A DNA stretch of 26,730 nt. It comes from a virus (Duplodnaviria > Caudoviricetes). Positions 1-26,730 of the stretch are shown here, in pieces. The number at the start of each line of letters is the position of its first letter. Position 1 is the first letter of the stretch. The stretch spans positions 1-26,730 of IMG/VR virus record IMGVR_UViG_3300011334_000331. One strand, written 5' to 3'. The notes under the pieces are model-generated. The model saw only the letters and a program-made list of their open reading frames with translations, did no database searches and had not been told where the DNA came from. Position numbers and translations under genes: made by a program.

Positions 1-421
1 AGAATTTAACGCCGTTGCTGATAGCGCGTGCAAAAAGCATATTTTTCGGGAACTTTTCGATATTCTTTGTTTGTGCTTTTCTTGCATCCTCAATAGTAAA
101 AGTGCTATTCCCTAACTTTTCTTTGCCCTTGTAAAAGTCGATGCTGCAAACTTTGTCGGTTTGCTCAATCACTTTGTAGTCGTATTTGTTTGAGGCCTTG
201 ACATTGGCAGCCATAAGGCCTGCGCCTATTGTTGGTTTGCCCTGGATAATGTGAATGCCAGACATAGCGGCAAATGGTGGGATACCCATTTCGGCACCGG
301 CTTGAATCTTTACTACCGCCTGTGCGGCACTTTTAATATCGGGGAACATACCCGACTCGGCAAATGCTTTGCCGATGTTCATGATTTCGGTAGTGCTAAT
401 TGTTGATAGTTCTTGTTTCAT
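1..421 (-). CDS. RecT-like single-strand annealing recombinase (3' end runs off the window)
   Basis: Not in the ORF track; translated by hand from ATG at 421: MKQELSTISTTEIMNIGKAFAESGMFPDIKSAAQAVVKIQAGAEMGIPPFAAMSGIHIIQGKPTIGAGLMAA...KFPKNMLFARAISNGVKF. The G-x-E-x-G-x-x-P...IHIIQGKP and P-x-x-ML-x-x-RA segments are typical of phage RecT-like proteins. Confidence 0.75.
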   Translation of the reverse strand, partial: MKQELSTISTTEIMNIGKAFAESGMFPDIKSAAQAVVKIQAGAEMGIPPFAAMSGIHIIQGKPTIGAGLMAANVKASNKYDYKVIEQTDKVCSIDFYKGKEKLGNSTFTIEDARKAQTKNIEKFPKNMLFARAISNGVKF

Positions 422-441
422 TTGTTTTGTTTTTAAAGTTA

Positions 442-642
442 TTAATAAATACCGTGTTTTGCTAAGTAGGCATCTTGCTTTGCATTATCATCTTCCTCTT
501 GTCGTATGTCATCAATGCGTTGCTGGTGCGCCCTGTATATTTGTGCATTAGTGTAAGGCTGTACATCGCGTTTGTGCTTAGGTAGAATGTCTGTCGGCTC
601 AAGTTGCAAATGTACCCAGTTGTTGTATGCTGTTTCATTCAT
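442..642 (-). CDS. Small hypothetical phage protein (66 aa)
   Basis: ATG-started ORF that tiles with its leftward neighbours; no recognisable motif. Confidence 0.55.
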   Translation of the reverse strand: MNETAYNNWVHLQLEPTDILPKHKRDVQPYTNAQIYRAHQQRIDDIRQEEDDNAKQDAYLAKHGIY

Positions 643-651
643 ATCTGTAAT

Positions 652-897
652 TTAATTTAAGTAAATATAACCACTACCATTACAGTGTGGGCATTCATCA
701 ATTACTGTTGTTTTACATACAGCCGGACTATTGCCCATGCTCGTAGATGCTTTGGCATCTTCATTATAATACGTATTTTGCTCATCGTCGATTGGTTTTA
801 TAACGTGTTGATAATACAGCCAGGCTACCCAATAAAGCAAGCCGGCCGATAATACGAATAGTAATTCGCCTTTAGTTTGAATGAATAATATTAACAT
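652..897 (-). CDS. Small hypothetical protein with a putative N-terminal transmembrane segment and a C-terminal CxxCxGxG motif
   Basis: Hydrophobic stretch LLFVLSAGLLYWVAWLYY; ends CPHCNGSGYIYLN; start overlaps the stop of the upstream gene. Confidence 0.55.
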   Translation of the reverse strand: MLILFIQTKGELLFVLSAGLLYWVAWLYYQHVIKPIDDEQNTYYNEDAKASTSMGNSPAVCKTTVIDECPHCNGSGYIYLN

Positions 898-1094
898 AGT
901 GCGCGGTTTATTTGTTGTAAATCCATTAACTCAATCTGGTTGTCGGTGTATTCGCTAACCCAGCGATTGCGCTCGATTGTATCTTCTGCAATCTCAATCA
1001 TGCGAAGGCAAGCTATACATTGTTTGTGAAGGAAACGTAGTTGTTCTGTGAAACTGTCTGTTGGGTTTGCGATTCGTGAAATTTGTGTTGTCAT
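891..1094 (-). CDS. Small hypothetical protein (67 aa, MTTQISRIANPT...)
   Basis: Start shortened from the ORF track's 1211 to the ATG at 1094, which has an A-rich leader and lies just downstream of a TATATTTG promoter box. Confidence 0.55.
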   Translation of the reverse strand: MTTQISRIANPTDSFTEQLRFLHKQCIACLRMIEIAEDTIERNRWVSEYTDNQIELMDLQQINRALC

Positions 1095-1120
1095 GTTGTT
1101 TTGTTTTAAATTGTGAAATG

Positions 1121-1151
1121 CAAATATAGTATCTTTTGCGATACAAACAAA
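1121..1151 (-). promoter_or_regulatory. Bacteroidota sigma70-type promoter with an overlapping GTATC-N6-GATAC palindrome
   Basis: Minus strand reads TATATTTG at 1121-1128 (TAnnTTTG -7 box) with TTTG at 1144-1151; GTATC ttttgc GATAC at 1129-1144 lies between them. Confidence 0.6.
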
Positions 1152-1152
1152 A

Positions 1153-1314
1153 TTATATTTTAATTGATAAAAACCAAACGCCTGCAATTTTACGCTGGTT
1201 GAATATACCAACCGTATTAGATCGGTTACCGTTGCAGATGCTCTTTATAGTACTGTTGCTCTTGCCGGTTAATTGTGCGGCCTCGTTTACTGTGATGTTT
1301 TTATGTGTTCTCAT
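1153..1314 (-). CDS. Small helix-turn-helix DNA-binding protein (excisionase/Cro-like, 53 aa)
   Basis: Below the ORF-track cutoff; hand translation MRTHKNITVNEAAQLTGKSNSTIKSICNGNRSNTVGIFNQRKIAGVWFLSIKI. The T-V-x-E-A-A-x-L-x-G-x-S-x-x-T-I pattern and the K-I-x-G-x-W wing fit HTH_17/Xis-like proteins. Confidence 0.7.
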   Translation of the reverse strand: MRTHKNITVNEAAQLTGKSNSTIKSICNGNRSNTVGIFNQRKIAGVWFLSIKI

Positions 1315-1318
1315 TTTG

Positions 1319-1346
1319 CAATGTTATGTATCTTATTTGATACAAA
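1319..1346 (-). promoter_or_regulatory. Second leftward promoter-like site with a TGTATC-N6-GATACA palindrome
   Basis: GTATC ttattt GATAC at 1328-1343; minus-strand TAACATTG (one mismatch to TAnnTTTG) at 1319-1326 and TTTG at 1343-1346; immediately upstream of the HTH gene. Confidence 0.5.
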
Positions 1347-1423
1347 AAAATTTATTTTATAAAAATAATATTGTAGTATTGCAATTCACTAAACCACAGC
1401 GGCTCTGGTTAATCCGTAATATT

Positions 1424-1723
1424 ATGGCAGATCAAACATTGTTGAAAGGCATTAGACTCTTTCAACCAAAACCAAATCAACCCGAATTCGTATTAGCATC
1501 GGGCGTAATCACTCTTAATGAGTTGGTAACATTCGCAAAGGAAAACCCACAGTTGTTAACCGAGTACAACGGCGAGAAACAACTTCGCATTCAGTTGCTA
1601 AAGTCAAAAGACGGCAAACCCTACATGACGGTTGATACCTGGAAGCCAGCAGAAACAAGCGCAGCGGCGTTTGAGGCTCCGAAATTAGCAACACCGGAAG
1701 AGCTAAATTCGCTTCCATTTTAA
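1424..1723 (+). CDS. Putative phage single-stranded DNA-binding protein (99 aa)
   Basis: True start taken as the ATG at 1424 (MADQTLLKGIRLF), not 1136. Beta-rich core, flexible tail ending in LPF as in SSB C-termini, and located at the head of the replication operon. Confidence 0.55.
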   Translation: MADQTLLKGIRLFQPKPNQPEFVLASGVITLNELVTFAKENPQLLTEYNGEKQLRIQLLKSKDGKPYMTVDTWKPAETSAAAFEAPKLATPEELNSLPF

Positions 1724-1730
1724 ATTAAAC

Positions 1731-1753
1731 GCCCCTATTGTAATGATAGGGGC
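1731..1753. other. Intergenic GC-rich hairpin (possible terminator or RNA-stabilising stem)
   Basis: GCCCCTAT-tgtaatg-ATAGGGGC, a perfect 8-bp stem; no clear U-tract on the plus strand. Confidence 0.45.
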
Positions 1754-1766
1754 ATAAATTACTCCT

Positions 1767-2201
1767 ATGAGTTGGACAGTTCGCTATAAATTAGCACATC
1801 ATGAATGGTGCAAACGCACCGCGCCGGAATACTTTGAAGCAGCCGGCGGTAATACTATGAGAGTTACTTACCCTTGCGTTACAAAGTCAAACGGTTTAAC
1901 ATCTGCAATATGCAAGTTTCTTGAATGGGAAGGCCACCGCGCAACGCGAATAAACACCGCTGGCCGAATAGTTGCAGGGCGTTATATTACATCCACAACC
2001 CGCAAAGGAACGGCTGACATTTCAGCAACTATAAAAGGCCGCGCCATAATGATTGAAATCAAAGTGGGTAAAGATAAACCTTCAGTGTACCAATTATCAG
2101 AACAACAACGCGAACGCGCAGCCGGTGGGATGTATGAGTTTATACATACAATACAGGAGTTTTTTATATTTTACGATAACCTTCTGGAAACACTAATTTA
2201 A
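1767..2201 (+). CDS. VRR-NUC / PD-(D/E)xK nuclease (Holliday junction resolvase-like)
   Basis: KGTADISATIKGRAIMIEIK followed by S-x-x-Q and a GG segment, the typical VRR-NUC pattern. Confidence 0.8.
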   Translation: MSWTVRYKLAHHEWCKRTAPEYFEAAGGNTMRVTYPCVTKSNGLTSAICKFLEWEGHRATRINTAGRIVAGRYITSTTRKGTADISATIKGRAIMIEIKVGKDKPSVYQLSEQQRERAAGGMYEFIHTIQEFFIFYDNLLETLI

Positions 2202-2229
2202 TTCCGAAAAACCCTTGCCTTTCAAACCC

Positions 2230-2319
2230 AATATAAAAATAGGAAGTAGAGAGCCTAATTTTATATTTTTTGCTCACTCAATACAAGGGCTAACTTTCTC
2301 TACAGTTGGCCCTTTTTTT
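2230..2319 (+). promoter_or_regulatory. Two-hairpin leader with complementary loops; the second hairpin is terminator-like
   Basis: Hairpin 1 at 2230-2267 has loop AAGTAGAGAG. Hairpin 2 at 2285-2314 has loop TTCTCTAC and is followed by a T-run, directly before the ATG at 2324. Confidence 0.6.
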
Positions 2320-2323
2320 ATTT

Positions 2324-4567
2324 ATGCAAATAATAAAAGAAACTTTACAAGCCTACAATGAATTAGGGTTGAGATCAATACCAATAGAATGGGATGAAGT
2401 AAACAAACAGCCGGTATCGCATCGTTTGTGGGCGGATAATGAAACACTGCCAGTGTATGAAAAGCACAACGCTTTAATGATTAAGACAGCCGGCGAGTGG
2501 GCGGCCATAGATTTTGATTTAAAAAATACAGACCGCAAAACAATATTTAAAGAATGGCAGGACATTGTATTGTATGCACGCCCCGAAATTTGGAACAAAA
2601 TTTATATTGAGCAAACCCGCAACGGTGGGTATCACGTTTGGATAAAATACAACAACTTAGAAAAAAAACTATCCTTGGCCGACAGCGACAAAGGCAGCGA
2701 AGTAATAGCTTTGTATGCAAAAGGGCCGCTGGTTTACACATGGCCAACGCCTGGGTATTTACAAACATCATCCTGCATGGACGATGTTACCGAATTAAGC
2801 GAAGATGAATTTAATTACCTTATTGAAACATCACAGCTATTTAATGAATACAAACCCTCATACGATCCAAACCTAAAAGCGGTATCGTATCCACGCGGCT
2901 ATGAGGATTTACTTTCACAGTTTGATAGTTCACTACCCGATGAACTTTGGATTCAGATTTTAAACGAAATAGGACTTTATGAAATAAGGAACCACCGTTA
3001 TAACCCGCGCGATAAATACACGGCCTACCATCGCAAAGGCAGCGAATCAAAAGGTATCAGTGCAAAGGTTTATACCAAAACAAAGCGCGTAATGATATTC
3101 AGTGCATCGATGCACGATTATCCAAACTGGCATAACAAACACGATTACCCTGTATGGTCGTTGCCGCCATCATTTGTATTGTTCTACAAGTTTGGCCGCT
3201 CATGGCCGGAAACATTGGACTATATTAATTTAATTATAGAGGCCGCCGGTATTGAAATCAAACAGCCAACAATTACGACCGACTTCCCGATGCACGTATT
3301 TCCCGATTGCATTCGCCGGTCGATGTTAGAGGTTAGCGAAGCGCGAAGTTTGGCACCTCAATTTGTTGCAACCGCTGGACTATGGACTATTAGCAGTCTT
3401 GCTGGAAGTAGGTATTATTCCGAGTTTAACGGCGATGGTAAGAACATATTATTTTGTTTAATGATTGCACCGGTCAGCGTTGGTAAAACACCAGCTTTTA
3501 GGGTAATGTGTGACACGCCTTTGAAGTTAGCAAATGAGCAATTTGACAAAAAGTATGCAGAAGATTACAAAGTTTATGTACAAGACAAAATGGCCAGCGA
3601 TAAAAAGAAAACTAACGCACCGGAACCCGAAAGGTACATACCTATTGCATACGATGGAACAACGGAAGGTTACACATCAAAGCACATGACACAGCCAAAC
3701 GGAATTGGTGTGTATCAAGATGAAGCCGAAACCATTTTAAACGCCGGTAGTTTCAAATCAAACAACGATGCAATAAGTTATTTTACTCAGGCGTTCAGTG
3801 GCGGCAGGGCAAACCAAATACGCGCCGATAAGTCAAAAGAAAGGGTAGTACCTCAAATGAATATAAACCTTTTAATGGGTACACAGCCAAGCCGCCTAAA
3901 AAACATATTTACAGAGGATAGGTTAAGCAGCGGTTTTGCATCCAGGTTCTTAATGGTCGAAGCCGATTACAAAGAATTGAATATAGATATTGATCCTTTT
4001 AGCGATAAAAAGGAAATGTGTGCGGAATGGGTTGAAATTGTTACAAACCTATTTTTTAGCGGGTTAGATTACAATCAAGGCAATGGCATTAAAACATTGG
4101 TAAGTATCACAGAAGGGGCTAAAAATGCCTATAGAACGTATTATAGAGAGTTACTTGTACAAGGCAATAGCAGAATAACAACAAAAGCGGAACAATACAT
4201 TATTGGAACCGAAGCCAAAATGAGTGCATACCTTCCACGTTTAATACAAGTGCTGGCAATATTACACGATAACGTAAGGCCGGTTATTACTGAACAGATT
4301 GTTCATTATGGATGGGAGTTGTATAAATATTATTCGGAATCAACGGTTCGCATCATTGGATCATTGCACAGCGAAATTGATACAGGCCTACCAAAAGAAT
4401 TGGAACTATTATACCAAACATTGCCAGAGGAATTTACCCGTAAGGAAGCCAGCGAAACTTGCATCCGTTTGAATTTAACTGATCGGCGGTTTGATGTTTC
4501 GATACGCCGTAAAGATTTCGGCAGCCTGTTTAGGAAGGTGGGGCAGGGTAAGTATATTAAAATATAA
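2324..4567 (+). CDS. Bifunctional primase-polymerase (Prim-Pol) fused to a DUF3987/YfjI-like P-loop helicase domain
   Basis: N-terminal AEP motifs AIDFD and TRNGGYHVW; C-terminal FP-x-x-VFP, Walker A APVSVGKT, Walker B YQDE, LLMGTQP and SGFASRFL. ATG 2324 is preferred over the TTG at 2306, which lies inside the hairpin. Confidence 0.85.
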   Translation: MQIIKETLQAYNELGLRSIPIEWDEVNKQPVSHRLWADNETLPVYEKHNALMIKTAGEWAAIDFDLKNTDRKTIFKEWQDIVLYARPEIWNKIYIEQTRNGGYHVWIKYNNLEKKLSLADSDKGSEVIALYAKGPLVYTWPTPGYLQTSSCMDDVTELSEDEFNYLIETSQLFNEYKPSYDPNLKAVSYPRGYEDLLSQFDSSLPDELWIQILNEIGLYEIRNHRYNPRDKYTAYHRKGSESKGISAKVYTKTKRVMIFSASMHDYPNWHNKHDYPVWSLPPSFVLFYKFGRSWPETLDYINLIIEAAGIEIKQPTITTDFPMHVFPDCIRRSMLEVSEARSLAPQFVATAGLWTISSLAGSRYYSEFNGDGKNILFCLMIAPVSVGKTPAFRVMCDTPLKLANEQFDKKYAEDYKVYVQDKMASDKKKTNAPEPERYIPIAYDGTTEGYTSKHMTQPNGIGVYQDEAETILNAGSFKSNNDAISYFTQAFSGGRANQIRADKSKERVVPQMNINLLMGTQPSRLKNIFTEDRLSSGFASRFLMVEADYKELNIDIDPFSDKKEMCAEWVEIVTNLFFSGLDYNQGNGIKTLVSITEGAKNAYRTYYRELLVQGNSRITTKAEQYIIGTEAKMSAYLPRLIQVLAILHDNVRPVITEQIVHYGWELYKYYSESTVRIIGSLHSEIDTGLPKELELLYQTLPEEFTRKEASETCIRLNLTDRRFDVSIRRKDFGSLFRKVGQGKYIKI

Positions 4568-4588
4568 AATAATTATTTGTATTTAATT

Positions 4589-4624
4589 AGCGGTGCAGCC
4601 TTTATGGTTTGCACCGTTTTTTTT
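4589..4624 (+). terminator. Intrinsic terminator after the primase/helicase gene
   Basis: CGGTGCAGCC-tttat-GGTTTGCACCG followed by 8 T. Confidence 0.75.
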
Positions 4625-4850
4625 GCATTTACATAGTGTTTAGTGAGTTAAACCTTTGACATTCAGACATTTGCATAATTGCACTAATGCACTACAAACA
4701 AAGAGGGGTTTATACAAATTTACTAATTATTATTATGTATTTATTATCTTATACATTTGCACTACATGTTATGCAAATGATTGATAATCAACAAGAAGTT
4801 TTGCACTTTGGCAGTGCAAATTCACTAAACGCAACAATGTTGCAAAAATA
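4625..4850. repeat. AT-rich non-coding region with TGCACT repeats (candidate replication origin)
   Basis: TGCACT at 4680, 4688, 4758 and 4802; TGCACTACA at 4688 and 4758; inverted repeat TTTGCACT/AGTGCAAA at 4800-4820; AT-rich core at about 4710-4757. Confidence 0.45.
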
Positions 4851-4877
4851 CTTGTAAAATATTTTGGTAGTAAATTG

Positions 4878-4885
4878 TATATTTG
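4878..4885 (+). promoter_or_regulatory. Bacteroidota -7 promoter box for the methyltransferase
   Basis: TATATTTG, 4 nt upstream of the ATG at 4890. Confidence 0.5.
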
Positions 4886-4889
4886 ATTT

Positions 4890-5915
4890 ATGAACCACAT
4901 CGGACTATTTGAAGGCATTGGCGGATTTTCACTTGCAGCACGCTGGATGGGATGGGAAACTATTGCATGGTGCGAATGGAACGAGTTTGGTCAAAAAGTA
5001 TTAAAACATCACTTTCCAAAAGCACAACCACATGGAGATATTACAAAAACAGACTTCACTATTTACCGAGGACAATGCGACATACTTACAGGAGGATTCC
5101 CATGCCAACCCTACAGCCTTGCAGGAAAGCGTAAGGGCAAAGAAGATGACCGCCACCTCTGGCCGGAAATGCTCCGAGCAATTACAGAAATTCAACCAAC
5201 TTGGGTTGTGGGCGAAAACGTTTTCGGACTTGTTAATTGGTCAGGAGGGTTGGTATTCAACGAAGTGCAAACTGACTTGGAAGCTCAGGGGTACGAAGTA
5301 TTCCCGTATGTACTGCCAGCTGCGGCCGTTAACGCTCCACACCGAAGGGATAGAATTTGGTTTGTTGCTAAAAACACCTTCAGCAATGGATGCCTACTCG
5401 GAAAAATTGAGCAAGAAAGAACAAAAGTTCGGAAATTCGGGAACACTTGCACAAGAAGTTCAGACAGGGTTCATATATCAAAGGGGAATGCTTCCCACCC
5501 CAACCGCAATCCAACGGGAAGACCCGGACAGGGTACAAGCATTGAAGGAATCGGGAGCAACCACAATGTTCAGCAGAGTGAATGGGGAAGCAAGACCGAA
5601 CTCAATATTAGACCATCTTCAGTTCCACAGAATGTTATGCACGCCAACGGCACAAGCAAGCAGGGGGAATACATCAGACAAAAGGGGGAAGGGAAATCTA
5701 ACAGACCAAATAGCAGAAATGGAGTTGACTATTGGCAAAACTTCCCAACTCAATCCCCCGTTTGTTCTGGAGATGATGGGCTTTCCTCCCGACTGGACTC
5801 TATTACCTTTCCTAAGTGGAGAAACGAATCCATAAAAGCAGCAGGCAACGCAATCGTTCCACAGGTAGCATATCAAATATTTAAAACTATAAAACTTTAC
5901 AATGAAAAACTTTAA
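4890..5915 (+). CDS. dcm: DNA (cytosine-5) methyltransferase, alpha polypeptide
   Basis: Motif I LFEGIGGF, IV GGFPCQPYS, VI ENV, VIII HRRDRIWFVA and X AAGNAIVPQVA. No recognisable motif IX in this frame. Confidence 0.9.
   Translation: MNHIGLFEGIGGFSLAARWMGWETIAWCEWNEFGQKVLKHHFPKAQPHGDITKTDFTIYRGQCDILTGGFPCQPYSLAGKRKGKEDDRHLWPEMLRAITEIQPTWVVGENVFGLVNWSGGLVFNEVQTDLEAQGYEVFPYVLPAAAVNAPHRRDRIWFVAKNTFSNGCLLGKIEQERTKVRKFGNTCTRSSDRVHISKGNASHPNRNPTGRPGQGTSIEGIGSNHNVQQSEWGSKTELNIRPSSVPQNVMHANGTSKQGEYIRQKGEGKSNRPNSRNGVDYWQNFPTQSPVCSGDDGLSSRLDSITFPKWRNESIKAAGNAIVPQVAYQIFKTIKLYNEKL
5032..5835 (+). CDS. Nested alternative-frame gene: putative beta polypeptide of the methyltransferase (motif IX)
   Basis: 267-codon ORF wholly inside dcm in the +1 frame; three L-x-T-P-x-A repeats and C-terminal LNPPFVLEMMGFPPDWT resembling C5-MTase motif IX. 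Confidence 0.7.
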   Translation: MEILQKQTSLFTEDNATYLQEDSHANPTALQESVRAKKMTATSGRKCSEQLQKFNQLGLWAKTFSDLLIGQEGWYSTKCKLTWKLRGTKYSRMYCQLRPLTLHTEGIEFGLLLKTPSAMDAYSEKLSKKEQKFGNSGTLAQEVQTGFIYQRGMLPTPTAIQREDPDRVQALKESGATTMFSRVNGEARPNSILDHLQFHRMLCTPTAQASRGNTSDKRGKGNLTDQIAEMELTIGKTSQLNPPFVLEMMGFPPDWTLLPFLSGETNP

Positions 5916-6204
5916 CACCATCCAGGAAGCAGAAAAATATGCAGTCGATTACTTTTACGAGCATCACGATTACGTTGGCGAGTTCGATTACCGCAACAAC
6001 AAAGGCATAATTCAGTTTTTTTCAGTTGACAGTCCAAACCGCTACCATACCTTTGAATGTACCGTGTTCGCATCCGAACCACTTAAACGCCCCGTTGGCA
6101 GACCTAAAGGGCCAGAAAAGGTTTACATTGGGTTTAAGATTGAGCCTAAGTACCATGCTGAAGTGAAGGCGTTGGTTAAGGAGTTTATACGCAATTCAAA
6201 ATAA
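5902..6204 (+). CDS. Hypothetical protein with an AT-hook-like GRP motif (possible DNA-binding)
   Basis: KRPVGRPKG followed by a short strand-helix segment; start overlaps the end of dcm. Confidence 0.55.
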   Translation: MKNFNTIQEAEKYAVDYFYEHHDYVGEFDYRNNKGIIQFFSVDSPNRYHTFECTVFASEPLKRPVGRPKGPEKVYIGFKIEPKYHAEVKALVKEFIRNSK

Positions 6205-6209
6205 GTTAG

Positions 6210-6217
6210 TAAATTTG
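6210..6217 (+). promoter_or_regulatory. Bacteroidota -7 promoter box for the packaging operon
   Basis: TAAATTTG, 13 nt upstream of the terS ATG. Confidence 0.45.
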
Positions 6218-6230
6218 GTAATTAAAAAAT

Positions 6231-6662
6231 ATGCCAGCACCAATAGGAAATAAATACGCTTTAGGGGCAAATTCTGGTAGGCCTGCTACTTATAAAGATT
6301 CTGAAAGTCTTTATACTGCCGTTATGGACTATTTTGAAGGATGCAATAAGCATGAAATAAAAGCAACAATTACTGGTTTAGCTTTGTTTTTAGGGTTTAA
6401 AAGCAGATCAAGTTTTGATGATTACAAAGAAAGAAGCGAAGAATTTTCGTACATAATAGAAAGGGCAAAATTAGCTGTTGAATATTCTTATGAATCATCT
6501 GGAACAGCCTTTGACATATTCGCATTAAAAAACATGGGCTGGAAGGATAAAACAGAAACTGGTTTAACTAACTCCAAAGGCGAAGATGTACAGCAACAGT
6601 TTATATTTACATTAGCACAAAATTGCCAGCCAATTGAAGATAGTAATACCATTACTAAATAA
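6231..6662 (+). CDS. terS: Terminase small subunit (P22 gp3-like DNA packaging protein)
   Basis: MPAPIGNKYA...GRPATY, TITGLALFLG and IFALKNMGWKDK are characteristic; first gene of the late operon. Confidence 0.85.
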   Translation: MPAPIGNKYALGANSGRPATYKDSESLYTAVMDYFEGCNKHEIKATITGLALFLGFKSRSSFDDYKERSEEFSYIIERAKLAVEYSYESSGTAFDIFALKNMGWKDKTETGLTNSKGEDVQQQFIFTLAQNCQPIEDSNTITK

Positions 6663-7257
6663 AGGCCCTTACGAGCAGCTACGTTATGCCATCCGTTCGA
6701 TGGCTACCGTTTACCCAAATGCAGATTTTATTTTGGTAGGTGGTAAGCCTAAATGGTACAAAGGGCAGCACATTGCGCACGAAGATTACCATCCTACAAA
6801 GAAAGAAGAAAACATCAGAGATAAAGTAATTGCCGGCTCTCAAGGGTTAGGCAATTTTCTTTTTGCCAATGATGATCACATATTGCAGTTTCCTATTATG
6901 GAAACTTACAACAAAGGCAAACTATCAGAAACAGTCAAAGGCCGCAACCCTTCTGGCAGTTATACAAGGTTATTACTTAATACCATTGCACAATATGGGG
7001 ATGTTGATAATGTAGATACTCACTGCCCGATGTGGATGAATAGTAATATGATAAAAAACACTAACTTTGAATGGCCACTGTTTGGTATAGGTTTTAAAAC
7101 TTGTTACGCCAAAGAAAACAAGATTGAATCTATTTTTATGAATGATTGCAAGGTTTCAAAGATACCACCACCGCGCCGTTGGTGGAGCATGACTGATGAT
7201 TTTGATACAAGGCAATTGAGCAGCATTTACCAGCAGCCGTCTAAATTTGAATTATGA
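6634..7257 (+). CDS. Stealth CR2-like sugar-phosphate transferase (GT-A-like)
   Basis: EQLRYAIRSM and FLFANDD resemble the Stealth CR2 ELRYSLRS and FLYFNDD motifs; TTG start overlapping terS. Confidence 0.6.
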   Translation: MKIVIPLLNKGPYEQLRYAIRSMATVYPNADFILVGGKPKWYKGQHIAHEDYHPTKKEENIRDKVIAGSQGLGNFLFANDDHILQFPIMETYNKGKLSETVKGRNPSGSYTRLLLNTIAQYGDVDNVDTHCPMWMNSNMIKNTNFEWPLFGIGFKTCYAKENKIESIFMNDCKVSKIPPPRRWWSMTDDFDTRQLSSIYQQPSKFEL

Positions 7258-8429
7258 ATCTTCTTGTTATAGTTGTTTATAATCGTGTAGAAAATATTAA
7301 CCGATGGTTAAAGGTTTGGCAGCAATGCAAACAATCGGCCCACATGGTTATTATTCACACGGGGCCAGATGCGTTAACGATTCCCGATGGCATTACCTAC
7401 ATACGAAGGCCAAACATAGGCTTTGACATTGGCAGCCTGCAAGATGTTTGCAATGAGCGATTAAACGGATTCCCAAACGATTGGCAAAAGATGCTTTGGT
7501 GTACAGATGATACATTGCCGATGCAGCCAGATTTTTTAGATGTATTCTTTAACAAGCTAACGGTTAAAGTGGGTTGCGTTGCGATGGAGATAAGCCCGTA
7601 TGTTAGAAAGCACATTAGAACTACTGGCTTTGCAATTACTAAAGAAGTTGCTAATAAATTAACCTTCCCAATAGATCCAATTGTAACCAAAGAACATTGC
7701 TATCAGTTTGAGCATCTAAGCGGCAATATTATGTACAATCAAATACTTTTGATGAAATTGGAAGTACTGATGGCTGCACCTGCAAAAGATAGCCCGTTGT
7801 TTGACTTTGGCTATCACAGGCGGCTAAAACAACGTGAAGCAGAACATTATACTACATTTGCAGAACCTACCAAAGGATTGCCCAAGGTGTCCATTATCTG
7901 CCCTACCTACCAAAACTACCCACAGATTGCATCTGCATTACTTTGCCAAACTTACCAAAATTGGGAATTGCACATCGTGCATGATGGCCTTGGAACAATA
8001 GACCTGCCAAAAGACAAACGTATTAAGTTTACACAAACACCGGCACGTTCTGCCAATTGGGGGCATTCAATTAGAAGGGATATGTTGCAAGCTGTTAGCG
8101 GTGATTATGTTGTAATTACGAATCCGGATAATTATTTGGTTCCTACCTTTTTAGAAAAGATGATAGGCGGTTTTAAACAGGGTATTGTTGCAACTTATTG
8201 TAGCCAAATGGTTCATAACTACATTGGGCATAAAGTTATAAATTGCAGCCTAAAACGTGGATATTTGGATTGTAGCGGTGTTATGCTTAAATTAGCAGAA
8301 GCAAAAGCAGTAGGATGGAATGATGTAAATTCCCATTCTGCTGATTGGTTTTTCTTTAACGACATTATTAACAGATATGGGCAGCACTCATTTGCAAGGG
8401 TTGAAGGATGCCTATTAATACACAACTAA
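7254..8429 (+). CDS. Two-domain glycosyltransferase (RgpF-like N-terminal domain plus GT2 domain)
   Basis: N-terminal RPNIGFDIGS...WCTDD...HIRTTGFA; C-terminal VSIICPTYQ...LLCQTYQNWELHIVHDG...GDYVVITNPDN...ADW, a GT2 pattern. Confidence 0.8.
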   Translation: MNLLVIVVYNRVENINRWLKVWQQCKQSAHMVIIHTGPDALTIPDGITYIRRPNIGFDIGSLQDVCNERLNGFPNDWQKMLWCTDDTLPMQPDFLDVFFNKLTVKVGCVAMEISPYVRKHIRTTGFAITKEVANKLTFPIDPIVTKEHCYQFEHLSGNIMYNQILLMKLEVLMAAPAKDSPLFDFGYHRRLKQREAEHYTTFAEPTKGLPKVSIICPTYQNYPQIASALLCQTYQNWELHIVHDGLGTIDLPKDKRIKFTQTPARSANWGHSIRRDMLQAVSGDYVVITNPDNYLVPTFLEKMIGGFKQGIVATYCSQMVHNYIGHKVINCSLKRGYLDCSGVMLKLAEAKAVGWNDVNSHSADWFFFNDIINRYGQHSFARVEGCLLIHN

Positions 8430-8430
8430 A

Positions 8431-9633
8431 ATGAAATGCAAACAACACACAATCTGCCGCTGCTGTGGTGCTGACAAGTTAGAACCTTATCTTGATTTGG
8501 GAATGATGCCTCTTGCAAACAATCTTGAACTAACAAAAGAAGATGCACTAAATGCAGAAAGATTCCCGTTAAAGGTTATGATTTGCGAAGATTGTTCATT
8601 AAGCCAATTATCTGTAGTTATTGATCCGGAGTTGCTATTCAGCAATTACTTTTACCGTTCAAGTATGAGCCAAGGTTATAAAGACCATTGCAAAGAAATG
8701 GCTATTGAATTACAAAGTAGATACGGGTTTAACAATGATTCGTTTATTATAGACATAGCCGGCAATGATGGGGCATTATTGCATGAATTTTACAAAATTA
8801 TTAAACCTTGGAAGTCGTTAAATATTGATCCTGCCGAAAACTTAGTAAAAGCAAATGAAGAATTAGGCGTAAGGCAATTTACTGCATTTTGGGGAATGCA
8901 ATCAGCAAAGCAACTTGAAACAATGGGCTGGCCTAAAGCCGATTTGATAACTGCTACAAATGTATTTGCTCACGTTGATAACATCAAAGAATTTTTAGAA
9001 GCTGCAAAATATGCATTAAAGCCAGACGGCGTTATTGTGTTGGAATTCCCTTACATTGTAGATTTTATTAATAAAGGCGAATTTGATACCGTTTATTTTG
9101 AGCACCTTAGCTACATGAGCGTTTCACCTTTAGAGTTGCTGGCATTTGATTTGGGCTTGCAAATTACAAACATAACAAGGCATTCAATACACGGCGGCAC
9201 TATTCGGATTGAATTAAAGCACGGGCAAACATTAAAGATTACAAATGAATCGTTATCAGAATTCTTTATAGATTACAAAACTTATGCATCGAAGGTTGAA
9301 GATTGCGTAAAAGCATTTAAAAAGGGTATTGCAAATATAGACGGTAGCATTGCCTGCTTTGCTGCATCTGCAAAAGGTAACACACTTTTAAACGTGGTAG
9401 GTGAAACAAGCCGCATCGAATATATTGTAGATGAAACGCCAGAAAAGATTGGCAAGTATTCGCCAGGTACTGGCCTTGAAGTAGTGCCATTGATTCATCT
9501 TGCAGCGTTTCCGGTTGATTACATTATCATACTTAGCTGGAATTTTGCTGAAGAAATAATAAAAAAATGTAAATCAATTGGTTACAGTGGTAAATTTATT
9601 ATACCTATTCCAACATGGCAAATAGTAGAGTAA
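8431..9633 (+). CDS. SAM-dependent NDP-sugar C-methyltransferase (TcaB9-like)
   Basis: Zinc-binding CRCC...CEDC, LDLGMMPLAN, DIAGNDG, NVFAHV, FDTVYFEHLSY, HGGTIR, AASAKGNTLLN and KIGKYSPGT. Confidence 0.88.
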   Translation: MKCKQHTICRCCGADKLEPYLDLGMMPLANNLELTKEDALNAERFPLKVMICEDCSLSQLSVVIDPELLFSNYFYRSSMSQGYKDHCKEMAIELQSRYGFNNDSFIIDIAGNDGALLHEFYKIIKPWKSLNIDPAENLVKANEELGVRQFTAFWGMQSAKQLETMGWPKADLITATNVFAHVDNIKEFLEAAKYALKPDGVIVLEFPYIVDFINKGEFDTVYFEHLSYMSVSPLELLAFDLGLQITNITRHSIHGGTIRIELKHGQTLKITNESLSEFFIDYKTYASKVEDCVKAFKKGIANIDGSIACFAASAKGNTLLNVVGETSRIEYIVDETPEKIGKYSPGTGLEVVPLIHLAAFPVDYIIILSWNFAEEIIKKCKSIGYSGKFIIPIPTWQIVE

Positions 9634-10787
9634 TTGAATATACGCCAGTATTTGCGGCAAATAAAGAGGCTTATGATAGCGGCTTGTATAGGTTTATTGG
9701 TAATGAAGGTAGTAGTAGAAGTAGTAAATCTTACTCGTTGGCGCAATTGATTGTAGTTATTGCCATGACCGAAAAGCGCGAAATAACTATTACTGGCCCA
9801 TCGTTACCACATTTGAAGCGTGGGGCTATGAAAGATGTTTTGGATGTTGTGAAAGGATGGGATTTGTACAAAGAAGATAACCACAACAAGACAGATCAAA
9901 TACTAAAATTCCCATCTACTGGAAGCTATATTGAATTTTTCGGTATTGAAGATGTGGGCAAATTAAGGGGGCCAGGGCGCGATATTCTTTGGATGAATGA
10001 AATGAATTTACAACCTAAAGCCGCTTACACGCAGTTAGCCTTAAGAACAAGAAAAACTATATTTGGGGATTGGAATCCAGCAGATGAATTTAGTTACGTT
10101 TATGAGTTAGCAGATAAGGAAGGCAATAAAAAGATACATTCAACATATCTTAATAATTTGCAATTCCTAACGCAAGAGCAGATAAATGAGATTGAGAGCT
10201 TGCAGGATGCAGATGAAAATCTTTGGAAGGTGTTTGGCCTTGGGTTGCGTGGAACATCAACAGAAACGATTTACACCCACTGGAAAACTATTGACCATTT
10301 CCCAGATTGCGATCGGGTTGTTTATGGTTTGGATTTTGGTTTTAATCATCCGAACGTATTAACAAAGGTGGGGCTTATGGATGATAAGTTGTATATTGAA
10401 GAAATGATTTATGAAAGTAAGCTAACAACAGATGATCTTTGCTATGCCATAAAAGCATTAGGTTTGAACGGTAGCCATAAGATTTACTGTGATAGTGCGC
10501 GACCAGATACCATCGAAGAAATGAACCGCGCGGGGCTTTGGGCGGTATCTTCAAACAAGTCTGTATGGGATGGAATACAGTTCGTAAAAAGTAAGCCGCT
10601 TTATATTACGAAAAATTCTATAAATTTGTTGAAAGAAATTAAATCGTATAAGTGGATGAAGGATAAAAACGACATTGTACAAGAGCAGCCCGTTAAGTTT
10701 AAAGATGATGGGATGGATTCAATGCGTTATGCTGCATTTACTGAATTTTCACAACCTTTAATTACATACGCCGGTGCAGATTATTAG
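9615..10787 (+). CDS. terL: Terminase large subunit (PBSX/SPP1-type)
   Basis: Walker A-like EGSSRSSKS, WMNE, DWNP, HSTYLNN, and nuclease motifs GLDFGF, YCDSARP and DDGMDSMRYA. Confidence 0.92.
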   Translation: MANSRVIEYTPVFAANKEAYDSGLYRFIGNEGSSRSSKSYSLAQLIVVIAMTEKREITITGPSLPHLKRGAMKDVLDVVKGWDLYKEDNHNKTDQILKFPSTGSYIEFFGIEDVGKLRGPGRDILWMNEMNLQPKAAYTQLALRTRKTIFGDWNPADEFSYVYELADKEGNKKIHSTYLNNLQFLTQEQINEIESLQDADENLWKVFGLGLRGTSTETIYTHWKTIDHFPDCDRVVYGLDFGFNHPNVLTKVGLMDDKLYIEEMIYESKLTTDDLCYAIKALGLNGSHKIYCDSARPDTIEEMNRAGLWAVSSNKSVWDGIQFVKSKPLYITKNSINLLKEIKSYKWMKDKNDIVQEQPVKFKDDGMDSMRYAAFTEFSQPLITYAGADY

Positions 10788-12030
10788 TAATAAAAAATTA
10801 AATGATCTGCAAACGCAGATAAAAGCCCTGCAAACATCTACACTGATGGCGCAGGTTTCAACAGTTAGCCAAACCATTTACCCTACCTGGCACGTTTGGC
10901 GCGAAATAGAAGCATATCGGGTTATTGATGATGTTTACAGCGTTGTTAATAGATTAGCCAGAACAGCGGCAATGATTCCGTTCACGTTATATTATCCAGA
11001 TACAGATGAAGATGTTGAGTTTGACAATCCAGCCGCAAAGCTATTTAGAACCTTTACACTCGAAAAGAAAATAGAACTTTATACCCATTTGTTTTTGACG
11101 GGTGAATGTTTCTATTACAAGCAGCTATTTATAGGAGCCAATGCAAGGGTTGAATCTTTAGACCTTTTGCATTCATCTTTCATGACCTTAAAATTAAGTA
11201 GGCAATTCCCTTTTACTATTGATGCTTATGAGTATCAAGACGCAAACGCTGGTGTAGTAATTAACAACATACCAAAAGAAGAAGTTGCATACATTAAATA
11301 CCCGAACCCTTCGCCAGATTGGAACTATAGCAAGCGCGGCCTTTCACCTATACTTGTTTTAGCGCAAACACTAACAAGGTTGCAAGCGGGTAGAGATGCC
11401 AGCGTTGCACAGATGCAAAACGGTGGTGTACCTGGAATATTAACGGTAAAAGACTTACGCCATGATACTACCAGCAAGCCAGTGATAGGGGCGATAAAGG
11501 ATAACATTGCGCGTTTTATGGGCAATTCAAACAATAAGGGTGCGCCAATGATTATGCCAGGGGATATGAACTATATTCCTTTAGGTTTAAAGTTGGCAGA
11601 TATGGAAGTTGCAGAACTTGCAGCAATAGACTTTAAAAAGATATGCAATGCCTACAGCGTTTCTGATGTGTTGTTTAACAATGACAGCAGCAGTACTGAA
11701 AGCAATGTAAAAGAAATGGTGCGATTGATGTACACAAACGCGGTTTTGCCCGTTGTTATGATGGTTCGTGATTGCTTTAATAACGAAGTATTGCCAAACT
11801 TTAGCGGTAGACAGATTGCCATTAAATACGATGTTTCAGAGATAACAGAACTGCAAGATGATATGAAGGCAAAAGCAGATGTATTCGCAGCATTGCCGGT
11901 TATGATTCCTAACGATGTACTTGAGGCGTTTGGTTACCAAAGAGATGAACGCCCAGAAATGGATATGCCTTTTATTAAATCGGGTTACACTGCTATTGAT
12001 GATTTTGAACCGCTGCCACCAATTGAGTAA
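10774..12030 (+). CDS. Portal protein (HK97 family)
   Basis: VYSVVNRLAR, LFLTGECF, RGLSP, NGGVPGIL, ICNAYSV and PNDV motifs; follows terL. Confidence 0.9.
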   Translation: MQIISNKKLNDLQTQIKALQTSTLMAQVSTVSQTIYPTWHVWREIEAYRVIDDVYSVVNRLARTAAMIPFTLYYPDTDEDVEFDNPAAKLFRTFTLEKKIELYTHLFLTGECFYYKQLFIGANARVESLDLLHSSFMTLKLSRQFPFTIDAYEYQDANAGVVINNIPKEEVAYIKYPNPSPDWNYSKRGLSPILVLAQTLTRLQAGRDASVAQMQNGGVPGILTVKDLRHDTTSKPVIGAIKDNIARFMGNSNNKGAPMIMPGDMNYIPLGLKLADMEVAELAAIDFKKICNAYSVSDVLFNNDSSSTESNVKEMVRLMYTNAVLPVVMMVRDCFNNEVLPNFSGRQIAIKYDVSEITELQDDMKAKADVFAALPVMIPNDVLEAFGYQRDERPEMDMPFIKSGYTAIDDFEPLPPIE

Positions 12031-12217
12031 AAGTGTAGAAAATATTGCAGATATGGCTTTACGGCAAGTTTTAAAAGTAATTGAGCAGGAATTGCCACAA
12101 CCCGAATGCCCAAGAAGCAGGCCGCAAAACAACTGGAAAAAAGATCAAGTTAAAAAGATTGTAGGCCAAAAATTATGGCCAGCAGATATGGGCGTAAATA
12201 TTGATATTAAAGTATGA
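12023..12217 (+). CDS. Small hypothetical protein
   Basis: Fills the gap after the portal gene; start is either TTG 12023 or ATG 12053; stop overlaps the next ATG. Confidence 0.5.
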   Translation: MSKSVENIADMALRQVLKVIEQELPQPECPRSRPQNNWKKDQVKKIVGQKLWPADMGVNIDIKV

Positions 12218-12429
12218 TGGCAATAGTTAATTTAGTTGTAAATGCTGATATTGAATGGGTTGATTCTGAAAAGGTAATTCAACCATGCTATTTATGCGAA
12301 GATTTAATAATAGGTAAATCTTATTCTGCAATATTATTTATTACTCAAAAAGGTCAAGATTTTCCAATAACGAATAAAGATTTATTTACAGTTTGTCAAA
12401 GTTGCCATGATATTACAAATACTCAATGA
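12214..12429 (+). CDS. Small zinc-finger-like protein (CxxC...CxxC)
   Basis: CYLC and CQSCH; ATGA overlaps at both ends. Confidence 0.55.
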   Translation: MMAIVNLVVNADIEWVDSEKVIQPCYLCEDLIIGKSYSAILFITQKGQDFPITNKDLFTVCQSCHDITNTQ

Positions 12430-13157
12430 ACAAAGCCGAATACATACGCCGCTGGGATCGTTTCCAAAAACGCTATGAGCGTATCTATACCACTAAATTT
12501 AAAGCCGCTTTACAAGAACAGGTGCGCCAGCAAATAGAAGTAGGTTACATAAACAGCCAGCCAATTTATGAAGTATTAGTTGACCTTTACAAAACAGTTG
12601 GCCCACTATGGGCGTTCAATACTGGCGTGCATCGGTTTAAACGGCAAACAAAAGCGCGGCTGCCAATGGGATTTTCTGAACGCATTGTTGAACTGATGCG
12701 CCAATATTACGGCATTGATTTACTGAATGATGCTGAAGGCATAACAAATACAACAAGAGAATACATACAAGAAGTATTAGGGGCAGCGGCCACCAGCGGT
12801 ATTGGCTTTGATGACATTGTAAGACAATTACAAACAGATCCAAATTTAAACGCAATGAGGGCAAGGCGTATTGCACGAACTGAAGTAGTAGGGGCGGCAA
12901 ATTCAGCATCTTTGATTAATGCGCAAGAAACCGATGTGCCAATGGTTAAGATATGGCTATCTGTAGATGATAGGCGTACAAGGCGCAGCCATAAGTTTGT
13001 AGATGATCAAACAGTTCCTTTAAATACGCCGTTTAATGTGGGTGGCGTAGAAATGATGCAGCCAGGTGTAAGGCAACAGCCAAACGGGTTACCAGTTCCG
13101 GCAAACGAAGTAGTAAATTGCAGATGTGTTTTAGGCTATCGCGTAATCGAAGAATAA
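12426..13157 (+). CDS. Minor head protein (SPP1 gp7 / Mu F family)
   Basis: RARRIARTEV, KIWLSVDDRRTRRSH, F-x-VGG and EVVNCRC. Confidence 0.9.
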   Translation: MNKAEYIRRWDRFQKRYERIYTTKFKAALQEQVRQQIEVGYINSQPIYEVLVDLYKTVGPLWAFNTGVHRFKRQTKARLPMGFSERIVELMRQYYGIDLLNDAEGITNTTREYIQEVLGAAATSGIGFDDIVRQLQTDPNLNAMRARRIARTEVVGAANSASLINAQETDVPMVKIWLSVDDRRTRRSHKFVDDQTVPLNTPFNVGGVEMMQPGVRQQPNGLPVPANEVVNCRCVLGYRVIEE

Positions 13158-13188
13158 AAAAACCCACCTCGTAGAAACGAAGCGGGTT
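13156..13188 (-). terminator. Intrinsic terminator of the antisense gene 13215-13409
   Basis: Minus strand AACCCGCTTCGT-ttct-ACGAGGTGGGTT-TTTTT; the two mismatches form G-U pairs only on the minus strand. Confidence 0.75.
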
Positions 13189-13214
13189 AAACCAACGCTT
13201 GCATGAAAAACAAA

Positions 13215-13409
13215 TTAATCTATTTTCGGATACATTCCCATTCTTTTAGCTGCATCTGTATATTGCACTTTCTCTGTTTGCCGTTCGCGTTCCAACTTTT
13301 CTTTTACTGCAATATCGTAAAACTTACCAATCTTTTGGCCCGTATTAATAGTGTGAGCAACTACTTGCGAATGTAATTCATTATCTACTTTTATACTTTT
13401 TTCTGCCAT
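13215..13409 (-). CDS. Small ribbon-helix-helix-like regulator
   Basis: KSIKVDNELHSQV...KIGKFYDIAVKEKLERE fits a strand-helix-helix (Arc/CopG-like) pattern; has its own terminator. Confidence 0.6.
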   Translation of the reverse strand: MAEKSIKVDNELHSQVVAHTINTGQKIGKFYDIAVKEKLERERQTEKVQYTDAAKRMGMYPKID

Positions 13410-13470
13410 GCCATAAAGGTAGTAAAAATTCTACTTATACAAAACAAAATATTGATTTATTTTTACTCTA

Positions 13471-14196
13471 TTGGAAAATCTCTATACATACAAAGATACC
13501 ACACTGCCAGCATCGTTTAAGGATGCCGACATGAAGAAAGGTATTGTTACTGGTTATTTTTCCCGTTTTGGGAATGTAGATAGTGACGGTGATATTATAA
13601 AGGCTGGCGCATTCGCAAAGACAGTAAAAGAGCAGGGGCCAAAGAGTGCACAGCCACGCATCAAGCATTTAATGAATCACAACCCATCAATGCCGCTTGG
13701 TAAAATATTAGACCTTAAAGAAGATAGCAGCGGGTTGTTATACGAATCACAAGTAGGAACGCACGCTTTAGGGCAGGACTTTATAAAGATGGTTGAAAGC
13801 GGATTGATAACCGAGCATTCAATCGGTTACAGAACTATAAAGCGAAACCAGATACAAGATTATGCCGGATATCAAAAGAACCCTACAAAGGGAATGTTTG
13901 AGATTACAGAGGCTAAATTGTTTGAAGGCAGCAGTTTAACTGCATGGGGTGCGAATCCATTAACGCCGCTAACGGGTTTAAAAAACGCTGTGAATATTGA
14001 TAGCGTTATTTCGCAGCAAGTAGCAATAGAAAAGTTTTGTAAAGATTCTACTGCGACTGATGAAACTATTGAAATGTTATTGTTGCATAGTAAGCAACTT
14101 TCACAATACATACTTGATATTAAGGCCAATCAGCCAGCAAAAGCTACTGATCCGGATAAATGGCAAGGATGGGTAACAAAATTAAAAACAACTTAA
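13471..14196 (+). CDS. HK97-family prohead protease
   Basis: GYFSRFGNVDSDGDII, HLMNHN, SIGY and LFEGSSLTAWGANP; TTG start. Confidence 0.9.
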   Translation: MENLYTYKDTTLPASFKDADMKKGIVTGYFSRFGNVDSDGDIIKAGAFAKTVKEQGPKSAQPRIKHLMNHNPSMPLGKILDLKEDSSGLLYESQVGTHALGQDFIKMVESGLITEHSIGYRTIKRNQIQDYAGYQKNPTKGMFEITEAKLFEGSSLTAWGANPLTPLTGLKNAVNIDSVISQQVAIEKFCKDSTATDETIEMLLLHSKQLSQYILDIKANQPAKATDPDKWQGWVTKLKTT

Positions 14197-14207
14197 TTAT
14201 TTATAAA

Positions 14208-15512
14208 ATGGAAAAGAAAACACCGGCACAAATAGAAGCCGAAAAGAAAGCCAGAAAAAACGCTATTGATGTAGCTGAAAAGGCTTACAACGAATTTGAA
14301 GTTAAAGAACCAACTGATTTGCAAAAGTCATTCGATTTGCTTAAAGCAGTTATCGAATTGAAAGGCGCTGATGAGGTTAAAAACTTTGACGAAAAGATTG
14401 CCGCTATCGAAGCAGCTACTCTTGAAGCAAAAGAAGCTAAAGAAGCCGAATTGAAAACAATCGGTGAGCGTTTGGAAGCTACCATTTCTGCATTGGATAT
14501 TGTACAAGCAAGAGTAAAAGCAGACCGCAACAACGGAACTGCAACACCTTCTACAAAATCATTTGCTGAATTGTTGAGCGAAAACATCAACGAGAAAGCA
14601 AGCGAAATCACTACCTTAAAGAAAGGGCAATCAACATCTTTCGAAATGAAAGACATGAGTTTTGCAACTTCTTTCAGTACTGCTGGTACTTCAGTTGCAT
14701 TTGCTCGCCCAGGCATCATTGAATTGCCAAAGCGTAAATTGCACATTCGCCAACTTTTAACCGGCGGTAACATGGGTGCTAAATCTACCTTTGATTACGT
14801 TAAAGAGGTTGCTGGTTCTGGTTCTATTGGCCCAGTTGCTGAAGCTACTTTGAAGCCACAGATTGAACTTGCTTTGCAAGAGGTTAGCGTAAAGGCAGAA
14901 TGGATTGCTGGTTGGTTGCGTATTTCTCGCAATATGCTTGATGATGTAACTGGTATGACTACCTTTTTACAAAGTCGTTTGCCAGAATTGTTACTTCGTG
15001 CTGAAGATAACCAATTGTTAAACGGTACTGGTACTTCACCACAGTTAAGCGGTATCACTGATGCTGGTAACTTTACTGCACCAACAGGAACTTCTACAAT
15101 TGATGTTGAGCAATTGGTTCAAGCGGTTGCACAGTTAGAAGGTTACGACAGAGAAGCAAATGGCATATTGTTAAACCCTGCTGATTGGTACAGAATCTGG
15201 TTAAATAAAGCTTCTGTAGGTGGTGAATATGATTTGCCAATTAATTTGATTACCAAAGTAGGTGACCAAATGTTCATCGCTGGTGTTCCTGTGTTCAGAA
15301 GCACTGCAATTGCGGTTGATAAATTCATCGTTGGTGATTGGGCAATGGGTGCAAACTTCATCTTGCGCGAAGCTCCAAGGGTTGAATTCTTCTACGAAGA
15401 TGGTATCAATGTTCGTGAGAACATGGTAACTGTTAGAATCGAAGAAAGAGTAGCATTCCCGATTTACGGTGATAACTACTTCATCTATGGTGATTTCGGT
15501 AACGTATCATAA
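14208..15512 (+). CDS. Major capsid protein (HK97 fold) with an N-terminal coiled-coil delta domain
   Basis: EATLKPQ, ISRNMLDD, AEDNQLLNGTG, LLNPADW, GVPV and NMVTVRIEERV; ATG 14208 has an A-rich leader. Confidence 0.93.
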   Translation: MEKKTPAQIEAEKKARKNAIDVAEKAYNEFEVKEPTDLQKSFDLLKAVIELKGADEVKNFDEKIAAIEAATLEAKEAKEAELKTIGERLEATISALDIVQARVKADRNNGTATPSTKSFAELLSENINEKASEITTLKKGQSTSFEMKDMSFATSFSTAGTSVAFARPGIIELPKRKLHIRQLLTGGNMGAKSTFDYVKEVAGSGSIGPVAEATLKPQIELALQEVSVKAEWIAGWLRISRNMLDDVTGMTTFLQSRLPELLLRAEDNQLLNGTGTSPQLSGITDAGNFTAPTGTSTIDVEQLVQAVAQLEGYDREANGILLNPADWYRIWLNKASVGGEYDLPINLITKVGDQMFIAGVPVFRSTAIAVDKFIVGDWAMGANFILREAPRVEFFYEDGINVRENMVTVRIEERVAFPIYGDNYFIYGDFGNVS

Positions 15513-15535
15513 ATTGTTTGATTAGTTTAGTAAAT

Positions 15536-15567
15536 AAAAGCCTGCTCTTTATCGGGCAGGCTTTTTT
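15536..15567 (+). terminator. Intrinsic terminator after the capsid gene
   Basis: AAAAGCCTGCTC-tttatc-GGGCAGGCTTTTTT; overlaps a TAAATTTG box at 15567-15574. Confidence 0.8.
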
Positions 15568-15579
15568 AAATTTGTTACA

Positions 15580-16143
15580 ATGGATTATCGCAGAAATGAA
15601 GATAGAATTTTATTAACGGGTTCTGGTTTGTCTTATAACCAGCAATTGGATATTTCTTGGATTGAACCGAGTGGAGGTTTTACCGAACCCGTAACTTTAG
15701 AAGAAGTAAAGCTATTCTGCAAGATTGATTTTAATGATGATGATACACTAATTGAAAGCCTTATTACTGCTGCTCGTGAAATGTGCGAAGATTACTCAAA
15801 CATTGGTTTTGTTTCGCGTGAAATTACCGCTGTGATAAATAACGGCAATGGCGGGTTTTATCTTTCATTGGGGCCAGTTACAAGCGAAATAATAACTGGT
15901 TATGATCAAGACGATAACGAAGTTGAATTAAAAATATCTGGTAGCAAGTTTAGACAGATAATAACGCCTACATTGCACCGAATGACTGTAGAATATACGG
16001 CAGGCTATGAAGTGCTGCCAGCGCAGCTAAAAACAGCCCTATTGAACGCTATATTTTATTTATACGATAACAGAGCAGAAGCAGTTGAAAATATTGGCCC
16101 TATTGCCCAAATGATTTTAAATCCACTTCGCAGAGTATGGTAA
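15580..16143 (+). CDS. Head-tail connector protein (HK97 gp6-like)
   Basis: EPVTLEEVKLFCKID...DDTLIESLITAAREMCE and YTAGY...LKTALL...LYDNR. Confidence 0.88.
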   Translation: MDYRRNEDRILLTGSGLSYNQQLDISWIEPSGGFTEPVTLEEVKLFCKIDFNDDDTLIESLITAAREMCEDYSNIGFVSREITAVINNGNGGFYLSLGPVTSEIITGYDQDDNEVELKISGSKFRQIITPTLHRMTVEYTAGYEVLPAQLKTALLNAIFYLYDNRAEAVENIGPIAQMILNPLRRVW

Positions 16144-16547
16144 ACATGAACCGCCGAATATTAGTGTTAGAATGCAAAGGTGTTAGAAACGACCAGGGCG
16201 GCCTTGATAATACAATTGTGCAATCATGGGAAAAGTGGGCAATGATTGAAGATAGAAGCGGATCTAATAACGTAACGCAGAACCAAACGCAATGGCAATA
16301 CGACTATAAGATAACAATGCGTTATTATCCATCCATACCAACGAAAAGCAATTACTACATAGTGTATGAGGGCGTTGCAATGAAGATTGAAAATATCAGC
16401 ATAAACAATGAAGGGTTTAAAAAGTTCGAGGTTGCAAGATGCAGCAAGGTTGATGAAAATATAATAGTTGTACAAACATCATTAATAATTACAGAAGAAG
16501 GCGATAACATTATTACAGAAATAGGCGAAAACATAATAATCGAATAA
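16137..16547 (+). CDS. Head closure / head-tail joining protein with an acidic C-terminal extension
   Basis: MNRRI, DQGG, WA-x-I and ITMRY motifs; position after the connector gene. Confidence 0.8.
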   Translation: MVNMNRRILVLECKGVRNDQGGLDNTIVQSWEKWAMIEDRSGSNNVTQNQTQWQYDYKITMRYYPSIPTKSNYYIVYEGVAMKIENISINNEGFKKFEVARCSKVDENIIVVQTSLIITEEGDNIITEIGENIIIE

Positions 16548-16548
16548 C

Positions 16549-17394
16549 ATGGCAGATAAAAAATTTAGTCAGTTTACAGTAGCCACTACAGCAACTGATG
16601 CATCATTAGCAGGTTTACAAGATGGTGAAAATGTATTGATTCCATCGGCTTTATTAAATGATTTAATTAATGCCATTCCTTTAACTGGAACTGAAGTAGG
16701 CAACCCAGTAACCGGCCCAATTGAATTTGGTGTAGGTGGACAAAATATTGCGCGAGGCACATTTGACAATGGAACTGGTGGCGATAATGGTGTAAGTTTA
16801 AATTGTGCAGTAGGATATGAATTGAACTGGCAAGGTGGTAAACTTTCTGTAAAAACTGGTTCTACTATTGTTCCTTATGATTGCAGGCCTTATAAAGTTT
16901 ATACAGCTTTATTAACACAGAGTGGGGGAAGTGTTGGAAACCAAATAGGCACTGGTCAACTAACATTAGGTGTAACATATTACATATTTGATAGTTCTTT
17001 AGGAATGGATTTTACAAATGTAGGAGCACCAGATAATAATGTAGGAACTTACTTTGTAGCAACAGGCACTACTCCAAATAGTTGGGGTGATTCAGAAGGC
17101 AATGATATACTTACTTATAACTCAGGAGCACCAGTAGCAACAGTGTTAGAAAACAATATTGGGAATATTTATTGGGTTTATGGCGGTGTTGGACAATATA
17201 TAGCATTTTTTGATAGTGTAAATTATTTAGTAACATATGTTAGTATAAGTCAAAGTAATTCAACTGCTCATTTAATAGCTACAAATGTTGATGATAATAG
17301 TGCTTTGGCTGCAATAAATTCTCAATTATTTGATGGTACTTCAGTAGATTCAAGAATGTATTACACACCAATAGAAATAAGAGTGTACAATTAA
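16549..17394 (+). CDS. Putative neck/collar appendage or fibre-like protein
   Basis: MADKKFSQF start, Gly/Thr/Asn-rich beta-type sequence, C-terminal YKVYTALLTQSG...TPIEIRVYN module; located among neck genes. Confidence 0.55.
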   Translation: MADKKFSQFTVATTATDASLAGLQDGENVLIPSALLNDLINAIPLTGTEVGNPVTGPIEFGVGGQNIARGTFDNGTGGDNGVSLNCAVGYELNWQGGKLSVKTGSTIVPYDCRPYKVYTALLTQSGGSVGNQIGTGQLTLGVTYYIFDSSLGMDFTNVGAPDNNVGTYFVATGTTPNSWGDSEGNDILTYNSGAPVATVLENNIGNIYWVYGGVGQYIAFFDSVNYLVTYVSISQSNSTAHLIATNVDDNSALAAINSQLFDGTSVDSRMYYTPIEIRVYN

Positions 17395-17400
17395 AAATAA

Positions 17401-17799
17401 ATGGTAGATTTAAACACATTAGGGCAAGCAGAACCATTAACCGGATTGGAGCAACTACCATTGCTACAAAACGGCATTTGGGTATTGGGTAGGATTGCAG
17501 ATGTGTTAAACCTTACGCCGCCAACGATTGCAACAGCACCAACAGCATTTGCAGCGGTTGCATTTGATGAATCGCAGATTGATTTAACTTGGACTGGCAG
17601 CGGTGATAATTACATTGTAGAATCAAACAGAGGTGATAACGGCGATGCTTGGGTTGAGATTTACAGCGGTGCAACGGCCTCGTATAGTGATACGTTATTA
17701 TTCCCAGAAGAAACATATTACTACCGGCTTAAATCACAAGTTACTGGCGAAGCGGATTCTGATTGGGTATTGACTAATGAAACAACGCCAGCAGCATGA
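17401..17799 (+). CDS. Fibronectin type III domain virion protein
   Basis: APTAFAA...SQIDLTWT...YSDTLL-x-PEETYYYRLKS...SDW is an FN3 signature. Confidence 0.75.
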   Translation: MVDLNTLGQAEPLTGLEQLPLLQNGIWVLGRIADVLNLTPPTIATAPTAFAAVAFDESQIDLTWTGSGDNYIVESNRGDNGDAWVEIYSGATASYSDTLLFPEETYYYRLKSQVTGEADSDWVLTNETTPAA

Positions 17800-18374
17800 T
17801 AACGATTAAACTAAAAGGGTTTGATAAGACTATCAAAGATGTGCAGAAACTGGCTACAGATACGAATAAAAACGCAAAGATTGCGCTGGTTGATTTTGGT
17901 ACAAGGGTTGAAACAGAGGCAAAAAGAAACGCACCGGCAGATGAAGGTAAATTGCGTTCATCTATAAATTCAACTTTTGATGCAAGAAAGTTCACGGTAA
18001 AAATAACGGTTGCAACAGATTATGCAGCCTATCAAGAATTTGGCACTCGTAAATTTGCAGCCGCTTATGTAGGAACATTGCCGCAAGAATGGCGAACTTA
18101 TGCAGCTACATTTAAGGGCAAAACGGGCGGCAGTATGGATGAATTTATCCAATCCATTATGGCGTGGGTAGATAGAAAAGGAATCGGCGCAGACATGACA
18201 AAGTCTGGCAATGTTAGCCGTTCTGCATCATCATTAGAAAAGCAACAACAAGCAGCGTATTGGATAGCAATAAACATATTGCAAAATGGCATCAAACCAA
18301 AAAAGTTTTTGTATGAAGCCGTTAAAGATAATCTGCCCAAATTACAATCAGACTTTAATAAAATATTCGAGTGA
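17796..18374 (+). CDS. HK97 gp10-family tail completion protein
   Basis: AKRNAPADEGKLRSSI, YAAYQEFGT and IKPKKFL. Confidence 0.85.
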   Translation: MITIKLKGFDKTIKDVQKLATDTNKNAKIALVDFGTRVETEAKRNAPADEGKLRSSINSTFDARKFTVKITVATDYAAYQEFGTRKFAAAYVGTLPQEWRTYAATFKGKTGGSMDEFIQSIMAWVDRKGIGADMTKSGNVSRSASSLEKQQQAAYWIAINILQNGIKPKKFLYEAVKDNLPKLQSDFNKIFE

Positions 18375-18805
18375 AAGATATCAACAACCCATTAATCAAA
18401 GCGTATTACTTAGCGTTACAATATAACGTAACTAATCAAGCATCTGTAGTTGTTGAGGTTTACGAAGGCGAAGAACCAGATGATTTGCTCGCTTCTGAAT
18501 ACATTGTTATAAGCGATGTTTCAGATACGGATGCAAGCAACAAAGGCTGCACCGGCCACGATGCAAGGGTGCAGATAACCATAAACACTTGGAAAACCAA
18601 ATATGTAAATAAAAAGGAATTGAACTACATATCTGGGCAGATATTAGAATTGATAATGCCAACGCCACAAAGCACATTGCAAGCCGATGGAATACAGATA
18701 GTTACAACAACTTTGAACGGTTCAAATGATTTAGACTATGGCGTATTGGCTAACAGAAAATTCATTAGCAGAAATTTAATTTTTTCACATTTAATAAATT
18801 ACTAA
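18371..18805 (+). CDS. Tail terminator protein (DUF3168-like)
   Basis: Size, position immediately before the tail tube gene, and a VY...P...YIVI pattern; GTG start. Confidence 0.65.
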   Translation: MKDINNPLIKAYYLALQYNVTNQASVVVEVYEGEEPDDLLASEYIVISDVSDTDASNKGCTGHDARVQITINTWKTKYVNKKELNYISGQILELIMPTPQSTLQADGIQIVTTTLNGSNDLDYGVLANRKFISRNLIFSHLINY

Positions 18806-18826
18806 CTTTATAAAAAATAAAATACA

Positions 18827-19267
18827 ATGGCACAAAGAACAGCGGAAGGTAAAAACTTAGTATTGTTGATTGATACCCTTAATACGGGTGCAAGCTATGA
18901 TCTTGTTGTATGCCTTACAAGTAACAGTTTTGCTCGTACAGCTAATGTGATAGACGCATCAAGTAAGTGTGGAACTGAAAAGATTAACGGCGTAAAAGAC
19001 CGTACAATTGCGCTTGAAGGCACAGTTCAGTTTGATCCTTCAGTTGGCAAACTTTCAGAAGGTGATTTAAACGACATCTTTGAAAACGATACCCGTGTTG
19101 CGTGGCTATTCGGCCCAGAAACTCCGGTAGCTGGTGATTACTACTACACCGGAACTGATGCTTTATTGAGTGATTTAACTTTAGATGCTCCAAACGATGG
19201 TGCAGCAACATTCAGCGGTACTTTGCAGTTGAGTGGTGTGCCAGTTCGTACGGTAGAAGGTTCTTGA
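18827..19267 (+). CDS. Major tail tube protein (TP901-1/lambda-like)
   Basis: CLTSNSF...IDASSKC and LTLDAPNDGAATFSGTLQLSG; strong A-rich leader. Confidence 0.85.
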   Translation: MAQRTAEGKNLVLLIDTLNTGASYDLVVCLTSNSFARTANVIDASSKCGTEKINGVKDRTIALEGTVQFDPSVGKLSEGDLNDIFENDTRVAWLFGPETPVAGDYYYTGTDALLSDLTLDAPNDGAATFSGTLQLSGVPVRTVEGS

Positions 19268-19927
19268 CTGCCCCAGTCCTTGCCTGGATTGTGGGCAATC
19301 TACGATGCAGCGGAAGGCGTTACGGGTACAACATCCGTAACAGCGTGGGCAGATCAATCTGGAAACGGAAATAATCTAACATTGGCAAACCCAGTGAACC
19401 CGCTTGAACTTGTAGCCGCTGAAATAAATTCGCTGCCAGCAATTCATAGCAAATTTACGGGTGCTTACGGTGCATTCATATCTGGTACAAACGCATTGCC
19501 AGCATTTACAACGGGTGGCGTAGTTTGGGCAGTAGTAAAGCAAACAACAGCGGATGTTTCAATAAATTCTGGTGTTACAAACTTTATGCAAGGCGGTTCA
19601 GAATTCGAGATAAAGAGGCATAATTTAGCAATCCCAGGCGCAATTTGTGCGACTGCTTTAGGTTCTGGTTTGGCTGGCGTTGCTGCTGCTAATAATGTTT
19701 ATCACATTGTTAGAATGGTTGTTGGTACAACTAATATGAAGCTGGCCATTAATAACGGTACTGAAGATGTAGAGGCGGTATTTAACACACCGGCGGCATC
19801 AACATTAACGATGTTTGGACAAGGTGATAAATACATTGCTTATGTTGCAATAGCAGCAGATTTGCCAAGTACCAATGATATTACACAAATGGAAGCGTAT
19901 CTAAATACGAAGTTTAATGTTTATTAA
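19268..19927 (+). CDS. LamG/concanavalin-like domain, in frame with the major tail protein (probable readthrough extension)
   Basis: LPGLWAIYDA...VTAWADQSGNGNNL...INSLPAI...MEAYLNTKF; the frame is open from the codon directly after the tail tube TGA. Confidence 0.7.
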   Translation: MPQSLPGLWAIYDAAEGVTGTTSVTAWADQSGNGNNLTLANPVNPLELVAAEINSLPAIHSKFTGAYGAFISGTNALPAFTTGGVVWAVVKQTTADVSINSGVTNFMQGGSEFEIKRHNLAIPGAICATALGSGLAGVAAANNVYHIVRMVVGTTNMKLAINNGTEDVEAVFNTPAASTLTMFGQGDKYIAYVAIAADLPSTNDITQMEAYLNTKFNVY

Positions 19928-20273
19928 GATAAAAGAACAAGGTTTAAGGTTTGACAACTACTGCTGGAATGAGTATGTAAAGAAAGTTGATTGGGAAAAC
20001 TTAGCCGGCAGTAGTAATCAAGCTGCAATGTACGGGGCAATGAAGGCATCTGCATACTTTGATGGTGTTGAATTACCAACGTGGCGCGAAGCAGGGGTAT
20101 TTATTACATCGTTAGAAGTAGAAGAAATGCAAAAGTTTGTAGCATCATTTGAGGCTATGAATGAATGGAAGCAGTTTCTTGATTTGGCAAAGCAAACGAT
20201 TGAAGAACAAACGCCGGCAGAAGCAAAAAAAAAGCCTTTGAAGGAATCCGCCAAAACTATGAAACGGCATTAG
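19917..20273 (+). CDS. Tail assembly chaperone (gpG-like)
   Basis: Lies between tail tube and tape measure genes; slippery A-AAA-AAG at 20228-20234. Confidence 0.75.
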   Translation: MFIKIKEQGLRFDNYCWNEYVKKVDWENLAGSSNQAAMYGAMKASAYFDGVELPTWREAGVFITSLEVEEMQKFVASFEAMNEWKQFLDLAKQTIEEQTPAEAKKKPLKESAKTMKRH

Positions 20274-20548
20274 GCTGGTTAGGCTGGACAGAACGTGAAT
20301 ATTATACAAGTAGCCCAGAAGCATTTTACTATGCCAGCAAGGGCTATTTTGCTAAAAGGCAAGAAGATATGTTGATAACAAGATTTTCAACATACATCAT
20401 AGCAGCCAGCAATGTAGGCACAAAGGCACTGGGTAGTATTGATAAGGTTTGGCCATTAAGTAGCGATGGCAAACTGGTTGATAAAATGGATTCTACAAGG
20501 ATTGAAAATATTAAGAAACGCTATAAAATAAGAACAAATGCCAGTTGA
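20234..20548 (+). CDS. Tail assembly chaperone gpT-like segment, expressed by a -1 frameshift
   Basis: Not in the ORF track; the -1 frame reads AFEGIRQNYETALGWLGWTEREYYTSSPEAFYYASKGY...RTNAS and stops at 20546-20548, overlapping the tape measure start. Confidence 0.75.
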   Translation, partial: AFEGIRQNYETALGWLGWTEREYYTSSPEAFYYASKGYFAKRQEDMLITRFSTYIIAASNVGTKALGSIDKVWPLSSDGKLVDKMDSTRIENIKKRYKIRTNAS

Positions 20549-22505
20549 AGTACTTACGGTCGAAGCCAATTATGTGGGCGCAGGTCTTGACAAAGGGCTA
20601 AAAGGCGCAGAGAAACAGTTTGAAAAAACAAAAAAGGCTGGCGATGAATTAGGAAGTACTTTAGGCAAAAATCTTACAAATGGTACAAACACAGCGGGGC
20701 AATCACTGCAGAATTTAGGCCGTATTGCGCAAGATGCGCCATTTGGGTTTATCGGGATTCAAAACAACATTAATCCATTAATAGAATCGTTTGGCAGACT
20801 TAAAGCCGAAACGGGCAGCACTGGTAGCGCATTTAAATCATTGGCAGGATCATTATTTGGTGTTGGTGGCTTTGGCCTTGCTGTATCACTTGCAACTGGA
20901 TTATTAACTGTATTAACACAAAAAGGTTTTTTTAATGCTAAAAAAGGCGCAGAAGAAACAACAGAAGCAAACAAAAAATTAAAAGAATCATACGATAGCA
21001 TTATTTCTTCATTAGGTGAAGAACAAGTAAAAGTTGATCAAATTGTAAATGCTTTAAAAACAGAAACTTTAACAAGAGCGCAAAGGAATGAAGCAATTAA
21101 CCAACTGCAAAAAATTGCACCAGAATACTTTGCAACATTAAATAAAGAAAACGCATCTATAGGACAGATAACACTTGCTTACGATAAATTTTCTGCATCA
21201 ATATTAAAATCAATTGAAGCAAGGGTAAGAGAAAAAGAATTAATAAGCGTAACTGAAGAAATTTTAAAGTTACAAGATAAAGCAACTAAGTTAGGCGAAG
21301 ATGAAGTTTTAATTAATGGTAAGTTAGTAAAGGTAAGCAGACAAATTTATGACAGTAATAGTGAAACTCTTACAGATGCAGAAGCATATCAAGCAACAAT
21401 AAAAGGAACTTTAGCATTAACAACTGAAGAAAATAAGAGGTTACAAGAATTAGAAAAAACAAGGGCAAGGCTTTTACAATTAGTTACTCAATCTAAGGGC
21501 GCAGAACAATTTAATGTTACGCCTAAAGCCAAAAAAGATATTGAAACTATTTCTGATGTTTTAGCTAAATTAGAAAAAGAAATAGCATTTCTAAATAAAA
21601 AAGAAATTGCATTTAGTACTAATGAAAGTAAAGCTAAAATAAGCGCATTTTTTAGCACTGCTGAAAAGTTAATAAAAGATTTTAATGTTGATCCAAAAAA
21701 TACAATTATAACCAAATTGTTTGGCCGTGCTGCTGATGTTAAAATTTTAGATACATTAAAAATACTCGAAAGGTTTTCAGCAAATAAGTTTATTCCACCA
21801 CCTATTGAAATTCCTTTACAAATAATACCAAAGCTACCTGGGGAAAGTATATTTTCTGGCAATGAGCAACTTTTAACAGTACCACCAATACAAGTAGAAA
21901 GATTTAAGAAAGAAGCGTTTTTATTAGGGCAAGGTTTTAACACTGAATTTGTAAAAGGTTTAAACGATGGCCAATTAGATAAAGCGTTTGCAGAATTGAC
22001 TGCAAGAATAGCAGAAAATCAATCTTTAGTTAGCGATGTAATAAGCACATTTGGTGAAGGTATTGGTAAAAGCGTTGCACAAGGTGGATCATTTATATCT
22101 GCTGCATTTAGTGGAATTCTAAATATCATTGGCGATTTTTTAGTAAAACTTGGTAAGGCTGCAATACTACAATCAAAGTTGATTTTAGCAATTGGGGCTG
22201 GTAATCCTATCACTGGCCTTGCTGCTGGCCTTGCGGCTGTAATTGCTGGTTCAATACTTAAAAGCATTCAGCTACCTGCATTCGCAACTGGTGGAACTGC
22301 GCCAGGCGGCTCAATATTAGTTGGTGAACGTGGGCCAGAGATTATCACAGCCCCAAGAGGTGCAACAATTACACCAAACGCACAAACAAATGCAATGCTA
22401 TCTGGTGCTGGCGGCGGCACGGTAGTATTTAGAATACAAGGCAGAGAATTGGTAGGCGTATTAAATAACACAAATGCTACGCTCGGCAGAAATGGGCAGG
22501 GGTAA
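20538..22505 (+). CDS. Tape measure protein
   Basis: Long helical Ala/Gly/Lys/Glu-rich protein with hydrophobic segments, RIAQDAPFGFIGIQNNI and C-terminal FATGG...VGERGPE. Confidence 0.88.
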   Translation: MPVEVLTVEANYVGAGLDKGLKGAEKQFEKTKKAGDELGSTLGKNLTNGTNTAGQSLQNLGRIAQDAPFGFIGIQNNINPLIESFGRLKAETGSTGSAFKSLAGSLFGVGGFGLAVSLATGLLTVLTQKGFFNAKKGAEETTEANKKLKESYDSIISSLGEEQVKVDQIVNALKTETLTRAQRNEAINQLQKIAPEYFATLNKENASIGQITLAYDKFSASILKSIEARVREKELISVTEEILKLQDKATKLGEDEVLINGKLVKVSRQIYDSNSETLTDAEAYQATIKGTLALTTEENKRLQELEKTRARLLQLVTQSKGAEQFNVTPKAKKDIETISDVLAKLEKEIAFLNKKEIAFSTNESKAKISAFFSTAEKLIKDFNVDPKNTIITKLFGRAADVKILDTLKILERFSANKFIPPPIEIPLQIIPKLPGESIFSGNEQLLTVPPIQVERFKKEAFLLGQGFNTEFVKGLNDGQLDKAFAELTARIAENQSLVSDVISTFGEGIGKSVAQGGSFISAAFSGILNIIGDFLVKLGKAAILQSKLILAIGAGNPITGLAAGLAAVIAGSILKSIQLPAFATGGTAPGGSILVGERGPEIITAPRGATITPNAQTNAMLSGAGGGTVVFRIQGRELVGVLNNTNATLGRNGQG

Positions 22506-22508
22506 CAC

Positions 22509-24779
22509 ATGGCATACGGTTTAATATACACATCTGAATTTGATTCCTTTAAAGGGGCGGCTTGCCGTTTAGAAATAGACAAAAAAGACTTTGTCGGCAC
22601 TGATTCTGCTATTGTTTGCGGCGGTGGTGCAACCGTTTTATCATGGGGGCCAGATGATCCAAAAGCCGCTATTCGTGGCGCAAGTTTGGATGTAGAACTT
22701 TTAAACGTACAAGGTACGTTCCCAATATCAAACTTCTACAGCATCGAAGATGATTCTTTTAAAGTTAGATTGTATGAAAACGGGCAGTTGGTATTTACTG
22801 GCTTTTTGGTGCAAGATGATTGCAGCGAGGTTGTAGATGATTTTACCCATTCCTTAAATATTTCTGCAACTGATAACCTTGGATTGCTTAAAGATATTTC
22901 TTTGGATCAAGCAGCGTTTATTAATCGGGATATTATAATAAATGGAACTTTTGCCGTAACAAGCGGCGGCGGCAGTTATCCGGTAGGTTTATTGATCGAA
23001 GCACTATCAACTACAGATTTGCTTATTAATGGCGCATCAATTACAATTGATAACGGAATAACGCCACCTTATACAATTATAGTTGCATCTTATACCTTTT
23101 CTGCAATAACTGGAGATTACACCATTGTTGTAGGCACAGCACAGCCCTCGTATTCAGTTTTAGCAGCCACAGTAGAGATTTACCGCCAAGATGATTTAAG
23201 AGGCAGAATGCCGTTTGCAGAACTGTTTAAACTATTAATGCGTGCTACTGGCTTAGAACTTAATACCAAAGTGTTCATGACTGTTTTTTGCGTTGGTGGT
23301 GCAACGGGTAGAACTTTAGAAGATGTGCAGATTGAGCCGCAAACGTGGCTAAATAATCAAAACTATGATGATTGTTGGCAAATTATAGAAGATGTTTTAG
23401 GGCGTTTTCGGGCTTGTCTGTTTCAAGCCAATGGATATTGGGTAATATTAAGGCCAGATGAATTAAGGGAGTGGAACGGGCAGATAGTGGGCTTTGAGTA
23501 TGATGCAGACTTTGTTTATGTCGATGCGGTAACAATGCCAGCACCAATAACAATTGGAACGGGCAGCGATATTGAGGCTGGGTTGTTATCATCAATTCAA
23601 AGGCCGCTGAAGTATGTTCGTGAAGAATTTAATTACGAATTCCCAGAAAACACATTATGTAACGGGCCCTTAAATCAATTAGGCAATTATAGAACTTCTT
23701 ACGCATCGGGTGCAAATGTTGTTACTGAATATGATTTGCCAGGATGGGAGCAAGGATTCGACTATACAACGGGCGGCAATGGTTATTTTGGTTCAAGTGC
23801 TTTGCGGTTTATAAGAATAACTACAAATGCAGTAGGCAAAGAGATTGGCAGAACATTGGTAATAAAAGGCAATAGCGGGTTTTCTGATCCTGCTTGCGTT
23901 CAATCCTGCCCTATTGATGTTCGTATTGGGGATAATATACAATGGGGTTTTGAGTTTAAAACAAATACAAGCCAGCCAGGAAATAGAAACATTGGCTTTG
24001 TTGCTGAAATAATAACAACCGCTTCGCCTACACCACGCAGCATGAATAACAAGCGTTTACGATATGATGGCCGCTGGTTTTCGTGGATGGATCCTATACC
24101 ACCAAACATATCTATTTATCAAAATATACCAGTAGGTGAAAACACAAACAACTGGCAAAACTTTAGCATACAAAGTACAGAAATTCCCGTTAATGGAATT
24201 TTAACCGTAAAGCTATCACAAGCAGTTGTAGGCAATAGTTCAAGCAAAGAAACAGAATACAGAAACTTTAGCTTTGAAATTACACGCTCAATAGCAGGCG
24301 TTCAAAACATCATTGGCCATACTCACACACAAACGCAAGAACCAGAGATTAAAAACAACAACGACATCAATATAAAAATTGATGATGCGCCAAGTTCAAA
24401 CATTAGGGGCGCAATTTTTTTGCCTACGTTTACCGGCCCATTGCAGAACCTTACAACATTATGGCAGCGTGGTATTGATGGCAGCGGTAGCGGCGGTAAT
24501 CAATTTACTTTAGGGCAATTGATTACAAAAGATGAATTGTTTAACAGAAGAAAGGATCGTGTAAAATTAGACGGGAATATTTTACTAAGCAACCTCACGC
24601 CATTATCTGTAATTCAATATACAGATATGATTGATAAATACTTTATATTTGGGGCATTGGAAGTTAGCCATAAATTTGGCGAAACAAACGGGAATCTATA
24701 CGAATATTATACTGATGATGAAACGCTGATAGATTTAATTTCAGATTACGAATTTAACTACTTATACAATACGAGATGA
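22509..24779 (+). CDS. Tail tip / baseplate hub-like structural protein
   Basis: 756 aa, beta-rich, directly after the tape measure gene; FTGFL and SATDNLGLLK segments resemble hub-type proteins. Confidence 0.6.
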   Translation: MAYGLIYTSEFDSFKGAACRLEIDKKDFVGTDSAIVCGGGATVLSWGPDDPKAAIRGASLDVELLNVQGTFPISNFYSIEDDSFKVRLYENGQLVFTGFLVQDDCSEVVDDFTHSLNISATDNLGLLKDISLDQAAFINRDIIINGTFAVTSGGGSYPVGLLIEALSTTDLLINGASITIDNGITPPYTIIVASYTFSAITGDYTIVVGTAQPSYSVLAATVEIYRQDDLRGRMPFAELFKLLMRATGLELNTKVFMTVFCVGGATGRTLEDVQIEPQTWLNNQNYDDCWQIIEDVLGRFRACLFQANGYWVILRPDELREWNGQIVGFEYDADFVYVDAVTMPAPITIGTGSDIEAGLLSSIQRPLKYVREEFNYEFPENTLCNGPLNQLGNYRTSYASGANVVTEYDLPGWEQGFDYTTGGNGYFGSSALRFIRITTNAVGKEIGRTLVIKGNSGFSDPACVQSCPIDVRIGDNIQWGFEFKTNTSQPGNRNIGFVAEIITTASPTPRSMNNKRLRYDGRWFSWMDPIPPNISIYQNIPVGENTNNWQNFSIQSTEIPVNGILTVKLSQAVVGNSSSKETEYRNFSFEITRSIAGVQNIIGHTHTQTQEPEIKNNNDINIKIDDAPSSNIRGAIFLPTFTGPLQNLTTLWQRGIDGSGSGGNQFTLGQLITKDELFNRRKDRVKLDGNILLSNLTPLSVIQYTDMIDKYFIFGALEVSHKFGETNGNLYEYYTDDETLIDLISDYEFNYLYNTR

Positions 24780-25483
24780 GCGAAATAGTAAAAGGCGAAA
24801 ATGTAACTGTTTTTAAATATGTGCAATCCATTAACGCTTGGGTTCCATACGCTTGCGCTCGTTCATGCTCGTTTTCTGTCGAAACAGATACTATTGAAAC
24901 CTCAATTACTGGCAGCGGCAAATATAGAACTTTTATACCGCGCTCAAACGCATCTACCGGATCATTAGAAGGGCTTACACAATTGGAGAAAGTAAACAAC
25001 CTTAGCATTTCAGATTTAATTGCTATGCAAGTAGCACATGAAATACTTTTAATGCGCTGGGAAGATATTTCAGACAATGGTGATGTTTTCACAAAGGAGT
25101 TAGAAATGTTTATCACCAACACAACGCAAACAGCATCATTTGATAATGTAGCTACATTTTCTGTATCTTTACAAGGTACAGGGCCAATAACATTAGTTTA
25201 CACACCTACACCATTAATACAAGGGATCATGTACAGAAAAGAATTTATTTTACCGGCTAACGAAGATTCTATTCTACTCACAGAATTAGACGGTGTAAGT
25301 ATTGACAATGTAATATCAATAATTTTAGACAATAGCGATGCCAGTATAATAATTGGCAGCGGCACGCCGATTGGACAAGAAGTAAAATACAATTCATCTG
25401 GTGCAACTATTACATTTCCGTTTGCAACAGACATAGATTTAAACGGTTATGTATCATATCAAATTATTTATGAAGCAAGTTAA
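24776..25483 (+). CDS. Second tail-tube-fold protein with a C-terminal extension
   Basis: ACARSCSFSVETDTIETS and FITNTTQTASFDNVATFSVSLQGTGPI parallel tail tube motifs, including those of 18827-19267. Confidence 0.65.
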   Translation: MSEIVKGENVTVFKYVQSINAWVPYACARSCSFSVETDTIETSITGSGKYRTFIPRSNASTGSLEGLTQLEKVNNLSISDLIAMQVAHEILLMRWEDISDNGDVFTKELEMFITNTTQTASFDNVATFSVSLQGTGPITLVYTPTPLIQGIMYRKEFILPANEDSILLTELDGVSIDNVISIILDNSDASIIIGSGTPIGQEVKYNSSGATITFPFATDIDLNGYVSYQIIYEAS

Positions 25484-26730
25484 TTTAGTAGCAGCATTGT
25501 TGCTTTTTTCGTTTTCTGCATTTGCGCAGACAGTAACACCAGATCCTGGGCCTTATGCGCCTATGAATCAAAAGTATGAATACCGCTGGATAAAAACAAG
25601 CGGCGGCTTATGGAATCTTGGTAAATTGATTGTGCAAGATAGCACCGATTTGCGTAGCATTACCTACGTTACCACTGCACCGGATAATGATAGTTCAAAA
25701 CGTGTTGCAAGCACTGCTTGGGTAAAAAAGAACATTACAGCAAGCGGCGGCGGCAGCGGTGTTGATAGCGTAAGAAGAAAAGGAGTTACAGATACAATAC
25801 AAGAATATTACGGCGGCGCGTTTGGTTATAGAAGATTTGCATTTACTGCACCATTGCCAGGTAGCTTTGTTCCTTACACCGGAGCAACGCAAGATGTAAA
25901 CTTAGGTGAATTCGGTTTGCAAACGGGTAACGTAGAATTTGACAATACACCTATAAATTTACCTACTGCTGCTGGTTCGATGTATTACAACGATAGCGAT
26001 GGGACTTTAGATTTAATATTGAAGGGCGGTAATGTTACATTACAAATAGGACAAGAAACAGTTTTAAGAGTAGTAAATAAAACAGCAACAAATGTAAATT
26101 TATTACAGGCAAATTATCAAGCCGTAAGGGTTACGGGTGCGCAAGGGCAAAGGGTTAAAGTAGATTTAGCCCGTGCAACTTCAGATACTTTTTCTGCTGA
26201 AACAATAGGATTGGTAACTGAAACGATTAATAACAACCAAGAAGGGTTTATAACAACAAGCGGATTAGTAAGGGGTATAAATACTACTGGTTCATTGCAA
26301 GGTGAAACTTGGGCAGATGGTGATATAATTTATCTAAGCCCTACAACAGCGGGAAGCCTTACAAAAGTTAAACCAGTAGCACCAAACCATTTAGTTATAA
26401 TAGGATATGTAATTCATTCGCACGCTACGCAAGGCAGCATCTTTGTAAAGGTTGATAATGGTTACGAATTAGATGAACTGCACAATGTGAAAATAACAAC
26501 GCCAACAAATAACCAAGCGTTAGTCTATAATGATACTACCGATGTTTGGGAAAATAAAAGATTGGTTACCGTTACCTCCTACGGCAAAAACGCTACAGCC
26601 GACAGCACAATACTTTTACTTAGCAACGGTACTCGCTACGCTGCAAAGGATAGTGTAGGGGGTGGGGGTGCTATGGCTATTGGTGGAACTATTACAAGTG
26701 CAACGGCTGGAAGTGCTTTATTTGCTGGAA
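25470..26730 (+). CDS. Tail fibre-like protein with an N-terminal Sec signal peptide (3' end runs off the window)
   Basis: Not in the ORF track; open for 420 codons: MKQVNLVAALLLFSFSAFAQTVTPD...VASTAWVKK...FVPYTGATQDVNLG...ETIGLVTETI...GDIIYLSPTTAG...LDELHNVKITTPTNNQALVYNDTTDVWEN. The ATG overlaps the end of the previous gene. Confidence 0.75.
   Translation, partial: MKQVNLVAALLLFSFSAFAQTVTPDPGPYAPMNQKYEYRWIKTSGGLWNLGKLIVQDSTDLRSITYVTTAPDNDSSKRVASTAWVKKNITASGGGSGVDSVRRKGVTDTIQEYYGGAFGYRRFAFTAPLPGSFVPYTGATQDVNLGEFGLQTGNVEFDNTPINLPTAAGSMYYNDSDGTLDLILKGGNVTLQIGQETVLRVVNKTATNVNLLQANYQAVRVTGAQGQRVKVDLARATSDTFSAETIGLVTETINNNQEGFITTSGLVRGINTTGSLQGETWADGDIIYLSPTTAGSLTKVKPVAPNHLVIIGYVIHSHATQGSIFVKVDNGYELDELHNVKITTPTNNQALVYNDTTDVWENKRLVTVTSYGKNATADSTILLLSNGTRYAAKDSVGGGGAMAIGGTITSATAGSALFAG

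Follow-up and report, generated by a model that had tools for sequence, protein, structure and literature searches.

A putative tail fibre with a conserved Sec-type leader and an excess of Bacteroidota-type O-glycosylation sequons in a clade of long-tailed phages

Gene content of the window and putative host

The window, i.e. the whole analysed stretch of viral DNA (26,730 nucleotides, 26.7 kb), is a fragment of a long-tailed phage genome with genes for terminase, portal, HK97-type capsid protein, connectors, tail tube, tape measure and tip. All features discussed in the following are located on the plus strand. The main tail tube gene (18827..19267, PF06199), the tape measure gene (20538..22505, assigned with PHROGs) and the gene of the tail tip protein (22509..24779, 756 amino acids, assigned by its position) are leaderless. 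The tip gene is followed by a second gene with a tail-tube fold (24776..25483; PHROG 1407, E 3e-19), which consists of a tube domain plus a beta domain at the C-terminus; its structure model (pLDDT 78.6) matches tail tubes, and its product is a candidate docking ring. The ATG at 25470, which overlaps the last 14 nt of this second tube gene, opens the last gene of the window (25470..26730). The 3' end of this gene is missing, as the reading frame is open at the contig end and 420 codons are seen; close homologues mostly comprise 730-1180 amino acids. Its leader-bearing product is probably a side tail fibre, i.e. a receptor-binding protein, and is referred to as the fibre below.

The top matches of the terminase were phages of Parabacteroides and Bacteroides, and the best bit scores of the capsid protein were obtained with Cellulophaga phages. 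A Shine-Dalgarno-like word was present at none of the 19 gene starts of the window, which we take to be the start-site pattern of Bacteroidota. Together, the neighbours of terminase and capsid and these gene starts strongly indicate a host within the Bacteroidota.

Predicted signal peptide and translational start

The fibre begins with a predicted Sec/SPase I signal peptide of 19 amino acids (25470..25526), assigned from the sequence and the start context, which reads MKQVNLVAALLLFSFSAFA and is followed by Q (CAG at 25527). In a rule-based test it showed a basic n-region, an uncharged hydrophobic core and small residues at -3/-1 (A-F-A at positions -3 to -1). The Sec leader with Gln at +1 described in the initial annotation is thus present in the sequence. 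The rule required a basic start, an uncharged hydrophobic 8-mer, A or G at -1 and Q at +1, and when it was applied to 19 genes of the window, the fibre gene alone passed. Gln at +1 was also part of the rule by which the 32 loci described below were parsed; it was not part of the leader call in the survey with the tube gene as bait. SPase I substrates of Bacteroidota follow a Q-rule according to the available text of PMC5837995, and the Gln residue of the fibre (25527..25529) is predicted to be converted to pyroglutamate. An alternative in-frame ATG at 25449, 21 nt upstream, would add seven residues and retain the leader.

As a rule, tailed phages complete their virions inside the cytoplasm. 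The fibre could likewise be a cytoplasmic protein, either translated from an internal Met codon or carrying a leader that remains uncut or is removed by a phage protease, and the exported form would then be a side product or a relic. Met occurs frequently just behind the cleavage site (within the first 16 mature residues in 21/32 loci); an internal ATG scores on a par with the leader ATG in loci L095 and L115 and close to it in L123, L133 and L144, and leaderless chaperone-like ORFs are located behind the gene. What is predicted as a leader on a phage capsid protein can be a propeptide for the prohead protease, as described in main-text passages of PMC10367356. The ATG scores were obtained with a start-context matrix for which 176 tightly packed genes served as training set; it yielded 2.5 ± 3.0 for real starts and -3.5 ± 3.2 for internal Met codons (n = 909). 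ATG 25470 scored 0.9, which is inside the range of real starts. The internal ATG at 25563 (25563..25565, Met32), earlier suspected to give a cytoplasmic isoform, scored -9.5; this poor context rules it out as main start, makes a second start at this codon unlikely and weakens the suspicion. In addition, Met is replaced in 11/32 loci, and a second start would cut the conserved head of the protein. Over 31 different sequences a relic leader would not be expected to retain the same physical character, and a cytoplasmic protein would not be expected to keep a 3.7-fold excess of sequons (see below). A cytoplasmic origin of the fibre is thus regarded as very unlikely.

Conservation of the leader and of the gene slot

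When residues 1-135 were searched against 1.84 billion representatives, 41 matches were obtained, down to approximately 33% identity. A full leader with Gln was present in 32 of them, and five had been called from inside the hydrophobic stretch. The remaining four were weak matches (E 4e-6 or worse) without a leader, which look unrelated and were dropped from later counts. Homologues lacking the leader, which the initial annotation had named as evidence against export, were therefore not encountered beyond these four. A working set of 32 loci, counted separately from these database matches, comprises 31 distinct leaders of 16-22 residues with either A (25) or G (7) at position -1, the hydrophobic cores of which are unrelated in sequence.

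The upstream tube gene served as a second bait, which avoids the circularity of a fibre-based search. Loci with a complete tube-domain ORF behind an ORF of at least 600 amino acids were kept (34 rows, 31 distinct contigs), whereas those matched via other genes or truncated ahead of the following gene were not included. The leader gene was the next gene behind the tube gene in 27 of 28 tube-bait contigs, which include the near copies L133, L138 and L139; in L097 it follows one gene later. A gap of about 750 nt precedes the leader gene in L107, and L109 possesses a short leader gene ahead of the long one. Homologues of the second tube gene were always located upstream of the leader gene in the surveyed loci, and the second-tube proteins included in a tree (n = 22) formed one group with a support of 100/99.

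The mature protein starts with a conserved head (25527..25730), which putatively represents the tail anchor. Aromatic residues occupy two positions of the head almost without exception in the clade, and the head motif was present at the mature start in 24/32 loci. The textbook state, in which a leaderless fibre is made and attached in the cytoplasm, is not the one encoded here, since the predicted leader occurs throughout the clade.

Evidence for a tail fibre and its location

No match to the fibre of the window was found in Pfam, PHROGs or NCBIfam. All matches in the ESM Atlas were below 0.9 and mostly belonged to unnamed viral clusters, and the AlphaFold model calculated for the mature protein from its single sequence reached a pLDDT of 30.5, too low to be usable. 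The probable identity as a tail fibre therefore rests on homologues and gene position. The slot between tail tip and holin, already recognised as a tail-fibre position, is fixed across the clade; in seven loci (L100, L119, L123, L133, L136, L144 and L150) only short ORFs occur between the fibre and the holin-like genes. Moreover, a complete relative of 34,867 bp with terminal repeats contains no long fibre-like gene other than the leader gene. In full-length homologues the head is constant, and the rear part is exchanged between a pectate-lyase-like beta-helix, a sialate acetylesterase, a GDSL domain and an S74 chaperone. The homologue of L115 contains the Peptidase_S74 chaperone and matches tail fibres in PHROGs (E 3e-28), and homologues of the window protein carry PF26696, which is named a phage-tail-like trimerisation region.

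The middle of the protein is formed by a borrowed fibre module (residues 133-373, 25866..26588; 4691 matches), which is common to thousands of mostly leaderless phage proteins. It matches annotated tail fibres of the cultured Pseudomonas phage Rollin and Nitrincola phage 1M3-16, neither of which infects Bacteroidota. In many loci a small leaderless ORF is located directly behind the fibre, which is the usual place of folding chaperones; these ORFs matched neither a chaperone family nor any other known family. L093 encodes three additional leaderless fibre-like proteins with 0-1 sequons each.

The protein could also be exported and glycosylated and nevertheless stay off the virion as a free or envelope-bound fibre or depolymerase, with the 756-residue tip alone binding the receptor; this is the main alternative. 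It might then open the capsule at lysis, mask receptors on the dying cell or act as a decoy. The evidence for export and the sequons would fit such a role equally well. Furthermore, several loci contain additional leader genes resembling secreted enzymes or PKD proteins, a barrel-like gene with leader and Gln adjoins the fibre gene in the 34,867-bp relative, and the relatives of known structure that come nearest to a full-length homologue, the mosaic adhesive trimer (MAT) fibres of Bdellovibrio, are cell-surface proteins. However, a free protein would need neither the conserved N-terminal head nor the fixed slot behind the second tube gene, and the full-length homologues show neither a C-terminal barrel nor a lipobox anchor. 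Cultured phages of the same layout also carry such proteins in their MS/MS-based structural annotations (see below). A role off the virion is thus considered unlikely. By analogy to these phages, we infer with moderate confidence that the fibre is present on the virion.

O-Glycosylation sequons

All six triplets of the type D-(S/T)-(A/I/L/V/M/T) listed in the initial annotation were recovered at their positions. These are DST at 25638 (25638..25646) in the head, DSV at 25764 and DTI at 25791 in the linker behind it (25764..25799), DTT at 26532 in the borrowed module, and DST at 26601 and DSV at 26649 in a linker cassette (26574..26669), which is reused in many family members. A seventh triplet, DSS (25689..25697), fits the wider motif given in the available text of the review PMC12871550. 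Only D57, D74 and S75 are invariant columns among 27 aligned homologues. At site 57, the DST at 25638, S and T as well as the third residue are exchanged, always inside the sequon motif (D-(S/T)-(A/V/T/S) in 27/27). D and S of the DSS triplet are invariant (27/27), with S (20), T (4), N (2) or G (1) as third residue. D74 presumably sits in a common fibre motif, and its conservation may be structural.

The six sequons of the mature window protein exceed the mean of 20,000 shuffles (1.76) 3.4-fold, with a probability of 0.006 for six or more. In the 32 mature leader-bearing fibres 326 sequons were observed and 87.3 expected (3.7-fold), and the number was above chance in 32/32. The excess is thus larger than the modest one assumed before. 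It amounted to 199 observed versus 52.0 expected after thinning to 19 fibres and to 398 versus 140.8 in 47 database homologues.

A comparison with signal-less homologues had been proposed, and it gave ratios of 3.7 for the 32 leader-bearing and 0.7 for 109 leaderless proteins. The latter share the middle module and were taken from the best 120 of 4691 matches (267/375.2 = 0.71). Among 80 viral loci with this module, none of 79 complete genes encoded a leader, and 141 sequons were observed with 255.7 expected. Since the gene starts in these viral loci look Bacteroidota-like, the genes represent roughly host-matched controls. In the loci of the leader-bearing fibres, the proteins of tape measure, tip and second tube yielded 162/160.1 = 1.01 (n = 86), and spanin-like lipoproteins, which served as periplasmic positive control, 34/4.7 = 7.2 (n = 10). 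Control motifs in the leader-bearing fibres showed ratios of 0.87 (E-S/T), 0.88 (N-S/T) and 1.32 (S/T-D), and D-(S/T) ahead of a polar residue was depleted (0.37). As the control motifs are near 1, a compositional origin of the excess is ruled out. The excess is specific for the sequon motif and occurs only in proteins that bear a leader.

In 20 complete fibres the sequons per fifth of the length, from the N- to the C-terminus, were 97, 55, 37, 38 and 12. The site of DTT 26532 reads NDTTD in 13 of 16 leader-bearing copies of the module and mostly TSATD or NSTLE/Q in leaderless copies, which may reflect one gain event. In one further protein (P0016) the same middle module is joined to a leader and a head of unrelated sequence, and 8 sequons were observed versus 3.8 expected. 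Cysteine counts revealed no clear even bias. The phage's own GT2 and C-methyltransferase were considered as writers of the sequons and rejected, because neither possesses a leader and the motif belongs to the periplasmic system of the host.

Lifestyle of the clade

Tyrosine integrases were found in 0/28 records, eight of which are at least 90% complete, and resolvases in 0/11; the same searches detected their targets in 14/14 and 12/14 control genomes, respectively. A prophage moron was rejected on the basis of these records. Neither the fibre nor the tube gene as bait revealed a relative in GTDB genomes, and tblastn searches with the tip or tube genes yielded no match among cultured phages. 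The clade is without a cultured member.

These results also bear on a possible role in lysogenic conversion. Lom and Eib are surface proteins encoded in tail regions of coliphages, and the fibre might similarly be an adhesin on the surface of a lysogen. Q-rule leader proteins of unknown function are encoded by Porphyromonas prophages, according to main-text passages of PMC10367356. In addition to the absence of integrase and resolvase genes from the records and of relatives from GTDB genomes, the gene is universal in the clade and not patchy, as opposed to what would be expected of an adhesin gene of this kind. This explanation is therefore most improbable.

Proposed maturation route

The proposal that the fibre is exported and O-glycosylated by the host is well supported by the conservation of the leader and the motif-specific sequon excess. 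Judged from the sequences, export via the Sec pathway of the host is very likely, and O-glycosylation by the general system of the host is only slightly less so. The best reading of the data is that the fibre is exported, glycosylated and joins the virion at lysis, which appears reasonably probable as a whole.

According to this route, the fibre would be translated late and coupled to the upstream tube gene. It would be exported by Sec, cut by SPase I so that Gln becomes the N-terminal residue, and pyroglutamate would be formed. In the periplasm the stalk would be O-glycosylated by the host, and the trimer would fold. Once holin and endolysin mix the compartments, the conserved head would finally attach to the outer face of the completed tail. 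The head might bind to the ring formed by the second tube protein. Glycans might protect the tail-proximal stalk in the periplasm and leave the receptor-binding tip mostly bare. Export might also allow host-type secreted domains, some of them with cysteine pairs, to fold in their native compartment. Late addition of fibres is possible in principle, since phage T4 adds them last to finished particles. It is fairly plausible that a whole clade of lytic long-tailed Bacteroidota phages builds its particles in two compartments, with virions that still lack fibres in the cytoplasm and fibres glycosylated by the host in the periplasm, which are joined on a dedicated tube ring at lysis, so that each particle would wear the glycan of its last host strain.

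Relation to published work and implications

No description of exported or host-glycosylated fibres of tailed phages was found in the open-access full-text literature searched. The available texts of the HFTV1 paper (PMC12494034) and of a study on marine phage proteomics (PMC12014285) contain no precedent. The terms 'signal peptide', 'glycosyl' and 'periplasm' do not occur in the main text of PMC8776804, the supplements of which may list leader predictions; the same applies to the supplements of PMC10367356, of which main-text passages were covered. The maturation route proposed here is thus undescribed in the literature searched.

A periplasmic fibre tagged with host sugars would give morphogenesis a new final stage and, if shown, the route would be without a categorical counterpart among tailed phages. 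The O-glycosylation system, signal peptidase and glutaminyl cyclase of the host would become phage-dependency factors, and the host-recognition apparatus of the phage would carry a host-imprinted coat. The fibre would also provide a tractable substrate for the glycan system of Bacteroidota, the function of which is called unclear in the available text of a 2025 review (PMC12871550). Tools for annotation and host-range prediction may misread leader-bearing late genes as morons. The window contributes a clade of long-tailed phages for which host-matched controls lacking the leader exist, and phi10:1 is a cultured phage sharing the tail layout, in which export can be tested.

Comparison with known systems

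Phage phi10:1 (Cellulophaga, Assiduviridae) resembles the window in possessing a homologous tape measure protein (E 2e-30), a homologous tip protein (gp088, E 3e-9) and a second tube protein (profile E 2e-14). The latter, gp089, lies outside the well-supported second-tube clade of 22 members, although its placement is unsure. Behind the second tube gene, phi10:1 possesses a leaderless gene for a protein of 116 amino acids and then five genes with leader and Gln (gp091-gp095). Four of these five proteins are annotated as structural with the GenBank note 'experimental MS/MS proteomics analysis'. Similarly, phi19:1 possesses four leader genes with the MS/MS note (gp101-104), three of them with Gln at +1, and gp085-087 of phi18:3 show leaders, Gln at +1 and the MS/MS note. 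The MS/MS status of the proteins of these three phages is that of the GenBank note, and co-purification is possible; the note presumably refers to purified particles, as the wording 'part of structural virion' for phi18:1 suggests. In contrast to the window, phi10:1, phi19:1 and phi18:3 encode several shorter proteins, the mature heads of which are not detectably homologous to that of the window (best profile E 0.003). Their sequons are below chance, with 5 versus 13.0 expected in gp091-095 of phi10:1 and 3 versus 9.8 in gp085-087 of phi18:3. The leaders of these three phages are unmentioned in the accessible parts of the literature found.

Phage phi18:1 (Cellulophaga, Helsingorvirus) shares with the window syntenic head and tail genes and homologous capsid, portal and adaptor proteins, and its MS/MS-annotated fibres gp60 and gp61 are encoded between tip and holin. 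Unlike the window, it has no second tube gene and no leaders, and its sequons are at chance, which represents the ordinary cytoplasmic state of the slot.

pIII of M13 is a receptor-binding phage protein that possesses a Sec leader and faces the periplasm as it matures. M13 is, however, a non-tailed filamentous phage, and pIII is anchored in the membrane and added during extrusion without lysis.

The long tail fibres of T4 are built on their own and join particles that are already complete, and the helpers are not essential (available text of PMC3004832). In contrast to the route proposed here, they are made and attached in the cytoplasm and possess neither a leader nor a host glycan.

Substrates of the Bacteroidota O-glycosylation system (PMC12871550) and of the Q-rule (PMC5837995), as presented in the available texts, resemble the window protein in leader, Gln at +1 and excess of D-(S/T)-hydrophobic motifs. 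The window protein differs from them as a protein of a phage tail module; the main text of the review never mentions phages.

The MAT fibres of Bdellovibrio bacteriovorus, as described in the available text of PMC10769870, are mosaic trimeric fibres of a phage-like type that are located outside the cytoplasm and differ by exchange of their tips, much as is proposed for the fibre of the window. Two of them, Bd2133 and Bd3182, were the only PDB sequence matches of a homologue of the window protein (P0003; E 1e-6 and 2e-5), in a region of about 50 residues outside the part covered by the window. MAT fibres are encoded on the bacterial chromosome and displayed on the surface of the predator, whereas the fibre of the window is encoded by a phage.

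Glycosylation-type and structural genes

In the window, the small terminase gene is separated from the large one by three leaderless genes (6634-9633). They are a 207-aa ORF, a GT2 glycosyltransferase gene (7254-8429) and, at 8431-9633, a gene that resembles those for sugar C-methyltransferases (PF08421, PF08484). This trio, which is also present in the complete relative G002, is likely a cytoplasmic glycosylation kit of the phage's own, and its targets are perhaps the capsid or the tail tube.

Accessory structural genes, all leaderless as well, occupy positions 16549-17799 and 19280-19927 in the neck and tail block. They encode proteins of 281 aa, of 132 aa (matching a Hoc-like PHROG) and of 215 aa (with a weak match to a virion protein); the 281-aa gene is missing in G002. 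Furthermore, the DNA methyltransferase gene (4890-5915) contains, in a different frame, a 267-codon ORF (5032-5835), whose length suggests a genuine overlapping gene.

Leader-bearing fibres and other putatively exported proteins

Among the related leader-bearing fibres, one subfamily (L116, L119, L121, L123, L133, L136, L144 and L150) has kept a cysteine pair at residues ~20-55 of the mature head, which likely forms a disulfide. The mature fibres of L103-L110 begin instead with an FN3-like domain, which contains cysteines and precedes the usual head motif. In locus L093, the leader fibre is followed by three fibre-like ORFs without a leader (13537-15413). Since the first of these resembles a stretch near the C-terminus of the leader fibre, branched fibres combining exported and cytoplasmic parts are hinted at.

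Immediately after the fibre gene of G002, a 144-aa gene with a predicted signal peptide followed by Gln was detected (L003, 5526-5960). Its product shows a barrel-like pattern, contains no sequons and had no match in Pfam, PHROGs or NCBIfam; a role in superinfection exclusion or as an export partner is possible. A further gene with a predicted signal peptide and a subsequent Gln in G020 (L154, 907-1836; 310 aa), on the opposite strand, adjoins the terminase region, and its product had no match in PHROGs or NCBIfam.

Spanin-like lipoproteins of Bacteroidota-type phages (lysis regions L034, L035, L036, L041, L047 and L057) carry 4-5 D-(S/T)-(A/I/L/V/M/T) sequons, compared to 0.4-0.6 expected. 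Therefore, phage spanins may be glycosylated by the host, as proposed for the fibre.
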